Virus record (IMG/VR): IMGVR_UViG_3300025684_000015 | Coordinates: 1-64,000 of that record | DNA from: a virus | Reading direction: 5' to 3' (one strand) | Length of the DNA stretch: 64,000 bases | Shown: positions 1 through 64,000 of the stretch, in pieces | How positions within the stretch are numbered: position 1 is the first letter of the stretch | Layout of the letters: the number at the start of each line of letters is the position of its first letter | The notes under the pieces: generated by a model | Databases searched by the model: none | What the model saw: only the letters and a program-made list of their open reading frames with translations | What the model was told of the DNA's origin: nothing | Translations under genes and position numbers: made by a program

Positions 1-300
1 TGAGTTGAGTTCACCAACTGGATCAGGTTGACCAATAGATGTAAGGCTGTTTTCGATATACCAAAGACCGGTTGGTCCTTTGAATCCATGGTCCCAATAT
101 CGGACCCATGGAAGTTCTTGGCCTTCAGCTGCTGGGAGGAATCGTAGGACTGCATATCCATTACCTGCTTTATCTACCGTTGGTTTCCATACACGGTCAT
201 CTTGATATGATTTCTTTTCACCGCCACCATTTACTTTTTCGGCTGCAGCTACAAGTTTAGAGATTTGATCTTTATTGCGTTTTAGATTTTCGAATGACAT
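1..300 (-). CDS. 32: T4 gp32-like ssDNA-binding protein, 5' part (runs off window)
   Basis: Manual translation from ATG at 300: MSFENLKRNKDQ...DDRVWKPTVDKAGNGYAVLRFLPA...LPWVRYWDHGFKGPTGLWYIENSLTSIG, the gp32 signature. Confidence 0.95.
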   Translation of the reverse strand, partial: MSFENLKRNKDQISKLVAAAEKVNGGGEKKSYQDDRVWKPTVDKAGNGYAVLRFLPAAEGQELPWVRYWDHGFKGPTGLWYIENSLTSIGQPDPVGELNS

Positions 301-344
301 CGTATTGTCCTTATGTTAAAGTATGTTTTTGTATTTACTGTAAT

Positions 345-373
345 ATTATACCACAAATAGATTAGTTTGTACA
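345..373 (-). promoter_or_regulatory. sigma70/T4-early-type promoter for gp32
   Basis: TGTACA-17 nt-TATAAT with GTGG before the -10. Confidence 0.7.
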
Positions 374-405
374 CTACTTTTTGTGGTACGCATATTATAT
401 ATACA

Positions 406-663
406 CTATTCAGCAAAAGCGCTATCTAATGTATTTTTACGAGGCAAAAAGTTTAAATTCATTGCCTCAGCTTCAACCTTGTCTTTGATAATGTGTGAAA
501 CAAATTTCTTTACATCTTCAGGTTCAATGTTGTGCTTTTCACATACATGAAGAATAGCCTCCATGTAACTAATTCTTAATTCAGCCACTGTACTTTCAAT
601 AAGTTTTGTAAACTTACTTTTAGTAAGAAACTGTTGTTCAATTGGTACTTCTTTTTCTTCCAT
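406..663 (-). CDS. 33: late-transcription coactivator gp33
   Basis: FTKLIE...SYMEAILHVCE...IIKDKVEAEAMNLNFL pattern; next to gp32. Confidence 0.85.
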   Translation of the reverse strand: MEEKEVPIEQQFLTKSKFTKLIESTVAELRISYMEAILHVCEKHNIEPEDVKKFVSHIIKDKVEAEAMNLNFLPRKNTLDSAFAE

Positions 664-674
664 ATGCTTTCCTC

Positions 675-1793
675 CTATTTAGCTATGAGGATGATAGAAT
701 CATCATTAAGTCTACCATTAGGTACACTTGGTTTAGTCTTAATAGCATTTAGTATTTTGCTACGTTTGGCTGGAGTAGTCTTCATAATTTCAGGAAGTTG
801 TTCCATTGGTTTACGTAAGGTAAATGCTCTAGATTTTTCAGGATCAAAGTTTTGAATAGATGTACCTTTAATCTGAAAGCCTTTAGGATCTTCAGTAATA
901 TACTCCATGATCTTACGTGTCTTACAATTAAAGACATATAAAGATAATTTGCCAATAATTTGAGCAGGTGGAATGGAGACAATTTTATAGTCATTGTCTT
1001 CTTTCTTATATTTTACTCTAGAAACTTGTTTATCAATAGACATTGGTTTAATTGTACGAACTTTACGCGTAGCTTTTGAAGCATCACGTACTCGATCTAG
1101 ATCTGCCAACATCTTTTCACATTCCTTGACGCGGCGATTGAGCTCAGGCCGTGAAAGGTGTGAATACCCTTCAACCGCTTGTTCACATCTTTTATGGTAT
1201 GCATCGCTATAATCAAGCAACCATCCTTCAATCACCGTTTGAACTGGCTTAATAGCAGAACCAGCCAGCCCATGTACCTTAAATAAAGTGTACACATCAA
1301 TAGAGGCTTTTTCACCATCAATCCACTGATCTTCTAGATCATCAAGATCTGTCATAATAGTTGAATTGATTTTTCGTTGCAAGCGTTGTTGAGGAGAGAG
1401 ACTGACTACATTTGATGCGCTGTCAGTTTGTGCTTGCAACTTTTCATAATACATAGCTTTGCCAGGTTCAATTAGCTCAGCCATATGCCGATCCAGAGCA
1501 GCTTTCCAGTACTCTGTATCATCATCAATTGGTAAACCTGAATTATACCAGAAACAGGTAGCCGCTTGATAATACTTTGAGAACGTCCAATCAGGATGCA
1601 CTAAAATAAATTCAGCATCTTTCTTTGAGAAGTTCTTTTTAATATATGTACGATGCTGATCAACAGCATCTTTTTTAGTTAATTCAGTTTGAAAGTAATT
1701 CTGTACTGCTTTAAAGCCCTTTTCAATAGGTGCTGCATTAATACCAGTACGACGTGAAACTACTGTTTTCTTTTTACGTTTAACTAATCCCAT
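675..1793 (-). CDS. hypothetical protein, 372 aa
   Basis: Long ORF with GGAGAG SD and an upstream promoter; no function recognised. Confidence 0.8.
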   Translation of the reverse strand: MGLVKRKKKTVVSRRTGINAAPIEKGFKAVQNYFQTELTKKDAVDQHRTYIKKNFSKKDAEFILVHPDWTFSKYYQAATCFWYNSGLPIDDDTEYWKAALDRHMAELIEPGKAMYYEKLQAQTDSASNVVSLSPQQRLQRKINSTIMTDLDDLEDQWIDGEKASIDVYTLFKVHGLAGSAIKPVQTVIEGWLLDYSDAYHKRCEQAVEGYSHLSRPELNRRVKECEKMLADLDRVRDASKATRKVRTIKPMSIDKQVSRVKYKKEDNDYKIVSIPPAQIIGKLSLYVFNCKTRKIMEYITEDPKGFQIKGTSIQNFDPEKSRAFTLRKPMEQLPEIMKTTPAKRSKILNAIKTKPSVPNGRLNDDSIILIAK

Positions 1794-1822
1794 AGTTCTC
1801 TCTCCATCGAAATAATATAATT

Positions 1823-1851
1823 ATTATACCACAGATAAACATGAATGTAAA
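1823..1851 (-). promoter_or_regulatory. early-type promoter
   Basis: TTTACA-17-TATAAT with GTGG extension. Confidence 0.75.
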
Positions 1852-1871
1852 CAATTTTATTCGGAATAATG

Positions 1872-2192
1872 TTATATTTTTTGTGTAATGTATGGACCAG
1901 TTGTAACATTATGGCCAAAGTCTGGTTGCCAATGGGTTACTTCATTAGTAATAGTATATGTACCACACGTGCTCATGAACTGAGAATCACCTTTATAATA
2001 TCCCTTGTGATAACCTATATGCTTATTATAGTACCAAACTTCTTCATTGTTTGACGGAGTTTCGTGGCGTAATTCTCTCCATTGGATCATATCTACCATT
2101 TCTTTAAAGTTTGACATTTTTAAAATCTCCATCTCTACAACGTCACCATGGCCATCCGGGCATGACCATCCCGTCTTTATTGAATAGCTCAC
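1872..2192 (-). CDS. hypothetical protein (start may be downstream at MEILK)
   Basis: ORF track; fills the gap on the coding strand. Confidence 0.55.
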   Translation of the reverse strand: MSYSIKTGWSCPDGHGDVVEMEILKMSNFKEMVDMIQWRELRHETPSNNEEVWYYNKHIGYHKGYYKGDSQFMSTCGTYTITNEVTHWQPDFGHNVTTGPYITQKI

Positions 2193-2436
2193 AACTTACC
2201 GATTGAACCCGGTCCCATCTAAAGGTGCGCCAATCTTGAACATCAACATCCCATACAATACAAATGTCGTCATTACCTTTTCTTTCTTTTCCAGCTTCAG
2301 GCTTAGGGTATTTACCTTCTTCCATTGTGCATTTCATTACTCGAACTGAGCCATCAGCTTTAGTAAATGTAACCTCAATGACACCTAAGCTTAATTCTTC
2401 ACGAATTTGATCTTGAATAAATTTTTCAATAAACAT
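2143..2436 (-). CDS. small WYL-like/SH3-fold phage protein
   Basis: VTFTKADGSVRVMKCT...VWDVDVQDWRTFRWD pattern; GAGGA SD. Confidence 0.7.
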   Translation of the reverse strand: MFIEKFIQDQIREELSLGVIEVTFTKADGSVRVMKCTMEEGKYPKPEAGKERKGNDDICIVWDVDVQDWRTFRWDRVQSVSCELFNKDGMVMPGWPW

Positions 2437-2456
2437 ATCATATCCTCTTATAAAAT

Positions 2457-2830
2457 TAGGTGAGCAGTTTAGTGTAATGTCATGCTCAGGACTTCTTGTA
2501 GCTAGGATCGTAGCAAGTCTTACTACATCTATTGGTGTGGCTCCTAGCTGCGCACCAATTAGAAACTAGCCGCCCTCTGCAGAGGTTTGACTTTTAGCTA
2601 AGCGGAAAGGAAACGCTATCACCATGGTGTCGGCAAGACCATGCGTTCCTTAATTTTTATCCTGGACGAACGGACCATTCCCAGTTGAGTCTTTCTAATG
2701 AGGGCACTCTATAATTTCCCACCTGTGTCTTAAATTTAAAGTCGTTACAGGCTTAACCGCGTTATTTCGCTCGACTTCTCCTTTGAGGTACGTTTAGCAC
2801 TATTGCCAGGCTTTCCCTCGTTCGCCTATC
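2457..2830 (-). ncRNA. candidate structured non-coding RNA 3' of tRNA-Leu
   Basis: ORF-free and visibly GC-richer than its flanks; several hairpins and two pseudoknots readable by eye (see findings). Confidence 0.6.
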
Positions 2831-2831
2831 T

Positions 2832-2916
2832 TGGTACCCACGGCCAGACTCGAACTGGCACGCCATGCGGCTCTGGATTTTAAGTCCAGTATGTCTACCG
2901 ATTCCATCACGCGGGC
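2832..2916 (-). tRNA. tRNA-Leu(TAA)
   Basis: GCCCGCG acceptor, anticodon arm CTGGA-CTTAAAA-TCCAG, long variable arm, GTTCGAGT T-loop, encoded CCA. Confidence 0.95.
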
Positions 2917-3197
2917 TCATTATTATATTTTAAAAGCTGTAAAGCCTTTCCCATTACCCATGGACTTCGAAGTGGTAAAAAAGCTCCACTAGCTCCGGTC
3001 CAATCTTTGAATTCTCTATCATAAAATCCAATATTACAATCTTCAGGATTATTGTTCTGAAGATCAGCTAATTCATCTGCCCACCTTTGCCATGTAAAAT
3101 CATCAACAATATTATTGTCCAATTCATAGTAAATGCACGAATGAATAAGCATTTGCGCTCTACGTTGTCTAATAATTTCTTTAATTGATCTTTCCAT
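2907..3197 (-). CDS. stand-alone NAD-dependent DNA ligase domain Ia-like protein
   Basis: IYYELDNNIVDDFTWQRWADELADL resembles LigA domain Ia (YY..D.P.ISD..YD.L..EL); probable start MERS at 3197. Confidence 0.65.
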   Translation of the reverse strand: MERSIKEIIRQRRAQMLIHSCIYYELDNNIVDDFTWQRWADELADLQNNNPEDCNIGFYDREFKDWTGASGAFLPLRSPWVMGKALQLLKYNNEPA

Positions 3198-3204
3198 TAT
3201 GTAT

Positions 3205-3233
3205 ATTATACACCATAAAAAAGAGTTTGTAAA
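3205..3233 (-). promoter_or_regulatory. early-type promoter (probably leaderless transcript)
   Basis: TTTACA-17-TATAAT; the -10 ends 7 nt upstream of ATG 3197. Confidence 0.7.
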
Positions 3234-3251
3234 CAAAAAAATTAATTATTT

Positions 3252-3329
3252 TGGTCGGAGTGGAGAGATTCGAACTCCCGATTTCTTGCTCCCAAAGCAA
3301 GCGGATTAACCAGACTTTCCTACACTCCG
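3252..3329 (-). tRNA. tRNA-Pro(TGG)
   Basis: CGGAGTG acceptor, CTTGC-TTTGGGA-GCAAG anticodon arm, GTTCGAAT, CCA. Confidence 0.93.
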
Positions 3330-3336
3330 TCAAAAT

Positions 3337-3413
3337 TGGCCTGCCCTGAGGGATTCGAACCCCCGACCCACAGCTTAGAAGGCTGTTGCTCTATCCAGCT
3401 GAGCTAAGGGCAG
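3337..3413 (-). tRNA. tRNA-Arg(TCT)
   Basis: CTGCCCT acceptor, ACAGC-CTTCTAA-GCTGT anticodon arm, GTTCGAAT, CCA. Confidence 0.95.
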
Positions 3414-3418
3414 ATACG

Positions 3419-3754
3419 TTAACGCCTCATTTTTGCGTATATTTCTGGATCACACCCTCTACCGACCGGTACGAGATTGGATTTGTGCATAGTCGCAATT
3501 CCGGTGATATAGTCTCCGGAGTAGACGTTTGCATCTTTCTTTGCTGCGATGCCACGAATTGAGTCCGACGTCGTGAGGCTTGGATACGTTTTTGTAGTCC
3601 GTTGATACGTCTGCATCGGTTCATAGTCTTTAGACTCCTTAATTGTGGCTTTAACAGAAGCTAATAATTTATTATACTTCTTTTCAACTTTATTTTTAGC
3701 ATGCAATTCTTGACGTGCACGCTTTTTCCAAGCTGGTGTGCTCAAAATATCCAC
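3419..3754 (-). CDS. hypothetical phage protein
   Basis: ORF in operon context; C-terminal GIATMHKSNLVPV motif. Confidence 0.65.
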   Translation of the reverse strand: MDILSTPAWKKRARQELHAKNKVEKKYNKLLASVKATIKESKDYEPMQTYQRTTKTYPSLTTSDSIRGIAAKKDANVYSGDYITGIATMHKSNLVPVGRGCDPEIYAKMRR

Positions 3755-4008
3755 CTTAATATAGCTACAAATAACATAAACGAAATAACTGAGTTAAGTA
3801 GAATCAATGCTCTATCTTTCCAAGCAATAGAGACTATCAACCACATGCCGGTCCCGATCCACGATAGCACAATATCATAAATTTTTGGGATCTCTTCGAC
3901 AGACCGGCATGCTACTGCAAATAGAATGACAAATGTTGCAACCCATTTGAGATAATAAACATATCCCTTGGTTTTAATTAGAGTTACATCGTCATCCAAT
4001 TTTTTCAT
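3742..4008 (-). CDS. small 3-TM membrane protein
   Basis: Probable start MKKLDDD at 4008; three hydrophobic helices. Confidence 0.65.
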   Translation of the reverse strand: MKKLDDDVTLIKTKGYVYYLKWVATFVILFAVACRSVEEIPKIYDIVLSWIGTGMWLIVSIAWKDRALILLNSVISFMLFVAILRWIF

Positions 4009-4009
4009 T

Positions 4010-4318
4010 TTAGTTCCAATCAGCTTCATATGATCTTTGGTCAGCAGCACGATCGCCGTAATGCTCAGCAAGATACTTAGCACCATCTTGATAATGGTTA
4101 TGGTTTTCATCCATTTTATCAATCATAGCATTAAATGCATCTTCTTTAGATTTACGACGAGGAGCTTCTACCTCATCAGTCCACTTACGTACACGTGCTG
4201 CACCAGCAGCCATTCTAGCCTGAAAAGCTTTACGTTTAGCAATCTTTTCAGCCACTGCTTTGATAACAGCTAGACGTTCTTCTTTAGTTGAATTCTTTGT
4301 AATTACGATATTTGACAT
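4010..4318 (-). CDS. hypothetical early protein
   Basis: GAGGAG SD; directly downstream of an early promoter. Confidence 0.75.
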   Translation of the reverse strand: MSNIVITKNSTKEERLAVIKAVAEKIAKRKAFQARMAAGAARVRKWTDEVEAPRRKSKEDAFNAMIDKMDENHNHYQDGAKYLAEHYGDRAADQRSYEADWN

Positions 4319-4334
4319 TATGTATTCTCCTCAT

Positions 4335-4415
4335 TTCATTTTATAGTAAGATTATACCATACTTTTTAGTGTTTGTAAACAGGTAAATGTGAAATAATTT
4401 ATCTTTTTTTACATT
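4335..4415 (-). promoter_or_regulatory. early promoter, degenerate copy of the repeated cassette
   Basis: -35 TTTACA 4374-4379, -10 TATAAT 4351-4356, leader ATAAAATGAAATGAGGAG. Confidence 0.75.
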
Positions 4416-4563
4416 AAAAGAAAAAATATTACTAAAAGTATTATGACAATCCACACTCTCAACATCATAAGAACCCAAAGAACCACTAGCGTAGCTAATA
4501 AAATGAGGAGAAATAACACTATCGCTAGTGGATCTTGGGCCCAGACGGTTTCAAGGATAAGAG

Positions 4564-4761
4564 TTAAACCTTCCATAGGTCAACCACTTCTTGAAATTCT
4601 TCATACGTTGGGATTTTATCAGTACCAAACGTATACTTTAATTCAAATGTTTGCATTGTTTCATGGTGGGTTAACACATGTTTACCATTTTCGTTATGAT
4701 ATGCAAACCCATCAAACTCATAAAGATAATCCATAGTTGGAATAATTGGTGTCATAATCAT
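4564..4761 (-). CDS. hypothetical early protein
   Basis: GAGGA SD behind an early promoter. Confidence 0.65.
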   Translation of the reverse strand: MIMTPIIPTMDYLYEFDGFAYHNENGKHVLTHHETMQTFELKYTFGTDKIPTYEEFQEVVDLWKV

Positions 4762-4769
4762 TTCCTCAT

Positions 4770-4868
4770 TTCATTTTATAAGTATATTATACAACAATTA
4801 TTCAATGATGTAAAGGAAAAAATGCACTTAATTTGCATTTTTTTTATTTGAAAGAAATCAATAAGTTA
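4770..4868 (-). promoter_or_regulatory. early promoter cassette (copy A)
   Basis: -10 4786-4791, -35 4809-4814, TGCA inverted repeat, AATCAATAAGTTA at 4856-4868. Confidence 0.85.
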
Positions 4869-5076
4869 GTCTGCATAGTTGATCAAGTTGTAACTTGTAT
4901 GCATCTCTTTCTTCAATTGTATTTTTTAGTTTAACTTGAAGCGTATGAATTTCATATTGCATATCAGCAATAGTGCGTTTCATAAGATCTTCTTGTGTTA
5001 CAATAGTTTCTACTTGGTATTCTTTTTCCATTTTACTAAAAGCTCCTCTTGTAGACGGTATGCCTCTGCTTCCCAT
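4858..5076 (-). CDS. small coiled-coil protein (probable start MEKEY)
   Basis: ORF track; heptad pattern. Confidence 0.55.
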   Translation of the reverse strand: MGSRGIPSTRGAFSKMEKEYQVETIVTQEDLMKRTIADMQYEIHTLQVKLKNTIEERDAYKLQLDQLCRLTY

Positions 5077-5435
5077 GGAAGGTTTCTATATTCATCAATT
5101 GTAGAAAATATAGAAATGTAATCAGTTCCTTCCCAAGTCTTTGTAAAACCTGAATCAATTAATTGACCTCGTTCAGCCTGTCTAACATGAACCATTTCAT
5201 GAAATAGACAAGTCAAAAGGTCATCAAGATTTTGACCTTTTTGGATTTCAATTGTATGAGTATATTTATCGGTACACAAATGATAGCCATCAGCATCATC
5301 TGGAATATTTGTAAGCATGATTTCAACATCAAGCCGTTTCTTATTTGGCATAAGAGTTTTTAATGCAAACCAAAAAGCGTCTTCGCAGATACCTCTTTCT
5401 GACTTTTTTCCACCAAGAATATCTAATAGAATCAT
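5010..5435 (-). CDS. HEXXH zinc metallopeptidase-like protein
   Basis: FHEMVHVRQ and PWEAEAY motifs; probable start MILLD at 5435. Confidence 0.75.
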   Translation of the reverse strand: MILLDILGGKKSERGICEDAFWFALKTLMPNKKRLDVEIMLTNIPDDADGYHLCTDKYTHTIEIQKGQNLDDLLTCLFHEMVHVRQAERGQLIDSGFTKTWEGTDYISIFSTIDEYRNLPWEAEAYRLQEELLVKWKKNTK

Positions 5436-5459
5436 GTTGTTCTCCGATTTGATAGTATT

Positions 5460-5488
5460 ATTATACACTAATTAAATCGGTTTGTAAA
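5460..5488 (-). promoter_or_regulatory. early-type promoter
   Basis: TTTACA-17-TATAAT. Confidence 0.7.
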
Positions 5489-5500
5489 CACTTTTATGCA

Positions 5501-6223
5501 CTAAGCTTCAGTAATATTGTCCATTTTTGGCAGGCCATTTTTATCAAAATTGATTTTTTCAGACTCTTTGAGTGGTGAATATACCTTACAAGATACATTA
5601 TCACCATGTAATACTTTAAATTTATTATGCGTGTGATGAAGAATAAATTGTGTATTAGGAAATTCATTCCACATACTTGTCCAAATTGGTCTCCAAAATC
5701 CAGCTAATCTATTATTATTTGTATTACCTCGATCGGATGCTAATACTAAATCAGAAAAACTTCTCATATTAAAATCAAAAATAGAGTCAAACCCATACAT
5801 ATGAACTATATCAGGTTTAATTCTATTGCAGGCATAGTGTGTTGCTACATGACCACAATTAAAGTTTGTAAATCCAACACCAACATTACCACCCGGAGGA
5901 ATAGCATATTTTGGAAGAACATCATAAAATTCTTTTATTTGAGATGCAACTTTCATATGATACATTGGATGATCTTCTAAAAACTTTTTAGGTCTAAATC
6001 CACAAATCCATTTACCATCAACTTTTACAGATCCTCTCATCATTGCTGCCATAAATTTAAAGTCAACCATTGCTGTTGCAAATTTATCTTCAATTGGAAA
6101 TGGCGTTTGGTTACATGCAATTTTAAGACCTTTTCTTTCTTCTCTTAAGAAAAGACTAGCATTATCTCCATTTCCAATAATATGAACTACTCTAGGCACC
6201 CATTTTCTCCCTAATGACGTCAT
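5501..6223 (-). CDS. glycosyltransferase/Maf-like protein (start probably GTG at VPRVVH)
   Basis: HIIGNGDNAS N-terminal motif and HMYGFD, as in GT29/GT42/Maf-like folds. Confidence 0.5.
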   Translation of the reverse strand: MTSLGRKWVPRVVHIIGNGDNASLFLREERKGLKIACNQTPFPIEDKFATAMVDFKFMAAMMRGSVKVDGKWICGFRPKKFLEDHPMYHMKVASQIKEFYDVLPKYAIPPGGNVGVGFTNFNCGHVATHYACNRIKPDIVHMYGFDSIFDFNMRSFSDLVLASDRGNTNNNRLAGFWRPIWTSMWNEFPNTQFILHHTHNKFKVLHGDNVSCKVYSPLKESEKINFDKNGLPKMDNITEA

Positions 6224-6905
6224 TACCTTTGCCGCCAGTCCAATGCATTAATTTCTTTTTATCACTATCAAACCCATCAAGCAATTGCAATCTGAGCCAA
6301 TTATATTCTTGTGGTAATGGATTTATATATGTGAGTTGACTAAGTGGATCTAGCATACCGTGAAGTACTTCTTGGTCGCCAACCCGTGGATGTTGAAATA
6401 CTTCTTGAGCCCACCAATGTAAGATTTTTGGTTTATTAATAAAACCAACAACACCAGAATTATACCAACACTCATGTCTCCTACGACTCCATGGTTTATC
6501 TTCACACATATTTAGCTTATTTGGTACTAATAAATCAAAAATATTAGAAATATTATCTAATACTTCGATATCAGTATCTAGCCAAACAGTTTTTATTGAT
6601 GGGCAATGTAGCATTGCTTTAGGTTTTTTAAACCAACCAGCTTCAGTTAACTGAGTAAGATCTAAAATAGCATGAAAATGTTCTCTTACAAAATCTAAGT
6701 TTTTTACTCCAAAGTCAGCAAACACTAAAGGAGTATCATTATACTTCTTATAGTTTTCAACAAACCATGGAAGTTGCCATTCAGTTTTTTCATCACAACC
6801 AGTTAAAAATGCTGTATTATATGATTTTGTAGTTTTCGTCATAATTATGTTTCGCACCGCAGCCATTAGGATTTTGAATAGTTGTAAAATTATCTCTAGC
6901 TTCAA
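6192..6905 (-). CDS. GT-A fold glycosyltransferase (GT8-like)
   Basis: WLDTD DxD, YNSGV, GDQE, YNW, MHW motifs. Confidence 0.75.
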   Translation of the reverse strand: MKLEIILQLFKILMAAVRNIIMTKTTKSYNTAFLTGCDEKTEWQLPWFVENYKKYNDTPLVFADFGVKNLDFVREHFHAILDLTQLTEAGWFKKPKAMLHCPSIKTVWLDTDIEVLDNISNIFDLLVPNKLNMCEDKPWSRRRHECWYNSGVVGFINKPKILHWWAQEVFQHPRVGDQEVLHGMLDPLSQLTYINPLPQEYNWLRLQLLDGFDSDKKKLMHWTGGKGNDVIREKMGA

Positions 6906-7467
6906 TTGGCCATGGATAATATTCAGTAATTAAATTTTGAAATCTTTGTTTATGTATAAAAAGATCTGTTGGACCAGCATCAATAGTAGCTCTATACATT
7001 AGTATTTCTGCGCCCTTTGGTGTTACTTTATACGCATGGGCACCGGGCAAATAGTCTTTTGAAAAGAGTGGACGTTCACCAATCCATGCTGGTGTTGCAT
7101 ATTTACCATAAGATGGTTTACCAAGGTTTACAATATTACCCATTAATCTTTCATCTGGTAAGCCATCTACAAACCAAGCGTCATGTTCTAAAATGAGTAC
7201 TGATTCTTTATTCTCAAAAGAATATTTCCATAATCCATAGTGCGATAAAAACGCTGCAATTACTTGAGGATATCTGCTATATTTTTCAGTAAAATGCGAT
7301 AATGGAATATCAAGACTTTTAGCAGCCGCCATCACATTAGTATTTCTTGGCGTAACAGCTTTCCATTTATTAACTTCAACACCTCTACGTTTAGCAGAAG
7401 AAATACATAAGTTAGCTGATTGTACAGATTCTGGAATATCTTCAATAGTAATTACAAATGCTCTCAT
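6817..7467 (-). CDS. GT25-family glycosyltransferase
   Basis: AAFLSHYGLW, ILEHDA, AHAY.VTPKGA motifs. Confidence 0.8.
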   Translation of the reverse strand: MRAFVITIEDIPESVQSANLCISSAKRRGVEVNKWKAVTPRNTNVMAAAKSLDIPLSHFTEKYSRYPQVIAAFLSHYGLWKYSFENKESVLILEHDAWFVDGLPDERLMGNIVNLGKPSYGKYATPAWIGERPLFSKDYLPGAHAYKVTPKGAEILMYRATIDAGPTDLFIHKQRFQNLITEYYPWPIEARDNFTTIQNPNGCGAKHNYDENYKII

Positions 7468-8180
7468 AATGAAGTAGTGCTCTCTAAATTTTGTGTCGTT
7501 GCATAATATTTTTTTGTTTGTCCAAGAGTACTTATAAGTTGTCTACACATCAATGCGTCATTAGGCCATGCGCCATAATATATCGCAAGATCTATCAACT
7601 TTTGTGCACCCTTTGGTTTAATATAATAGCTTGAATTACCAGCAATACCTTGTGGGATATTATCTGCATCAATCTTTGGAGCTCTTACTACACCACAATC
7701 ATCATCTGTTGAATTAATAACAACATCATGATAATCCGAAGATCTTCTAGTTGCACCAAAAGGACTATTAAATCCAATAATATCGTATCGAGATTTGCGT
7801 AAATCTTTTACTGGTAATTTATCTAAATAAAAAGCATCATGCTCATGAATAATAATAGGCTCATCATACGCAACACAAGACTGCCATAACTTGTAATGGG
7901 ATAAAAAACATCCAATTCTTTTATTTGGCACAGCTGTTGGATACGCACTTTTAAGTAATCCAGATCGAAAATCCATTTGATTTCCAGTCCATGGGTAGTT
8001 CCATTTAAGATTTACATGACTCATAACAATATCAACTAAGTTTGGAGTAATAGCATCGAACATTCTAAATTCAATATGCTTATCTGGGCATGATTCCACT
8101 AAAGCTTTTGCCGCTTTTTCAGATGCTATATCATCTTTTATTCTAATTATAAATGCTTTCATTGTGCAAATTGCTGCCAA
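7464..8180 (-). CDS. GT25-family glycosyltransferase
   Basis: GCFLSHYKLW, IHEHDA, YYIKPKGAQKL motifs. Confidence 0.8.
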   Translation of the reverse strand: MAAICTMKAFIIRIKDDIASEKAAKALVESCPDKHIEFRMFDAITPNLVDIVMSHVNLKWNYPWTGNQMDFRSGLLKSAYPTAVPNKRIGCFLSHYKLWQSCVAYDEPIIIHEHDAFYLDKLPVKDLRKSRYDIIGFNSPFGATRRSSDYHDVVINSTDDDCGVVRAPKIDADNIPQGIAGNSSYYIKPKGAQKLIDLAIYYGAWPNDALMCRQLISTLGQTKKYYATTQNLESTTSL

Positions 8181-8983
8181 GTAAGAGGAGCAACTTTTGG
8201 CTTATTGTTCCACCATAAGTTTCCGTATACTTGAGTCCTCTGAGTTTTTAAATGGTCGTAATTTAATTTTACTGCGTGCAAAGATTTATCGCCAGGAGCA
8301 AAGATAGTAATAGAGTTATTTTCTAATTGTGTAAACACTGTATCGCACCAATCCCAAGGTACCCAACACCGATCTACTCGAGATTCACTCTTCCAAAAAT
8401 CATAGATGTGTTCCCATTCTGGTTTAAACTTCATAAAGTAAGTCCCACATCCTTCAACAGGCCTTGGGTTAATATTTAACATATACGTAAGTGCTTTCTT
8501 ACGAATGTCTGGATGTGGACTAATTTCATAACCCGTCAAATATTTTTGAATAGCTGTTTCTACATAGACATTATCACTAATACCAAACTTATCTCGAATA
8601 CAAGATAAGAATTCCTTTGAATTCAAAAATGTCATAAGGTCTTCAATAAACTGAGTTTTAAAAGTTTGCATACGATATGCCATACCAAAACCTTCGATCA
8701 AACCATGAGCATGAGAAGGTTTTACGCCAGTGCCAGTACTAGCCCATTGAATATAAGCTTGTTCGTCTGTTGTGCAACCAGGAAATGGTTGAGGTTTATA
8801 TCCTTGATAACGTAGATATTCGATCATTCCTTCAACAGAAGGAAATTCTGGAAACTTAATTTGAGCATTATTAGTGATAATATCTAAATGGTAATCACTC
8901 AAAAAATTTTCCAAATAAACAAATCTAAATGGCTCCTCAATAAATGAAGCATCATTGATTTTATCAATTAGATAGTTAAACAT
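8159..8983 (-). CDS. 2OG-Fe(II) oxygenase
   Basis: EEPF...ENFL, HPD, SLHAV and distal R motifs. Confidence 0.8.
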   Translation of the reverse strand: MFNYLIDKINDASFIEEPFRFVYLENFLSDYHLDIITNNAQIKFPEFPSVEGMIEYLRYQGYKPQPFPGCTTDEQAYIQWASTGTGVKPSHAHGLIEGFGMAYRMQTFKTQFIEDLMTFLNSKEFLSCIRDKFGISDNVYVETAIQKYLTGYEISPHPDIRKKALTYMLNINPRPVEGCGTYFMKFKPEWEHIYDFWKSESRVDRCWVPWDWCDTVFTQLENNSITIFAPGDKSLHAVKLNYDHLKTQRTQVYGNLWWNNKPKVAPLTWQQFAQ

Positions 8984-9692
8984 ATTCTTTGAATATCCCT
9001 TCTATAACATCTAGATCTGGAAGTGTACCTAACTCAAACCTAGCATTATCTGTTCCGTATAGTTTATGTATCAATCCAACAGATGCATAATAATCTAAAA
9101 ACTTCGTGCCATCTCCCCAGAGTTGACATGTATTCGTTGTTGTTACATGAGCAGCTGGGATACCATAGGCATGAGCAGCAATAATCCCATGTAAACTTGT
9201 TGACATGATAGTTACACAAGATGAAATTTCCTGTGCCGGATTTACTGGATTATCATCTACTAAATCGATATAGTGCCAACCATTTGTTTTTGCTAATTCC
9301 TTTGTATATTTATTCCGATGAGAATAGTGTGGGATAAATCCTACCTCATGTCTTTTTTCTACTGGTGGGATAAACCTTGGCAATAATAAAGCGGGGTCTC
9401 CGTAAATCTCAGGACACTCACCACCACATTTTAGAATACGATCGCGAGTGATTGGACCTCTGACAAACCGATAAATGTTAGATCGATCAAGATCTTCATT
9501 TTCACGAATACAGCCTGATCCAAGAATAGTAGCTCCATTTTGTGCTAACCTTATAATAGAGCCAGTTGCAAAGAAATTTGCTTGGTCTTGTTTATTGGTG
9601 TGTTTGAACTTAATACCATAATGATTTAAAATATTTGCTGTAAGTACATCCCCAAAGTTTTGAGGAACATCACCCCAGTAAAACGTTTTCAT
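8976..9692 (-). CDS. polysaccharide pyruvyl transferase
   Basis: NFGD, VRGPIT, GDPALL, IPHY, STSLHG...AYGIP motifs. Confidence 0.85.
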   Translation of the reverse strand: MKTFYWGDVPQNFGDVLTANILNHYGIKFKHTNKQDQANFFATGSIIRLAQNGATILGSGCIRENEDLDRSNIYRFVRGPITRDRILKCGGECPEIYGDPALLLPRFIPPVEKRHEVGFIPHYSHRNKYTKELAKTNGWHYIDLVDDNPVNPAQEISSCVTIMSTSLHGIIAAHAYGIPAAHVTTTNTCQLWGDGTKFLDYYASVGLIHKLYGTDNARFELGTLPDLDVIEGIFKEYV

Positions 9693-10369
9693 TATAAAAT
9701 TCCTTGATCAACCAATGCTTGATAGTTTTCTATTTTTTCTCTTTTTGGACCTTGTGGTGTAACCTTAGTCCTAATATGAATAAAACCAGCTTTTTCAGGA
9801 TTTGGCAAGAAAGAACATTGACACCATTTATTGTCTAAGTATTTATCTTTGTCTGCAAGATAGATTGAGCCAAAAACCATAAGTGTATGAAAAATTCCTT
9901 CATCTTCATAATGATATGGTTGATTATAATTATTCATCCAATTTTCGTTGCCACCAAGTTGTTTTCTTAGTCTTTGTCTTAACGGTAAATCCATTTTATA
10001 GATTGCACCACCCCAGTATGGCTTATCATTACTAGCTAACATTGGATACTGAGAGACAATTCGTTGGTGAAGTCTTTTTTGAACATCACCATATAATCCT
10101 ATACCATTTTTCTCAAAGACATTTTCGGTCATACCTTTCGGCGCAAACATATCAATATCAAGCATTAAAACATCGTCATATTTATCAAACTCTTCATCAA
10201 TCATATAAACTTTTTGACAAGGAGAAGTTAAATGTTTTCTAAATGGTTTACCAGTAATTAATCTATATTCAGCACCAACCATTTCAGCGTATGCTTGAAT
10301 GTTTTCTATAGACAATTTATCTAATGGTCTAAGGTCACCGTCAAAGTGTTGTAAAATAATATTAGACAT
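9692..10369 (-). CDS. GT-A fold glycosyltransferase-like
   Basis: LDID DxD; EDEG; similar to neighbouring GTs. Confidence 0.6.
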   Translation of the reverse strand: MSNIILQHFDGDLRPLDKLSIENIQAYAEMVGAEYRLITGKPFRKHLTSPCQKVYMIDEEFDKYDDVLMLDIDMFAPKGMTENVFEKNGIGLYGDVQKRLHQRIVSQYPMLASNDKPYWGGAIYKMDLPLRQRLRKQLGGNENWMNNYNQPYHYEDEGIFHTLMVFGSIYLADKDKYLDNKWCQCSFLPNPEKAGFIHIRTKVTPQGPKREKIENYQALVDQGIL

Positions 10370-10934
10370 CTTTTTTCAATACCATATATCCAACATTTGC
10401 TTCACCACGTTCAATCACTTTCCATCCTGGATTATTGAAGCAAAAGTCTGTTAAACATTGATCAAGTTCAGTATTTGGTAAACGAGTATCATGCGCAATA
10501 ATATACTTATTAACTCTTTTACTATGAACACTCAATTCACGTTGCATATGATATGCTTTATGATATGAATCAATAAGTAACATATCAACACTAGGTCCAA
10601 TAGACTCTAAAGAACCCGAATCCATTTCTTTAATTTTAAAAACAATTTTATTTTCTTTTACGTATTCTTCAGCAAGTGGTTGAAGAAATTTACGATATCT
10701 ACTCATATCAACATCAATAGCTTCAACGTATTTAAACCCAGCTAATAAAGCACAAGCTAAAGTACCACCTTGATGAGTACCTAACTCTGCATATGTTTTA
10801 CAATCTGAAGCATATTTCATCAAAGCATCGTGTTGTTCACAATAATCAATTCCATGTGCTTCTTCTTGCTGATCACGAATTGAAATATAAAACTCTTCTA
10901 GTGTTTTACAGTGATCTAGTTTCGCGTTAATCAT
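10362..10934 (-). CDS. SAM-dependent methyltransferase (Methyltransf_24-like)
   Basis: AELGT, LLIDSYH, IIAHD motifs. Confidence 0.75.
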   Translation of the reverse strand: MINAKLDHCKTLEEFYISIRDQQEEAHGIDYCEQHDALMKYASDCKTYAELGTHQGGTLACALLAGFKYVEAIDVDMSRYRKFLQPLAEEYVKENKIVFKIKEMDSGSLESIGPSVDMLLIDSYHKAYHMQRELSVHSKRVNKYIIAHDTRLPNTELDQCLTDFCFNNPGWKVIERGEANVGYMVLKKDV

Positions 10935-11718
10935 TTACTACTTTCCTTAATCTACTAATATCATAATTATCTGCACCTCGTAGTTGAACGTGTACAAAAC
11001 AAGGCTGTTCCCTATAATCATTTATAGGTCTATTATCGCCATTCGTGTCTGGCCTAAAAAAGATCTGACTATTCCATTTATAATCCATTAACTGCCAATC
11101 AAATTGAGGCAACATTGCATTTAAATAGTTTTGATCTCCCTGATAAAATGGTGGGAGACCAGATCTAGACATTAGATCACAATATTGTTTAAAGTCTTTA
11201 AAGCACTGTCTAGCTTTTTCTCTACCTTCTTTAGAATAGAGAACCATACCACTATTAAAAACTCGAGGACGACCAACGCTATCTCGATACAATTCGAAAC
11301 CATAATTTTTTTGAATGACATCGTACCAACGATTATCATTAGCGTTATTGATACCACCCATGTTGTGTTTAGTTCTTAAACTAGGTTGCATCCATTCTTC
11401 GCAGATACCAATCTCTTTATCGAATTCTTCAAAAATGTTTTTATTACAAATATCAACGGGAACTACATCAGTGTCACAAAACAAAATATTATCGTAATCA
11501 TCAAAAGACAAATCAAAGATCGGCTTAAAGGCACCGTAGTGAGGGTTGTACCTTCCCAAGTTTTTTCTTTGAACTCTGGCTTCTTTTGGCCAAGTTGGGT
11601 TTTGTTCGAAGACATATTCAACTCCAATTCTTTTTGAGTATTCTTCCATAAGCTGTACACCAGCAGCATTACCAGTACTTAAATTGCCTTCCCAAAATTG
11701 ATAAATTAAATTCTTCAT
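10927..11718 (-). CDS. GT-A fold glycosyltransferase
   Basis: FCDTD, FNSGM, GDQNYLN, KWN, FVH motifs. Confidence 0.75.
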   Translation of the reverse strand: MKNLIYQFWEGNLSTGNAAGVQLMEEYSKRIGVEYVFEQNPTWPKEARVQRKNLGRYNPHYGAFKPIFDLSFDDYDNILFCDTDVVPVDICNKNIFEEFDKEIGICEEWMQPSLRTKHNMGGINNANDNRWYDVIQKNYGFELYRDSVGRPRVFNSGMVLYSKEGREKARQCFKDFKQYCDLMSRSGLPPFYQGDQNYLNAMLPQFDWQLMDYKWNSQIFFRPDTNGDNRPINDYREQPCFVHVQLRGADNYDISRLRKVVND

Positions 11719-11975
11719 TTAAAAGATTCTACTCCACCACCATGAATATCTGGATCATAATCTGGGTTCCTTGGATCTTTTGGTTCAACCCATGTTTTAT
11801 AATATTGGAAATTTTCTTCTGGATATCCCTGTTCAACAATCCATTTAGTTAAATCAAAATCGGCTAAAATATATAAATCGTTACCAGTTCCACCAACAGC
11901 ATTTTTAGGCAAAGCTTTTGGAAAACCATAAGCCCAACCAGCCGGAGTTGGATCAATCATAAGATTTTTATCCAT
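11715..11975 (-). CDS. hypothetical protein
   Basis: Translationally coupled ORF; DP.PAGWAYGFPK motif. Confidence 0.6.
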   Translation of the reverse strand: MDKNLMIDPTPAGWAYGFPKALPKNAVGGTGNDLYILADFDLTKWIVEQGYPEENFQYYKTWVEPKDPRNPDYDPDIHGGGVESFK

Positions 11976-12316
11976 TAGTGTGTTCTCCTACCATCAAATA
12001 CACAAACAAAATAAATCCCATCGTCGTAAGCATATACTCTATGAAACCAACCATCTGGAATCAAAACAAGATCGTTTGGATAAACCTCTTGATCATGGTG
12101 TTTACCATTTAAATCAATTAGTTCGATCTTACCACTACCACTAATAAATTGATAAACTTCTTCTTGACCCACATGCGCGTGACCACTTGTACTTTTATTT
12201 GGTTTTAGATCTGTGCTACTTACGACTAAATTATTTAGAGTCTTATTATCTATTACCGTATAGCGATCATCTTGTTTAACAATTTCACCACCAATATCAT
12301 TAATATTTAGTTTCAT
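11975..12316 (-). CDS. cupin-domain protein
   Basis: GHAHVGQEEVY and LIPDGWFHRV cupin motifs. Confidence 0.8.
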   Translation of the reverse strand: MKLNINDIGGEIVKQDDRYTVIDNKTLNNLVVSSTDLKPNKSTSGHAHVGQEEVYQFISGSGKIELIDLNGKHHDQEVYPNDLVLIPDGWFHRVYAYDDGIYFVCVFDGRRTH

Positions 12317-13095
12317 AGAATATCCTTCCTTAGTTGTTCTATGTTTTCTCCACGATTAGGCAATTTATCTTTAAGGAAAAAATGAACAAAATGCGCTTCT
12401 TTTATTCTTGTGCAAGCTGAATATAGAGCATTCCATTTCCAATCCATTTTTTTAATATTCATTTGTTCTTTACGAACCCAATAATTTAATAATGTTTGAT
12501 CTGTTGACCATTTCCATGGACCCAATCCATCAATAAACATTTTAAATTCTTGTCTCATAATAAAATCATAAGGAGTTTGACCATTTAGATATTTAGCAAA
12601 GTTATTCTTATTCAATACCATAAGACCCATATTCATAAATGGAAATCCAGTTTGATCGTTGTACTCCCAATCTATTTTAAGAGAACTATATTGCATTGCA
12701 GAGTAATTAAGAATTTTTGCTCTATATTCTGGTGTCATTGGCATACTTGCTTCAACAACTGCTCCAAAATCGTATTCTGCTTCTAATTCAAAAAAGATAT
12801 CAGGCGCGGTATCGCGAATGTAAATGTCAGCATCAATAATAGCAATTTGGTCATACTTATCAAAGTGCGCAAACGCGTTTTCTTTTTCGTAGATTGGTAA
12901 GAATCCACCATGTTTTTCATATGATTCGACTGATCTATTTGTTGTGAATATATCAGGTTTAATACGCAAAAGCGGTTGGGTTTGACAAATATAGTCAGCA
13001 CCAATCCGCTCCGCGTATTCTTTAACTGATTTTGTGCACCAATCATATAGTCGTGAACGTTTCCCCACGTACACTTGATAAATCAACTGTGCCAT
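12313..13095 (-). CDS. GT-A fold glycosyltransferase
   Basis: IIDADI, NMGLMV, TDQTLLN, WKWN, FVHF motifs. Confidence 0.75.
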   Translation of the reverse strand: MAQLIYQVYVGKRSRLYDWCTKSVKEYAERIGADYICQTQPLLRIKPDIFTTNRSVESYEKHGGFLPIYEKENAFAHFDKYDQIAIIDADIYIRDTAPDIFFELEAEYDFGAVVEASMPMTPEYRAKILNYSAMQYSSLKIDWEYNDQTGFPFMNMGLMVLNKNNFAKYLNGQTPYDFIMRQEFKMFIDGLGPWKWSTDQTLLNYWVRKEQMNIKKMDWKWNALYSACTRIKEAHFVHFFLKDKLPNRGENIEQLRKDIL

Positions 13096-13103
13096 TTAGT
13101 TTC

Positions 13104-13439
13104 CTATTTTTTATTTGCCAATGCGTCTGCGCCAAAAAATGCTGATACTAATACTGCAATAGAAGCAAAGTAGGTTGGTGCAATATCTGCAATTAGATTT
13201 GCAGCTTTATCTAAACCCAACCAAGAAGTAACAAAGATACCAAGAGGATAGAGTAGCAATCCAATAAGGGAGAACCATGCCATTTTCCTAATAGCATCTC
13301 TTTGTGCGTCTTTATCTTCCAATTCTTTTCTTTTAAATTCCAAATGCATCGCCATCTCTTCTGCAGAGATGTGTCCGTCACCATTAGCATCAATACCTTC
13401 TACTGCTTTGGCATCGATAGTTTTTGTTTCGTTAGCCAT
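13104..13439 (-). CDS. EF-hand plus 2-TM membrane protein (holin-like topology)
   Basis: DANGDGHISAEE EF-hand loop followed by two hydrophobic helices. Confidence 0.65.
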   Translation of the reverse strand: MANETKTIDAKAVEGIDANGDGHISAEEMAMHLEFKRKELEDKDAQRDAIRKMAWFSLIGLLLYPLGIFVTSWLGLDKAANLIADIAPTYFASIAVLVSAFFGADALANKK

Positions 13440-13510
13440 GTGAACTCCTGAAAATTGTTTTGGTTCATAACTAAACTCATTTCAAAAGGTATTCACTCAA
13501 TCCTTATTAT

Positions 13511-14032
13511 CTATACAAATTTTACTTTGTCAGCCAGATCAATAGCTTGATCAATTGCAGGTATTAGATATTCTTCAAAATCATCTTGATTTGCTTGATA
13601 TCTAATACCAATACCACCGTGTAATTCCCATTCGGCAATGTTCGATGGTTTATCGTCAATTAAGATATTTGGAGTACCATCAATCTTATTAGTAGCAAAT
13701 TTGTGTTTACTATTAGTAAAAATCATTTTACTGATTGCTGGTGTAATATTATAATCTTCTAACCAACGACGTTTCCAATAACTACTATTAGCAAAGTCAT
13801 CTCGAAGTGGAGAAGAACAAATTCCCCAGTCATCACCGGCTGACAGAACATAATTAACTAAACGTGTTGTAGTTTCAAATGGAAGAAGTTGATAAAAGAA
13901 ATCTGTATTTTTAAGACTTCGAATACTATTTTCAATATCTGGAATTTGCTTCCAATGTTCTACACCATAATAATCTTCAAGACCTTTGAAGAAATCGGCT
14001 AGTACGCCGTCCATATCTAAATAAATTGTCAT
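13511..14032 (-). CDS. 5'(3')-deoxyribonucleotidase, HAD superfamily
   Basis: YLDMDGVLADF, ICSSP, K, LIDD motifs. Confidence 0.85.
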   Translation of the reverse strand: MTIYLDMDGVLADFFKGLEDYYGVEHWKQIPDIENSIRSLKNTDFFYQLLPFETTTRLVNYVLSAGDDWGICSSPLRDDFANSSYWKRRWLEDYNITPAISKMIFTNSKHKFATNKIDGTPNILIDDKPSNIAEWELHGGIGIRYQANQDDFEEYLIPAIDQAIDLADKVKFV

Positions 14033-14042
14033 AAATTCTCCT

Positions 14043-14291
14043 CTATTTCCTAGCCAAAACTTCAGTTACATCAAAAACACTAAAGTATCTTGGCTTTTTC
14101 TTTGTATTATCATCTTCATCTTCTTTAAAGAAGACCAATCTTGCACAAGCTTTCAAACCTTTCAGTTTGGTTCCAGGGATTCCAAGATCCCGAACCGCTT
14201 GTTTAAAGGTAACTACTGCATCAACACCGATAGCGGCTAAAGTATCTGCATTCATTCCTGAATATTCTCTTTTAGTTACATAATTCATCAT
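14043..14291 (-). CDS. mini ArdC-N-like protein
   Basis: NYVTKREYSGMN...TFKQA...KGLK...YFSVFD matches the ArdC N-terminal (DUF1738) pattern. Confidence 0.55.
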   Translation of the reverse strand: MMNYVTKREYSGMNADTLAAIGVDAVVTFKQAVRDLGIPGTKLKGLKACARLVFFKEDEDDNTKKKPRYFSVFDVTEVLARK

Positions 14292-14307
14292 TTTTATTTC
14301 TCCTCAA

Positions 14308-14428
14308 TTCATTTTATAAGTATATTATACACCTGTTTTTAGCAGATGTAAACAAAAAAATGCACTTAATTTGAAAAAAAGTGCATTTTTATTTTAAAGG
14401 AGAATCAATAACTTATATCAATAAGTTA
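14308..14428 (-). promoter_or_regulatory. early promoter cassette (copy B)
   Basis: -10 14324-14329, -35 14347-14352, TGCA inverted repeat, two WATCAANNNNTTA boxes at 14403-14415 and 14416-14428. Confidence 0.85.
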
Positions 14429-15320
14429 CATCAAATGGTATCTTTGAACCTTTGCCATAATCAAAATTTAAACTATCTAGATATTTAGCTAATGGTCTCT
14501 TTGATACTAACCCGCCCCGCAGTTCACGAGTTAATCTATTCCATTCCTGATAAACTTTAAAATCTAATAAAGGATATCTTACTTCAAGGTTTTTTTCAAG
14601 GTAATATGGACGTGAATCTCTTATAAATTCTGCACACAGTAGCCAGTCTTGAGTACATAAAGCTTCATCAGCACCTAGTCCTGAAAGAATTATTCGACCT
14701 TCATTAACATTTGTTGCAACAACTTCATGACCACTTTGTGTTGGTGCCCATAAACTAATAACATCAACCTTTGCATCAGTATAATTTTGAACGTATTTGA
14801 CTCGTTGGGCCAATCTAGGTTTATTTTCTTTTGCTGTTACACTTAAAACATCAAAGTCTAAATTTAATTTAATTGCTGCTGCAACAATTGCTCCACTATC
14901 ATGACCAGAACTCATTGTAATGACTGGGCGATCTGTGCATCTAAGCTTTACTGCTTCTTCAATTGCTAAAAAGAAAGCATCATAATCATGTCTTTCTGTG
15001 AGGCCTTTTGGTGGAGCATATCCACATAGATTAGACGTGACAAAGTTTTCTCGGCAATAAGTAATTGCATTGTTTTCTACTACAATAGTAGAATTTCTGG
15101 GTAACACTAGAGGAGATTGTGTACCGGCCCAATCTGTAATATAGATTGTTTTAGGACCATCTTGAATTACAACCGTATAATCACCCTTTAAATAATGATG
15201 AGTATGTAGTCTTTCAGTCTCATAAATTCCTTTGATATTTTCTACAGGACAAAAGCCATAGACTTTGACTCTAATAGCATTACCAGATTCTCGTTTAAAT
15301 TTTTCGAATGTATCTATCAT
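14418..15320 (-). CDS. asparagine synthetase-like PP-loop protein
   Basis: MSSGHDSG, ILSGLGADE, EVRYPLLD motifs of the AsnB synthetase domain. Confidence 0.75.
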   Translation of the reverse strand: MIDTFEKFKRESGNAIRVKVYGFCPVENIKGIYETERLHTHHYLKGDYTVVIQDGPKTIYITDWAGTQSPLVLPRNSTIVVENNAITYCRENFVTSNLCGYAPPKGLTERHDYDAFFLAIEEAVKLRCTDRPVITMSSGHDSGAIVAAAIKLNLDFDVLSVTAKENKPRLAQRVKYVQNYTDAKVDVISLWAPTQSGHEVVATNVNEGRIILSGLGADEALCTQDWLLCAEFIRDSRPYYLEKNLEVRYPLLDFKVYQEWNRLTRELRGGLVSKRPLAKYLDSLNFDYGKGSKIPFDVTY

Positions 15321-15559
15321 TGATTAGTAAAATTTGGCCAAAGTTGCGCAAACTGTTTTCCACAATCGGGATCTTCAAAAAAGAATGTATGTTCATATAC
15401 ATTCGTATATGTATCCATACTCCATTGGTGCCGTTCTAAGTTTTTTCGACACCAGTCCTTTCCTTGCCAATCTAAATCACTATGAAGCCTAACACTATAT
15501 GCATTTGGCTTCCAGCGTTGTTTATACTCAAAGATTTCAAGAGGACTCATATCAACCAT
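15317..15559 (-). CDS. hypothetical protein
   Basis: Coupled ORF; probable start MVDMSP. Confidence 0.6.
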   Translation of the reverse strand: MVDMSPLEIFEYKQRWKPNAYSVRLHSDLDWQGKDWCRKNLERHQWSMDTYTNVYEHTFFFEDPDCGKQFAQLWPNFTNQ

Positions 15560-16229
15560 GGAACATTTTTCTACGATTATATTCATCACGAGTTTCGATC
15601 ATCTTTTCAATCCAATTATCACGTGTTTCTTTGTACATAACTGGATGGAAGTCATCTACATCCATAACAATACGTGTTTGGTTAATTGGCATGCCAGTAC
15701 GTTCTTCCCACATAACTGCGTACGCAGCCAATTGCATAAAGTAATTACTGATATTTTCTTTTTTCTTTGGACGCTTAGATGTTTTCCAATCAACAATGGT
15801 AGGGACACCATCCCATTCAACAATAGCATCACAGGTACCAGCTAATTGTAGATGGTCACTATAAAGTGGTACTTCTTGACCATACACTTTAGTGATATGC
15901 TTATCAAGCAATGGTCTAAGATTTTCTAGAGATTGTATAACATGTGGAAGGAATCCTTCTCTACAATCAGATTCATTGTTCATATATTTTTCAATAAGAC
16001 TATGAACTTGTGTACCACGTGTAGATGCGATACGACCAATACGATTGGCTTCTTCTTCACCAACACGTGCTCTCCATTTAGCAATACTTTCTTCACCAAG
16101 GATACTAAGCACTGTAGTTACAGATGGATATGCTTTACCATCTAGAGTCTGGTATCTACGTCCATCAGGAGAGTCTACCCGTTCTAGAGTTTCATAGCCC
16201 ATATCGATCTTTTCATGTATAAATTGCAT
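15552..16229 (-). CDS. Cas4-like/PD-(D/E)xK exonuclease
   Basis: YPSVTTVL, RGTQVH, AGTCD, VDWKTS, QLAAY motifs. Confidence 0.85.
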   Translation of the reverse strand: MQFIHEKIDMGYETLERVDSPDGRRYQTLDGKAYPSVTTVLSILGEESIAKWRARVGEEEANRIGRIASTRGTQVHSLIEKYMNNESDCREGFLPHVIQSLENLRPLLDKHITKVYGQEVPLYSDHLQLAGTCDAIVEWDGVPTIVDWKTSKRPKKKENISNYFMQLAAYAVMWEERTGMPINQTRIVMDVDDFHPVMYKETRDNWIEKMIETRDEYNRRKMFHG

Positions 16230-16258
16230 AGTATGTCCTTTTCATTTTAATATAGTAT

Positions 16259-16287
16259 ATTATACCACAGTTTTCTGTGAATGTAAA
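16259..16287 (-). promoter_or_regulatory. early-type promoter
   Basis: TTTACA-17-TATAAT with GTGG extension. Confidence 0.7.
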
Positions 16288-16290
16288 CAA

Positions 16291-16971
16291 CTATTTTAGT
16301 CCCATCATCTCTTTTGTCATAATATAATCACGAACAATACCAGATCTAACAATATCATCCCAACCAAATTGAATAGTGCTAAAGTGTGTCATTCTTTCTA
16401 CAATGTTGAGAAACTTCATAATTCCTAGTTTGTCTGATTCTCTTTCAAAATCTGATTGAAGATAATCACCAGCAAAAATAATTTTACAATTTTCGCCGAT
16501 ACGTGTCATAACAGAATCAAGCTCATGGAAGTTTAAGTTTTGCATTTCATCGACAATGATAACAGCACGATTCATTGTTTGACCACGAATAAAGGATGTT
16601 GTCTCAAAGGTTACCTGTTTAGCATTTGTTAATTTTTGCCAAGCTGCTTTATCTTCAAATAATTCAGTACAAATAGCTTTATAAGGTGCTTCAAATACTG
16701 CAGTTTTTTCTTCTAGTTTTCCTGGAAGAAAACCAATTTCTCGTACCGGTACTACGGATCGAACAATAATTACTTGATCATATGATCCACTACGCTCTAA
16801 AACCGTTTCCATTGCTAGTGCCATAGCAAGATATGTTTTGCCCGTACCGGCAGATCCAGTAAGTACTAAGTTTTCACCATCATCCCATAGACTACATGCT
16901 TTCTTTTGATTTTCAGTAATTGGTTCAAATTCAATTAAATCATCATATTTAACTTTACTAGAGCTACTCAT
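16291..16971 (-). CDS. phoH: PhoH-family ATPase
   Basis: GSAGTGKT, IGFLPG, FIRGQT, DEMQN, TRIG motifs. Confidence 0.92.
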   Translation of the reverse strand: MSSSSKVKYDDLIEFEPITENQKKACSLWDDGENLVLTGSAGTGKTYLAMALAMETVLERSGSYDQVIIVRSVVPVREIGFLPGKLEEKTAVFEAPYKAICTELFEDKAAWQKLTNAKQVTFETTSFIRGQTMNRAVIIVDEMQNLNFHELDSVMTRIGENCKIIFAGDYLQSDFERESDKLGIMKFLNIVERMTHFSTIQFGWDDIVRSGIVRDYIMTKEMMGLK

Positions 16972-17729
16972 TATTTTATTCCTTGAGAAAGATAGTCAAC
17001 AACATTTACTTTAGGTTCCCACCCAAGCTCTTTTAGTTTGGAATTATCTGCAGTATTATCTGGTGATTCACAGTGATCACCTGAACGAATATCTACTCCA
17101 GGATAACGAATTCTTGCTAAAGAAGATACAATATTACCGATACCTGTACCAATATCATAAGCATCTGTTAAACTAGTTTCAGGAAATAAGTGTGGATCGG
17201 TCATCTTTAGCATAATAAGCTCAATAGCATTTAATACATCACTAACATGAATAAAATCTCGAATATGGTTTGTCGCATATTGGATTTCATTTCTCATTAG
17301 TTTCCCAATAAACATTGATTCACGAGCACCTTCACCATAAACAGTAGTGAATCTTAATGCAACTTGTCCAGGAAATGCTGTCTCTTCATTTACTTTTTTA
17401 CTTGTTCCATATGGAGATTTAGCCCATGAATGAATACAAGATGATGAAGCATATAATAAAGGTACACGATTAAAATAACATTGCCGTTGAATTTTTGTAG
17501 TAGGCTCTACGTTGTTTTTCCAATATTCATCAGGAAATTGAATGCTTCTTCTAACATCTGCATTAGCTGCTAAATGAATAACAAAATCAGTATTGGGTTC
17601 TAGTTTAAAGTCTTGGATATCTAATCCGATTTTTCTATCCCATGCAATAACTTCATTACCTTCAGCCTTTAATTTTTCTTTTAAGTGGCCACCAATAAAT
17701 CCACTAGATCCAGTAATTATGATTTTCAT
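16971..17729 (-). CDS. NAD-dependent epimerase/dehydratase
   Basis: TGSSGFIG, HLAA, ASSS, YGTSK, RDFIHV motifs. Confidence 0.9.
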   Translation of the reverse strand: MKIIITGSSGFIGGHLKEKLKAEGNEVIAWDRKIGLDIQDFKLEPNTDFVIHLAANADVRRSIQFPDEYWKNNVEPTTKIQRQCYFNRVPLLYASSSCIHSWAKSPYGTSKKVNEETAFPGQVALRFTTVYGEGARESMFIGKLMRNEIQYATNHIRDFIHVSDVLNAIELIMLKMTDPHLFPETSLTDAYDIGTGIGNIVSSLARIRYPGVDIRSGDHCESPDNTADNSKLKELGWEPKVNVVDYLSQGIK

Positions 17730-17731
17730 TA

Positions 17732-18886
17732 TTAATCCTGTGTGTTAAGTTGTTTCCAAGCTTTTGGGGATATATCTTGAAATTTAGTTGTATTAAGGGA
17801 ATCATACCATTCAATATATTTTATAATCTTTTTTGTTTCATATGTAGTATTCTGCTCATGACCTAAAAATACTTCATACTTTTCATACTTATCCATATCT
17901 TCATAAAGAATGTTTTGTTCGTTCCACAAATCTTGTCTAAATTGTCTAGGTGTAGATAAACAAGATATATATTGATTAGCAGCAATCCCAATTCTTCTTA
18001 CTTGATATTGATCGAATTGTGTTAACCATTCAGACAATTCACCAAGATGTTCCATATTAGCTAAAGTAATTGTTGTATGGTTTCTCATTTTTATATTTGA
18101 ATTTGCACGTGCAAATTCATTCCATAAACTAATTACTTCTTGAATATCTTTCCAAGTCCCGCCATTTCTTCCCCATTCGTTAACTTGGCCAACTCCATCA
18201 ATAGATGTTTCGGGTTCAACAGCTTTAAACTTTTTAAATAGTTCTGTAAATTTGTGAGGAAAGACTGTAGCATTTGTATTGAATTTTAATTTGATATTAC
18301 TTACATCACGATCAGTAAACCACTCTAAGAACTTAAGAGTCACCTTACTATACATAGGTTCTCCACCCATTAATCTAATAGTATGAAGTCTAGATAAATC
18401 GCTGTTCTCCATTAATCGAATGACATTATCATATATTGGAGATTGAATATTATATTCACTAAAGTCATGATACGGATCTAAAAAGTCTTTGTTCTCTTTA
18501 TAAATTTTATTCCATCTAGAGCTATATGTTGGATTGCACATAACACAATTCATATTACAGATATTATCAAATCCAACTTCTAAAGATTGAATGGTATTAC
18601 CGGTAGGAACAATAAACTTATTCATTCCATCAATAACGCACTTTCTTCCAAAAGACGTATCGCGGTGGCACGCTCTACACCCACTAGGCCACTGCTCTGT
18701 CGGAGTCTTAATTACCCCTTGAAAGTGATCAAGAATTTGTTCAAAGTTTTGAAAGTCGTCAATGACTGGAGAATAGTCTTCCCAACGGCAACATGGTTTA
18801 GATGTACCATTTGGCTTAATGGTAACATAGCCATGTTTAGCTGTACAGTCAAACATTCTACCAGGAATTTGAGGATAGCTATTCAC
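17732..18886 (-). CDS. radical SAM protein with N-terminal Cys-rich (Twitch-like) segment
   Basis: CNMNCVMC, GGEP, NTNA, SIDG; N-terminal PCC and CRAC. Confidence 0.85.
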   Translation of the reverse strand: MNSYPQIPGRMFDCTAKHGYVTIKPNGTSKPCCRWEDYSPVIDDFQNFEQILDHFQGVIKTPTEQWPSGCRACHRDTSFGRKCVIDGMNKFIVPTGNTIQSLEVGFDNICNMNCVMCNPTYSSRWNKIYKENKDFLDPYHDFSEYNIQSPIYDNVIRLMENSDLSRLHTIRLMGGEPMYSKVTLKFLEWFTDRDVSNIKLKFNTNATVFPHKFTELFKKFKAVEPETSIDGVGQVNEWGRNGGTWKDIQEVISLWNEFARANSNIKMRNHTTITLANMEHLGELSEWLTQFDQYQVRRIGIAANQYISCLSTPRQFRQDLWNEQNILYEDMDKYEKYEVFLGHEQNTTYETKKIIKYIEWYDSLNTTKFQDISPKAWKQLNTQD

Positions 18887-19119
18887 GTTTTAATAGTACT
18901 TTTGCGGCCAGCATTTTTATGGATTCGCTTTAAGTGATCTTGCCATTCGTGACCAGCCTTTGTAATAGTCATACCGTGTTGAGTAATCATTCCAGGAAAT
19001 CCTGTAATTAATTGAATATAGTTTGGATGCTTTTCTTTATAACTATCCAACTCAGATATTCGCATAGTAATTTCTATTTCTTCATCTGTGTCTTTATTAC
19101 GAAATTTATACGTTGGCAT
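18883..19119 (-). CDS. FmdB-like small protein (no Zn cysteines)
   Basis: MPTYKFRN...EI N-terminus. Confidence 0.6.
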   Translation of the reverse strand: MPTYKFRNKDTDEEIEITMRISELDSYKEKHPNYIQLITGFPGMITQHGMTITKAGHEWQDHLKRIHKNAGRKSTIKT

Positions 19120-19660
19120 TAAACCACTCCGGGATATCTCTTTTAGTCCATTTCATAGGAAATCGATCTTGTTTTGTTTGATAATATTCACGATAAGATC
19201 TGACTGGATCATTTTCATGTATACATTCTGGATTTGCTTGCATAGCTAATTTAAAATCAGTCATCGGTCCTTCTTTAATATTCCGTGGTAGTTCCATAAG
19301 ATATGGAAGTAATTCCATTGACTTATGAACTTTCCCATACCGATATGTATACTCGTCAAGTAGTGTTACAAAATGAACCAAATGCCAACCATAGTTGGTA
19401 CTTGATTGCATAGTCCAAACTGTACAGGGATGGCCGCGGTGAACGGCTGTATAAAGTACTTTTTCTTTTTCTCCTCGCAACAACCAGTATTTTTGCATAG
19501 TCTTTCCAGACTTAGAAGGCTTAATTATTTCAATACCATCGAGGATACGGTGAGCAGTAGAAAGCATTTGTCCAGATTCAACAATCATCTTAACCACGTG
19601 TTTATCACATTGAAGACGTGCTGCTGTTTCTGGATTTTTGTCAAGTATAAAAAGATTCAT
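19106..19660 (-). CDS. pyrimidine-dimer DNA glycosylase-like protein
   Basis: MNLFILD...CDKHVVKMIVESGQMLSTAH, HPCTVW, EYTYRYGKVH. Confidence 0.75.
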   Translation of the reverse strand: MNLFILDKNPETAARLQCDKHVVKMIVESGQMLSTAHRILDGIEIIKPSKSGKTMQKYWLLRGEKEKVLYTAVHRGHPCTVWTMQSSTNYGWHLVHFVTLLDEYTYRYGKVHKSMELLPYLMELPRNIKEGPMTDFKLAMQANPECIHENDPVRSYREYYQTKQDRFPMKWTKRDIPEWFNANV

Positions 19661-19668
19661 AATAAAAA

Positions 19669-19724
19669 ACCCCTAGATGCGTTAATTAATATAATATTAT
19701 ACCACACATCTAGGGGTCTGTACA
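19669..19724 (-). promoter_or_regulatory. promoter embedded in an inverted repeat
   Basis: TGTACA-17-TATAAT; arms ACCCCTAGATG/CATCTAGGGGT at 19707-19717 and 19669-19679. Confidence 0.7.
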
Positions 19725-19729
19725 TAACT

Positions 19730-19936
19730 TTATGCGGCTACCTCTGCTATTTTTTTATCAATGAAATCTAACTTTTCCATGATCTTATTAAATCTATCTG
19801 TTGCTCCTCGCTTTTTAAGTTTTATTGCATAGTTCTCGCATTGTGCATAATCTTCTTTTAGTCTAGCAAGTTGAATAGCGGTCATGTGTAAGGTTTCTCC
19901 ATTAGTCTTGTAATAGGTTAGGAAATGCCTCCTCAA
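19730..19936 (-). CDS. small hypothetical protein
   Basis: ORF; probable start MTAIQ after GGAG. Confidence 0.55.
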   Translation of the reverse strand: MRRHFLTYYKTNGETLHMTAIQLARLKEDYAQCENYAIKLKKRGATDRFNKIMEKLDFIDKKIAEVAA

Positions 19937-20321
19937 TAATAGCTCTTGTAATATACTTTGGCTTTTCCTTGTTGATCATAGATATAACTAGAATAGCATC
20001 TTTTGGATCAATGCTTTCAATCAAACTGATGAACATACTTTCGCGCTTGATGGTTTGCAGGCGATCGCCTACTCCACCCTTTACAAAGTATTTTAAATCT
20101 ACGTTTTTTCTATTAAATGTTGATGGCGTATTATGTGCTTCACACGCTACATATGGTGGAGCACCCGCTGGTAGATTCCACTGAATAGTAGAATCAAATG
20201 TTCCGCGTAAATAATCAGCTACTGCTGCGTAATTGTGATCTTTTAAGACTTTTATTTTATCAGCCTTTGTTTTTTGTTTTTCAACAAGTTCCATAACTTC
20301 ATGGATCAATTTTTGTCTCAT
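19902..20321 (-). CDS. conserved T4-like hypothetical protein
   Basis: LPAGAPPY...KRESMFISLIESIDP; behind a late promoter. Confidence 0.7.
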   Translation of the reverse strand: MRQKLIHEVMELVEKQKTKADKIKVLKDHNYAAVADYLRGTFDSTIQWNLPAGAPPYVACEAHNTPSTFNRKNVDLKYFVKGGVGDRLQTIKRESMFISLIESIDPKDAILVISMINKEKPKYITRAIIEEAFPNLLQD

Positions 20322-20337
20322 AATATCCTCTTAATTT

Positions 20338-20345
20338 TATTTATA
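20338..20345 (-). promoter_or_regulatory. T4-type late promoter
   Basis: TATAAATA just upstream of ATG 20321. Confidence 0.75.
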
Positions 20346-20736
20346 ACTTCAAATGTTTTGAATGAATTTTACATCCAATAAATTCGTTATAATATTCATC
20401 TGATAATAATACATCAAATTCGAATTGCATTTTAGCTTCAAAATAAGACATTTCACCTTTTGTTTTACAGAGTCTTATAATTTCTCTTTGAAATTCTGCT
20501 CCTGATTCCTTTAACTGTTGGACAACTTCTGATGATCCATAATAAGTTAACCAATCCGATGGAACTCGAGTTCGAACTCTTCTTTTACGAGTTTTAGTAA
20601 CTGGTAATGTTTTTGGTCTCCAAAAGTTCTTTTTACCAATATATTTTTTACCACTACCTAATTCAGTAATACAGTAAACAAATCCCTGATAATCTTCTGG
20701 TGTTTCCGCGTATTCTTTGTTTTCATATATCCACAT
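20341..20736 (-). CDS. GIY-YIG-like nuclease (single domain)
   Basis: GFVYCIT...KKYIGKK, YYGSS, E, YYN. Confidence 0.8.
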   Translation of the reverse strand: MWIYENKEYAETPEDYQGFVYCITELGSGKKYIGKKNFWRPKTLPVTKTRKRRVRTRVPSDWLTYYGSSEVVQQLKESGAEFQREIIRLCKTKGEMSYFEAKMQFEFDVLLSDEYYNEFIGCKIHSKHLKL

Positions 20737-20763
20737 ACTATTATGTATACAGATTATAACTTG

Positions 20764-21423
20764 TTATAACTTGATAAAATAATTTGCTGTGTTACCACAA
20801 TCTTCTTTATGAAAAACATTTACTTTATCACCAGCCCAATCAATATAATTCCCCCATTCAGCATAAGAAGATCTAACAATTGATACAATTAAATGGTCAG
20901 AATATTTTTTACAGGATGTAATAAATCTATGAACTTGTTCGTAATCACTATTAAATTCAAAGGGAACATATCTTAAGAACATAATATAGTCATACCGTTT
21001 AAACTCTGGTTGATGTAGTACCAATTCATCACCAAATAAGCCACAGCCAAAATTTAATGGTGTTTTAATATATTCTCTAAAATAATCAAATACAAGAAAT
21101 GTTTCTTTAATATCGGTACATTCAATATTAAATCCCTCTGCACGAGCCTGGTATTCTAAAAAATTAATACCAGACCCGACATTGAGATATGTTTTATCTT
21201 TTTCTAAAAACGTGATAAACTCTCGATTATAGTTAATAATATTTTTTAATGATGTAGTATTACAATATTGTACTGCTGGAATTGTTTCTTCAGGAATAAC
21301 ATCTTTAAAGTTTTCACCTAAATCTCCAGTAAGTCTGTTTGTAAATAGCTTTTGTAATACACCTATTAAATATTGAGAATAAGATGTTGAAAGCTCATTC
21401 AAGTCATAATCACCTAATTTCAT
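20764..21423 (-). CDS. class I SAM methyltransferase-like
   Basis: YLNVGSG motif I, TD, YDYI. Confidence 0.55.
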   Translation of the reverse strand: MKLGDYDLNELSTSYSQYLIGVLQKLFTNRLTGDLGENFKDVIPEETIPAVQYCNTTSLKNIINYNREFITFLEKDKTYLNVGSGINFLEYQARAEGFNIECTDIKETFLVFDYFREYIKTPLNFGCGLFGDELVLHQPEFKRYDYIMFLRYVPFEFNSDYEQVHRFITSCKKYSDHLIVSIVRSSYAEWGNYIDWAGDKVNVFHKEDCGNTANYFIKL

Positions 21424-21582
21424 TTAACACCCATCTAAATCAGTTTCATCGTCGAAATCTAATGGTTCTCTAAGAGTATCAGCGTCTGCTCTTCGTCCAC
21501 AATTTGGACAATATTCTGGTTCTTGATCCATAACAAGAATACTAGATTCTTCGCATTCTTGACATTCGATACGGTATTCCAC
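21424..21582 (-). CDS. small zinc-ribbon protein
   Basis: CQEC...CPNC; GTG start overlaps the nrdB stop. Confidence 0.65.
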   Translation of the reverse strand: MEYRIECQECEESSILVMDQEPEYCPNCGRRADADTLREPLDFDDETDLDGC

Positions 21583-22556
21583 TAAGCAGCCTCCACAGTT
21601 TCTGTTTGATCCCAGCCCCAATCACCTTCCATACCAACAACAGAGTATTCAGTCACACGCTTTTCAAAGAAATTATCGTGTGATGCTCCATTTAAAACCC
21701 AATCAAGCCAAGGCAATGGATTATCTTTTTGGTTAAATTTTGGTTTCATTCCAAGTTGAAGAAGACGTCTATCAGCAATATGTCTAATATAAGTTTTGAC
21801 TTCTTCTTTAGTTAACCCTTGAATTTCACCTTCAGCATATGCAAGATCAATAAATCTATCTTCTAACTTTACTGCGTCTTTAGCCATTTGATAAATTTTA
21901 GATTTTAATTCATCATTTACAATTCTTGGGTGTTCATCACAGAATGTACGGAATAACTTTGCATTTCCTTGAACATGCATAGACTCATCACGAATAGACC
22001 ATTCAACAATAGTGCCCATTCCTTTCATTTTGCCAAACCGTTGGAAGTTCAACAACATAACGAATGATGCAAAGAGTGACATTCCTTCGTTAAAGACTGA
22101 CTGAGCTAATGCAAGGGCAAGACCAGTATGAGAACCAGTGTCACCATTAGACATAAAGTCAATCTTATCAGCCATTTCTTTATATTCTAGAAATGCGTGA
22201 AATTCTTCATCTGGTAATCCAAGAGTATCATTTAATAATGCGTAAGCTCTTTGGTGTACACCTTCACGTGAAGCAAAGGAACCCAACATATTACGAATTT
22301 CATTATTTTTAAATTTTGGGATCAATAGTTCAAAATAGTTTTCTCCAACCTGAACATCAGATTGAGTAAATAGTCTAAGAACTTGAGTAATAAACTCTTT
22401 CTCTTGATCACTTAGTTTAGTTCTCCAATCTTGAATATCTTCAGAGAGTTCAGCTTCATCTTCGATCCAATGAATTTCTTCATGTTTCTTTGTAAGCTCA
22501 ACAGCCCATGGATACAAGAATGGTTTATATGTTTTTGATATTTCTAATAGTGGCAT
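21582..22556 (-). CDS. nrdB: ribonucleotide reductase class I beta subunit
   Basis: FTQSD, EGVHQRAY, EG..F, RDESMH, NFFEKRVTEY. Confidence 0.95.
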   Translation of the reverse strand: MPLLEISKTYKPFLYPWAVELTKKHEEIHWIEDEAELSEDIQDWRTKLSDQEKEFITQVLRLFTQSDVQVGENYFELLIPKFKNNEIRNMLGSFASREGVHQRAYALLNDTLGLPDEEFHAFLEYKEMADKIDFMSNGDTGSHTGLALALAQSVFNEGMSLFASFVMLLNFQRFGKMKGMGTIVEWSIRDESMHVQGNAKLFRTFCDEHPRIVNDELKSKIYQMAKDAVKLEDRFIDLAYAEGEIQGLTKEEVKTYIRHIADRRLLQLGMKPKFNQKDNPLPWLDWVLNGASHDNFFEKRVTEYSVVGMEGDWGWDQTETVEAA

Positions 22557-22557
22557 A

Positions 22558-24543
22558 TTATCCCTCGCATGCTCGGCATTCGCTGCCTTCTTCGATTGTT
22601 ATTGGTTGTTCTAAAAAGGTCATCAATTCGTCATATCCACCAACGTATTGACCATTTACGTAAATCTGTGGTACCGTTTTCACATCACGGCCAGTAACTT
22701 CCTTGGCAGTTTTACCTATTTCTTCTAGGTCAATATAATCATATGGCATACCATGTAAACTTAATTCTTCTTTTGCTGCAGTACAGAATGGACAATTTGC
22801 TTTACCATAGACAACAGTTCTCATGTCGCCTTGTAAGGCCACTCTTTCGACCTTTTCTGATACATTCTCAGCACGAGATTTTGCTTCTGTACGAAGGTAA
22901 TATAATCCCTTAAGCTTTTCTTTCCATGCTTTGATGTGTACCTTATTAACGTAAGATTTTTCTGCACCGGCGGGGAAGAACAAATTAACCGACTGGCCTT
23001 GGCAGATAAACGATTGTCGATCTGCCGCATGCTGTATGACCCAAGTCTGATCAAGTTCCTGCGCAGTCTTAAATATCGCTTTTTCGCCTTCGGTGAGCTC
23101 GGGCAAGTGTTGAACTGATCCCTTATTAGTAATAATAGATGTCCATGTCGCATCATTGTTTATAGCGTGTCTTGTTAAAATATCGTCAAGATATTTATTT
23201 TTAACTAAAAAAGATCCTGCTCTTGTTCTATGCGTATAAGCATTAGCTTTTGATGGTTCAATAGAAGGACTAGTAGATAAAATGATACCACTTGATGCAT
23301 TTGGAGCAATAGCCATAAGATGAGCATTTCTTCGACCTGTACCAATTCCATCTGGATATTCTCCTCTTTCTACAGCCAATCTGATCGTTTGCGCGATCGC
23401 TCGTTCTTTGATTGTGGAAAATACGACAATATTAATCTCTTGAGCCTTTTCACTTTCCCAAGCAACCCCGTGTCGTTGTAATAATGAGTGGAAGCCCATC
23501 GCTCCCAGACCAATTGATCTTTCACGTTCAGCCGAATATTTTGCACGGCTGATCTCATCTGGAGCGTTTTCGATAAAATATTCGAGTACATTGTCAAGCA
23601 TAGTAACGATATCTTCGACAATTTTGGTATTCTTCCACTCATCGTAATACTCAAGATTGAGAGATGAAAGGCAACAAACCGCAGTACGGTCAGCATTGGT
23701 AGGCAAATGAATTTCATTACAAAGATTTGAACCATGAATTTTTAATCCTAAGTCTTTTAGGTTTTGTGGTAAATCATTATTTGCTGTATCAATAAAATTC
23801 AAATATGGTTCACCTGTTCTGAAACGCACTTCAATAATGCGTTCCCACAATTTTCTTGCATTAATAGTTTCTGATACTTTACCTGATGATGGATCTTTTA
23901 ACTCCCAATCTAGGCCGGACATTACAGCCTCCATAAATGCATCAGAAATATTAATTGCATTATGAAGATTTAGTGCTTTACGTTGAACGTCACCAGTTGG
24001 AATTCTCATATTCAAAAATTCTACAATATCAGGATGAGATACATCCATATATGCTGCATAGCTACCTTTACGTGTCTTACCTTGACGGTAAGCAATCATA
24101 TCAGCATCGACAGTATGTAGGAAAGGGATAGGACCTGGAGCTTTATCAGACACTGTGCGCACAGAAGACCAATGTCCGCCGACACCACCACCGAGAACAG
24201 AAAGCCAACGAAGCTCAGAAGAATGGCTAATGAGACCTTCCAAACTATCTGGGACATAAGTAAGAAAGCACGAGATTGGAAGGCCTTTGTCGTTTGCTAC
24301 TCCGTTTGGAGCATTCGATAAGACTGGGGAAGCAAACATAAACCACTTATTACTGACATAATCGTAAAGACGTGCAGCGAGGTCAGCATCCATTTCTCCT
24401 TTAAAGGTTGACCATGCTTTTGCAGCTCGCAAAAACGCTTCTTGTGGAGATTTCTCATGACTGCGCATATAGAAATCTTTCAACATTCCTATAGCATAAT
24501 CGGCTAATAAATTGTCCTTATTTTTTTGTATTTTCAAAGTCAT
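22558..24543 (-). CDS. nrdA: ribonucleotide reductase class I alpha subunit with fused glutaredoxin
   Basis: ISCF, SNLCNEI, IAPNASS, KGLYY; then CPFC...TVPQI...VGGYDEL; terminal CRACEG. Confidence 0.95.
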   Translation of the reverse strand: MTLKIQKNKDNLLADYAIGMLKDFYMRSHEKSPQEAFLRAAKAWSTFKGEMDADLAARLYDYVSNKWFMFASPVLSNAPNGVANDKGLPISCFLTYVPDSLEGLISHSSELRWLSVLGGGVGGHWSSVRTVSDKAPGPIPFLHTVDADMIAYRQGKTRKGSYAAYMDVSHPDIVEFLNMRIPTGDVQRKALNLHNAINISDAFMEAVMSGLDWELKDPSSGKVSETINARKLWERIIEVRFRTGEPYLNFIDTANNDLPQNLKDLGLKIHGSNLCNEIHLPTNADRTAVCCLSSLNLEYYDEWKNTKIVEDIVTMLDNVLEYFIENAPDEISRAKYSAERERSIGLGAMGFHSLLQRHGVAWESEKAQEINIVVFSTIKERAIAQTIRLAVERGEYPDGIGTGRRNAHLMAIAPNASSGIILSTSPSIEPSKANAYTHRTRAGSFLVKNKYLDDILTRHAINNDATWTSIITNKGSVQHLPELTEGEKAIFKTAQELDQTWVIQHAADRQSFICQGQSVNLFFPAGAEKSYVNKVHIKAWKEKLKGLYYLRTEAKSRAENVSEKVERVALQGDMRTVVYGKANCPFCTAAKEELSLHGMPYDYIDLEEIGKTAKEVTGRDVKTVPQIYVNGQYVGGYDELMTFLEQPITIEEGSECRACEG

Positions 24544-24569
24544 CTCTGCCCTACCTCAATTAAAGATAT

Positions 24570-24598
24570 ATTATACAACATTTTGTTGCATATGTAAA
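24570..24598 (-). promoter_or_regulatory. early-type promoter for nrdAB
   Basis: TTTACA-17-TATAAT. Confidence 0.7.
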
Positions 24599-24602
24599 CT
24601 AC

Positions 24603-25004
24603 TTATTTTGCTTGTTTTTGATCAGGCTGAGGAGTAACAGCTTTTTCGTAATAAACAATGATTTCTGTTTGTTGATTCAAGTATCTACGAATATCAGCAA
24701 TATTTAAAGCTAAATTTTCATAATCTCTCATTGCTAAAGCAACAAACACTAGTTCACCATTAATATCGGTAAACTCTTTTACGAATTGGTCGTAATTGTC
24801 TTTAGTGACAACAAAAACTCTTGTATCAGTTAGGCTTAGTGGCTTCGGACGGGCTATCAATGGGACTTGGGTTTTTTCCACCTTCGTCACTACTTTGATT
24901 TCCGGCTCCTGTGGGAATAGACTGCAGCCATTCAGGGATAGGAGGACTATTGGTATTACCAGTATCTTCCATAAAACTGCGCCATAAGTTTGCTGTAGCA
25001 CCAT
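24603..25004 (-). CDS. o-spanin-like lipoprotein
   Basis: Lipobox LSLNG|C; overlaps the 3' end of the i-spanin in another frame. Confidence 0.75.
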   Translation of the reverse strand: MVLQQTYGAVLWKILVIPIVLLSLNGCSLFPQEPEIKVVTKVEKTQVPLIARPKPLSLTDTRVFVVTKDNYDQFVKEFTDINGELVFVALAMRDYENLALNIADIRRYLNQQTEIIVYYEKAVTPQPDQKQAK

Positions 25005-25329
25005 TCATTTTTCCTTCTAATACCTTTGAATCTTTTAATGCTAATACAACAAGATTCAATTTGCTCAATTTAGATCTTAATTCATCACCATAAGATTCCG
25101 CTTTTTGTAATGCAACCGAAAGCTTTTGGTTTAATTCAGAAAATTTTGCCATATCTTCTTGTAAAGAATCAATAGAAGCTTGGCTAGTTTCTAACGCAAT
25201 TTCAAGTTTAGCATTATTTTCAGTTAGTATTTTAATTCTTTCTTGAGTATTATTATAATACCAAAAAGCACCGGCGCCAATAGAGCCCAATACTCCTAGA
25301 ATAATGAGAATTAAATATAGTCTAGCCAT
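24826..25329 (-). CDS. i-spanin-like protein
   Basis: Start MARLYLIL at 25329: N-terminal TM then coiled coil. Confidence 0.75.
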   Translation of the reverse strand: MARLYLILIILGVLGSIGAGAFWYYNNTQERIKILTENNAKLEIALETSQASIDSLQEDMAKFSELNQKLSVALQKAESYGDELRSKLSKLNLVVLALKDSKVLEGKMNGATANLWRSFMEDTGNTNSPPIPEWLQSIPTGAGNQSSDEGGKNPSPIDSPSEATKPN

Positions 25330-25501
25330 CTGAATCTTGAACGTATTTTCTGAATCTTTTAAGGAGAACTGGAACTTTATCTTTACGCCGACGTTTGTCT
25401 GTAACATCAGTCATTGTAACTTTAGGTCCCATAGCGGTATCAGCTGGATTTGGAATTGCGGCAGTTGTAACTGTTTCGACAGTTGGAATTTTTTTTGTCA
25501 T
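25322..25501 (-). CDS. small basic hypothetical protein (59 aa, not in track)
   Basis: Manual: MTKKIPTVETVTTAAIPNPADTAMGP...DKRRRKDKVPVLLKRFRKY; fills the gap and is coupled at both ends. Confidence 0.55.
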   Translation of the reverse strand: MTKKIPTVETVTTAAIPNPADTAMGPKVTMTDVTDKRRRKDKVPVLLKRFRKYVQDSDG

Positions 25502-26085
25502 TTTACAATCTCATTAGCTGAAATATAAATGGTTTGATTTGTTTTAATATGTGTCGCTTCATATATGCTAATACCAAAGATATCTCCAATAGGATAACAA
25601 TCTTCTTTAATTCTTATTTGATCTTTGGCATAAACCATTTGTTCAAAAGTAGAATTTAGAATTTTATTTTCCTTAATCTTATATATACCTGGAGACAATT
25701 GAAGATCGTTTAAAATGAACCATTCTGATTGTTCTAATAAAATTTCATCTAGTCTAATGTCGTGTTCTGACAAGATTTTAGCCAATTTATTGTCACTAAT
25801 TCCATATTGTTCTTTAATGAGATACAAAGCAGCTGCAAAGGACCCGAGTTTTGATCCGCCACCAGGGATTTTGGCGAGCATCCGTTTAATATTAGCACAC
25901 AAGCGAATAAAAGGAGTATATGCAGATTTTTTTTCGTCATTGTCTAGTTTAACCGATTTAATACGTTGACCATTTTCATCAATTAAGCCAGTTTTAAATG
26001 CATCCCAATCTTTCCAATCAGTTGCTAACATCTTAACAAATCTAAATGCATAGACTAAATCTGCACCACGTTTAATAATACCCAT
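25498..26085 (-). CDS. conserved T4-like hypothetical protein
   Basis: YAFRFVKML...FKTGLIDENG...YTPF...AALYLIKE. Confidence 0.7.
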   Translation of the reverse strand: MGIIKRGADLVYAFRFVKMLATDWKDWDAFKTGLIDENGQRIKSVKLDNDEKKSAYTPFIRLCANIKRMLAKIPGGGSKLGSFAAALYLIKEQYGISDNKLAKILSEHDIRLDEILLEQSEWFILNDLQLSPGIYKIKENKILNSTFEQMVYAKDQIRIKEDCYPIGDIFGISIYEATHIKTNQTIYISANEIVK

Positions 26086-26453
26086 TAGATTTTCCTTAAT
26101 ACATTTACGACAGTTTGATCCATAACAATACCAGTATATTCATCGTCTTTTATATATCTTAGATAAACTAAAAAAGGTTTAATTACGGGCCAATGTTTAT
26201 CATCTAATTTTAGATCTAAAATAGATAAGGCGGCTGGTATAGTAAAAGAATTGCATACCACAATTAAATGATTGAGTATTAATCTTTCAGCCAGCTCGCC
26301 TTGATCTATATAACGATTAAGCAATCGCTTAATATATTTAAATCTTTTTATATCTTCATAAAATTCATCAATATCAGTAAACTGCGGTTTATAATAGTTT
26401 TTAGCAGCGAAAAGAAATAAATTCTCTTCAGTAAGTTCATTAAATATCATCAT
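26085..26453 (-). CDS. conserved T4-like hypothetical protein
   Basis: EFYEDIKRFKYIKRLL...ERLILNHLI. Confidence 0.75.
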   Translation of the reverse strand: MMIFNELTEENLFLFAAKNYYKPQFTDIDEFYEDIKRFKYIKRLLNRYIDQGELAERLILNHLIVVCNSFTIPAALSILDLKLDDKHWPVIKPFLVYLRYIKDDEYTGIVMDQTVVNVLRKI

Positions 26454-26473
26454 GTAATTATGTATATGAAATA

Positions 26474-26773
26474 CTACCGCCCGTAGCGACGAATTTTAGT
26501 TTTTTTAGCGGCCGGCTTTGGTGCTACGTCAACTGGCTCATCAATCGGCATTAGTGTGTGGTCAATAAGCAATTCTTCTGTTGGCTCTACTGGTACTTCA
26601 ATAGTAGGTTCAGCTTCTGTTAATAATTGAGGAGCTGGAGCAGCTACTGGAGCAGCACCAAAGTATTCATCAAGTTGTGCTTGAGAAATCTTTTGTGCTT
26701 TTAAAAGTTCGCCTTTAGATGATACCCAACCACGAAGTGTTGGTGTTGCGTTTTTAGGTCCTTTAATCGCCAT
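26474..26773 (-). CDS. hypothetical Pro/Glu-rich protein (start MAIKG)
   Basis: ORF track, coupled to the upstream gene. Confidence 0.55.
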   Translation of the reverse strand: MAIKGPKNATPTLRGWVSSKGELLKAQKISQAQLDEYFGAAPVAAPAPQLLTEAEPTIEVPVEPTEELLIDHTLMPIDEPVDVAPKPAAKKTKIRRYGR

Positions 26774-27350
26774 CTTTTTGATCCTTCTTTTGGTACATTG
26801 AATTATATGCATTGTTAACGCTAGAAAGCATTGAGCTAAATGATGCTGCTTCTTTTACTTTTGCTTGTGGGTTAACAATCTTTTTGTCACCAGTATCTTG
26901 ATCATTTGATCTAGCAGGAGCCTTTTTAGTAATTCTACCAGCCTTTGTTGCATCGTCATGTCCTTTGTCTTCAAGGTCATGATATTCACCAGTATCTTTA
27001 TTATCATCACGCATTTTCTTGGCGCCAGGAGAATCTTTAGAATCCATCTTTTCAGCTTCAGTGCCAGAATCTGCAGGCTGTTTTTTAGCTTCAAAAACAG
27101 ACATTAGTTTTTGTCTAAAGGAAAGTACACCCTCGGTTGTGGCTGTTTTCTTTTCTTCTTTTTTAGGATTCATGACTGCGATTTCTTTGTCTTTGCCAGT
27201 CTTTTTAGGCTCATCTTCTTTTGCAGTATTTGAAATTGCTTTTCTTCTTTTTAAAAGATACTTGTCAGACTTATCAACGTCGCCATCGTTATCAACGTCG
27301 CCATCTTCTTGCCCAACAGCATCCAATTTTTTTGCTTCTTCTAAAGACAT
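26763..27350 (-). CDS. low-complexity charged protein, probable head-internal/scaffold-type
   Basis: Start MSLEEAKK with GGAG SD; DVDNDGDVDKSDKYL motif; late promoter upstream. Confidence 0.6.
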   Translation of the reverse strand: MSLEEAKKLDAVGQEDGDVDNDGDVDKSDKYLLKRRKAISNTAKEDEPKKTGKDKEIAVMNPKKEEKKTATTEGVLSFRQKLMSVFEAKKQPADSGTEAEKMDSKDSPGAKKMRDDNKDTGEYHDLEDKGHDDATKAGRITKKAPARSNDQDTGDKKIVNPQAKVKEAASFSSMLSSVNNAYNSMYQKKDQKDGD

Positions 27351-27363
27351 TTTTTTCTCCGTC

Positions 27364-27648
27364 TTAAAAAATATTAAACCATGCATCGGCAATATAACCG
27401 GCGACAGCCAACAGTAAACCATATGCTATTCTATTTATAATATCTACGGTTCTATTATTTTGTTCTACTTTACGCTCAATACAATCTAATTTTGTTTGAA
27501 TTTTGCCAATTCTAGAATACATTTCTTCATGATCAGCTTGCAAATTCACAATACGCTCTTCCGCACGAGCTAATGATATCATTGCTTCGGTTAGTTTATC
27601 TAGTTTTTCTTCGATACGATCAAGTCGTTGTGAATTACTGTCAGCCAT
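27364..27648 (-). CDS. coiled-coil protein with C-terminal TM
   Basis: RLDRIEEKLDKL heptads; C-terminal hydrophobic helix. Confidence 0.65.
   Translation of the reverse strand: MADSNSQRLDRIEEKLDKLTEAMISLARAEERIVNLQADHEEMYSRIGKIQTKLDCIERKVEQNNRTVDIINRIAYGLLLAVAGYIADAWFNIF
27432..27439 (-). promoter_or_regulatory. T4-type late promoter
   Basis: TATAAATA. Confidence 0.6.
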
Positions 27649-27652
27649 TGAA

Positions 27653-27808
27653 TTATCTACCCTGTCCTCTATACTTTTTAAAGCTTCTTCTTTTATGTTT
27701 ATTCATGCCTTGTAGAGTAATAGAGGTATTTCTTCCACCAATACTAGTCTTTTTAATAACGGGCTCATGAATAGCCTTATTCATTAGTGATGCTTTTACT
27801 TTAGCCAT
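27653..27808 (-). CDS. small basic protein (51 aa, not in track)
   Basis: Manual: MAKVKASL...KKTSIG...MNKHKRRSFKKYRGQGR. Confidence 0.6.
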   Translation of the reverse strand: MAKVKASLMNKAIHEPVIKKTSIGGRNTSITLQGMNKHKRRSFKKYRGQGR

Positions 27809-28079
27809 TATGTTTCTCAATCTTAATTACTAAGTTATCATGTCCTTTAAGTAACCTATGGTATTCACCTTTAGGTATCTCAAATTTCATATGTTCCTTT
27901 AAAAGAAAAGGTAAACAATTTTCAAATTGTAATTGCCAACCTTCACCTTCTAATACTTCTATAATTCGATCTTCTTTATCTCTGTGCCAAACATAATCTT
28001 CGCTTGGTTTAGTTACATCAAAAGTTCGAACATTCCCATCATCTATATATGGGTTACCAGAAATAACTTCCGCCACCAC
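27801..28079 (-). CDS. small cupin-like protein
   Basis: VWHRD...IPKGEYHRL. Confidence 0.65.
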   Translation of the reverse strand: MVAEVISGNPYIDDGNVRTFDVTKPSEDYVWHRDKEDRIIEVLEGEGWQLQFENCLPFLLKEHMKFEIPKGEYHRLLKGHDNLVIKIEKHNG

Positions 28080-28419
28080 TCAATCCTAACTGCTTTGCAT
28101 AACGAGGTAATCTACATGACCAGTAACCTGGCTTTGTTTTATCAGTCTTATTCGCGCAATCATGTCTTGCAGCAAATGAAGCTCTTGCTTCTGGGTCGTT
28201 AATCTTTGAAGAAAGGCCACCCTTTTCATCTCCAAAATTAACCTTTACTACGTTGCCCTTTGCATTTTTAACATAGACAACATATTTTTTTGGACCACCA
28301 GATCTTTTTGGAGAGTTTAATTCTGGACCTTCTGATGCTTCAAGCATTGGTGTCTCTAAAGGAACATGTGTTCCTTCGTATAATCCAAATACAAAATCTC
28401 TAAACTTATCCAAACTCAT
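28054..28419 (-). CDS. conserved phage protein
   Basis: KKYVVYVKN...VNFGD...RASFAARHDC...GYWSCR. Confidence 0.7.
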   Translation of the reverse strand: MSLDKFRDFVFGLYEGTHVPLETPMLEASEGPELNSPKRSGGPKKYVVYVKNAKGNVVKVNFGDEKGGLSSKINDPEARASFAARHDCANKTDKTKPGYWSCRLPRYAKQLGLSGGGSYFW

Positions 28420-28630
28420 GCCCCGCTACTCTTTTCATTTGTTTATTGAACTCTGCCTGTGATGGCTTTTGTTTATATAGTTTAATAGAAATCTCAGGAC
28501 GATCTTTACCTTTGATACGCCAGTTATAGCCTTTTTCTTTATGCTCAGGCTTAGTAGTCTTTACAACTCTACGGTCATAACCTGCTTCCCAAGTTTCAGA
28601 TCCTTCTCGAATTTCTCTAAGCTTTTTCAT
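28406..28630 (-). CDS. small protein with capsid-targeting-like N-terminus
   Basis: MKKLREIRE. Confidence 0.6.
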   Translation of the reverse strand: MKKLREIREGSETWEAGYDRRVVKTTKPEHKEKGYNWRIKGKDRPEISIKLYKQKPSQAEFNKQMKRVAGHEFG

Positions 28631-28788
28631 TACTCAGTATCTCTTAAAGCTCTTAATGCTTCAGCAATAGATCTTAATGCATGATTAATTCTTTTTTGCT
28701 TTTCAGGAGAATTTGCAAATGTTTCTTTGGCTACACCAATTAACTTAGCAGCTTCACCCAATTTATCTTTAGCCAAATTGACAGACAT
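28630..28788 (-). CDS. small hypothetical protein (start MSVNL)
   Basis: Coupled ORF. Confidence 0.5.
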   Translation of the reverse strand: MSVNLAKDKLGEAAKLIGVAKETFANSPEKQKRINHALRSIAEALRALRDTE

Positions 28789-29000
28789 TAGTTTTCCCTT
28801 TTCCAAATAGTCCATGCTCCATATCCAATAGCGGCATAAGCTACTAGACTAGCAATCGGTTTAAAAATTAAAAATGCAATTCCTGCAGCAACTAATACTG
28901 CACCGTCTAATGTGGTGCGTTCGTTTAGTCTAGACGTAATCCATTTTTTAATCATCGTCTTCCTCATCTTCATCGTCGTCATCTTCATCGCCATGATCAA
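28788..29000 (-). CDS. small 2-TM membrane protein (start probably MIKKW)
   Basis: RLNERTTLDG then two hydrophobic helices. Confidence 0.6.
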   Translation of the reverse strand: MIMAMKMTTMKMRKTMIKKWITSRLNERTTLDGAVLVAAGIAFLIFKPIASLVAYAAIGYGAWTIWKREN

Positions 29001-29202
29001 TATTAGAATAGAGAGATTGCATTTCAGAATGTGCTTTAGTTAATTTATTCTGCATCCATTCTGGAAATTCTCCACCTTCTTCGATATGTTCTGCAATTTC
29101 ATCTGCAGCATGCATGATGAAATCTAATTGCTTTTCTGCCATTGAAGCTTCATCTGGAGATGCAGCGTCATTTTCTTCTCTAATTACACTTAAAGATTTC
29201 AT
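28948..29202 (-). CDS. acidic small protein, probable head-internal
   Basis: MKSLSVIREE N-terminus; EASMA...QL...PEWMQNK; D/E tail. Confidence 0.6.
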   Translation of the reverse strand: MKSLSVIREENDAASPDEASMAEKQLDFIMHAADEIAEHIEEGGEFPEWMQNKLTKAHSEMQSLYSNIDHGDEDDDDEDEEDDD

Positions 29203-30533
29203 TTCTTTTTCCTTTGAGCTTCACGCTCTTTAGCCATCATTTGGCGAATTTTAGAAATCTTATCTGCTTCGCCTGGTTTTAATATTGACTTATCACTATC
29301 TGATTGTTGCTTCTTCATTGTTGCAGAATATGCTTGAGTCGACTCAGAAGTTTGCAAATCATCATCTTCCATATCACCTAAAGCAAGATCGCGGTACCGC
29401 TTTTTAACTTCAGCTCTAGTCATGCGTTCAACATCAGTAATCATTGATGGCTGTTTAACAATTTTACGAAGCTGTGATTTAACATCGCCTGGTGATCTAC
29501 CAATCATAACAATATCTGGTAAACCTGATACTGATACTTTAAAGAACATTCCACCTGCTGCTTCATCCAATTCAACTTCTTCACTACATGATTTTTGAGC
29601 TTGAATTGGTTTTTTCTTTTGCTTATCAGCCATTTTTTGAGCAGCTGATCTAGCAAGATGTCTAGCTACGTTTGATGGCTTAATGGTATTACCAAATCTA
29701 TCTTTACGTGGCTCACCAGCTTTTTTATATGGACCAGCAAAAGGAGGATTATCACCTTCGAAGGTGAAAATATTATAACCTTCATGCATATCAACATTGG
29801 TGGACTCTTTATGTACTCTATAGTCCTTGCCCATTTTAGTAGCATGCGCAGTGGCTTTCTTCAGATCACCACCGAAAGATTTTGCTGGGCCATCCTTTTT
29901 ATTGCCGATATATTTTTGAACTACATAATTCTCTTCAATAGATATTTCGTTGACTTCCACAGATTCATTAGGTGCATATGCCATAGGCTTGCCAGTTTTT
30001 GAATTCCTAATTCTATCTTTTACTGCTCCTCTATGAGTCAGAGTGATCTTGCCTTTGACACCTTTCTTTCTTAAGATCTCCATTGCATGATCTTCGTCTT
30101 TGGCATGTACGTTTCCACTTATACTTCTATGACCTACACGATAAATCTGCATTTCGTCAACCTGAGTTGCTTCCATAGACTTGACTTTTTTACGTGTACC
30201 AATTTTTCTAGTATCACCTTTATCCATCATGCCATGCATATCTTTACCTGGATCATCTTTACCATGGTAACCTTGGGCTTTTCCAGGAGCAAGCTTCTTT
30301 ACACTGCCACCTTTAGCTTTAAAGGCTGCAACTTGTTTTGCTAACTCAGCTTTCTGTTTAGGAGTCATTGCCTCTTTAACATCTTCTTTATTACTGCCAC
30401 GCTTTGCATCCATGTAAGCGGCAATTGCCATTTTGCGGCGCTCATCTTCTGATTTTCCTTTAAATTGTGGCGCGTCAGAATTTTCAAAATCTGAAATCCA
30501 CGCTTTCATTCCGTCTGATACTTTTAATGGCAT
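29199..30533 (-). CDS. probable head-internal polyprotein
   Basis: Short modules separated by (V/L/I)xE sites (VKE, VDE, VNE, IEE, LDE) like gp21 cleavage sites. Confidence 0.6.
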   Translation of the reverse strand: MPLKVSDGMKAWISDFENSDAPQFKGKSEDERRKMAIAAYMDAKRGSNKEDVKEAMTPKQKAELAKQVAAFKAKGGSVKKLAPGKAQGYHGKDDPGKDMHGMMDKGDTRKIGTRKKVKSMEATQVDEMQIYRVGHRSISGNVHAKDEDHAMEILRKKGVKGKITLTHRGAVKDRIRNSKTGKPMAYAPNESVEVNEISIEENYVVQKYIGNKKDGPAKSFGGDLKKATAHATKMGKDYRVHKESTNVDMHEGYNIFTFEGDNPPFAGPYKKAGEPRKDRFGNTIKPSNVARHLARSAAQKMADKQKKKPIQAQKSCSEEVELDEAAGGMFFKVSVSGLPDIVMIGRSPGDVKSQLRKIVKQPSMITDVERMTRAEVKKRYRDLALGDMEDDDLQTSESTQAYSATMKKQQSDSDKSILKPGEADKISKIRQMMAKEREAQRKKK

Positions 30534-30537
30534 TTTT

Positions 30538-30789
30538 TTATCCTCTTACTTTAGCTGCAAGGTCTTTATCTGCCTTGCCCCACGTTCCTGATGATTTTGT
30601 TACAAATGAATTGACTCGAGCCATGCCCCATTGTTGTGGAGTGGTTCCTGGACGATGACCTGATTTCCATGCTGCCATTCCTCTATCATAGACTTTTTTC
30701 AAAATAGCATATGGCATGCCAGATTTAGCAGCTTTATTTTTAAGTCCTTCTTTCGCGGATTCTTCTAAATATTCTTTAAAATTAATCAT
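30538..30789 (-). CDS. conserved protein (DUF5824-like C-half), start MINFKEYLEE
   Basis: ILKKVYDRGMAAWKSGHRPGTTPQQWGMARVNSF. Confidence 0.65.
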   Translation of the reverse strand: MINFKEYLEESAKEGLKNKAAKSGMPYAILKKVYDRGMAAWKSGHRPGTTPQQWGMARVNSFVTKSSGTWGKADKDLAAKVRG

Positions 30790-31861
30790 CGCCAAATATA
30801 TCCCTGAATTTTTTAGTATGTTTACTTGTTTTAGTTTTAGCTGTAGCATCGCCTGGAGCTGGTTTATATGCAGCTGGATCATCGTCATCCATTTTAGCTT
30901 GTTTATTAAATTGCGCTTTACGTTTGGCTTGAGTAGATTTACTTAAACCACTATGATATACTTTCTTTTCAACCATTAGGTTTTCATAACCTGGAGCTTG
31001 ATATGGAGCATTAACATATGAATCTCTACGCATGTCATCTGGATTTACTTTATCAACACCGTCTAACCATTTGCGCCATCTTTCACCCTTGGATTCTACA
31101 ATAAGATAATTAGCTCCAAGATATTCGATAGTAGCTACAATGCCATTTTCTTTAATAACAACTTCTTCACCAACACTGAATAAATTATCGCGCATATACG
31201 ATTCGCGAATTTCAGAAACAGGCTCAAGTTGAATGTGATTTTTAAAGTTGTTTTGTTCTTTAAGACCAATACCTTTTCTTACAGCATTATATACAGCTTT
31301 TGTATCTGCTGTAGAAAGCTTTTTAGGCATATATTGCGCGAATGTAGTGAAATCGCCATTTTCAGCAAAGCCTCTTAGTTTTGTACCTGAAACACCTTCA
31401 ACACCCTTTGAATCTGGATCTCTGTTACCAGCATTAAGTACTGAAATATTTTCAAAGTTATAAAAGCCATGCTTACTCTTTACACCATTATACTTATTCA
31501 GTAAAATATCGTATTCTCGTATTCTATCTGAGCCAGCACAAATAACAACCTTTTTGAAACCTTCTTTATGAAAAATTGTCATAAGATTAAGAAGTGTGCT
31601 AGCACCTTTATCTAACATAATTTGGCGAGCATATTGTGGAAAACCTTTACGTGCAAACTTTACTTTTTGCACGAATGGAATAGGATTCTTTTTGTCGTCT
31701 TCTGATTGAGTAAGATAAATTCTAAATGGATTATTGCCAGCTTTTTGCTTAAGAAAGTCTAATAATTTCTCATGGCCAGCCGTTGGTGGATTCATACGAC
31801 CCCACACAAAATAAAGAGTTTTCTCTTCTTCAATTAAATATGATTTGAATGAACTGATCAT
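30782..31861 (-). CDS. HxGH-type cytidylyl/nucleotidyltransferase
   Basis: WGRMNPPTAGHEKL, KNP, GSDR, VSGTKLR. Confidence 0.85.
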   Translation of the reverse strand: MISSFKSYLIEEEKTLYFVWGRMNPPTAGHEKLLDFLKQKAGNNPFRIYLTQSEDDKKNPIPFVQKVKFARKGFPQYARQIMLDKGASTLLNLMTIFHKEGFKKVVICAGSDRIREYDILLNKYNGVKSKHGFYNFENISVLNAGNRDPDSKGVEGVSGTKLRGFAENGDFTTFAQYMPKKLSTADTKAVYNAVRKGIGLKEQNNFKNHIQLEPVSEIRESYMRDNLFSVGEEVVIKENGIVATIEYLGANYLIVESKGERWRKWLDGVDKVNPDDMRRDSYVNAPYQAPGYENLMVEKKVYHSGLSKSTQAKRKAQFNKQAKMDDDDPAAYKPAPGDATAKTKTSKHTKKFRDIFGDD

Positions 31862-32244
31862 CGTTTTCTAGCAATCTCCGCGCGCCGTTTCTTTGGCATT
31901 AAGCGGCGTTGCATAATAGCAATACGTTGTTGCCAACCACCTTGCTTTAAACGCTTTTCAATTTGTTTCTTTTTAGCTACTGAGACTTCAGATTTTTTAT
32001 TACCTGAGCCAGCCAATTTGTCTGCAAATGTTGCTCGAGCTGCTCTGCGAGATCTACCCTTTAAAACCTTAGTAGATGCTAGCCTTCTCATGGCTCTTTT
32101 CTTTGCCATGGCCAAGCGAGTCTTACGCCGTTTTGCTGATCGTGCTAATTTACGACGACCTTGAATAGAGAGTTCTTCGCTGACATCATCTTTATTGTCA
32201 ACACGGTTCTCTATAATGAATTTTTTAAATGACATTGATGCCAT
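31858..32244 (-). CDS. highly basic protein, probable head-internal/DNA-binding
   Basis: MSFKKFIIE N-terminus; Arg/Lys-rich. Confidence 0.65.
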   Translation of the reverse strand: MASMSFKKFIIENRVDNKDDVSEELSIQGRRKLARSAKRRKTRLAMAKKRAMRRLASTKVLKGRSRRAARATFADKLAGSGNKKSEVSVAKKKQIEKRLKQGGWQQRIAIMQRRLMPKKRRAEIARKR

Positions 32245-32279
32245 TTTATATTCTCCCTGGTTTATCCCATTTAATATAT

Positions 32280-33506
32280 TTATCGGCCAGTTTTATCCCA
32301 GCCTTTCAAAACGTCGGGTGAAAAGTTAGCATAGGAAAATTCCATCCTATCAACAATTTTCACCGCATCACCACCAAGTTTATCGATTGCTACATAACCT
32401 TCTGGATCTGTTGTACGATAACCTTTTTTAGTTTTAAGAAAAGTACTAACAGTACTCAACTTATTTAATCTATTTATAAGAATTAGTTTAGCTAAAACAA
32501 GTTCTCTTTGCAATTCAAACATATTTTCTAGTGATTTTTTATTTGAATCAGAAAAGAAAGTAAGTAATGCATCTAACTGTTTTTGTTGAGCAGACTTTCC
32601 TTTTTCTGTTTTACGTTTATCAATTTCTTTTTGGTATTTTTGTTTAATAAATTGAATAAGAGATTGTGTTCTTTTATTTGCAGGTGGTGGTACTTCACCT
32701 TTCCGCACAAACGAATTAGCATGAGTTTCAATATGTCTTGCTAGCGTTTCGTTTGCTTCTAATGTTTTAAGAGTTGAACCTGCAATTTTATTAAAAAGAA
32801 ATCCAGCATTTTTTAGATGGCTATTTACTTCATTTGTTTCTTTTTCACTCATTGTCAGATTAGTCATGTCTCTTAGCATAGCATCTTGAGACCAAACGTT
32901 TGGTGACTTATTTAACTTTGCAACATTAACACCATAACCCGCTTTCATCGTTTCAAATGTTTTTCCAGTATACGTTGTATGCCAGACAATTCCGATTTTA
33001 GCACTTTTAATTGCTTTAGCTGCTTCCGATTTCTCAGGAACTGCATAGACAATAGTATTCGGATGGAATGTAAGATACGATTCACCCGCAATTTTACTCG
33101 TCTTAAGATCTCCTGGGCCATACAAAAAATCTCCTTGAATGACTCCTTTAATACCCAGTGCGGGTAAATATTTAAGAGCTAATTTAAGTTTATCTGCCAA
33201 ATCACCAGAAGTGTCAGCTTCTACATCGGCATTTGTCTTATATACTTTAGGGTTAACGTTAAAGATACCTTTCTTTGCTACAAAGAATTTTCCATCACGT
33301 GGATCGATACCAGCAAAAATAGCTGGTGCTCCATCCCATTTAACTGAAACATTACCAGCATGTTTGCCACTTAGCATATCACGAAGAGAACGTAGAGCTA
33401 AAATGGCATCACGTGTTCCTTTGACTCCACCGTAGATAACCTTATCCTCGATGTGAGTCATATGGGTGTTTTTTTGTTCAGTTATAAAAGAACTAAATTT
33501 TTCCAT
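32280..33506 (-). CDS. ligase-fold (KxDG) nucleotidyltransferase-like protein
   Basis: Start MEKFSSFITE; VKWDGAP (motif I), QGD, EGYV (IV), VKIV (V). Confidence 0.65.
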   Translation of the reverse strand: MEKFSSFITEQKNTHMTHIEDKVIYGGVKGTRDAILALRSLRDMLSGKHAGNVSVKWDGAPAIFAGIDPRDGKFFVAKKGIFNVNPKVYKTNADVEADTSGDLADKLKLALKYLPALGIKGVIQGDFLYGPGDLKTSKIAGESYLTFHPNTIVYAVPEKSEAAKAIKSAKIGIVWHTTYTGKTFETMKAGYGVNVAKLNKSPNVWSQDAMLRDMTNLTMSEKETNEVNSHLKNAGFLFNKIAGSTLKTLEANETLARHIETHANSFVRKGEVPPPANKRTQSLIQFIKQKYQKEIDKRKTEKGKSAQQKQLDALLTFFSDSNKKSLENMFELQRELVLAKLILINRLNKLSTVSTFLKTKKGYRTTDPEGYVAIDKLGGDAVKIVDRMEFSYANFSPDVLKGWDKTGR

Positions 33507-35089
33507 TATCGTACCTCGATCCAACCTAAACTGGCCCAACCGTCTTTGTTGGCGCCGGTTGCGGCAACAGCGATTACAAATGTAGCAGGTGTGTCACCCA
33601 GCGTAGTTGTGGTATTTCTCGTCAACTGTGTGATAGCACGTTCTGGTAGTTTATATGCAGTACCTTGGTTGCCGGAACTAACATACACCGTGTCTAAAAT
33701 AGTTCCGTTGCTCAGTGCGGTACCGGTAATGTTATATTCCACAGCACTTTCAGAATCATAACTGATCCAAGTGCCACCTGTGATGACAGCACCTTCCAAT
33801 ACCCTAATAAAGATATTTGTATTATCTAACGTTGCTCCAGCATAAAAGTCTGGTATGACCACTGAGTTGAGTGCGGTACTTTTTAATCTAATAGCAACCA
33901 CAGGATAGAATGTGTTGGCTGAGCTGAGTGTGTGCCCTGTGATTGGACTTGACTGACTCTTCTGCCTACCTATTAGTGTGGTTGTACCCTCTGAAGTAAA
34001 TGAATGTGAACCTTGCCAAAAGTAATGTGGCCCAGAAGAAACCCCTGTGACATTGGCCAGTTCCACCCTTACTGGTAGTGCAGCATTTCCTGACCATGTA
34101 TTTTCAATTCTATTAGCATGATTAAATTTGTGTATTGCATGAGCATTATTGTCAATAACAAATTTAAACTCTACCTGTCCTGCCCCATACCATTCATATT
34201 CAATAATGATTTGTTGTATGGCAGAGGGATTAAATACGATACCACTCGGACCTGTACCATCCAGTTTGTCATCGCTCCAATCATCACGAGCAACACGAGT
34301 TTCAACTATTCCTCCAGATGTATTTCTGCGAATCACACAGTAAAATGTAGACCCTTCTTCTTCAAAGTATGCGCCATTGCCCTCATCAAATAACCCAACG
34401 CGTCTACGAATACCAGGAAGAAGTGGATACCAACGAAATACCATAGACATTTCGCTTTGCCGTCCTGGTATATATCTCTGAACACGCTTGGTTTGGCGTT
34501 TAATCTCATCACCTGCTGTACCGCCCACTTCGAGTAAAACCATAGCCTGATATTCGTCATGCGCGGCACTGGCTGTTCCTGAAATCTGTTCGTCCCAGAT
34601 GTCGTCATCTTTGCTTTGTGTATATGTAGCAAAGTCTGTTAATTCGAATGTAGACACCTTGCGACGGTTTTTAGAAGTGTGTTGTACAGTATCGTCATCA
34701 ACCAACAACACTTGCTTACCCCAAGGATTTACGTCAGTTCCGATAACTTTAAGTGGATTGCCCACATCATTCTTAACTTCAACTTCAGGTATACTAGTAA
34801 CATTGACGTTAATATGAGAAGCACTATCAAGCATTAAGTTAAAAGTCTGACCGACGATATCAACGTGTAATGGATCACCTTCGTCATTGCTGACTTCCAC
34901 TTCACCAGGGATTGACACGGGCCCAGTAATTGTAATTGATTCACCGCCAATAGAAACAGGCAATGGATTATCTGAATCAACGATGACTCCACTTCTATTT
35001 GCAGCAAGCATCATGACTTCAAAAAGGTCATCGTTTCTTGATGGGCCATTTCTTAGAAAATCATTACGGATTTTACTAAATTGTGCCAT
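33506..35089 (-). CDS. beta-rich probable virion structural protein
   Basis: Repeated V.NDxGNPL segments, then a lectin-like domain (RYIPG, IEYEWYGAG). Confidence 0.6.
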   Translation of the reverse strand: MAQFSKIRNDFLRNGPSRNDDLFEVMMLAANRSGVIVDSDNPLPVSIGGESITITGPVSIPGEVEVSNDEGDPLHVDIVGQTFNLMLDSASHINVNVTSIPEVEVKNDVGNPLKVIGTDVNPWGKQVLLVDDDTVQHTSKNRRKVSTFELTDFATYTQSKDDDIWDEQISGTASAAHDEYQAMVLLEVGGTAGDEIKRQTKRVQRYIPGRQSEMSMVFRWYPLLPGIRRRVGLFDEGNGAYFEEEGSTFYCVIRRNTSGGIVETRVARDDWSDDKLDGTGPSGIVFNPSAIQQIIIEYEWYGAGQVEFKFVIDNNAHAIHKFNHANRIENTWSGNAALPVRVELANVTGVSSGPHYFWQGSHSFTSEGTTTLIGRQKSQSSPITGHTLSSANTFYPVVAIRLKSTALNSVVIPDFYAGATLDNTNIFIRVLEGAVITGGTWISYDSESAVEYNITGTALSNGTILDTVYVSSGNQGTAYKLPERAITQLTRNTTTTLGDTPATFVIAVAATGANKDGWASLGWIEVR

Positions 35090-35168
35090 TATACTTCCTT
35101 TACCTTTGAACTTATAGTTATATTATACCAAATATTCTGCTAAAAGTACACAGTTTTTTTCAATTAAT

Positions 35169-36152
35169 TTAAATTTCTTTTGTTGTACTAACAGTTTTTG
35201 CTTTTGGAAAAATACCAACTCTAGCTTTTGATAAAAACTTTCCAGCAATATTAGCACCACGATCTGTTGTATAACGAGCAAAAAATACTGGCTCATAACC
35301 AGCACCAACTAAGGGAGATCCATTTCTACCAGAGTGCGTAGATTTGATTTTATAAACTGAGCCGCTTTTGACTAATTTCATATCACCTTGATGAAATTCA
35401 TCGACGTTATTTCTACCACGAGATTTTCCAAAATCAATACCATACACTGACTTCATGATTAAGTCTTTATTTTTACAAATACGATAAACACTTTGCCCTG
35501 AGCTTAATCCCTCTGGAAACATATCTATTATATCAGTCATAAATTGTTTTACTTCTGAGTTATTACTCAAAGAGCGATCGCTTAATCCGCCATATTGTTG
35601 AAAGTGTTGTGGTTTAGATCCGGCCTTGTGGGACAACCATGCTACTTCTTGTCCCATAGCATTTACAAAATGAAAGTCTGCTTTAGGAACACCTGGTGTA
35701 GACTCAATCCCACAAATCTCAATTGTTCTTCCACCAACATTTATTTTAATTTCTGCTTCATTTTCTTTTTCAATTGCTTTTTCTATTTCAATTCTAAATT
35801 TAGTTAAAGCTGCATCTTCAGCTGCTGTACCTGAGCCAGCTCCTTTACCACCAAGAGATGCATCTTTAAGAAAGTCATTAGGAAATACAAGATTAGCATT
35901 TCTACCATTTAGCTTTCCTGGCAATGTAACCTTATATCCTTTTGGAGGATTAGCAATCTGAGATACTAATTCTTCTGCTGCTTTAGAATTTTTGTCAACA
36001 TAGAACTCACCCTTTTTGACTAAGAATCCTTTAGTATTTTTGATTTTGTCAATAACAATCGGATCTCTACCACGGCGAGTAATGTCACTTAATTTAAGCT
36101 CATTATAGCTTGCCATTGCGTCCTCCGTTATATACTGTCTAAACTTTAACAT
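35169..36152 (-). CDS. PD-(D/E)xK nuclease-like protein with capsid-targeting-like N-terminus
   Basis: MLKFRQYITE; AAE...PKADF...WLSHK; late promoter upstream. Confidence 0.55.
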   Translation of the reverse strand: MLKFRQYITEDAMASYNELKLSDITRRGRDPIVIDKIKNTKGFLVKKGEFYVDKNSKAAEELVSQIANPPKGYKVTLPGKLNGRNANLVFPNDFLKDASLGGKGAGSGTAAEDAALTKFRIEIEKAIEKENEAEIKINVGGRTIEICGIESTPGVPKADFHFVNAMGQEVAWLSHKAGSKPQHFQQYGGLSDRSLSNNSEVKQFMTDIIDMFPEGLSSGQSVYRICKNKDLIMKSVYGIDFGKSRGRNNVDEFHQGDMKLVKSGSVYKIKSTHSGRNGSPLVGAGYEPVFFARYTTDRGANIAGKFLSKARVGIFPKAKTVSTTKEI

Positions 36153-36185
36153 TTAATTAAACCGTAATCTGTGAGTTTATAATAG

Positions 36186-36193
36186 TATTTATA
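36186..36193 (-). promoter_or_regulatory. T4-type late promoter
   Basis: TATAAATA directly after a terminator. Confidence 0.75.
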
Positions 36194-36197
36194 ACAG

Positions 36198-36230
36198 AAA
36201 AAAACGCTACCCCTTTTGAAGTAGCGTTTT
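36198..36230 (-). terminator. intrinsic terminator
   Basis: AAAACGCTAC-loop-GTAGCGTTTT hairpin with T-run, after the DUF932 gene. Confidence 0.8.
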
Positions 36231-36253
36231 ATGTTTACAGAAAGAATACAGAA

Positions 36254-37210
36254 TTAAGCTACTTCTGCAAACTTAATAGCTGTTTCAAGAGCATTCTTTT
36301 TACGCACCTGATTTCCACCAAACCAAGATGAATACAAACGGTTATCTGCATTACGACCTTGTACATGATCGGTGATATATGTTAGTGAATTATAAGCCTG
36401 CCACCAAGAACCTTCAGCAAATTCTGCACCGGGCTGAGACTCAAGAGCTTCAAGACAAAGCTTTGCATTACGAGACAATGTATCAGCAGATAATTCTTTA
36501 CCTTGAACTTTTTTGTCTGCAGTACGTGGATAGATTGTATTATAATATTCAATAAGTGAATCCATTGTAAAGCGCTTTTTACCAAGAAACTCAGCCATTT
36601 CTTTATAAGTTGCTAGCTTTTCAGATGCAATCCCAAGAGCTTCTTTTACTTCAGAAGGATTAAAGTCAACACGATGGCCAACTTTTACTGCACGTTCAGC
36701 ATTCATATTAAGTGAAAGTGAAAGTGTATTATTACATACAACACGAATCGGAGTAAATCGAATATCAATTGACTTACCATATTGGTGTGGGTTAGAGAAC
36801 AAGAAGTATGAATCAACTTGATCACCACCAAAGAGATCAAATGACTCACTGACTTTTGCCAATGCCCATACCATTTGACCACCCTTTAGTGATCCAGCAG
36901 TATGCATTTCCATTTGACCAGAAAGAACATATTCTCCAAAGAACTCAAAAGCATCTTCATTTTGAAGTGGCTTCCAATTTTCACCAACATTGGTTAGAAT
37001 TTTTCCATCTGTCTCACGTACTAAAGACTTTTGACCAGTTGATTTACGTTCACCATTGAACTCGATGAAAGACTCAACCTCTTGAACTTTCCAATCCAAA
37101 CCAGCTTTTTCAAGCATTTGATTTGGAGTAAGATCATTTGAGACAGGAACTCCAAGACCATGCCATGGAAGTTCGCCTGCGTACGCCATTGTTTCAACTT
37201 GATGTGCCAT
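36254..37210 (-). CDS. DUF932-family protein
   Basis: MAHQVETMAY..ELPWHGLG, TAGSLKGG, TPIRVVCNNTL, WWQAYNSLT. Confidence 0.85.
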   Translation of the reverse strand: MAHQVETMAYAGELPWHGLGVPVSNDLTPNQMLEKAGLDWKVQEVESFIEFNGERKSTGQKSLVRETDGKILTNVGENWKPLQNEDAFEFFGEYVLSGQMEMHTAGSLKGGQMVWALAKVSESFDLFGGDQVDSYFLFSNPHQYGKSIDIRFTPIRVVCNNTLSLSLNMNAERAVKVGHRVDFNPSEVKEALGIASEKLATYKEMAEFLGKKRFTMDSLIEYYNTIYPRTADKKVQGKELSADTLSRNAKLCLEALESQPGAEFAEGSWWQAYNSLTYITDHVQGRNADNRLYSSWFGGNQVRKKNALETAIKFAEVA

Positions 37211-37222
37211 AATATATGCTCC

Positions 37223-37504
37223 TTAAGCAGCAATTAAAAGTGATGGTGATACATTCCACATACCAGCAGAGCCGGCATTCACCACAATATTTTTCTTGTT
37301 AATTCTTTGAATAGTGCCATTCATAGCACCACGTCTTCCAGTCCATTTCACATTTTGTCCTACACTGAAAGTATGCTTGATAGCATTATTTTTCATGCGG
37401 CGAGTGGTGTTAAACATCTCAGCCATTTGATCAAATTGTGTGAGATCAGCCTTTGCCATAAGAACTTGAAGTTTAGCCATTTCATTTGTTGTCAACATAA
37501 TCAT
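37223..37504 (-). CDS. small SH3-like early protein
   Basis: FSVGQNVKW...GTIQRINKK...WNVSP. Confidence 0.65.
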   Translation of the reverse strand: MIMLTTNEMAKLQVLMAKADLTQFDQMAEMFNTTRRMKNNAIKHTFSVGQNVKWTGRRGAMNGTIQRINKKNIVVNAGSAGMWNVSPSLLIAA

Positions 37505-37512
37505 TTCCTCTT

Positions 37513-37585
37513 TTCATTTTATAAGTATATTATACAACACTTTTTAGTACTTGTAAACAAAAAAATGCATTTAATTTGCATTTAT
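37513..37585 (-). promoter_or_regulatory. early promoter cassette (copy C)
   Basis: -10 37529-37534, -35 37552-37557, short TGCA inverted repeat. Confidence 0.8.
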
Positions 37586-38371
37586 TTTTATAAAATCTAC
37601 ATCAAGGACAGAACGAGCATTATCTTCTCTTCCGCCGCGATAGATTCCAAATTTGATGTAAGGCTTCTTGCCTTTTCTCATTACAATCTTATCAGACTTA
37701 GCACTCCAGACTTCATCTCCATTTGTCACCTTAGTGACCATATTAAAATGATCTTTCTTCATATCTAGATTAATTGTAACGTCTACCCATTTACCAATAT
37801 GATCATGGACTATAAAGTTTCCCATTGTCTTCTCAGACTCTAACTCAATATGGTTTAAATAATAATCTTTTCCAGATGCATGTTGAGTGCGAACACGTAA
37901 ACGATTTCCTTTATCTACAGATAAAATATAAGCAGGTTTACATGAACCCTTTTTGTCGCTTTTGTAACAATTATTATATACTTGCAAAATAGTGTTTATT
38001 GAATCAGTCCACTGGTTAGTCCATTCAGCAAATCTAATTCTATATTTAATTTCATAGCTTTTATTTGGATAAAGGTATTCCATATTGCCTTTATAGCCAG
38101 CAGTAAGTTCTATCCTTTCATGCCATTGATATCCACTACGCTTATTGTTATCTGCTCGGCATCCACCACGCTCACCAGCATTTACTTCAAATCTAAGAAA
38201 TTCAATATCTTTTTCTTTTAGCATTGAGTATTTAGATTTGCCTTGAGAAGGACAACTCTGATAAAAATTATGACTCCAATCTTTATCTTTTATTGCAAAT
38301 GCTTGTGAACTGAAAAATCCAGCTGCACAACTCAATACCACAGTGTGGAATACTATTTCTGAATATTTCAT
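37571..38371 (-). CDS. secreted polysaccharide lyase-like (beta-jelly-roll) protein
   Basis: Signal peptide ending AFA; ERIEL, ILQ, YIKFGIYR motifs. Confidence 0.65.
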   Translation of the reverse strand: MKYSEIVFHTVVLSCAAGFFSSQAFAIKDKDWSHNFYQSCPSQGKSKYSMLKEKDIEFLRFEVNAGERGGCRADNNKRSGYQWHERIELTAGYKGNMEYLYPNKSYEIKYRIRFAEWTNQWTDSINTILQVYNNCYKSDKKGSCKPAYILSVDKGNRLRVRTQHASGKDYYLNHIELESEKTMGNFIVHDHIGKWVDVTINLDMKKDHFNMVTKVTNGDEVWSAKSDKIVMRKGKKPYIKFGIYRGGREDNARSVLDVDFIKINAN

Positions 38372-38447
38372 CTTTTATCCTCAGGCCAGTAAAGAGCGAG
38401 ACACCAAAGTAATATTAAACAAACTATTAAACTTGCTACAAATTCCA

Positions 38448-38651
38448 TTAGTGCCTCGCATGATCTTGATCGGTGAATTGAGAAACATGATCAGGATCTG
38501 ATTTATGTGAGAAGACAACAGTATCATTGTCGACATCAACATCACCGTACATACGATGATCATGAACCAGATGGATAAAGTCAGGTCTACCAAAAACCCT
38601 GACAGCAGCCAGATAATCATTATCATTTCGAAAACCAACAAAGTGTAGCAT
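38448..38651 (-). CDS. small hypothetical protein
   Basis: HFVGFR...AVRVFGRPDFIH. Confidence 0.6.
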   Translation of the reverse strand: MLHFVGFRNDNDYLAAVRVFGRPDFIHLVHDHRMYGDVDVDNDTVVFSHKSDPDHVSQFTDQDHARH

Positions 38652-38729
38652 TATAAACCTATATAAACATCAAGATTGGAAGTGATGCCATTGCAAACAT
38701 AAAGATAATTCCAAGGATAATTTGAGACA

Positions 38730-38996
38730 TTACACTGCCTCCTGGATCATTGGTGAACCATCAAAGTTAGTACTCATGACAACACCTTGACACTCGATCC
38801 AACGAGCGGCTTCTTCAATATTTTGATAAGCATCTGACTCATCGGCATCAAATGTACCATCTTCCTTTTTGATTTCCCAAGAACCACGAAAATCGCCAAG
38901 CATATCTTGACAAATATAACATTCCTGCTCAGATACAACATTAGTTGCTTTATAGAAACCTTCAGAAACTTTAACGATTTTTAACATGATCAACAT
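38730..38996 (-). CDS. hypothetical early protein
   Basis: First gene after promoter cassette D. Confidence 0.65.
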   Translation of the reverse strand: MLIMLKIVKVSEGFYKATNVVSEQECYICQDMLGDFRGSWEIKKEDGTFDADESDAYQNIEEAARWIECQGVVMSTNFDGSPMIQEAV

Positions 38997-39002
38997 CCTC
39001 TT

Positions 39003-39109
39003 TTCATTTTATAAGTATATTATATCATAAAAAAGAACCTTTGTAAACAAAAAAATGCACTTAATTTGAAAAAAAGTGCATTTAGTTTATGTGTTATAAC
39101 AATAACTTA
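39003..39109 (-). promoter_or_regulatory. early promoter cassette (copy D)
   Basis: -10 39019-39024, -35 39042-39047, long TGCA inverted repeat, TAACAATAACTTA at 39097-39109. Confidence 0.85.
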
Positions 39110-39110
39110 G

Positions 39111-39401
39111 TTATTTTTTAGAAAAAGAATTTACTAAACGGGCTTGTTTTGTTCCTGGAATCTCTAAAACTGTTTCATTTGAGATTATATCAATGATGAT
39201 ATTTGTTACATCAATCTCTTTGCGAATCCAACCCATTTTTTCTACAAGTTTTTCTAATTCTTTTTGATAGTATTCAAGTTCTTGTTCTTTTCTTATTTTA
39301 GACTCAATTACATCAGATAAAAGAATAATTGTTTCAGTTTTACTTTCTTTTTCTTCTTCTTCTCTTATTCTTCTTTTCATGTATTCTTCATGACGTTCCA
39401 T
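39111..39401 (-). CDS. hypothetical coiled-coil protein
   Basis: GGAG SD; ORF track. Confidence 0.65.
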   Translation of the reverse strand: MERHEEYMKRRIREEEEKESKTETIILLSDVIESKIRKEQELEYYQKELEKLVEKMGWIRKEIDVTNIIIDIISNETVLEIPGTKQARLVNSFSKK

Positions 39402-39430
39402 TTATTATCTCCACCTAGCTCCATCACTCA

Positions 39431-39931
39431 TTAGTTCTTTTCCCATCTATAAAATAGATGATCGTCAATAGTACCTATATAAGTTTTTTGTTTATTCCAC
39501 GCTGGATCAACGTTTTTACTGTGATAGTGAGTTGCACCATCAGTTGGATCAATATTAGAATTACTAATTGATAATGCGCTATTGGCTATTTTTTTAGCAT
39601 GTTCATACGCAGTTTTATCTCGAATTCTATCACTTAATCCATCGCAATACCAAGAAAAATGACACTTGTGTTTAATTGGTACGTGCTTATTATGAGTCTC
39701 TTTCCACCATTTAGAATGATATCCTTGGGTTACTACACCACAAATTGTATTAGGATATCTATCATCTTTGACTCTATTTAAAGTTACCATAGCAACAGCG
39801 ATCTGCCCACTAGAAGATTGATTGCGCGATTCAAAATATATATTTTTAGCAAGACATTCGAATTCTTTACTAGTGTTTACTTCTGTTGCTCCTAAAGAAA
39901 ATAACAATGTTGCAATAATTTCGCTTAACAT
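39431..39931 (-). CDS. SleB/Hydrolase_2 cell wall hydrolase
   Basis: CLAKNIYFESRNQ, QIAVA.VTLNRV, YPNTICGVV, FSW, TDGATHYH, HLFY. Confidence 0.9.
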   Translation of the reverse strand: MLSEIIATLLFSLGATEVNTSKEFECLAKNIYFESRNQSSSGQIAVAMVTLNRVKDDRYPNTICGVVTQGYHSKWWKETHNKHVPIKHKCHFSWYCDGLSDRIRDKTAYEHAKKIANSALSISNSNIDPTDGATHYHSKNVDPAWNKQKTYIGTIDDHLFYRWEKN

Positions 39932-40167
39932 TCATTATTCTCATCAGCATAAACAATATTTTTGATTGGCCCTGTGCCTACTTCAAATACATGACTAGTT
40001 TGTGCGGTATAGATGTTGCCATCCATAATCGATTTAATTCGAATGGTATCACCATCGTTAAGCACTTCACCAATAATTTCTTCATGTGGTTGTACAACAC
40101 TAACTGTGACAGAGCTATTATAATAATCCCACATATAAACTTTCATTCCTTTAGTAATGCGTTTCAT
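39925..40167 (-). CDS. small hypothetical protein
   Basis: Coupled ORF. Confidence 0.6.
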   Translation of the reverse strand: MKRITKGMKVYMWDYYNSSVTVSVVQPHEEIIGEVLNDGDTIRIKSIMDGNIYTAQTSHVFEVGTGPIKNIVYADENNEC

Positions 40168-40682
40168 TATGCAGCCTCCTTTCGCTTTTGGCGTCGTTCA
40201 GCTAATAGCTTTTGGCGTCGTTCAGCTATAGCTGGATTTACTAATCCCTGACGAAGATATCTGTAAATTGTTTGAAAACAATCTCCATGACCACGATCAT
40301 TTTTTGACTTATCACGTAGATATTTAGGCATCTTAGATTTATGTGTATATTGTACATAATGAGATACTTCATGCGCAACCAAACACATTAGAATATCTGA
40401 ATTATCAGACACTTTGATTTGCCCAATAGTAGGATCATCATTAAAACGGGCGTATTCGCTATATACTTTATTTCCGAATTGCCAACATTCAAGATTGATC
40501 TTAATCATGCGATATCCAGCCCAGCTGCGGCCGTTCTTACGACGATAAACATCTAAATGCTTAACTGCAGTATGGACATCTTTAGTTGTCAACCCAAGTT
40601 CATATTGTTTTTTCTTGAGATGGCGCATACAGATTTTAACCATTTCAGCAACGGGATTATAAAGTTCTTTATCAATAGCCAT
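40167..40682 (-). CDS. SprT-like HEXXH metallopeptidase
   Basis: VAHEVSH...GHGDCF. Confidence 0.7.
   Translation of the reverse strand: MAIDKELYNPVAEMVKICMRHLKKKQYELGLTTKDVHTAVKHLDVYRRKNGRSWAGYRMIKINLECWQFGNKVYSEYARFNDDPTIGQIKVSDNSDILMCLVAHEVSHYVQYTHKSKMPKYLRDKSKNDRGHGDCFQTIYRYLRQGLVNPAIAERRQKLLAERRQKRKEAA
40184..40228. repeat. 21-bp direct repeat x2 (codes AERRQK twice)
   Basis: gcttttggcgtcgttcagcta at 40184 and 40208. Confidence 0.8.
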
Positions 40683-40695
40683 TTACATTCCTTTT

Positions 40696-40804
40696 TTCAT
40701 TTTATAAGTATATTCTACCATACTTTTTAGCAAATGTAAACCCCTAAAATGCACTTTTTTAAAATAAAATGCATTTTTTTATCTGAAACATAATCAATAA
40801 CTTA
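40696..40804 (-). promoter_or_regulatory. early promoter cassette (copy E)
   Basis: -10 TAGAAT 40712-40717, -35 40735-40740, TGCA inverted repeat, AATCAATAACTTA at 40792-40804. Confidence 0.85.
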
Positions 40805-40818
40805 GGATAAATACTTAA

Positions 40819-41394
40819 ATGAATGATTATGTTATCCCTCTAAGTAAGCTATCTTACGATAAAGAAGCATGCTTAGAATTTTTTAAAACTTTAGATTTTG
40901 GGAATCGGTGGGATGATAGGCCTACTGGCAGGTATATTCGTGCAGAAAATCCTGATGGCTATTTAGAAGTTCCATGCATTAAACAAATCAATAATCAACT
41001 ACCATATAGCGTCAATTTTCAATTTATTAAGATTGTTGGAGATTGGACAATGCCTATTCACATTGATACATATAGGACAGCTGTATTAATGATACCACTA
41101 TCACCAGATCCAGCACCAACTTATTGGTATGAAGAACCTGACTATATAAAAAAATTACGATTGTCTGGAGATAGAGATGCTTATATTAAAGCTTCAAGAA
41201 AATTAAAAATAGATCCGATTTACACACATATTCATGATGGTATACCTACTATTATTAATTCAGAATTGCCGCATGGTACTGATACACAGAATGGAATTGA
41301 TCGGCTTACCATACAAATAGGAATGGCCAATACTGATACTGGACCATTCCTATCTTGGGATGAAATTTTTGAAAAAGTAAAAGACTTAGTCTAA
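40819..41394 (+). CDS. 2OG-Fe(II)/AspH-like oxygenase
   Basis: PIHID, INSELPHG, RLTIQI. Confidence 0.7.
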   Translation: MNDYVIPLSKLSYDKEACLEFFKTLDFGNRWDDRPTGRYIRAENPDGYLEVPCIKQINNQLPYSVNFQFIKIVGDWTMPIHIDTYRTAVLMIPLSPDPAPTYWYEEPDYIKKLRLSGDRDAYIKASRKLKIDPIYTHIHDGIPTIINSELPHGTDTQNGIDRLTIQIGMANTDTGPFLSWDEIFEKVKDLV

Positions 41395-41688
41395 TTACTC
41401 TACTTCGCCTTTAAATACCCATGTGCGAACAATACCATTTTCATCATTATAGGCTGTTCTTGCATTAGCTGCGTCTTGATCACCACTTTCAGACTCTGCT
41501 TTATATGCTAACCAAATTTCTTCGGTTTCTGCATAGTTTGTCAAAGTTAAAACCAAACCATCTTCAGACATAGCGCGCTCACGAACAATCTTATATTCTG
41601 ATTGTGTGTGTAGAATCATGTCATTTGTTGGTTGCCAAAATGGTACATCAACGCTAGGACGAGTAAATGTCATAACCGTTTTATACAT
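41395..41688 (-). CDS. hypothetical protein
   Basis: Coupled to dctP; TRPSVDVPFW...YNDENGI. Confidence 0.65.
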   Translation of the reverse strand: MYKTVMTFTRPSVDVPFWQPTNDMILHTQSEYKIVRERAMSEDGLVLTLTNYAETEEIWLAYKAESESGDQDAANARTAYNDENGIVRTWVFKGEVE

Positions 41689-42644
41689 TATGCTGCTCCT
41701 TTAATATCTGCAACTAGGCCATTCTCAAAGAATGACTCATATTGCGGATAAACTGATTTAAGAGCTGTAGAAAATCTTGCTCTTTCTTTTTCTGACATAA
41801 CAACAGTATCAATGCCAAAAGCTTTTGCTTCTGTTTGAACTCTAACATTATCTGCCAGTGAATCTTCTCTTTCGATTTTAGCTGCTTCTAATGAAGCTTC
41901 TTTCCATGCTTGTTGATCATTAGCAGACATAGAATCCCATAGTTGTTTATTCATTACAATTGAAGTAAGGAATAATGAGTGTGAAGTGTCATTAATATAT
42001 TTAGCTACTTCATGCTGCTGTCTAGCAAAGAATCGAGCATATGTGGTAGTACCAGCATCAATACGACCATCTTTCATTGCTTGATTAATTTCATCAACTA
42101 ACATTTGAACTGGTTTAGCTTGCACTGCTTCAAACATAGATTGAGATACTGGGCTTTTGGAGCAACCAATAGAAAGATCATAGAAATCTTCAAGTCTTTC
42201 TAGAGTCTTTGTTGAAGGAATAATCCTATATCCACCTGAATATGTAAAAGCTAAACCTTTTAAATTAGATTTTTTCTCGAGCCATGAGAACAGATTTTGA
42301 CCAATTTTTCCATCGAGTACTTTTTCGGCATGGCCATGATCTTCGAATAAGAATGGAAGCCCTAGGGAAAACATGTTCTTTTCAAACTTCCCTAGAGTTT
42401 CTACATATGTTGTAGCAATATCAATATTGCCAGAGTTAACTAAACTAACAACTTTTTCTCTATCACTAGAGTGAATAGATAAGTTACTACCAGTTTCTTT
42501 ATTCCATTCGGATAGACTTAAAACCCGTAGATCATATCTACCATCAGTGCTATCTTTGATTTTTGCACTAAATACTTTTGCTGCGCGCAAAAATACATTG
42601 AATGGTTCGTGTGCAATAACCCACGTAAGTTGTTTAGTTTCCAT
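41688..42644 (-). CDS. dctP: TRAP-type substrate-binding protein (DctP-like), no signal peptide
   Basis: LPFLFED..HAEKVLDG, GGYR, AMKDGRIDA; begins at the mature fold. Confidence 0.85.
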   Translation of the reverse strand: METKQLTWVIAHEPFNVFLRAAKVFSAKIKDSTDGRYDLRVLSLSEWNKETGSNLSIHSSDREKVVSLVNSGNIDIATTYVETLGKFEKNMFSLGLPFLFEDHGHAEKVLDGKIGQNLFSWLEKKSNLKGLAFTYSGGYRIIPSTKTLERLEDFYDLSIGCSKSPVSQSMFEAVQAKPVQMLVDEINQAMKDGRIDAGTTTYARFFARQQHEVAKYINDTSHSLFLTSIVMNKQLWDSMSANDQQAWKEASLEAAKIEREDSLADNVRVQTEAKAFGIDTVVMSEKERARFSTALKSVYPQYESFFENGLVADIKGAA

Positions 42645-42650
42645 TTTAGT

Positions 42651-43604
42651 TTACTCTCCGAAAATTTCTCTGTATCCTGGCTCTAATAGTTTTCTATTAG
42701 CAATATACGCATTCTTTAATCCTTGCGAATTAAGTGCTGCTTTATCTATATTTATCATTCTTTTTTCGCGTTCTGCCTTAGCTTTTTCACTTTGTACGGC
42801 TTTTGCTAAATTAATTTCATACCATTTTACAATTTCTGGATCAGTACCTTTTGCTAAAAGGGCACCGACTGTAGACATTTGTAAAATTCCTGGATATGTT
42901 TCATTAACAGCTTCAGTATTAGGCAATGCTGGTAGTCTTCCATTAGACATTACCGCAATATACTTAATATCACCACTATTATAGAACGCAACTGTTGGTG
43001 GCATACCACCTACCCAAATATCAACTTCACCAGCGGCTACGTCTTTAATAGCTTCTGCTGATTTTCTATATTTTACAAAGTTGACTTTATCTTTTGAGAT
43101 ACCTTCAGCTTCTAAAATAAGATTTGTTGCAACAATCTGATTAGGGAATGTTGTTGTGATATTTAGTGGTTTATTTGAAGTGCGAATCCATTCAACCAAT
43201 GCGGCTAATGAATTAATAGGTGTGTCGTGCTTTACGGCGATCACAATACTAGAAGTGATCAAGCCAGAAGTAAATTCGAAATCATTCGCCCAATCGTAAT
43301 CAACCAACTCTGGGTTGGTGACTTCACCCATTACATGACTAATGCTTGTAGTCAAAAGCACGTGATGGCCATCTGCTGGGTAAGATTTAAGAAAATGTTT
43401 TGTTCCGATAATACCAGCGGCACCTGGTTTAAACTCATAGATTACTTCAACACCAAGTGCTTCTTCAATTGACATAAAGCCAGTTGCATGAAGAGATGTT
43501 GGAGAAGAAGGAACCGTAACGGTAATAGGACCTGTTGGTTCCCATGCATACACAGTCGTGTTTGCTAGCACAGCAATAACGAAAGTCATAATATATTTTA
43601 ACAT
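42651..43604 (-). CDS. tctC: tripartite tricarboxylate transporter substrate-binding protein (TctC/Bug)
   Basis: Signal peptide; PTGPITVTVP, KPGAAGIIG, PADGH, VKYRK..EAIKDV..GEVD, LPNT. Confidence 0.85.
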   Translation of the reverse strand: MLKYIMTFVIAVLANTTVYAWEPTGPITVTVPSSPTSLHATGFMSIEEALGVEVIYEFKPGAAGIIGTKHFLKSYPADGHHVLLTTSISHVMGEVTNPELVDYDWANDFEFTSGLITSSIVIAVKHDTPINSLAALVEWIRTSNKPLNITTTFPNQIVATNLILEAEGISKDKVNFVKYRKSAEAIKDVAAGEVDIWVGGMPPTVAFYNSGDIKYIAVMSNGRLPALPNTEAVNETYPGILQMSTVGALLAKGTDPEIVKWYEINLAKAVQSEKAKAEREKRMINIDKAALNSQGLKNAYIANRKLLEPGYREIFGE

Positions 43605-43649
43605 AATATTTTTTTTTCCTTTTAATGGGATTTATTTGATTTATACGAT

Positions 43650-43657
43650 TATTTATA
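43650..43657 (-). promoter_or_regulatory. T4-type late promoter upstream of tctC-dctP
   Basis: TATAAATA in the intergenic region. Confidence 0.7.
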
Positions 43658-43660
43658 TTT

Positions 43661-44386
43661 TTACTTATTTGTCATTGAGCACAATTTAAGAACATTCTCC
43701 CAAGTCTTAGGAACGTTAACAACCAAATGAATTGATCCATCTTCCCAAGAATGAGTTCTATGCGTTTTCATTGTATCAACGTAATAAGCCCGACCAGGAA
43801 TAATATCCTGTTTTTGGCCAGATTGACTCCATTCAAAAGAATCACTATCACATGCTTTCGATAAGAAAGCTACGATACGAATAGTTTTTCTAGTAATAAG
43901 TGGATAGTCTTTATGCGGTGGGAAATACCCACCCGCATTTACTTTAACTAAGAAAGTTCTACCAAGTTTGTCAAATGGTTCCAACAACTCATGGAGAGAA
44001 GTTAGAGCATGATATACGTCTGTCTTATGGTTGAAGTCTTGGTCAAGTAAAAACTCGTTTCCAGTCTTAATTCTAGATTGTGGGATAGAAAGATTTTCCG
44101 AATGAGAACTTCCTTCTAATCCAACTAGAACAAGACCTTCTCTATTATTTGGTGCCCATGCTTTTTTCAAGTATGGTTCCCAATCGTTATCAAATAACGA
44201 TAATTCTTTATTTAATTGATCTAAATTAATTCTTGGTTTTAATAGTTCGAATTCACCCATTGCTTGCAATTGTAGCTCGCACATAAGATCTTCTTGCGTG
44301 GGTGTAAACTTTTCTGGCTTACGAGAATACTTCTCAAACCAGTTACCAGTATTTTCACCATCACCTTTATTTTTGATTTCTGTCAT
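43661..44386 (-). CDS. aspartyl/asparaginyl beta-hydroxylase-like 2OG oxygenase
   Basis: GRT..GGYFPPHKD...GRAYYVDTMKTH...HLVVN. Confidence 0.75.
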   Translation of the reverse strand: MTEIKNKGDGENTGNWFEKYSRKPEKFTPTQEDLMCELQLQAMGEFELLKPRINLDQLNKELSLFDNDWEPYLKKAWAPNNREGLVLVGLEGSSHSENLSIPQSRIKTGNEFLLDQDFNHKTDVYHALTSLHELLEPFDKLGRTFLVKVNAGGYFPPHKDYPLITRKTIRIVAFLSKACDSDSFEWSQSGQKQDIIPGRAYYVDTMKTHRTHSWEDGSIHLVVNVPKTWENVLKLCSMTNK

Positions 44387-44418
44387 CGTAATCCCAATTC
44401 ATCGCAAATAAAATTGAT

Positions 44419-45840
44419 CTAAACATTCTTTTTCATCCTGTACATATTAGCTGATATGATTGCCAATATACATAACCATATTCCTATTGCTATATTACTA
44501 TGTATAAAGATAGAAAAGTCCCCTTGAGAAATACTAAGAGATCTTCTAAAATATTCTTCAAGCATTGGACCTAGAATTAATCCTAAAATAAATGGGACAA
44601 CATTAATATCTAATTTCATAAACAGATAACCGAGAGCAATAAAAGCACAAAGAATAATTAAATCATTTGAGTTATTATTTACTCCATACGTTCCAATAAA
44701 ACAAACAGAAATAATAATAGGATATAATATTGTGTATGGTATTTTAATTAAGCTTACCCATATTTTAATCAACGGATAATTTAAAATAAGAAGAATAATA
44801 TTTCCAAAGAAAATACTGTAAACTAAAGACCAAAATAAATCAGGATGGTTTTGAATTACTAATGGACCAGGAACAATTCCAAATACAATCATGGCACCAA
44901 GAATCAAAGTCATTGCCATATTTTCTGGTAATCCAAGACTTAATAAAGGAATAAGACTGCCTTGAGCAGCAGCATTATTTGCAGCTTCTGGAGCAGCAAC
45001 TCCTTCTATAACTCCGGTGCCTAAATTTTTATTAATATTTTTTTCAACAGTATAAGCAGCATATGTTGCTCCTGTTAGTCCACCACCTGGAATAATACCA
45101 AGAAACCCACCAATAAGAGTTCCTCTCAATGCTGCGGGAACAAATTGTTTTAAATCTTCTTTTGTTGGAAGAATTGCTAAATTTTTAGTCTGTACAATAG
45201 ACATAGTATTTAATGATAAATTTCGAAATACTTCGGCGAATGCAACCATTCCAATTGCAGCTGCAACAAAACTTATTCCATCATATAGATCATCAATATT
45301 GAATACAAATCTTTCAAGTCCACTATTTAAATCAACACCAACAGTTCCTGTCAATATACCAACCATAACTGCCGCTAATCCAGTTAAAAGATTATCACTT
45401 AGAATAGATGTAACACCAACAAATGCTAAACATAATAATGCAGTATATTCAGCTGGACCAAATTTAAAAGCAAGGTCAGCTAATGGTGGAGAAATAATTG
45501 CCATAGCAATTACCATAATAATACCAGCAATAAAGGAAGAAATAGCTGATACCATAATGGCTTTTCCAGCTAATCCTTTCTTTGCTAATTTATGACCATC
45601 AATACAAGTCATAATAGCACTATTTTCGCCTGGTGTATTTAATAGAATCGCTGTAGTAGATCCACCATATTGAGATCCATAATAGATTCCAGCTAACATA
45701 ATAATACCAGAAATAGGATCCATTCCAAAAGTAATTGGCAATAATAATGCAATTGTTGTTGATGGACCGAGGCCAGGTAATACACCAACGGCAGTGCCAG
45801 CAAGACATCCAATTAATAAAAATATTAATTGCTCTACCAT
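44419..45840 (-). CDS. tctA: tripartite tricarboxylate transporter large subunit
   Basis: GVLPGLG, GSQYGGS, NTPG, FGPAEY, GIIPGGG, PEAANNA, LGLP, GLILGP. Confidence 0.95.
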   Translation of the reverse strand: MVEQLIFLLIGCLAGTAVGVLPGLGPSTTIALLLPITFGMDPISGIIMLAGIYYGSQYGGSTTAILLNTPGENSAIMTCIDGHKLAKKGLAGKAIMVSAISSFIAGIIMVIAMAIISPPLADLAFKFGPAEYTALLCLAFVGVTSILSDNLLTGLAAVMVGILTGTVGVDLNSGLERFVFNIDDLYDGISFVAAAIGMVAFAEVFRNLSLNTMSIVQTKNLAILPTKEDLKQFVPAALRGTLIGGFLGIIPGGGLTGATYAAYTVEKNINKNLGTGVIEGVAAPEAANNAAAQGSLIPLLSLGLPENMAMTLILGAMIVFGIVPGPLVIQNHPDLFWSLVYSIFFGNIILLILNYPLIKIWVSLIKIPYTILYPIIISVCFIGTYGVNNNSNDLIILCAFIALGYLFMKLDINVVPFILGLILGPMLEEYFRRSLSISQGDFSIFIHSNIAIGIWLCILAIISANMYRMKKNV

Positions 45841-46250
45841 AATGGTAATGCTTTAAGTACTGTGAGTTTTAATATAATTGCTAAGACCGAAGAAACGGCT
45901 GTTGAGATAATACATGATTTCCATGTAAAGTCTTTATGAAGAGTTGAAACTAACGGAACTAAAACCACAATAGAAGCTAAAATACCAAAATACTTAAACG
46001 CAAGAATTCCTAAAAATACAGCACCCAGCATTTTAATAAGTACAAATATTTCTAAATGTAATACTTCATTATCATTTTGTGATCGAAATGCGTATACTGT
46101 TGAAATAATAATTAAAATAATAGAAATAATAAATGGGTACATTCCTGGACCCATATTTGCAAGTGTTCCTAATTGCATATTAGATGACATAATTAAAAAT
46201 ATAAATCCAATCATAAAAAGTAATATAGAAGTATATTGTTTTTTAGTCAT
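45834..46250 (-). CDS. tctB: tripartite tricarboxylate transporter small subunit
   Basis: About 4 TM helices, MGPGMYP motif, C-terminal LP; adjacent to tctA. Confidence 0.85.
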   Translation of the reverse strand: MTKKQYTSILLFMIGFIFLIMSSNMQLGTLANMGPGMYPFIISIILIIISTVYAFRSQNDNEVLHLEIFVLIKMLGAVFLGILAFKYFGILASIVVLVPLVSTLHKDFTWKSCIISTAVSSVLAIILKLTVLKALPLW

Positions 46251-47269
46251 TATTCATATCCACAAAAATCATTATCTTCAACATAGTATTGTTTAATAAA
46301 CTCTGTATCAAATGGTTTATAAAAGGATTGTAAAGAATTTGATTCAGATACAATCATATCAGGTTTATTTGTAAAGAATAATTTACCCATAGACTGCCAT
46401 TTTCTTTTGTAAATATGATAGTCTTTATCCTTTGTATAATTATATATTAGATCTTTATAGAGTGATTTATCTGGAGATTTATTTAAGATTGACCATCTTT
46501 GAATATCGTGAGAAGAGTAAAATGTGTCAAATTCTTTATGATAACCCAATCTAGGCTTATATTTTTCTTTAGCGTTTAACCATCTAAAATTGAAATTAAA
46601 CCACCAACTAAAATCTTCAATAGTATCAATTGGCCGTGGAGAACTTTTACCAGTTTTTAACATAGCATTGATAAATGCTTCAGCCGCAATTTTATCAAAT
46701 CCCAACTCAGCACAAACATTATATAGATTAGTTTTTGTTGCTGGTTTAGTAGTCCAAGATTTATCAATTCGTGAAAGCATCATGCCACTAATAATTTGAT
46801 CTGCATGTTCTGCTTGAATAGTAATACCATCATTATCTTCAGATAAATGTTTTTCAATTGATAAAAGTTTAAAGTTTGGTAAAATATAAGTGTAATAAAA
46901 TTTAGGATTCTCTTTTATAGAGTCACGATTCATTACAATTGTTATTTGATCTAAATTAATATTAGACTTAAGAAATGATATAACCATTAAGGTTGAATCA
47001 ATTCCGCCACTCCATTGTAAATATAAATGTTTACCTGTATCAACTAATTCTAAACAACGACTTTGTAATACATCTTCAAATGTTCCAACAGCTTTAACTG
47101 TAGGAATTTTATATTCTTCTGGCATATATTGCTTTAATGGTGTTACTAATGTTTCTGTTCTATCTGACATCCAACTAAAACGCATAATTTTGCGCATAGC
47201 TCTTTCGTATAATACCATATCAGGAGTATCTAGAGCACGTAATAATATTGTTGAAGCATGTAGAATCAA
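46250..47269 (-). CDS. asparagine synthetase-like PP-loop ATP pyrophosphatase (no glutaminase domain)
   Basis: WSGGIDST, SIKENP, AEHADQI, DFSWWFNF. Confidence 0.75.
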   Translation of the reverse strand: MILHASTILLRALDTPDMVLYERAMRKIMRFSWMSDRTETLVTPLKQYMPEEYKIPTVKAVGTFEDVLQSRCLELVDTGKHLYLQWSGGIDSTLMVISFLKSNINLDQITIVMNRDSIKENPKFYYTYILPNFKLLSIEKHLSEDNDGITIQAEHADQIISGMMLSRIDKSWTTKPATKTNLYNVCAELGFDKIAAEAFINAMLKTGKSSPRPIDTIEDFSWWFNFNFRWLNAKEKYKPRLGYHKEFDTFYSSHDIQRWSILNKSPDKSLYKDLIYNYTKDKDYHIYKRKWQSMGKLFFTNKPDMIVSESNSLQSFYKPFDTEFIKQYYVEDNDFCGYE

Positions 47270-47874
47270 TTGACGTATACCATATTATCAATTAGACGTT
47301 TTAGTTTTGGTAATTCTTGCTGACTACTAATGTCATTTACTTTTTGAATTAATTTATAAACTGAACCATCAATTTTAGCTTTACCATAAAAATAAGAATC
47401 ATTTTCCATATCAATAAATTTTTTAGCCAATTCAAAAGATAATCCTGCTTGACTTGCAAAACATTCTATCATTTTATCATTATATAAAATATAGCGATCA
47501 GTATATCTACTCATAAATTTTTCGGCCATATCATCTATTAAAATAAGACATTCTTTTTTTATATTTAATATCTTTTTTGTCTTTTTAAATCTTATTGTTT
47601 TATGAGATACTAGTAAATCTACTTTTTGAATTTGATAGAATTCATCGATATCACTAGGTTTGGCGACAGAACCTTCACCAGGTCTTACCATTCCTACGTT
47701 TTGTTGTAGTAAAATTTGATCTATATTTGGATTAAAAGTTGATGTTGTTCGTACTCGCATTACACTTGTATTTAATGCGTACTCACAAAGTTTATTTGCT
47801 ATATCATAATTAGAAGCTTCGCAGTAGATCAGGTGTTCTTCCTGATCTACCACAAAGATATATGTATTAATCAT
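47266..47874 (-). CDS. hypothetical partner of the PP-loop enzyme
   Basis: Coupled directly upstream of the AsnB-like gene. Confidence 0.65.
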   Translation of the reverse strand: MINTYIFVVDQEEHLIYCEASNYDIANKLCEYALNTSVMRVRTTSTFNPNIDQILLQQNVGMVRPGEGSVAKPSDIDEFYQIQKVDLLVSHKTIRFKKTKKILNIKKECLILIDDMAEKFMSRYTDRYILYNDKMIECFASQAGLSFELAKKFIDMENDSYFYGKAKIDGSVYKLIQKVNDISSQQELPKLKRLIDNMVYVN

Positions 47875-48665
47875 TTTTTGCGAATTCTAAAAGTAACTAC
47901 TTTGCGATCAGCTTCTGCAAAAATTGAAGCTGGTCTAGTTGTGTGTAATCTACGAGAATCATAACAAATAATACGACCTGGCTTAGGACTTACTACTTTA
48001 CAAGTATCGCCCCAGTCAATTGGAAAACCTCGTTGTTGGCCACCTTTTTGATATCTTTGGTCGTCACCAGTTTCTGTATGATTGCTGGTGTAGAACATAT
48101 TATCCGCAAACCATGTTGGATACCATACAGGGTTAGCAACATACATACATGTATATGTACGGTCATTCGATTCATCGGGTTGATCTCGATGAATTCCATG
48201 AGTATGCTTATAGTGTTCATTTGGCTGAGCCGCGGCGTACACTCTCCAACCCTGATCCATATTGGGATCTAATGTTGGTGGTGCAGTGTATTTATCTTTT
48301 ATATACTCATCTGGAGAATTTTCTGCTACTGTGCCTTCGGGCTTACCAGCAATTTCAAATTCACCATCAAATTGCATATTGATACATTGCCACAATTTAT
48401 AAATTGGATCATGAGCTTTTAGACTTTCTTCGTCAGAAGCAAAATGAGCTCTTGGCATGAATAAATGGCGGGGCTCTTCCAGCCGCTTGGGGTAATCATT
48501 GGCTTTCCATTTACCAGGAACATATTCATGAATTTCATGAAAGTTGCTAGTTTTCTGCCTTTTCCAAGCGGCTGTCCAAGTTTGTTCTAATAGGTATTCC
48601 CATACTGAATGTCTAAGATCAGCTGGAACAGCGTCATCGACAACTCTTACTTCATAATCAATCAT
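47871..48665 (-). CDS. 2OG-Fe(II) oxygenase (prolyl-hydroxylase-like)
   Basis: IHRD, PKPGRIICYD..RLH, R. Confidence 0.8.
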   Translation of the reverse strand: MIDYEVRVVDDAVPADLRHSVWEYLLEQTWTAAWKRQKTSNFHEIHEYVPGKWKANDYPKRLEEPRHLFMPRAHFASDEESLKAHDPIYKLWQCINMQFDGEFEIAGKPEGTVAENSPDEYIKDKYTAPPTLDPNMDQGWRVYAAAQPNEHYKHTHGIHRDQPDESNDRTYTCMYVANPVWYPTWFADNMFYTSNHTETGDDQRYQKGGQQRGFPIDWGDTCKVVSPKPGRIICYDSRRLHTTRPASIFAEADRKVVTFRIRKK

Positions 48666-48693
48666 TCAAATCACATCCTATTTTTATTTTAGC

Positions 48694-49635
48694 TTAAGAC
48701 TTTTGAATTTTCTCAATGATATTATCACTGAAAACATTCATGTACTTTGTGTACAGATGAGCAGTAGCTGCTTTGAACTTAGCAGTTTCTGATTCAGCCA
48801 TCTTAACAATTTTAATGCCTTGGGTCTTACATTGATCTACGATACCATCGATAGAAGCAACTGATTCACGACGCTCTAAACGAGCAGCATTCAATGCAGC
48901 GTCTTTCAACACGGCTTGAGTCTTTTCATCTAGACCAGCGTAGAATTCTTTACCAACAATAATTGAGGTAAGGAAAAGTGAATGTGCAGTGTCATTAACT
49001 GTACCAAATGCTTCACCCTGCTTAAGAGGAAGAATACGTACATATGTAGACTCACCACCATCAATAACACCATTTGCATGTGCTTCATTCATTTCTTCAA
49101 GTTCAACTGAATCAACAACATTTGCGCCTAGAGCTTTAAATGTGTCTACAGCAACAGGAGACTTAGAAGTACGAATGCTCATACCTTCAAAAGCAGCGAC
49201 GGTATCTAATTCTTTTTCAGACGGGATAACACGGTATCCACCTGAATATGTAAAGGCCAAACCTTGTACAGGTGATTTTGCCTTAAGTCCATCCAATAGA
49301 GACTGGCCGATAGAGCCTTCTAGAACTTTATCTGCATGGTCATGATCGCGGAACAAGAAAGGCATGTCAAGTGCATACATATCTTTATTCCAATCACCAA
49401 GCCATGTAGTATACATCTGCGATGCTTCTACAACGCCATCTTCCATTAACTGGAGAAGATCTTGTTTAGTGACTTTTTCGCCACCATTATACTTATTTGA
49501 GTACTCAGTCAAAGAAAGAATTTCGATGTCTAAAGCACCATTTGTTTGCTCAAGTACTTGCGCTTTGAATCTTTCTGCAGCGCGCAGAAACAAATCAATA
49601 GGCTCATGAGCAATAACCCAACGAATGGTTTTCAT
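48694..49635 (-). CDS. dctP: TRAP-type substrate-binding protein (DctP-like), no signal peptide
   Basis: MPFLFRD..HADKVLEG, GGYR, GMSIRT, FKALGA, GVIDGGE; AGGAG SD before the ATG. Confidence 0.88.
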   Translation of the reverse strand: MKTIRWVIAHEPIDLFLRAAERFKAQVLEQTNGALDIEILSLTEYSNKYNGGEKVTKQDLLQLMEDGVVEASQMYTTWLGDWNKDMYALDMPFLFRDHDHADKVLEGSIGQSLLDGLKAKSPVQGLAFTYSGGYRVIPSEKELDTVAAFEGMSIRTSKSPVAVDTFKALGANVVDSVELEEMNEAHANGVIDGGESTYVRILPLKQGEAFGTVNDTAHSLFLTSIIVGKEFYAGLDEKTQAVLKDAALNAARLERRESVASIDGIVDQCKTQGIKIVKMAESETAKFKAATAHLYTKYMNVFSDNIIEKIQKS

Positions 49636-49687
49636 TGTTAAACTCCTAATGTTAACACGTGTTTACGTTTTGGTTTGCAACCAACTT

Positions 49688-49695
49688 TATTTATA
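49688..49695 (-). promoter_or_regulatory. T4-type late promoter upstream of dctP
   Basis: TATAAATA in the intergenic region. Confidence 0.7.
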
Positions 49696-49699
49696 TGTT

Positions 49700-50629
49700 T
49701 TATTTCTTAATATTGTCGTTATGCTTAATTAAAAGCTTTTCAACGATCGCAATATTTTCTAAATAGAATGCACCAATATCTTTACCATCAAATACCGGTG
49801 AATTCATGTCTGATAGTCCAAATACTTTATCTTTACCAAGATTTTTTGTAGCAGCATTTAATACATATCCAAGCTTCAATCTTTTTAGTGTTGGCATTTC
49901 TGAAGAAGCAACAGTAATATTAAATACTTGTGGAGCAGATACTCCCTGTTCAGCTAATGTTGCTACTTCTGGAAGAAGTGGATGGCGGGAAGTACACGAA
50001 GCCGCGGCGGCTTGAATATTTGGATTTTTAGTTTTCATTTGGATATAGTTTTTAGCTTTTTCTACTACCATATTGACTGATCCATCTCCTGCCATTAACA
50101 CCAATCCTTCATAATTAGATTTAAAAATTACGTAATTGATTTCGGTTTTAGCTGCTTCACCAATTTGGAGAGATGTCAAATGCGTAGCATTACCAATACC
50201 TACACCACCAACGGTCATGACATCTTTACCAGCATTTCGCATAGCCTCAATTGAATCTCCTAGATTCGAAATTACAATCCAGCATGCAGATCCTAAAGCA
50301 TGAATAGGAACATATTTTTCACGATCTAATTTACCAGATCTAGTATGTTCTACATATTTTGGTGCGATAATAGATAATCTATTTTGTGGAGATGCATCCA
50401 TTTGTTTTACAGCAATAATTTGCTGACCACCTGGTTTATTTTCAAGATGAAATTGAAATTGATCTTGAATCTTATTAGCTTCTTCGACAATTGCTAAATA
50501 CGCGGGTGTTCCGCCATGAGACGCTGAATACGGACTTTGAATATAGATGTCTTCTTTTGCAAAAGCGTGTGTAGACCCTAGTGTAAACGCAACTGTCGCG
50601 CTAACCATTAAAGTTTTTAAGTTTTTCAT
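49700..50629 (-). CDS. tctC: TctC/Bug substrate-binding protein
   Basis: Signal peptide ending AFA; PYSASHGG, ENKPGG, GVGIGNATHL, LPEVATLAEQG. Confidence 0.8.
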   Translation of the reverse strand: MKNLKTLMVSATVAFTLGSTHAFAKEDIYIQSPYSASHGGTPAYLAIVEEANKIQDQFQFHLENKPGGQQIIAVKQMDASPQNRLSIIAPKYVEHTRSGKLDREKYVPIHALGSACWIVISNLGDSIEAMRNAGKDVMTVGGVGIGNATHLTSLQIGEAAKTEINYVIFKSNYEGLVLMAGDGSVNMVVEKAKNYIQMKTKNPNIQAAAASCTSRHPLLPEVATLAEQGVSAPQVFNITVASSEMPTLKRLKLGYVLNAATKNLGKDKVFGLSDMNSPVFDGKDIGAFYLENIAIVEKLLIKHNDNIKK

Positions 50630-51866
50630 AAAAATACTCTTCTATTCCTTCGTTGTTAAAATATTTCATTTGATAATTTTCATCTAAACCAAACATATTA
50701 TCTAGTTCATCGTTTATCGCAATTCGATGCCGATTCACAATGATTTGTTTAGATGGTATTTTCATTTTGTACCAATAGTACCAATCATTGGCATCTAAAC
50801 TATGTATATAGTCTTTAGCTGCCATTTTATAACGACCCTGTGTTGTGCCTAAGATTTTTTGGCCGTTATTATTATTTACCATAGACCATAATTGAAAGTC
50901 TACAGCGTTAAACCAATTAATTTGTTTTTCGTATATTTTACTACGATCAACACCTGTTGATTGAATGCTTCCAGCCCTTAGCGCACAATGCATATATTTT
51001 GGATTAAAGATAATCCACCAAAAGAAATCATGTAAGGTAGTTACTTTGCACTTTGCTGTTTCAATATTTCTAACCATTTTGTTATAATACATTTCGCCAA
51101 ATGCTTTATCAAGAGATGATTTTTCGGTATTAGAATATTTAAAATATCTACCATCTAAACAAAGATTAAAATACTTAATAATTGCTTGTTTATATTCGCT
51201 ATAATGAACTTCTGGGTTGTCAATATTATCTTTTAACGCATATGCTTCTTTTGTATAATCAAAATAATAAGGAATTGACGGATATAATTTAGTACCTAAT
51301 TCAGTACCAAATAGAGCATCACCTTGATCACCTACAATAACTGTATAGTTTTGTTCCACAACAGTACGTCTCATATCAAATTCTTTACTGTTATGAATCT
51401 TAAGTTTATCTTTAATAAATCTATTATAGAAGAATTCATTCTCAATAATTGAGTCAAAACTCATTGAAATTGTAATATTATCTAATTGTTTATCTGTAAG
51501 ATTTTTAATTAATGCCGCAACAATTGCTGTTGAATCTATACCACCAGAATATAGAATAAGAAATTGTTCATCTGTATTATCAATTCTTTTTGCGATATTT
51601 AAAGCTGTTTCATCACTAATTTGCGCAAATGATTTATTAAAGTCTTTTGATAAATCTGGCATATCATAACCAGGCGGTAATACCAAATCATCACCCCATG
51701 GAGTATCCCACTCTCCATCTCTTGGAGAATATGAATTATACCCAAATGCTAATGAGATATTATAAAAAAACTTAGCTCCATCGTTTTGAAAGTTATATTT
51801 TTTCATAACTTTACGATGGTAAAATTTAAAAGGTGTATAATGTATTAGAAAAAAACGGTTTTGCAT
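50601..51866 (-). CDS. asparagine synthetase-like PP-loop ATP pyrophosphatase (paralog)
   Basis: YSGGIDST, SIIENE, GDQGDALFG, DFFWWIIF. Confidence 0.75.
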   Translation of the reverse strand: MQNRFFLIHYTPFKFYHRKVMKKYNFQNDGAKFFYNISLAFGYNSYSPRDGEWDTPWGDDLVLPPGYDMPDLSKDFNKSFAQISDETALNIAKRIDNTDEQFLILYSGGIDSTAIVAALIKNLTDKQLDNITISMSFDSIIENEFFYNRFIKDKLKIHNSKEFDMRRTVVEQNYTVIVGDQGDALFGTELGTKLYPSIPYYFDYTKEAYALKDNIDNPEVHYSEYKQAIIKYFNLCLDGRYFKYSNTEKSSLDKAFGEMYYNKMVRNIETAKCKVTTLHDFFWWIIFNPKYMHCALRAGSIQSTGVDRSKIYEKQINWFNAVDFQLWSMVNNNNGQKILGTTQGRYKMAAKDYIHSLDANDWYYWYKMKIPSKQIIVNRHRIAINDELDNMFGLDENYQMKYFNNEGIEEYFYEKLKNFNG

Positions 51867-52461
51867 ATCGACTCAAATTCTCATAAAATTTTCTTTTTCG
51901 TAGGTTGCTTGTTTTAGATTTACTAAAGGCAACCATGATGTTGTCATATAATTCGTCAACATCTTTTGAATAATAAATTAGCTCGTAAATTGCTTCTTTA
52001 AATCCATTCTCAAAGTCTTTGTGACCACCATCAGATGCATGATAACCCATATCTTTATATGTTTCAATTCCCTTTGAATCTACAAAAGAAAAAATAGATT
52101 CGTACGATGATGGAAGTTCCATTTCAGTTTTTATAGTAGATTTTATAATTACAAACGTCATGCGAATATAATCTAAATGAGACTCAAAGATGTCTTGTGG
52201 AGTGTTCTGCTGAGGACCCAAATCTACATAAGAATCTTGTGGTTTAATTACTAGATATGGATATGGAGAAGACTGGCGGTATCCCTTTGGGTTACCTAGT
52301 GTCCAATTAGTACATACGCTATTATCAATTTCAGGCAATGTGACTGGAATTATGTTACACAATATTTTAGAGGTAAGTACTGTGGCTGTCTCGTATAGAG
52401 AGTGTACATCTTGATCGATAATTAAAAATCGTTCAATAGTATTTGAATATAATCCATGCAT
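51826..52461 (-). CDS. hypothetical partner of the PP-loop enzyme
   Basis: Same position relative to the AsnB-like gene as 47266..47874. Confidence 0.65.
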   Translation of the reverse strand: MHGLYSNTIERFLIIDQDVHSLYETATVLTSKILCNIIPVTLPEIDNSVCTNWTLGNPKGYRQSSPYPYLVIKPQDSYVDLGPQQNTPQDIFESHLDYIRMTFVIIKSTIKTEMELPSSYESIFSFVDSKGIETYKDMGYHASDGGHKDFENGFKEAIYELIYYSKDVDELYDNIMVAFSKSKTSNLRKRKFYENLSRYAKPFFSNTLYTF

Positions 52462-52488
52462 AATATAATATAACCTAAACGTGATTAA

Positions 52489-52944
52489 TCACATCTCTTT
52501 TATCACACCAATGTGATTATCTTGTTCTGTGCCAGAAATGGTTTGGAATCCATTCTGTAATGCCCAATCTAATTTACTTATTTTCATCCAACCAAACATT
52601 TTTAGATAATTTGACCAATGTTTTTCATAAGCTTCTTCTAAAAGAAGAGCGCCTAATCCCTGATGTCGCCATTCTTTACGAATATTTATAGTACGAAAAC
52701 GAATGGTAGATATATCCCACTCATATAATTGAGTAACTCCTATAATCCCATCAAAGTCTACTTCAGGATGTCGATCATATAGCCCATAACATTTGGATAT
52801 AGGATTATCTATACTAGAACGAAATGGCCCTAATTGGCTAACCAGTTGTCTATAGTTTTTATTGGGATCATTGAAGTGATCTACTTCTTTCCAATATTCT
52901 ACAATTTGATCAAAGGAGATCTCTTCAACTTCAATTCCATCCAT
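52489..52944 (-). CDS. GNAT-family acetyltransferase
   Basis: INIRKEWRHQGLGALLL acetyl-CoA motif, NGF. Confidence 0.8.
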   Translation of the reverse strand: MDGIEVEEISFDQIVEYWKEVDHFNDPNKNYRQLVSQLGPFRSSIDNPISKCYGLYDRHPEVDFDGIIGVTQLYEWDISTIRFRTINIRKEWRHQGLGALLLEEAYEKHWSNYLKMFGWMKISKLDWALQNGFQTISGTEQDNHIGVIKEM

Positions 52945-53289
52945 TTACGTTTGAGTACCTTTATTTGCTAAAACGTTAGTACTAAATTTATCACCAGATG
53001 TAATTACACATGTGGTACCACGAGTTTTATTTACTACTATAAATGTCCATGTTAATGTATCATAATTAATCCACAATGAATGAAAAAGACCTTCACCAGT
53101 CGATGTTTCACTAGGTGCTACAAATATAATTTCTTCATCATATTTATTTTTTAAATTTTCTACAATATCATCTGTTTTTCCACAAAATATTGGTAGTTGC
53201 ATTGTGCTCACCCGAGGAGTAGCATCATTAGCAAAAACTAAAGTAGAAGCACAAACGAGTAAAGTAAACATTATTACATATCTTTTCAT
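52945..53289 (-). CDS. small secreted protein
   Basis: Signal peptide ending VFA; Cys pair. Confidence 0.7.
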   Translation of the reverse strand: MKRYVIMFTLLVCASTLVFANDATPRVSTMQLPIFCGKTDDIVENLKNKYDEEIIFVAPSETSTGEGLFHSLWINYDTLTWTFIVVNKTRGTTCVITSGDKFSTNVLANKGTQT

Positions 53290-53309
53290 AATGATACTTC
53301 CTCTTAAAA

Positions 53310-53554
53310 AAACGAATGGTAGGTTATTCTGTTACTAGGAAACCTACCGAAACCCTATCCGACTATGCTGCTAGAGCGTAATCTTGAGGAGCAAAGTTAT
53401 CGTTTGCATTTACTTTTGTGATTCTCCGCTGCCTTCACGTATCTGTCGATCCTATTTCGCCCCCATCATAAGCACACTCAGTAAATGTGTTTATGGTGGA
53501 GGCGGTGGGTACTGCCCCCACGTCCAGCCTACATCCATCCAGTTTCACTGAATC
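53310..53554 (-). ncRNA. ssrA: circularly permuted (two-piece) tmRNA; tag ANDNFAPQDYALAA
   Basis: Acceptor piece ...GGGGGCAGTACCCACCGCCTCCACCA ends at 53494; coding piece starts GGGGGCGAAATAGGATCGAC at 53464; G3:U70 pair; tag ORF 53407-53363; outer ends approximate. Confidence 0.93.
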
Positions 53555-53559
53555 ATTTT

Positions 53560-53567
53560 TATTTATA
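53560..53567 (-). promoter_or_regulatory. T4-type late promoter for tmRNA
   Basis: TATAAATA immediately upstream of the acceptor piece. Confidence 0.75.
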
Positions 53568-53571
53568 CTAC

Positions 53572-53700
53572 TTACTTACAAAGATCTTCATACTTCGTGG
53601 AGTGTACTCTATGTTTTGACATGTCTCTACCTAAATATCCTGGCGTTTTTTCTTTACTATTAAACATTTTAGATAATAACTTAACAAGTTTTTTGAGCAT
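53572..53700 (-). CDS. 42-aa peptide (not in track)
   Basis: MLKKLVKLLSKMFNSKEKTPGYLGRDMSKHRVHSTKYEDLCK; GGAGAG SD; promoter upstream. Confidence 0.5.
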   Translation of the reverse strand: MLKKLVKLLSKMFNSKEKTPGYLGRDMSKHRVHSTKYEDLCK

Positions 53701-53772
53701 ATTTCTCTCCATTTCAGTTAGTATATTGTCGGAATATTAAGGGTATCCCCCTCTTTCCGGATTAACTCTATT

Positions 53773-53801
53773 ATTATACCACATAAAAATGTATTTGTAA
53801 A
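53773..53801 (-). promoter_or_regulatory. early-type promoter
   Basis: TTTACA-17-TATAAT with GTGG extension. Confidence 0.7.
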
Positions 53802-53811
53802 CAGTTTTTTT

Positions 53812-53819
53812 TATAAATA
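53812..53819 (+). promoter_or_regulatory. T4-type late promoter for the + strand operon
   Basis: TATAAATA upstream of ATG 53865. Confidence 0.75.
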
Positions 53820-53864
53820 AGATTGAAATACAAACTTTTATTATCTATTTTATGAGGATTTAGA

Positions 53865-54419
53865 ATGTTTAAGAAGCTAGCAATCTGTGCTAGCTTTATT
53901 ATGTATATATCATTACCGGCAATGGCACAAGAACAAGACGTCATTGTTACTGACTCGACAAGTAATAGCACAGTGACAACGAACGGTCAAATGACCACAA
54001 CGGTAAAACAACCACCTCCGTCCGCAATCTCACCACAATTTAGTAGTGGTAGCAATAGTGATCTATGTACTATTGGCGTAGCGGGTGCTGTCCAAACGCA
54101 AATTCTTGGTATCTCTGCAGGTACCACTTACACCGAAAAAAATTGTATCAGATTAAAAAATGCTAAGACTTTATACGATATGGGTATGAAGGTCGCAGCA
54201 GTGTCTGTCATGTGTCAAGATTCAAAGATCTTTGATGCTATGAATCATGCTGGTACACCCTGTCCATATAATGGAACAATTGGTGATGCCGCGCGTCTTG
54301 GTTGGGAAACCCACGTTGAGACTACGAGAAAAGAATTAGAAGATTCGGATAATATCAATGTTAAAGAAGCTGCTACTGTTGGTGGTATGGGTCTTTTGGC
54401 CTTCTTACTGCTACTCTGA
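53865..54419 (+). CDS. exported Cys-containing protein with C-terminal membrane anchor
   Basis: Signal ending AMA; four Cys in the mature part; GLLAFLLLL tail. Confidence 0.75.
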   Translation: MFKKLAICASFIMYISLPAMAQEQDVIVTDSTSNSTVTTNGQMTTTVKQPPPSAISPQFSSGSNSDLCTIGVAGAVQTQILGISAGTTYTEKNCIRLKNAKTLYDMGMKVAAVSVMCQDSKIFDAMNHAGTPCPYNGTIGDAARLGWETHVETTRKELEDSDNINVKEAATVGGMGLLAFLLLL

Positions 54420-55263
54420 AAGTATTGCCCCGTATCCAGGTCGAACTGGTAATGCCGCTAGTAATGGGCATCAATGGGTAATGAAGAATATTCTGCCTGA
54501 CGTCGCAGGGTTGGATATTAATGCAGTTATTTACAATTATACGATTCAAAAGAAAACTGAAGATGCTGCCACTGTGCATATTCAAAATGAAAACGCTAGT
54601 GGGTCTGGATATATTTTTAGAGAGACTGACGAATGGAGACCAGGATCATTGGGAGGAACTATAATCAATAAAGTCGTTCAAGTGAATCCTGGAATTCCAA
54701 GAGCCGCATGGGGAGATGGATCTATTGCTGTTGAGGGTGATGGTTCAGTTACTGATGCAAATGTAAGTTATAATTACAGAGTTAATCCTTGTTTTGATCC
54801 ACAGTTTGATCCCAATTGTCCAGGATATGTTGAACCTAAACTGGACATTGAAATACCTACAGTAGATCTAACTACATTATATGACGCAACTAAAGATGAA
54901 AACGTAGATTTAAGTAATGAAGAATTAGTTCTTATACAAGAAAATGACGAGCAGCTAGAAAAAGAAAAAGAAAAAGAAAAGGAAGAAGCTGAAGAAAAAG
55001 TTAGAAAGTACAGATTAGAAAAAGCTTTATCTGCTACTGATGCTTCAGCCTTATTCGCAGAAAATCAATTAATTCAACAAATGAATGAAATTGCTAATTT
55101 AGCTGTAATTGCTCAAGGATACAATAAAACAATATCAGGCGGCGCATATAAAGAAACTATTGAATTAGTTGATTCTAAATTGCCTGATAACGGAACAGGT
55201 TTAAGAAATAACTTAGCTCAACAAATATTGCATAATGAATTAGTGGATATGCAATACAAGTAA
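54358..55263 (+). CDS. exported beta-domain plus coiled-coil protein
   Basis: Hydrophobic N-terminus; PCFDPQFDPNCPGY hinge; charged coiled coil. Confidence 0.75.
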   Translation: MLKKLLLLVVWVFWPSYCYSESIAPYPGRTGNAASNGHQWVMKNILPDVAGLDINAVIYNYTIQKKTEDAATVHIQNENASGSGYIFRETDEWRPGSLGGTIINKVVQVNPGIPRAAWGDGSIAVEGDGSVTDANVSYNYRVNPCFDPQFDPNCPGYVEPKLDIEIPTVDLTTLYDATKDENVDLSNEELVLIQENDEQLEKEKEKEKEEAEEKVRKYRLEKALSATDASALFAENQLIQQMNEIANLAVIAQGYNKTISGGAYKETIELVDSKLPDNGTGLRNNLAQQILHNELVDMQYK

Positions 55264-55297
55264 TATTATGTCACTCTAAACTTATAGGAGAAAACAC

Positions 55298-55828
55298 ATG
55301 AGATATGTGTTCACTAAACAAAAAGTTATAGCATTAAGTGTAGGCATGGGCATATTAGGGTCTGGCTTAACTTATGCTAAGGCAGAACAAGTGCCAATTA
55401 ATGGTATTGTAACATCTAGATGCATTATTCAAACTGACACTGCTGGTGTGTTTGGAAACCCTAATGCGTATACACTAACAACTGCACCAGCTGATGGTGG
55501 ATTACCACCTATTATTCGTTTTGATGTAACTCTAGCTGATGCTTATTATGCAGTAATTACTCCACCAACTGAATTTTCATCTAGTCCAGCATTACCAGAT
55601 CAAGTAACGTTTACTGGTAATACAACAGTTGAGGCAGTATCTGATGCAACAGGCATGGGTTCATATGAATCAAATAAAATTCAAACTGGTATGACTGACA
55701 AATATGATCTCACCGCAACTGGAAGTACATGGTTTAAAACAGCATCTGTCGCAACGATGGGTGGTAGTAAATCATTTCCAGGTGGAAACTACACAGCACT
55801 AGTAACTGCTGAATGTATTGCTCAGTAA
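55298..55828 (+). CDS. exported fimbrial/pilin-like subunit
   Basis: Signal ending AKA; VPINGIVTSRC start strand and GGNYTALVTAEC end strand, as in chaperone-usher/Csu subunits. Confidence 0.6.
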   Translation: MRYVFTKQKVIALSVGMGILGSGLTYAKAEQVPINGIVTSRCIIQTDTAGVFGNPNAYTLTTAPADGGLPPIIRFDVTLADAYYAVITPPTEFSSSPALPDQVTFTGNTTVEAVSDATGMGSYESNKIQTGMTDKYDLTATGSTWFKTASVATMGGSKSFPGGNYTALVTAECIAQ

Positions 55829-56246
55829 TAGGATAGTGTTTGTTATGTTAAAAAATATTATATTACCACTAGCAGTATTAGCATTATATGCTGGTACTGC
55901 TAGTGCGCATGAAATGATTCCAACATATCCAAAGCTAAGTACCGTAGCTATAGATGGTGTGTATAAAACCACTATGAAGATGTTTAATAAGCGGGAAGAT
56001 GTTGAATTTTATGAAATCGGCGTATTCGATAAAGACTTTAAAGAAATACCATTTGTGTCAACTTATAAGATATTAAAAATAAGATATCTAAGTCATGTTA
56101 CTTTTGATGTGTATATTCGAAAAGCTGATTACGAAGCTGCAACATACATTTGTTCTAAAAGTAAATTAAGAAAAGCTAGTGATATAAGAACTGCTATATC
56201 TTCTAGAATATGTTCAAAGTTTCAGCATCAAAGACAAAACAAATAG
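55818..56246 (+). CDS. exported pilus-chaperone-like Ig protein
   Basis: Signal ending ASA; HEMIPT...MKMFNKRED.EFYEIGVFD; Cys pair. Confidence 0.5.
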   Translation: MLSNRIVFVMLKNIILPLAVLALYAGTASAHEMIPTYPKLSTVAIDGVYKTTMKMFNKREDVEFYEIGVFDKDFKEIPFVSTYKILKIRYLSHVTFDVYIRKADYEAATYICSKSKLRKASDIRTAISSRICSKFQHQRQNK

Positions 56247-56672
56247 GTGAATTTTATGAAGTATTTAGCGATAATAATAACCAGTCTTTTATTTAGTATA
56301 GAAGCCATGGCAGAAAATAGTTCACTCAATTTGCAAATGCCATCACCTGGAACTCAATATGGCCAAGATAGTATTCGATCAGGAGAAATTGATTGTAAAA
56401 ATGCTATTGGTGGATCAACCAATTTTGAGTTTGGAGTAACAGGAATTATTGACAATTACAATAGTCCTTTCTCTAATGACAATGGTGCATCTACTAAAGA
56501 TATTGGCGTATATGCTAGAATTACAATCCCTTTAGATGGACCTAAAGAACGAATCAATTGTAATTCTTTATATGAATTAGAATTACGAAAAAAACGAATA
56601 GAAGTTTTAAAGCTCCAAGAAGAATTAGAAGCTTTAAAGAAATTAAACGCTCAAAGCGGCTTTGAAAATTAA
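56247..56672 (+). CDS. exported protein with amphipathic beta-hairpin and coiled coil
   Basis: Signal ending AMA; C...NFEFGVTG...IGVYARITIPL...C; C-terminal heptads. Confidence 0.7.
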   Translation: MNFMKYLAIIITSLLFSIEAMAENSSLNLQMPSPGTQYGQDSIRSGEIDCKNAIGGSTNFEFGVTGIIDNYNSPFSNDNGASTKDIGVYARITIPLDGPKERINCNSLYELELRKKRIEVLKLQEELEALKKLNAQSGFEN

Positions 56673-56762
56673 AATGTACTTTATTGAAGTTTTAAGATGG
56701 GCTATAGCCGTTCTAAAACAGAAAAGAATCAAACGAGCATTAAAGCGCTCTAGGAGAAAATA

Positions 56763-57197
56763 ATGTACGAATATAGAGTTAAAGTCAACAAAGTAGTAGA
56801 CGGTGATACCGTTGATGTTGATATTGAATTGGGATTTGGTGTTGTGCTATCTGATGAACGTGTAAGAATTATGGGTATTGATACTCCTGAAAGTCGCACT
56901 CGTGATTTAACAGAAAAAGCATTCGGTCTTGCAGCTAAGAAAAGATTGCAAGAACTTCTTGGTGATGTTGCAGTTTTAAGAACACAAATTGCTAAAAATG
57001 GTGAAGATATGAAAGGTAAGTTTGGCCGTGTCCTTGGTGACTTTGTTGCTGAAGATGGTCGAATGATTACCGAAATTATGATAGAAGAAGGACATTGCGT
57101 TCCTTACTTTGGTGGAAGTAAAGAAGAAACTCAGGCTGCACACATGGTTAATCGTGAAAGATTGATTGCCGAAGGTGTAGTTACCTTAGACGATTAA
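56763..57197 (+). CDS. thermonuclease (SNase)-family nuclease
   Basis: VVDGDT, RVRIMGIDTPE, GKFGRVLG. Confidence 0.88.
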   Translation: MYEYRVKVNKVVDGDTVDVDIELGFGVVLSDERVRIMGIDTPESRTRDLTEKAFGLAAKKRLQELLGDVAVLRTQIAKNGEDMKGKFGRVLGDFVAEDGRMITEIMIEEGHCVPYFGGSKEETQAAHMVNRERLIAEGVVTLDD

Positions 57198-57209
57198 GGA
57201 GAGATTCAT

Positions 57210-57422
57210 ATGTATGATTTATATTCTAAAAAAGAAAAAATATATTTCCTTATTTGCGGAATTTTAATGGCTTTAGGATTATCAGTAACAACTTACTTTT
57301 ATTTTAAATCTAGAGTTATTTCAATGCAATGGGAACAATCTTTTACAACTCCAAAAGAATACTGGTCAAAAGTTCCAAAATGGGAATGGAAACCAGTATT
57401 TAAAGAAGACAAATTAGGTTAG
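57210..57422 (+). CDS. small membrane protein
   Basis: GGAG SD; one TM. Confidence 0.6.
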   Translation: MYDLYSKKEKIYFLICGILMALGLSVTTYFYFKSRVISMQWEQSFTTPKEYWSKVPKWEWKPVFKEDKLG

Positions 57423-57432
57423 GAGAATTCAA

Positions 57433-58020
57433 ATGCTTACAACAATAATAGATCAATTAGTTAATTTCTGGCAATTTACAATTGTTGGTATACTCGTACT
57501 TATCGGGTTTATTGCTAATCTATTTGGTGTTGATAATGATAAAGAATTGGTTAGCTTTTCATACGAAGAAATGCCTAACATGCGACCTATTAAAATAGAA
57601 ACTGCGGGCAAAGGTTTCTGGGGAGCTATATGGATGTGGTTTGTGGGTGTGCGTCAATGGGAAATTGCTGAAGATTTTAAATATAAATTGCAAAATGAAG
57701 AATTTGTAATTCCAGCAGGATTTACTTTTGATGGCGCATCAGTACCTAAATTTTTAGCTACTTGGTTATCACCAACTGGGGTATTGTTAATGGGTGGTCT
57801 TATTCATGACTACGCATACAAATATCAAAGACTACTTAAAGTTGATGGTACTACAACGCATCTTATGAATCAAAGACAAGCTGATATGATCTTTAGAGAC
57901 ATTAATATTGAACAAAATGGATTCCATTTACTTAACTACTTAGCCTATTGGGCTTTACGTATTGGTGGTTTTGTTGCATGGAATGGTCATAGAAAAAGAA
58001 ACGTGCAAATAGGAGAATAA
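57433..58020 (+). CDS. DUF1353-family protein with N-terminal TM
   Basis: IPAGFTFDGASVP, LIHDYAY, QADMIF, ALRIGG. Confidence 0.8.
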   Translation: MLTTIIDQLVNFWQFTIVGILVLIGFIANLFGVDNDKELVSFSYEEMPNMRPIKIETAGKGFWGAIWMWFVGVRQWEIAEDFKYKLQNEEFVIPAGFTFDGASVPKFLATWLSPTGVLLMGGLIHDYAYKYQRLLKVDGTTTHLMNQRQADMIFRDINIEQNGFHLLNYLAYWALRIGGFVAWNGHRKRNVQIGE

Positions 58021-58021
58021 C

Positions 58022-58567
58022 ATGGCAGAATTCGAATTTGCTGGAACCACCTTTCGTGGTGGAAAAATGTTTATGGTTCTTACTGCTCTATCAACTCTAG
58101 GCGGTGCTGCTTGGGGTGGATTCGAATTCTATAATGACTATAGGAATATGAAAGAAATTGTTGAAAACATCGATGTGGATGCAATTAAAGCTGAAAATAC
58201 TTTAGTTATTCAAAAGATGGATGAACAAATGATTCGTATTGAAGAAGCTATAGAATATACACGAGACATTAAATCTGGTTTAAGAGATGATATTCTTTCG
58301 GTTGAAAAGCAAGTAGATCGTATGGAAGACAAAATTAGATCTTCTGAACAAGAAACTCGTGAACTTATAGTAAATGCAGAAGAACGATTTGAGGCAAAAA
58401 GAGACGCTCTACAAAACGATTATGACCAAAAGGCCAGTCGTCTTGCAGAGCGAAATGATAATACTATAAAAGACCTTGAGACAAAGGTAGCTCGAGATCT
58501 GAAGGACCTTGAAGATCAGTTGACAAAGAAGTTGCAGCGGTCACTGGACAATCCACTTGCGAACTAA
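58022..58567 (+). CDS. membrane-anchored coiled-coil protein
   Basis: N-terminal TM, long heptad repeat, ends LDNPLAN. Confidence 0.7.
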   Translation: MAEFEFAGTTFRGGKMFMVLTALSTLGGAAWGGFEFYNDYRNMKEIVENIDVDAIKAENTLVIQKMDEQMIRIEEAIEYTRDIKSGLRDDILSVEKQVDRMEDKIRSSEQETRELIVNAEERFEAKRDALQNDYDQKASRLAERNDNTIKDLETKVARDLKDLEDQLTKKLQRSLDNPLAN

Positions 58568-58829
58568 GGTCATGGATATATAACTGGATGAGTGCATAGT
58601 GAAGGACCTTCATAAGGTCTTTCCTTGCATCATCTGGTGATCCTTTCTTACCATAACGTTGAGCATATTTCATAACGTTACCAATACAAAATCCAGTACC
58701 ATGACCACCATCAATAATAAATTCAGTTGCTTGAAATTTGTCAGTTGAATAATGACCTTTATACGTAGAATCAATATATGATTTAAATTGGCGAATCAAT
58801 TCACCTTCATTATATTTGTAGTCTATCAT
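58464..58829 (-). CDS. DUF3310-like protein
   Basis: Start MIDYKY; HY...QATEFI...GFCIGNVMKYAQRYGKK...DLMKVLHY. Confidence 0.75.
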   Translation of the reverse strand: MIDYKYNEGELIRQFKSYIDSTYKGHYSTDKFQATEFIIDGGHGTGFCIGNVMKYAQRYGKKGSPDDARKDLMKVLHYALIQLYIHDLSSQVDCPVTAATSLSTDLQGPSDLELPLSQGLL

Positions 58830-58830
58830 T

Positions 58831-59148
58831 TTATCTCCTATAAATGTATGCTTTATAAAGTGAAGCATTTTTGATTCCACCGACAATATTTCCAAAGTAA
58901 TCGTAAGAAACCTCGCCTTTTGAATTACAGAATGCATAATGTGGGTGAACAGCTTTCATTTTTTGGTATGGCTTACGACCACGAATAACAACTCTCCAGC
59001 GATAGTCATCTCCACGCTGTTTATTCCATTCGTTAAATCGCGAAACCATACCTCTAACCATTTGCAATTCTTGCATGTCTTTTTCATTATCAGGTGAAAA
59101 AGTGCCAACATATGAGTCAGTTGGATAACGTTGTGGTTCAATCGCCAT
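58831..59148 (-). CDS. hypothetical protein (start MAIEP)
   Basis: Early-operon ORF. Confidence 0.6.
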   Translation of the reverse strand: MAIEPQRYPTDSYVGTFSPDNEKDMQELQMVRGMVSRFNEWNKQRGDDYRWRVVIRGRKPYQKMKAVHPHYAFCNSKGEVSYDYFGNIVGGIKNASLYKAYIYRR

Positions 59149-59350
59149 TGTACATACCCTCCGCAATATAAGCAGCATAATCTGCTAAATCATTACCAAT
59201 TGTTTCAAATTCCTCAATTGCAGATTCACGCTGTATTGGTTTACTAGCAAATTCTGCACGAACCATAGTCATGAACTGGTCACGAGGTGTATTATAATTT
59301 TCTTGAGCAAATTCTTGCCCCTCAAAAACTGCTTGTCCCATCTTACTCAT
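59138..59350 (-). CDS. hypothetical protein
   Basis: Coupled ORF. Confidence 0.6.
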   Translation of the reverse strand: MSKMGQAVFEGQEFAQENYNTPRDQFMTMVRAEFASKPIQRESAIEEFETIGNDLADYAAYIAEGMYNGD

Positions 59351-59534
59351 AATCGTTTCCTTTCATCAATATTATACCTATTATTATACAACAAAAACCA
59401 GCCAATGTAAAGGCAATAATTTGAGTTAATGACATTGCATTTTCCATACACGCGCCATCACAATCTGATCCCGCTGATCCAAGAATAAGAATAAACCCAA
59501 AGAAAGCAATTAATCCACCCATCATTTTTGACAT
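59343..59534 (-). CDS. small 2-TM membrane protein
   Basis: Two hydrophobic helices. Confidence 0.6.
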   Translation of the reverse strand: MSKMMGGLIAFFGFILILGSAGSDCDGACMENAMSLTQIIAFTLAGFCCIIIGIILMKGNDYE

Positions 59535-59746
59535 TACACTTCCTCCACTGTAATTTTATATTTCTTACCATTCATATCTTCAACACTAATTGTTTTTTTA
59601 GTAGATACGAAATAACCTTTGTCAGGATGTAAATCCATTTGAACTTTTGAAACATCGCTCAACTTGATACGATCGGGATTCATGTATTGATCTCTAATCA
59701 AACCTTTTTGTACTGCATCTGCAATATAATCACAATAAGCTAACAT
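59534..59746 (-). CDS. hypothetical protein
   Basis: GGAGAG SD; coupled ORF. Confidence 0.65.
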   Translation of the reverse strand: MLAYCDYIADAVQKGLIRDQYMNPDRIKLSDVSKVQMDLHPDKGYFVSTKKTISVEDMNGKKYKITVEEV

Positions 59747-59757
59747 AACTATCTCTC

Positions 59758-60048
59758 CTAAGAACCTAAAACAATTTCATATGAACCATCTGCATCTTTT
59801 CTAAAAGCTTCGATAAAATAATGCCAATCAAAGTCGGCCTGAATACGAAGACTATTTGCAGCGCGGATAACATCTGCTTCATCACCTGAAGACAAAAATG
59901 ACGATACTTGAGATTTTTCATAGTTGGGATAATCCCCACCTGAAATATAAGTATAAGTGATACGACTACCAGCTGGTGGTAAAGTAACATCATCACAAAG
60001 TACAGATTCTACAAAGTCATTCATCATTGGTTTAGTTCCTTTTTTCAT
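59758..60048 (-). CDS. hypothetical early protein (start probably MMNDF)
   Basis: First gene after promoter cassette F. Confidence 0.65.
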   Translation of the reverse strand: MKKGTKPMMNDFVESVLCDDVTLPPAGSRITYTYISGGDYPNYEKSQVSSFLSSGDEADVIRAANSLRIQADFDWHYFIEAFRKDADGSYEIVLGS

Positions 60049-60150
60049 TTTATAAGTATATTATACTATACTTTTTAGCCTTTGTAAACAAAAAAATGCA
60101 CTTAATTTGAAAAAAAGTGCATTTAGTTTGAGAGGAAAATCAATAACTTA
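60044..60150 (-). promoter_or_regulatory. early promoter cassette (copy F)
   Basis: -10 60060-60065, -35 60083-60088, long TGCA inverted repeat, AATCAATAACTTA at 60138-60150. Confidence 0.85.
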
Positions 60151-60170
60151 GGAATTATTTTAAAAAAATA

Positions 60171-60842
60171 TTAAATATTCTCCACATATTCATCAATTAG
60201 AGGGAAGATTTTAGCAATTGCACAAGCACATTCCCTTGCAATTTCCATATGTTCTTTTTGAGTACCATTGGCAGATCTTAGCTCAATGTAATGAATCCAA
60301 GATCGAAGGGTACCATTCACATATAACCTAGACTTAGTCAATCCTTCAGGTAGTACAGCACGAGCTTGTTCTTTTGCAATACCATGATCTAAAGCCCACG
60401 CATAAACTTCTTGCACCATCCAAAGTACTCTACGTTGATGCCGATCCCATTCCCTCTGAAGTTCTTCACTATCAGTTTCAATAGAGTTCTGACGATTCTT
60501 TGTATCTTGCAATCGAGCTTCTCTAATCTCAAACTCATCAGTTAAATCACGAACATCAGCATATCGTTGAGAAAACTCTTGAAATGAAAATGATCTATGC
60601 CTTAATAGTTGTCTTGCAATGTCTCGAGTTGTTTCAACTTCTATGCAAGCAGATACCATTTCGAAGGGTGACCAGTGTTTGTGCTTTGCGAGATAGGCAA
60701 GTAACCTTTCTGACGTCGCAGAAGAAATTTGGTTCGAGGGGTTGGATACACGGGCGCAATACGCCACGAGTTCTTGGATATCATTACCGACATATAGTTC
60801 TCCTTCTGGGGTTTGCGAATATGAGATTAATCGTGCTTTCAT
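60171..60842 (-). CDS. thyX: flavin-dependent thymidylate synthase
   Basis: HWSPFE, RQLLRHRSFSFQEFSQRY, EQARAVLP. Confidence 0.95.
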   Translation of the reverse strand: MKARLISYSQTPEGELYVGNDIQELVAYCARVSNPSNQISSATSERLLAYLAKHKHWSPFEMVSACIEVETTRDIARQLLRHRSFSFQEFSQRYADVRDLTDEFEIREARLQDTKNRQNSIETDSEELQREWDRHQRRVLWMVQEVYAWALDHGIAKEQARAVLPEGLTKSRLYVNGTLRSWIHYIELRSANGTQKEHMEIARECACAIAKIFPLIDEYVENI

Positions 60843-61030
60843 GTCTGTGGATCCTGGCCTGGTTGGTAATATTGGGCTTCTTCTGGTTTTAAGGAATTTT
60901 TTATACTATCCTTAAGTATCTCGTTAAATCCTCTATCCAAAATCCATTGCTTAGCGGCTTCATCCATTTCTAATGAAATAATGCCTTGGTCTGAGTCATA
61001 GCTAATTACATCTAATTTCATAGTTTCCAT
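60839..61030 (-). CDS. small hypothetical protein
   Basis: Coupled between gp41 and thyX. Confidence 0.55.
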   Translation of the reverse strand: METMKLDVISYDSDQGIISLEMDEAAKQWILDRGFNEILKDSIKNSLKPEEAQYYQPGQDPQT

Positions 61031-62421
61031 CCATCAAATTTTTCAGCTGAAATTCTACCACCGGCATTTGACTTATCAAAAACTGGAGTATCATCAACCA
61101 GTTGTGGTTCTTGAGATTGATCCACATCGTATAGTCTCATTCTAGATCTATCTATACCGACAACAAATCTTTTATAAAGCGTGGGATCATTATAACGATT
61201 TTTAAGTTGCTTGACCATAAGTTGTCCATCTTTTTCGAGTTCTTCGGTTGAGATGAGTGCAAACATAAGATCGGCGGTAGCGGGTAATCCAAAAGACTCG
61301 GACGTATCTTCAAGCCCAACATCTGAGTTAGAATAACCCGAGCGAGTCGTTTGCGTTGCAGAGAACACCGGCACATCGAATTCGACGGCAAGTCCACGTA
61401 ATTCTTCAGCAACTGCTTTAATGTAAGTGTATGAGTTGATTGCACCACCCATTCCCTTCATTCGAGATGAAGCACAGATATTTAAGTAATCAATAAAGAT
61501 AATATCAGGTTCAAACTGTTTCTTTAATTTCAACTCATTCAATAAAGCTCTAAAGTGCCCTGCATGAGCTGACCCAGTAGGATATTCCTTTACAATCAAT
61601 CGACCTGTAGTCTTACGAGCTAAGTTTGCAATTTTACTTGTAAACATATCTTTTGACATTTTATCGAGTTGATCAATGGGAACATTCAATAAGTTAGCAT
61701 CGATACGCTCAGCAATACGTTCTTCTGCCATTTCCATCGTAATATAAAGAACATTACGACCTTCTACCAAAGCGCCACTAGCAACATGACACATGAATAG
61801 AGACTTGCCAACGCCAGTACCTGCAAGGGCAATGTTAAGTGTTTTACGTGGTACACCACCCTTTGTAATTTTATTGAGATAATCGAGATCAAAGGGAATC
61901 CTATCTTCTTCTGTATGGTAGAAATCAAATCGTTGTTCAGCATTATCAACATAATCGTGACCAACATTAGTATCAAAGGCTACGCCAAGAGCTTTTGTAA
62001 GAAGATCTGGTAAAGCATTCTTAGTTAAAGTATCATGTTTACCATCAATAATATTAATAGATTCCATTACTGCATTATAAATTGCACGATCTTGACACCA
62101 CTTTTCAGTATTATCAAGTAACCAATTTTCATCTACTGTATCACCAACAAATAATTGTTTAGCAATTTCTACTGCAGCAGTAAAAGTATCACCATTTAGA
62201 TTTGAATGCTCATTTAATTCTACTAAGAAAGTTTCTTGACTTGGTAGTTTATTATATTTTGCGACAAATTTACCAGCTTCTTTAAAGAGCGCTCTATATG
62301 GCCCTTCAAAGTATTCTGGTTTAATAAATGGTAACACCTTACGCATGTAATCTTCATTAGTTAAAAGATTACGCAGTATTGTATTCTCAATTTGTAAGTT
62401 CATCTCCATTTTCCCGATCAT
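61018..62421 (-). CDS. 41: T4 gp41-like replicative helicase
   Basis: AGTGVGKS, ITMEM, VKEYPTG, IDYLNIC, SATQTTR, TSESFGLPATAD, KNRY. Confidence 0.95.
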   Translation of the reverse strand: MIGKMEMNLQIENTILRNLLTNEDYMRKVLPFIKPEYFEGPYRALFKEAGKFVAKYNKLPSQETFLVELNEHSNLNGDTFTAAVEIAKQLFVGDTVDENWLLDNTEKWCQDRAIYNAVMESINIIDGKHDTLTKNALPDLLTKALGVAFDTNVGHDYVDNAEQRFDFYHTEEDRIPFDLDYLNKITKGGVPRKTLNIALAGTGVGKSLFMCHVASGALVEGRNVLYITMEMAEERIAERIDANLLNVPIDQLDKMSKDMFTSKIANLARKTTGRLIVKEYPTGSAHAGHFRALLNELKLKKQFEPDIIFIDYLNICASSRMKGMGGAINSYTYIKAVAEELRGLAVEFDVPVFSATQTTRSGYSNSDVGLEDTSESFGLPATADLMFALISTEELEKDGQLMVKQLKNRYNDPTLYKRFVVGIDRSRMRLYDVDQSQEPQLVDDTPVFDKSNAGGRISAEKFDGWKL

Positions 62422-62734
62422 AAGCTTTCACAAAGCCTTCTTCAAGGCCTTTATCAATAATATCTAATAATACCATACCAGCGAAGTTTTGTAAACCATT
62501 ATTTTCAACTGATAGGTTTTCATCGGGTGTATCTACAATTTGAAAGTCAAAAGTTAATGCCTCTTCTTTATCGTTATATCCAATTTCACCAAAGACAATA
62601 GTAGTCTCCACGAAGTCACCAGACTCAAAGCGTACTGCCCAAGCATCTGGATGTTCTTCGTGGTGTACTAATTTATAGTCTTTATTTTCACTCAATGATA
62701 TCATCATCAATCTCAATAATCTTATTGCCACCAA
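62387..62734 (-). CDS. hypothetical protein at the T4 gene 40 position
   Basis: Lies between uvsX and 41. Confidence 0.6.
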   Translation of the reverse strand: MVAIRLLRLMMISLSENKDYKLVHHEEHPDAWAVRFESGDFVETTIVFGEIGYNDKEEALTFDFQIVDTPDENLSVENNGLQNFAGMVLLDIIDKGLEEGFVKAYDRENGDELTN

Positions 62735-63734
62735 TTTTATAACACTGAGTTAAATATTCTTTAAAATCGGTTTCTTCAAAAATAGATGTCCAGAATTCGG
62801 GGTCAAGAGTTTGTTTTTCTCGTACCTTTTGATCTGAAATTTCTCCAGTTTCTCTATCAACTTTGGCGTACCAGCCATTAGAAGGTTTGGCAATATAGTT
62901 ACCTGTAAGTGCAATTTCACGAAGACCAGAGAACTTTTGTACGCCACCTTCCCAAGATACTGAAATAGGAATCTTTGATTTTTCTTTGACATAACGAGAT
63001 TTCTCAACGTTAATTACAAAGTCATAACCAGTAATTTCAGTTCCAGTCTTATTTTGTCGGCGACCAAGAATCCAGATATTATCGGCTGAGTAATAGATAC
63101 CAGTACCACCAGAAACAATAGCCTTAGGGAACAATCCAATCTCTTGATAAGTATGGTTAACCGCAATCAATGGGATATTCTTCATTGCTAGATATGGTGT
63201 ACACATACGGAACAAACCTTTTAATGCTTTTGCACGAGACATATCAGCAACTGATTTCTCATTCAGTGCATCTTCAAGTTCTTTCTTTGAAGCTAGGTTA
63301 CCAACAGAGTCAATAACAATACAAACTCGATCGTTATAATCTAAAGACTCTAATTGATGTACAATATCAAATTTAAGTTCTTCTACGTTTGTAATAGGTG
63401 TGTGCAATACCCGAGAAGTATCGATCTCGAATTGTTCAAAGTATTGTTGTGGTGAACCAAACTCTGAATCATAAAACAATAATACTGCTTCAGGATATTT
63501 TTTAAGATATGCCGAAGCCATAATCAATGCAAACGAAGTTTTAAAGTGTTTTGATGGACCGGCAAGAACTGTTAGTCCTGGAGCTAGACCACCATCAGCA
63601 CTGCCAGATAAAGCTACGTTAATCATTGGTACATCTGTTGGGATCATATCTTTATCGGTAAAGAATTTAGATTCAGAAAGAACTTCAGTGTGTTTGACTC
63701 TGGAATTCTTTTTTAGTTTATCCATAATGGACAT
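62688..63734 (-). CDS. uvsX: RecA-like recombinase
   Basis: AGPSKHFKT, YDSEFG, IDSVGNLAS, VADMSRAK, SGGTG, KSRYVKEK. Confidence 0.95.
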   Translation of the reverse strand: MSIMDKLKKNSRVKHTEVLSESKFFTDKDMIPTDVPMINVALSGSADGGLAPGLTVLAGPSKHFKTSFALIMASAYLKKYPEAVLLFYDSEFGSPQQYFEQFEIDTSRVLHTPITNVEELKFDIVHQLESLDYNDRVCIVIDSVGNLASKKELEDALNEKSVADMSRAKALKGLFRMCTPYLAMKNIPLIAVNHTYQEIGLFPKAIVSGGTGIYYSADNIWILGRRQNKTGTEITGYDFVINVEKSRYVKEKSKIPISVSWEGGVQKFSGLREIALTGNYIAKPSNGWYAKVDRETGEISDQKVREKQTLDPEFWTSIFEETDFKEYLTQCYKIGGNKIIEIDDDIIE

Positions 63735-63770
63735 ATAGTACTCCTATTTCCTTTTGATTAATTAAGTTAT

Positions 63771-63799
63771 ATTATACCATAAATTCATCTAATTGTAAA
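63771..63799 (-). promoter_or_regulatory. early-type promoter for uvsX
   Basis: TTTACA-17-TATAAT. Confidence 0.65.
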
Positions 63800-64000
63800 C
63801 CATTATTTTCATATTGTAGTGTTTGACTTTTATTATCTTGAATAAGAAAATTAGTATCAAGCATTTTATTATGAGATCTACCCTCAATAAAAGACTTTAC
63901 TTCCATAGCCATATCTTTTGCTGTAGAAACTGGTACGTTTTGGCAAATGTGATTTAAGTTTGATAAACCACCATGAAGCTGAAAATCATTAGGCAATTTC
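63772..64000 (-). CDS. 3' end of a probable C5-cytosine DNA methyltransferase (partial)
   Basis: LPNDFQL...HICQNVPVSTA resembles C5-MTase motifs IX/X; ORF is open at the window edge. Confidence 0.55.
   Translation of the reverse strand, partial: KLPNDFQLHGGLSNLNHICQNVPVSTAKDMAMEVKSFIEGRSHNKMLDTNFLIQDNKSQTLQYENNGLQLDEFMV

Follow-up and report, generated by a model that had tools for sequence, protein, structure and literature searches.

A predicted 91-nt double pseudoknot within a chain of RNA modules behind a tRNA gene of a marine T4-like phage

The stretch behind tRNA-Leu

The DNA analysed, called the window below, is a stretch of 64,000 nucleotides, positions 1 to 64,000 of record IMGVR_UViG_3300025684_000015. 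This record is a 97.9-kb IMG/VR virus, and its gene content matches that of the pelagimyophage/Melnitz group, which is T4-like and has a two-piece tmRNA. A permuted two-piece tmRNA of the alpha type, encoded by the phage, was found at 53318-53586 on the minus strand (RF01849, 102.6 bits; RF04321, 93.8 bits). The window was scanned with the 4227 models of Rfam 15; at the gathering score, three tRNAs and the permuted tmRNA were recovered over its length, and nothing else.

The features of the locus are listed in Table 1. An earlier note on this DNA, made from the letters alone, had placed a structured RNA of about 375 nt at 2457-2830, directly 3′ of a tRNA-Leu, free of open reading frames and richer in G+C than its flanks. 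On these points it was right. The stretch begins where tRNA-Leu(UAA) ends on the minus strand, no credible ORF is present in 2457-2830, nor in the whole 395 nt that separate the tRNA from the ATG at 2436, and the G+C content is 0.45-0.49, versus 0.31-0.40 in the flanks and about 0.32 in the genome. The note had also been unable to assign the RNA to a family, and this stands as well: in region 2300-3000, no Rfam family apart from the tRNA reached the gathering score, and the other rows obtained at E≤10 were at chance level only.

Table 1. Features on the minus strand around the RNA stretch (window positions)
Feature	Position	Strand	Basis
Early-type promoter, TTTACA, 17 nt, TATAAT	3205..3233	-	consensus scan, 11/12 matches
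tRNA-Leu, anticodon UAA, CCA encoded	2832..2916	-	ARAGORN; Rfam tRNA 55.3 bits
PK0, 5′ pseudoknot: UAGGC/GCCUG and GAGG/CCUC, small hairpin between	2785..2828	-	relatives
PK1 of the core	2721..2776	-	alignments A1, A2, A4 and pair counts
PK2 of the core, always abutting PK1, A-rich crossing loop	2686..2720	-	alignments and pair counts
PK3, second copy of the PK2 design: CUGG/CCAG and CGUUC/GAACG, A-rich crossing loop	2644..2684	-	
PK4: AUGGU/ACCAU and GCCG/CGGC, inner hairpin CCUC/GAGG	2569..2642	-	
PK5: 7-bp hairpin, loop able to pair 8 bp downstream across a 7-bp hairpin	2500..2559	-	
PK6: GUC/GAC hairpin, 8-nt loop pairing with downstream UGCUCA	2461..2492	-	
WYL_2 (Sm-like SH3) protein gene, 97 aa, first gene behind the RNA chain	2143..2436	-	Pfam PF10902, E=3.8e-13
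Promoter of gene X	1851-1823	-	promoter scan
Gene X, PHROG 11903, 372 aa, basic N-terminus	675..1793	-	PHROG match, E=4e-67

From its position, the early-type promoter should drive, besides a 92-aa ORF and tRNA-Leu, the RNA chain with the pair of ORFs behind it, namely the WYL_2 gene and an ORF of 81 aa. No terminator-like site was found on the minus strand between this promoter and position 1823, where the next promoter ends, so that the chain is predicted to belong to an early polycistronic RNA. Excision of tRNA-Leu from such a transcript would leave the chain ahead of two small ORFs. The 92-aa ORF (2907-3197, minus strand) encodes the Nlig-Ia domain found at the N-terminus of DNA ligases (Pfam, E=9e-26), and since its stop codon lies within the first bases of tRNA-Leu (2916-2907), excision of the tRNA would remove the stop.

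On the minus strand, seven consecutive H-type pseudoknot modules, PK0 to PK6, can be read in 2831-2461, the chain starting at the base that follows the CCA of tRNA-Leu. They are built alike, each with two stems, a short loop between these and a crossing loop rich in A. The earlier note had read the stretch as an RNA with two pseudoknots, which may be one molecule or several. Its structured, non-coding nature was borne out; a single molecule with two knots was not. In the closest relative (L003), which keeps the order tRNA-Leu, RNA and 97-aa gene (68% identity), only the first ~200 nt and the last hairpin are matched, and ~150 nt of the 3′ half are absent. Modules are moreover reordered from phage to phage, one of them being for instance upstream of the core in L157 and downstream of it in L019. 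The missing ~150 nt and the reordering rule out a single 375-nt RNA, and the differing orders and combinations indicate that the modules are independent units, "several" being therefore the right term of the alternative. The best-conserved part is formed by the 5′ 190 nt, which include the core and had been overlooked in the earlier reading.

Examined as a single sequence, the stretch is ordinary. Its minimum free energy has a z-score of +0.76, and possible H-type pseudoknots are no more numerous than in dinucleotide shuffles. As these statistics are no better than chance, the case for structure rests on the comparison with relatives.

Fold, distribution and surroundings of the 91-nt core

The core is a 91-nt double pseudoknot made of five helices (2776-2686, minus strand). 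In PK1, P1 (5 bp) joins 2776-2772 to 2744-2740, and as the 3′ strand of P1 lies within the loop of P3 (6 bp, 2752-2747 with 2726-2721), a first pseudoknot results. P2, a hairpin of variable length, pairs 2770-2768 with 2761-2759, and the junction of PK1 reads GGUUAA. In PK2, P4 (GGG/CCC) pairs 2720-2718 with 2704-2702, while bases of its loop pair with bases located past the A-rich stretch to form P5 (2710-2706 with 2690-2686), which creates the second pseudoknot.

Homologues were gathered and their covariation was tested, as the earlier note had suggested, in two sets: 79 distinct IMG/VR viral sequences (alignments A1 and A2) and 57 distinct metagenome sequences (A4). In A2, 93.1% of the alignment cells were paired, versus 78.7% in shuffles; in A4, the values were 92.2% and 79.9%. 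None of 500 shuffles reached the observed value in either set. In slid controls (A1, A2 and A4), 31-52% of the cells were paired. Changes on both sides were seen for 15 of the 22 pairs, in A2 and A4 alike. Within PK1, where 97-100% of the cells are paired, they concern 4 of 5 pairs in P1, all 3 in P2 and 3 of 6 in P3. All 5 pairs of P5 changed on both sides (GAG/CUC, GGG/CCC, CGUUC/GAACG, GAAGG/CCUUC, GUUGG/CCAAC and others), and P4 is invariant except for a G-U in 8 sequences. P1, P2, P3 and P5 thus covary, entire helices being swapped at times, as with GUCG/CGAC replaced by GAGG/CCUC or CCCG/CGGG. An invariant G-U in P3 identifies the minus strand as the one that folds. We consider the predicted fold of the core to be proven by this covariation.

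While the helices vary, about 45 of the 91 positions are conserved at 90% or more, a figure that is partly due to the patterns used in the searches. Any one pattern constrained a single half of the motif, however, and the unconstrained half was still conserved. At one locus (L104:1855-1988, minus strand), a 22-nt hairpin is inserted into the first loop of PK2, which shows that this loop tolerates insertions.

Pattern scans followed by nhmmer detected the core in more than 100 IMG/VR viral contigs, a lower bound, and a stricter pattern detected it in at least 119 marine metagenome contigs, Tara Oceans assemblies included. The core is abundant in ocean viromes, in phages akin to those that infect SAR11 and OM43. 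One copy was present in each of the five phage records searched (the phage's own record and four long ones), one of which is a complete 152.7-kb genome. A single contig, L207, carries two identical inverted copies (1517-1629, plus strand, and 9606-9718, minus strand), which may reflect either an artefact of assembly or a true inverted duplication. No match was obtained by blastn against 50,697 GenBank phage records with three different representatives of the core. In 401 alphaproteobacterial genomes no full-length core was present, only chance fragments of 21-27 nt, and a host origin was discarded, as the pattern matches listed for prokaryote genomes were all due to chance and none fitted the profile. 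A literature search on the words of the core motif returned unrelated papers only. To judge from the sequences collected, the core defines an RNA family that is strongly conserved and present in single copy, its carriers being uncultured marine T4-like phages of the pelagimyophage/Melnitz type. It is uncatalogued in Rfam 15: nine other diverse loci bearing the core, scanned at E≤5, yielded tRNAs and chance-level rows only.

The flanks of the core differ wholly from locus to locus. It has the same orientation as all 85 tRNAs predicted nearby. A tRNA (tRNA-Leu UAA, tRNA-Arg UCU or tRNA-Trp) ends at most 70 nt upstream in 14 loci, and one starts 2-11 nt downstream in 12 loci; the upstream distances range from 5 to ~76 nt, and are of 5-9 nt in 6 loci. 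tRNA-Arg(UCU) is among the commonest tRNA neighbours. In about 19 loci, an extended −10 element ends 11-21 nt before P1, which would place the 5′ end of the RNA some 4-14 nt away from the core. A start codon follows within ~40 nt in 28 loci. The core is elsewhere preceded by a gene and a hairpin rather than by an RNA 5′ end, or has a tRNA on either side and no ORF in the vicinity.

The genes found behind the core include gene X (PHROG 11903, 21 loci), a Cas4-like nuclease (7 loci), PPK2, a methyltransferase and DUF6267. The core stands directly ahead of gene X in the 21 relatives concerned, and in 43 of 78 loci gene X is found downstream of it, 16 nt to 5 kb away, sharing the strand of the motif in 42 of these 43; the exception is the contig with two inverted copies, L207. 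Gene X belongs to no Pfam family and matches no PDB entry by sequence or profile, and its structural model (pLDDT 76) retrieved nothing with Foldseek at E≤0.001. Its N-terminus is rich in arginine and lysine (L015, L018 and L022, for example), and in many relatives its start codon lies in a small conserved hairpin with the ribosome-binding site in the loop.

The WYL_2/SH3 protein encoded next to the chain had been put forward in the earlier note as a possible partner of the RNA. We rejected it, as the linkage is not conserved: a homologue occurs in only 7 of 78 motif loci, at varying positions, and the RNA is present at only 2 of 10 WYL_2 loci.

Modules around the core

The accessory modules were compared between loci. 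PK0 is kept after tRNA-Leu or tRNA-Trp in L003, L110, L184 and L131; in L124 and L197 its architecture is the same with a second helix that is wholly different (GGACC/GGUCC). We hold with moderate confidence, the sequences being few, that PK0 is a conserved structure. PK3 is nearly a copy of the PK2 variant found in loci of the L157 type. It is located directly behind the core in L003, L020, L021, L032 and L052, with one compensatory change (CAUUC/GAAUG). PK4 carries an insertion of ~30 nt specific to this phage, and nhmmer found its long form at no other locus. A short form is present in L032 and L029, where all three pairings are kept as AAGGU/ACCUU, GCCG/CGGC (unchanged) and CCCG/CGGG. For PK5 (ATTGGTG.../AGCTAGGA...), a candidate module only, the complementarity is exact in the sequence, and no homologue was found outside this phage. 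The PK6 hairpin recurs in seven loci (L003, L021, L126, L187, L158, L019 and L104) and its loop-to-tail pairs covary (GAGC/GCUC, AAGC/GCUU, GAGU/ACUC). It is followed by an A/U-rich spacer, a ribosome-binding site and the ATG at 2436.

Several helices had been read by eye in the earlier note, and fared unequally. The helix ATGGT/ACCAT is supported by the compensatory change in L032 and L029, where the hairpin CCTC-TGCA-GAGG is also kept, in the CCCG/CGGG form, and the terminal pseudoknot recurs in 7 further loci, where two of its positions covary. The outer helix GGAACGC/GCGTTTCC is contradicted: GCGTTTCC, the partner strand, sits in the insertion specific to this phage, and in six phages the bases of GGAACGC pair instead with an upstream CGUUC (as CAUUC/GAAUG in L003 and L020). 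TAGCT/GGCTA is weakened, as it lies partly in the phage-specific insertion and the conserved pairing at this place is GCCG/CGGC.

Other conserved elements surround the core in the relatives. A recurrent module just 5′ of it (L025:7660-7740, minus strand; L014:3850-3930, plus strand; L033, L012 and others) consists of a long hairpin with a C/U-rich, nearly invariant loop of ~25 nt. Conserved modules are also seen 3′ of the core (L157:5312-5390, plus strand; L025:7460-7548, minus strand; L184, L110 and L020). One has a hairpin followed by the word GCUCUGCU; others have hairpins with an 8-nt loop (CCUUAAUA-like), then a G+C-rich hairpin. These 3′ modules are probably separate uncatalogued RNA motifs. 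The loop of the 5′ hairpin could pair with GGAG-rich modules that these loci carry 3′ of the core.

Relation to known RNAs and possible functions

Among known RNAs, RNase P RNA, group I introns, tmRNA pieces, 6S RNA and GOLLD, ROOL and manA were all discarded for want of an Rfam match. The last three had been invoked as analogies in the earlier note, together with T4 RNA C and D, for which a likeness of position remains. The layout of PK6, with a knot, an A/U-rich spacer and a ribosome-binding site, is that of the T4 gene 32 leader, an autoregulatory and stabilising operator formed by an H-type pseudoknot near the 5′ end of an early/middle message. A PK6-like knot shows the same layout ahead of gene X in L126 and L187. 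The two differ in that the knot precedes WYL_2 here and gene X in relatives, with no sequence likeness to the T4 operator; in L032, gp32 lies two genes further on. The core itself differs from the gene 32 leader by being a double knot, which is also found among tRNAs.

We tentatively propose, on the basis of its position, that the core works in cis, as a nuclease-resistant leader or as a processing module recognised by a protein. Once tRNA-Leu is excised, the pseudoknot chain would form the 5′ end of the remaining message, which carries the WYL_2 gene and the 81-aa ORF, and in the relatives transcription starting at a promoter would likewise put the core at the 5′ end of the RNA. At that end, a protein would recognise the knots, which are compact and keep invariant unpaired bases. 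In this cis role the knots, protected from nucleases, would set the stability, perhaps also the translation or read-through, of the RNA behind, and the accessory knots PK0 and PK3-PK6 would be exchangeable units of the same design. The single copy, the conserved unpaired bases and the co-orientation with neighbours suggest that the RNA is specifically recognised, a protein being the likeliest partner. Several points speak against a leader. A plain hairpin would do for 5′ protection, so that a conserved core of such elaboration hints at a more specific role; a stabiliser of a general kind is expected at several operons, not once per genome; and loci exist where a gene and a hairpin, not an RNA 5′ end, lie upstream of the core.

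A free stable small RNA, cut out by tRNA-processing enzymes and acting in trans on a phage or host protein, is nearly as likely as the leader reading, if doubtful in itself. It fits better than a leader the loci where the core stands between two tRNAs with no ORF nearby. It also agrees with the single copy per genome, with the tRNAs that abut the core, on its downstream side in 12 loci (at 2-11 nt) and on its upstream side in 6 (at 5-9 nt), and with the conservation of about half of the positions despite helix variation. Such an RNA would be the counterpart of T4 rnaC (species 1) and rnaD (species 2). Since the sequencing of these two in the 1970s, phage tRNA clusters have been known to contain stable RNAs with no assigned function. 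Like the core, they are non-coding and belong to a tRNA cluster on the same strand (NC_000866, 70908-71171), rnaD starting 1 nt after tRNA-Arg(UCU), a frequent neighbour of the core, and rnaC 6 nt further on. Likeness in sequence or structure is undetectable, however: when the tRNA region of T4 was searched with a model of the core (R1) and the filters off, the best score was 5.7 bits, at neither rnaC nor rnaD. T4 rnaC ends in a tRNA-like T arm that the core does not have, and the core, unlike the two T4 RNAs, also serves by position as 5′ leader of protein genes. The 28 loci where a start codon follows within ~40 nt, with no evident terminator or processing signal, do not suit a free RNA, nor does the lack of a consistently co-occurring partner gene. 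As a 91-nt, single-copy RNA whose fold is backed by covariation, the core offers a well-defined counterpart to rnaC and rnaD.

That the core represents a new RNA class with an activity of its own, either a ribozyme maturing precursors or a put/EAR-like antitermination element acting across the early and tRNA region, appears rather unlikely. For antitermination, the RNA would modify the polymerase in the manner of HK022 put or of the Bacillus EAR element and allow read-through across the structured region of tRNAs and leader into gene X, gp33 and gp32. In L032, gene X is followed by a gp33-like gene and then by the gp32 gene. Where gene X is present the core lies upstream of it on the same strand (42 of 43 loci, L207 excepted, at 16 nt to 5 kb), often at the very start of an early transcript, and its single copy, its conserved unpaired bases and the arginine/lysine-rich N-terminus of gene X would all suit such a role. 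We nonetheless regard it as unlikely, given that a terminator scan of the minus strand of the window found none, that several lineages with the core have no gene X within 5-9 kb, and that no similarity to the Rfam put or EAR models was detected. A new class of self-cleaving ribozymes that trims tRNA or mRNA precursors is quite unlikely. The compact double-pseudoknot topology with many invariant junction bases, its portability between contexts and its vicinity to phage tRNAs, reminiscent of the HDV-like theta ribozymes (PMC10879173), are consistent with catalysis. On the other side, the core matches no ribozyme family of Rfam 15 and has another topology than HDV-like ribozymes, no candidate site of cleavage that is conserved could be identified, and the spacing to tRNAs varies (2-11 nt downstream, 5 to ~76 nt upstream).

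Theta ribozymes sit 3′ of phage tRNAs (PMC10879173), and PK0 has some likeness to them: it is small and pseudoknotted, starts 3-4 nt after the CCA of tRNA-Leu, is found directly 3′ of tRNA-Trp in L110 and L184, and has its helices placed like P1, P2 and P4 of HDV-like ribozymes. It has neither P3/L3/P1.1 nor the G-U at the base of P1, and no Rfam HDV match; with 4 bases only between the P2-like strand and the P1-like 3′ strand, there is no room for P3/L3.

A riboswitch aptamer, formed by the core or by PK3 as a reduced relative of the glutamine riboswitch, is very unlikely in our opinion. H-type pseudoknots with an A-rich crossing loop do occur in preQ1-I, SAM-II and similar classes, and the core occupies a 5′ UTR in 28 loci. 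PK3 shares with the glutamine riboswitch (RF01739, glnA RNA), both being marine, the CGUUC/GAACG closing stem and its flanks (2640-2674), and a profile-HMM tool reported "glutamine riboswitches" in relatives of this phage (PMC9004378). Yet RF01739, the only Rfam model to find an echo in PK3, scored 12.5 bits there, with E=2 when 95 nt were searched and with a gathering score of 35 to reach, and 16.6 bits at best in five phage records, again below the cut-off of 35. The three-stem junction of RF01739 is absent, its two inner stems being missing: segments of 14 and 18 model positions are reduced to 8 and 7 bases. Moreover, the CC strand of PK3 pairs upstream, which makes another topology. No nitrogen-metabolism gene was found near the RNA, where the neighbours are tRNAs, WYL_2, PHROG 11903, the Cas4-like nuclease and others. 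More generally, the diversity of the downstream genes, which are mutually unrelated, the many copies preceding tRNAs and the absence of an expression platform overlapping the ribosome-binding site argue against a metabolite sensor. An echo of the PK3 type may explain the reports of glutamine riboswitches in related phages, and caution is called for, as sub-threshold calls of this kind in such phages may be pseudoknot modules like PK3. The least probable of the readings weighed, and a very remote one, is an anti-defence decoy, either a mimic of type III antitoxins or a bait for tRNA-directed nucleases. Type III antitoxins are pseudoknot RNAs, and their mimicry by a phage is known (ToxI, phage PhiTE); the chain is also tied to tRNAs and to predicted early transcription. 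ToxI-like arrays are made of near-identical repeats of ~36 nt, whereas Tandem Repeats Finder found no tandem repeats in 2400-2950, the core is one unit per genome, and the neighbouring proteins match no PADLOC family.

The core adds to the RNA families that annotation pipelines currently overlook, and being short and present in one copy, it suits work with a synthetic transcript. A published catalogue (PMC10690425), in which 8,495 candidate structured RNAs are listed without names, draws on the same source data, IMG/VR, and includes covarying intergenic phage RNAs, some of them next to tRNAs or before gp32. Nothing resembling the core is described in the main text of that paper, and the family may already be listed there without a name. 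Two minor observations are added. In L112 (390-1424, minus strand) and in L123, the core is upstream of a DUF6267 protein with a KxDG-like ligase/nucleotidyltransferase motif. The junction of the core, compared by eye only, resembles words of helices 35-36 of 16S rRNA.

Follow-up and report, generated by a model that had tools for sequence, protein, structure and literature searches.

DctP-family proteins without signal peptides in a marine T4-like phage and their linkage to an AsnB-type PP-loop synthetase

The solute-binding proteins of TRAP transporters are exported and obligately tied to their membrane subunits. Members such as SiaP, DctP, IseP and the sugar-acid binders 4n8y and 4p47 belong to the PF03480 family, have a two-lobe fold and carry, on a K-I-R strand, a conserved Arg which pairs with the carboxylate of the ligand (Arg-147 in SiaP). 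The AsnB family of synthetases (AsnB, beta-lactam synthetase, carbapenam synthetase and TsnB9) is characterized by an SGGxDS PP-loop in the synthetase domain, and TsnB9, beta-lactam synthetase, ASNS and their kin all adenylate a carboxylate. The Arg of the TRAP binding proteins serves as a selectivity filter for carboxylates (PMC4646407). Another transporter type, the tripartite tricarboxylate transporter, consists of TctA, TctB and an exported TctC, and tctA is among the putative auxiliary genes listed for viral contigs of marine origin (PMC4164917, PMC6359870).

The virus record IMGVR_UViG_3300025684_000015 represents a marine T4-like phage which encodes two intact DctP-family proteins. These share the PF03480 family and the two-lobe fold with the TRAP binding proteins, but lack a signal and DctQ/DctM, possess motifs of their own (WV[IL]AHEP, TYSGG and H218) and have an AsnB-type synthetase as partner. 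The window analysed (the whole stretch of 64,000 nucleotides, positions 1 to 64,000 of the 97,886-base record) additionally holds its own TctA, TctB and exported TctC, that is, a tripartite tricarboxylate transporter, the DctP copies belonging to another family than TctC. The features of the region are:

41688..42644, minus strand: DctP-family protein of 318 aa without signal peptide (PF03480, 159.7 bits); G160 at the TRAP carboxylate-Arg column, Arg-less subclade member
42651..43604, minus strand: TctC solute-binding protein of 317 aa with signal peptide (PF03401, 92.1 bits; hydrophobic N-terminus ending VYA/WEP)
43650..43657, minus strand: TATAAATA box, T4-type late-promoter consensus, 46 nt upstream of the tctC start
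43661..44386, minus strand: 241-aa ORF of unknown family (no Pfam, NCBIfam or PHROG match)
44419..45840, minus strand: TctA, large membrane subunit of the tripartite tricarboxylate transporter (PF01970, 469.4 bits, full length)
45834..46250, minus strand: TctB, small membrane subunit (PF07331, 39.2 bits, cut-off 29.1)
46250..47269, minus strand: PP-loop (SGGIDS) synthetase of 339 aa, paralogue of the 421-aa enzyme (BLASTP 23% identity, E 6e-13)
47266..47874, minus strand: 202-aa ORF of unknown family (no library match; not similar to the 211-aa ORF)
47871..48665, minus strand: putative 2OG-Fe(II) oxygenase of 264 aa (weak PF13640 match, E 2e-4, 22.6 bits, under the cut-off of 27)
48694..49635, minus strand: DctP-family protein of 313 aa without signal peptide (PF03480, 152.2 bits), TRAP Arg kept (R155)
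49688..49695, minus strand: TATAAATA box, 53 nt upstream of the 313-aa ORF start
49700..50629, minus strand: TctC-like binding protein of 309 aa with signal peptide (PF03401, 25 bits, just under the cut-off of 27)
50601..51866, minus strand: PP-loop (SGGIDS) AsnB-type synthetase domain of 421 aa without glutaminase domain (model pLDDT 83; VIA-align)
51826..52461, minus strand: 211-aa ORF of unknown family (no library match), upstream of the 421-aa synthetase

The two DctP ORFs of the original prediction lie at the positions given there, on the minus strand, and both match PF03480 far above its gathering cut-off of 23.4 bits as well as NF037995 TRAP_S1 (132.6 and 120.7 bits, cut-off 50), but stay under the curated cut-off of 175 for TIGR00787 dctP (130.2 and 122.9 bits). 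The prediction had described them as lacking signal peptides, and the starts bear this out. At the 318-aa copy the tctC stop TAA (42653-42651) is followed after 6 nt by the ATG at 42644, and an in-frame stop lies 2 codons upstream of the start; at the 313-aa copy an AGGAG stands 7 nt ahead of the ATG at 49635, with an in-frame stop 9 codons upstream. As the open frames extend only 2 and 9 codons, neither ORF is able to encode a signal peptide from any upstream start. Both start regions are covered by independent marine assemblies with 0-1 differences, which makes an assembly frameshift unlikely. The AlphaFold model of the 313-aa copy (pLDDT 93.3) has the two lobes of a type II binding protein and the long spanning helix typical of TRAP proteins, and superposes over its full length (~313 columns) on mature TRAP binding proteins (SiaP, IseP, DctP and others) at TM 0.85-0.89; Foldseek comparison with about 50 TRAP binding-protein entries gave E 1e-22 to 1e-25 and TM 0.79-0.89. 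The two copies belong to a distinct DctP subfamily, the hallmarks of which are an N-terminal W-V-[IL]-A-H-E-P, a T-Y-S-G-G motif and the invariant residues H10, R135, R200 and H218.

The absence of signals is clade-wide in phages. The family gives more than 500 matches in IMG/VR, on roughly 540 viral contigs, of which 156 loci were analysed; among the 161 viral DctP-like copies of these loci none has a signal-like hydrophobic N-terminal extension (0/81 and 0/80 in the two sets surveyed), while the TctC-like neighbours in the same loci all possess a signal. Hundreds of homologues show the same length and start at 50-90% identity, and the family is present in complete phage genomes of 170-374 kb. 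In the tree, signal-bearing forms of Bdellovibrionota and Elusimicrobia are basal, and a single all-signal-less clade (69 rows, SH-aLRT 85) includes both window copies and takes in every phage copy except one long-branch row (L054_10964); at least three changes of signal state are required. The exported orphan members of the subfamily (Bdellovibrionota, Elusimicrobia and relatives; L090, L095, L103-L106, L108-L121 and others) show 32-50% identity and the same invariant residues and are basal in the family tree, but differ from the phage copies in having signal peptides. Their neighbours are an AMP-binding enzyme, MBOAT, NitT/TauT-type ABC genes, or methylmalonyl-CoA mutase with MeaB, and no PP-loop synthetase neighbour was found at their loci. 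Signals are also absent from a separate cellular clade (Polyangiaceae, Planctomycetota and Elusimicrobia) and from another clade of 10 copies on Bdellovibrio, Bacteriovorax and gammaproteobacterial MAG contigs, the latter with an MFS transporter and a 204-aa ORF as neighbours and with no PP-loop gene within 6 kb.

The membrane partners of a TRAP system are likewise missing. The lack of DctQ/DctM noted earlier for the window extends to the whole 97,886-base record, which is about 57% complete, and neither DctM nor TctA was found in five related phage records, four of them 100% complete; most phages with a DctP-like gene are without TctA. Hence the view that the DctP copies are not exported transporter subunits is upheld, as both an export signal and co-encoded DctQ and DctM, the marks of a TRAP binding subunit, are absent from both.

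At the ligand site, the KIR(T/V) Arg of the solved TRAP binding proteins 4p47, 4n8y and 4xfe is matched in the alignment by R155 of the 313-aa copy, whereas the 318-aa copy has G160 in the same column, as the original prediction had read from the two sequences. The column is occupied by R in 170/170 members of the main signal-less clade, but in only 15 of the 28 exported cellular members of the subfamily, so a protein without this Arg may still bind acids, the more so as R135 and R200 do not vary in the subfamily. The 318-aa copy is no isolated case but belongs to a conserved sister subclade of its own, with G, A or S at the Arg site and 46-87% identity, in which direct adjacency to a synthetase is usually absent. 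Given this replacement, the 318-aa copy should bind a ligand differing from that of the 313-aa copy, possibly a non-carboxylate such as an amidated product. The proposal that the two copies have different ligands is plausible in view of the conserved subclade.

The most constant companion of the phage genes is a PP-loop synthetase. A SGGxDS PP-loop ORF adjoins the DctP-like gene on the same strand in 71 of 80 loci, with a median gap of 65 nt; among the 156 viral loci, 102 have it at a distance of no more than 300 nt and 119 at no more than 3 kb. The remaining quarter or so show none at that distance, a part of them being truncated at contig ends. The motif is found in 87/87 ORFs of the phage synthetase family, which is almost exclusively viral, and homologues of the 339-aa synthetase also adjoin DctP-like genes. 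The structural matches of the 421-aa model (VIA-align: TsnB9, Z 13.9; beta-lactam synthetase, 13.1; human ASNS, 12.6; carbapenam synthetase, 10.8; AsnB, 9.3) cover the synthetase domain only, i.e. chain residues from about 170 onwards. Unlike the AsnB-family enzymes, the 421-aa protein has no structural match to the N-terminal class II glutaminase domain and no GATase Pfam match, and the PP-loop partner genes give no PF00733 (Asn_synthase) match at E 0.01, only weak NCBIfam amidotransferase matches (E 8e-4). In the signal-less clade of Polyangiaceae, Planctomycetota and Elusimicrobia, PF00733 neighbours occur in 5 loci, and none was found at the signal-bearing cellular loci. A profile comparison shows that these cellular neighbours and the phage family have only the PP-loop motif in common, and the viral and cellular associations therefore involve the same enzyme class rather than orthologues. 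Among the roles originally offered for the binding proteins, that of a substrate carrier for the adjacent enzymes fits best, in view of the closeness of the synthetase in viral loci and the Asn_synthase neighbours in cellular ones.

In the window the DctP/synthetase pair occurs in duplicate and is joined by exported TctC-type proteins, TctA/TctB and oxygenase-like genes. Both TctC neighbours show typical signal peptides, as predicted; the same signal is carried by homologues of the 317-aa protein in loci L151-L165, and signal-bearing homologues of the 309-aa protein adjoin DctP-like genes in other viral loci. Of the 156 loci, 21-31 have a signal-bearing TctC-like gene beside the DctP-like gene (31 with the limit set at 3 kb). 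L151 and L152 repeat the gene order of the window: PP-loop, TctB, TctA, Arg-less DctP-like, TctC. Homologues of the putative oxygenase adjoin DctP-like genes in L165, L184, L191, L213 and L215, those of the 241-aa ORF lie near the cassette in L151/L152, L196 and L213, and the 211-aa ORF has one weak homologue beside the cassette in L086. As for the late promoters claimed upstream of both transcription units, the boxes are indeed present on the coding strand, but the motif as such is not above chance in the window (9 occurrences, 10.9 expected). Even so, five of the eight minus-strand copies fall between genes, 10-53 nt ahead of an ORF start, with coding sequence making up about 84% of the window.

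Taken from this genomic context, it is reasonably probable that both ORFs encode cytoplasmic organic-acid binders coupled to an amide-forming ligase. As the proteins are non-exportable and the clade is nearly always found beside an asparagine-synthetase-like enzyme, the phage copies probably act inside the infected cell, in a pathway of their own rather than in nutrient uptake. The DctP-like protein would remain in the cytoplasm of the infected cell and its Venus-flytrap cleft would take up a small organic acid, the carboxylate being gripped by R155 in the 313-aa copy. The adjoining synthetase would share one pathway with it and adenylate a carboxylate to give an amide or a related product, while the binder may either present or concentrate the substrate, or else hold the product. 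The duplicated pair together with TctC/TctAB and the oxygenase-like genes suggests a chain which would run from periplasmic capture and import to cytoplasmic capture and ligation.

Other explanations have to be weighed against this. Enzymes with a periplasmic-binding-protein fold exist, and the DctP-like protein may itself be catalytic, acting before or after the synthetase in one pathway. Its invariant polar residues go beyond the TRAP norm (H10, E11, H98/H100, TYSGG129-133, R135, R200, H218, T223 and E254/R255) and are conserved from exported cellular to phage forms, and a cytoplasmic location among enzyme genes would fit; however, the model fits closely onto ligand-bound and apo structures of ordinary TRAP binding proteins, and the same residues occur in the exported cellular members, for which a binding role is more likely, making this unlikely. 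Slightly less credit is given to transport from the inside, in which the protein, independently of the ligase, would attach to TctAB or a secondary transporter of the host from the cytoplasmic side, or else draw imported substrate inward as a cytoplasmic sink. The Arg-less copy directly adjoins tctB-tctA in the window and in L151/L152, and TctC-like genes flank a part of the loci, but these neighbours are much rarer than the synthetase, the four complete related phage genomes have the gene with neither TctA nor DctM, and we know of no binding protein that docks from the cytoplasm on the membrane subunits of TTT or TRAP transporters.

Equally doubtful is a sponge for a host metabolite or signalling molecule, used in metabolic takeover or counter-defence, with the synthetase as a mere neighbour: a high-affinity binding fold in the cytoplasm, widespread in phages and here in two diverged copies, would suit such a role, but the tight and repeated pairing with one enzyme family, cellular genomes included, favours a metabolic partnership, and none of the neighbours seen was related to defence. 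More improbable still is a place in the virion or among the late structural accessory proteins, such as that of a binder of acidic sugars on the host surface. It is suggested by the TATAAATA boxes and by 37 other loci where genes of tail-fibre type flank the cassette (Peptidase_S74 chaperone domain, a 1781-aa ORF, a weak BppU_N match), but variable islands near the tail-fibre genes of T4-like phages commonly hold non-structural genes, the surroundings in the window are metabolic and transport genes, and the DctP-like protein travels with an enzyme and shows no fusion to structural domains. Finally, a wrong start, a frameshift in the assembly or the decay of captured transporter genes into pseudogenes, for which nothing speaks besides the unusual absence of a signal, was rejected as having a negligible chance of being correct, considering the upstream stops, the agreeing assemblies, the many homologues of the same length and start and the high model confidence.

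Beyond the cytoplasmic binder coupled to a ligase, a more far-reaching scenario can be offered as a speculation, more likely wrong than right: phages may have turned an exported binding protein into a cytoplasmic trap which, with the AsnB-type ligase and the phage's own TctC/TctAB importer, would capture, import, trap and ligate, yielding a hitherto undescribed amidated metabolite or modification that is required in late infection. Of the two paralogues, the one with the Arg would hold the acid substrate and the one without it the neutral product.

We found no paper on a signal-less phage DctP family. The analysis adds to the original prediction the clade-wide loss of the signal, the signals of the basal cellular relatives (mostly Bdellovibrionota), the Arg-less subclade, the linkage to a glutaminase-less AsnB-type PP-loop synthetase and the separate signal-less cellular clade beside Asn_synthase genes. 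As the proteins are small, soluble and confidently predicted, ligand fishing and structural work should be straightforward, and the identity of the ligand would name the pathway. A large conserved clade of binding proteins devoid of both signal and membrane partners would clearly exemplify how a component of a transporter is put to new use within the cell. The fixed association of this clade with an AsnB-type synthetase that is found almost only in viruses points to an undescribed phage pathway, widespread in marine and other aquatic systems.

Both DctP-family proteins of the window have the DctP fold and are intact, conserved orphans that are not exported; the clade to which they belong is phage-wide. 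Genetically, the DctP-like genes are coupled to a synthetase of the AsnB type. The parent record is linear, comprises 97,886 bases, is about 57% complete and contributes its first 64 kb as the window, which has a GC content of about 35%. Genes for NrdA, a UvsX-like recombinase, a DnaB-like helicase of the gp41 type and a virion protein mark the source as a T4-like myovirus. Several studies of marine and seawater metagenomes contain near-identical DNA; a megablast search with the cassette region gave no match. The genes are arranged as follows.

41688-42644, minus strand: DctP-family ORF, 318 aa (Pfam DctP 159.7 bits against a cut-off of 23.4)
42651-43604, minus strand: TctC, with an ordinary signal peptide at the N-terminus
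48694-49635, minus strand: DctP-family ORF, 313 aa (Pfam DctP 152.2 bits against a cut-off of 23.4)
49700-50629, minus strand: TctC-like protein, with an ordinary signal peptide at the N-terminus
First block, minus strand, in order: 211-aa ORF, PP-loop ORF of 421 aa, TctC-like (signal), DctP-like of 313 aa (Arg), oxygenase-like ORF of 264 aa
Second block, minus strand: 202-aa ORF, PP-loop ORF of 339 aa, TctB, TctA, 241-aa ORF, TctC (signal), DctP-like of 318 aa (no Arg)

The two PP-loop ORFs are paralogues (E 6e-13), and no significant pairwise similarity was found between the 211- and 202-aa ORFs, the 264- and 241-aa ORFs or TctC and the TctC-like protein. In the supposed duplicated module, paralogy can be demonstrated for the two DctP-like proteins and the two PP-loop ORFs alone. 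A complete TctA/TctB pair together with two signal-bearing TctC-type proteins (42651-46250 and 49700-50629) is carried by this T4-like marine phage, and for a phage to have all of TctABC plus a second binding protein seems unusual; by itself, tctA from marine viral contigs was reported as a putative auxiliary gene without an assigned role (PMC4164917, PMC6359870). The related viral loci L151 and L152 share this set and have the order PP-loop, TctB, TctA, Arg-less DctP-like, TctC. Just downstream of the cassette, a single plus-strand ORF of 191 aa (40819-41394), not assigned to a family, lies amid the minus-strand array.

That both ORFs start directly at the mature fold, next to TctC proteins with signals, was part of the original prediction and is borne out by the reading frames. 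The ATG of the 318-aa ORF lies, as claimed, 6 nt past the tctC TAA and its upstream frame is open for 2 codons only, and the 313-aa ORF, with AGGAG 7 nt ahead of its ATG, has only 9 open codons upstream; a search for an upstream start that could add a signal thus met closed frames, and a signal peptide is impossible for both. Both start regions are covered by contigs of independent marine runs with 0-1 differences, which rules out assembly error as the cause of the missing signals and leaves it practically inconceivable that the signal-less ORFs are an artefact. The tctC TAA and the ATG of the 318-aa ORF (42644-42653) are in one frame, and read-through would yield an exported TctC-DctP fusion. 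As a general mechanism this was rejected, since the 6-nt spacing varies in other loci, and the shared frame is probably a coincidence or reflects translational coupling. The AlphaFold model of the 313-aa protein, built from a 19-row alignment, reached a pLDDT of 93.3, and in Foldseek the whole protein aligned with mature TRAP binding proteins (TM 0.79-0.89), including SiaP, IseP, DctP and many structural-genomics entries. The ORF thus equals exactly one mature binding protein of full length.

The absence of a signal extends across the phage clade. A search of 5.8 billion proteins returned 1,749 relatives; nearly all of the best 120 are 297-336 aa long, and in all of these that were aligned the start lies no more than a few residues from W-V-I-A-H-E-P. 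Scans of IMG/VR gave 432 and 112 viral stretches encoding relatives, and none of 161 viral copies in 156 fetched loci has a hydrophobic N-terminal extension, a feature carried by all TctC-like genes in the same loci; signal loss is accordingly clade-wide. Cellular members in GTDB genomes come mainly from Bdellovibrionota, besides Elusimicrobia, Myxococcota and others, and 39-40 of 70 copies have signal peptides. For a maximum-likelihood tree the N-terminal extensions were cut off, and distant members with signals served as the root. In this tree signal-bearing cellular forms occupy the base, a single clade of 69 rows (SH-aLRT 85), all of them signal-less, includes both window copies and all phage copies except the long-branch row L054_10964, and three changes of signal state suffice. 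An Elusimicrobia contig of 445 kb (L134) carries at least six subfamily paralogues in a 16-kb stretch, and several of them have signal peptides. No isolated phage with the clade was found by tblastn among 50,697 phage records, a collection from which close records may have been withheld, the only matches, at 21-28% identity, falling in unannotated fragments or bacterial DNA.

The claim that the carboxylate-binding Arg is kept in the 313-aa copy and lost in the 318-aa copy agrees with the alignment, in which R155 of the former matches the K-I-R strand Arg of TRAP binding proteins with solved structures, whereas the latter has Gly in that column. Its own relatives (46-87% identity) have Gly, Ala or Ser there, usually followed by Cys, apart from a small basal group that keeps Arg, and the viral loci L151-L164 follow the same pattern. 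The loss of Arg is therefore a conserved trait of the subclade. Arg is present in 170/170 members of the main signal-less clade and in only 15/28 exported cellular members, and the Arg-less group has Gly (13), Ala (9), Ser (7), Ile (2), Thr (1) and Phe (1); H10, P12, TYSGG129-133, R135, R200, H218, T223 and E254/R255 are invariant throughout the subfamily. In SiaP, the Arg at this site is a selectivity filter for carboxylates, and its replacement let the neutral amide of the ligand bind (PMC4646407). The loss of Arg suggests a different ligand for the Arg-less copies; even so, an acid could be bound through basic residues elsewhere in these proteins.

An SGGxDS PP-loop ORF adjoins the DctP-like gene in 71 of the first 80 viral loci, on the same strand and with a median gap of 65 nt, its upstream form being about 416-435 aa long (like that at 50601-51866) and its downstream form about 340-400 aa. 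Across all 156 viral loci, in 25 of which the DctP-like gene is near the locus end, such an ORF is at most 300 nt away in 102 and at most 3 kb away in 119; the 3-kb distance includes a TctC-like gene in 31, and one or the other in 133. The model of the 421-aa synthetase (pLDDT 83) had its best matches in synthetase domains, with TsnB9 (Z 13.9) ahead of beta-lactam synthetase (13.1) and human asparagine synthetase (12.6), followed by carbapenam synthetase (10.8) and AsnB (9.3), all ranking above generic PP-loop enzymes. The five enzymes named all adenylate a carboxylate and form an amide-type bond. No glutaminase domain was found in the 421-aa synthetase, and its nearest ESM Atlas clusters are unnamed and about 90% viral; its predicted complex with the 313-aa binder scored 0.01, a value that speaks neither for nor against binding. 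In 37 IMG/VR loci (L008-L048 and others) the DctP-like gene directly follows genes for a radical SAM protein of 467 aa and an ORF of 104 aa not assigned to a family (for example L048:8300-9703 and L017:9664-9978), the four-gene block being flanked by tail-fibre-like genes (Peptidase_S74 domain, 1781-aa ORF). A DUF2061 small membrane protein is found immediately 5' of the DctP-like gene in L073 (5336-5590) and 17 other loci; homologues of gp41 and UvsX are present in these loci as well, and a tandem pair of PP-loop genes follows downstream.

A second signal-less clade, separate in the tree, comes from high-GC contigs of Polyangiaceae, Planctomycetota and Elusimicrobia, and in five loci a PF00733 Asn_synthase gene of about 600-627 aa is adjacent, a neighbour found in none of the signal-bearing loci. 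This is independent support for the synthetase association. A strict rule linking binder and synthetase is weakened by a third signal-less group, which adjoins an MFS transporter, and by profile comparison, in which the phage PP-loop family and the cellular Asn_synthase neighbours align over the 28-column PP-loop only. In one of the five loci, on the Elusimicrobia MAG contig L122 (3682-9906), a block of genes on a single strand comprises Asn_synthase, a B12-binding radical SAM protein, an ORF of 262 aa and a tandem pair of signal-less DctP-like genes, possibly a cellular counterpart of the phage cassette. Signal-bearing Bdellovibrionota copies adjoin methylmalonyl-CoA mutase and MeaB in Bacteriovoracaceae; in other Bdellovibrionota their neighbours are an AMP-binding enzyme, an MBOAT protein and an ABC system of the NitT/TauT type, a setting reminiscent of Dlt-like envelope modification (for example L106:4659-8927 and L114:7905-12066, also L103, L104 and L112). 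A 384-aa radical SAM protein of the window (17732-18886), with a weak QueE-like PHROG match, has distant homologues about 5 kb from an exported DctP-like gene in L103, L104, L113 and L138. A cobalamin theme (mutase and MeaB, CobT/C/S and B12 radical SAM near some cellular homologues) proved too scattered, and the 204-aa neighbour of Bdellovibrio-type copies is unrelated to the 202-aa ORF of the window.

At 49688 and 43650, where late promoters were originally placed, TATAAATA boxes are present; the overall count of the box is not above chance, but 5/8 coding-strand copies are intergenic, 10-53 nt ahead of ORF starts. A contig of the marine run X7 has an extra T at 43648, directly beside the box upstream of tctC, a natural variant adjoining this putative promoter. 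Short contigs of the metatranscriptome run X20, identical to parts of 41374-42603, 43349-43623 and 49485-49641, are not counted as evidence of transcription owing to possible DNA carry-over, nor does lack of cover over any part carry meaning.

The reading that we consider reasonably probable is that of a cytoplasmic binder acting with a ligase. It is unlikely that the DctP-like protein is itself an enzyme. A transport role exerted from inside appears quite unlikely; the absence of DctQ and DctM extends from the window to the whole 97,886-base record (about 57% complete), and DctM and TctA are absent from four related phages with complete genomes (170-374 kb). The chance that the protein acts as a sponge is likewise small, and that it is a virion accessory is very improbable. 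Under the binder-plus-ligase reading, the ligand bound by the DctP-like protein in the cytoplasm would be a small organic acid and the AsnB-type synthetase its partner, in the window phage the pathway may be fed by its own TctC/TctAB importer, and the Arg-less paralogue would bind another, possibly neutral, molecule.

Literature searches on phage DctP, signal-less TRAP binding proteins and DctP with asparagine synthase gave nothing relevant, and no published paper on the signal-less DctP clade was found. New findings on the family are the exported cellular ancestors of the phage DctP-like proteins and the tree, the independent link of signal-less cellular copies to Asn_synthase, the Arg-less subclade, and the recurrent context of TctC-like and TctAB genes.
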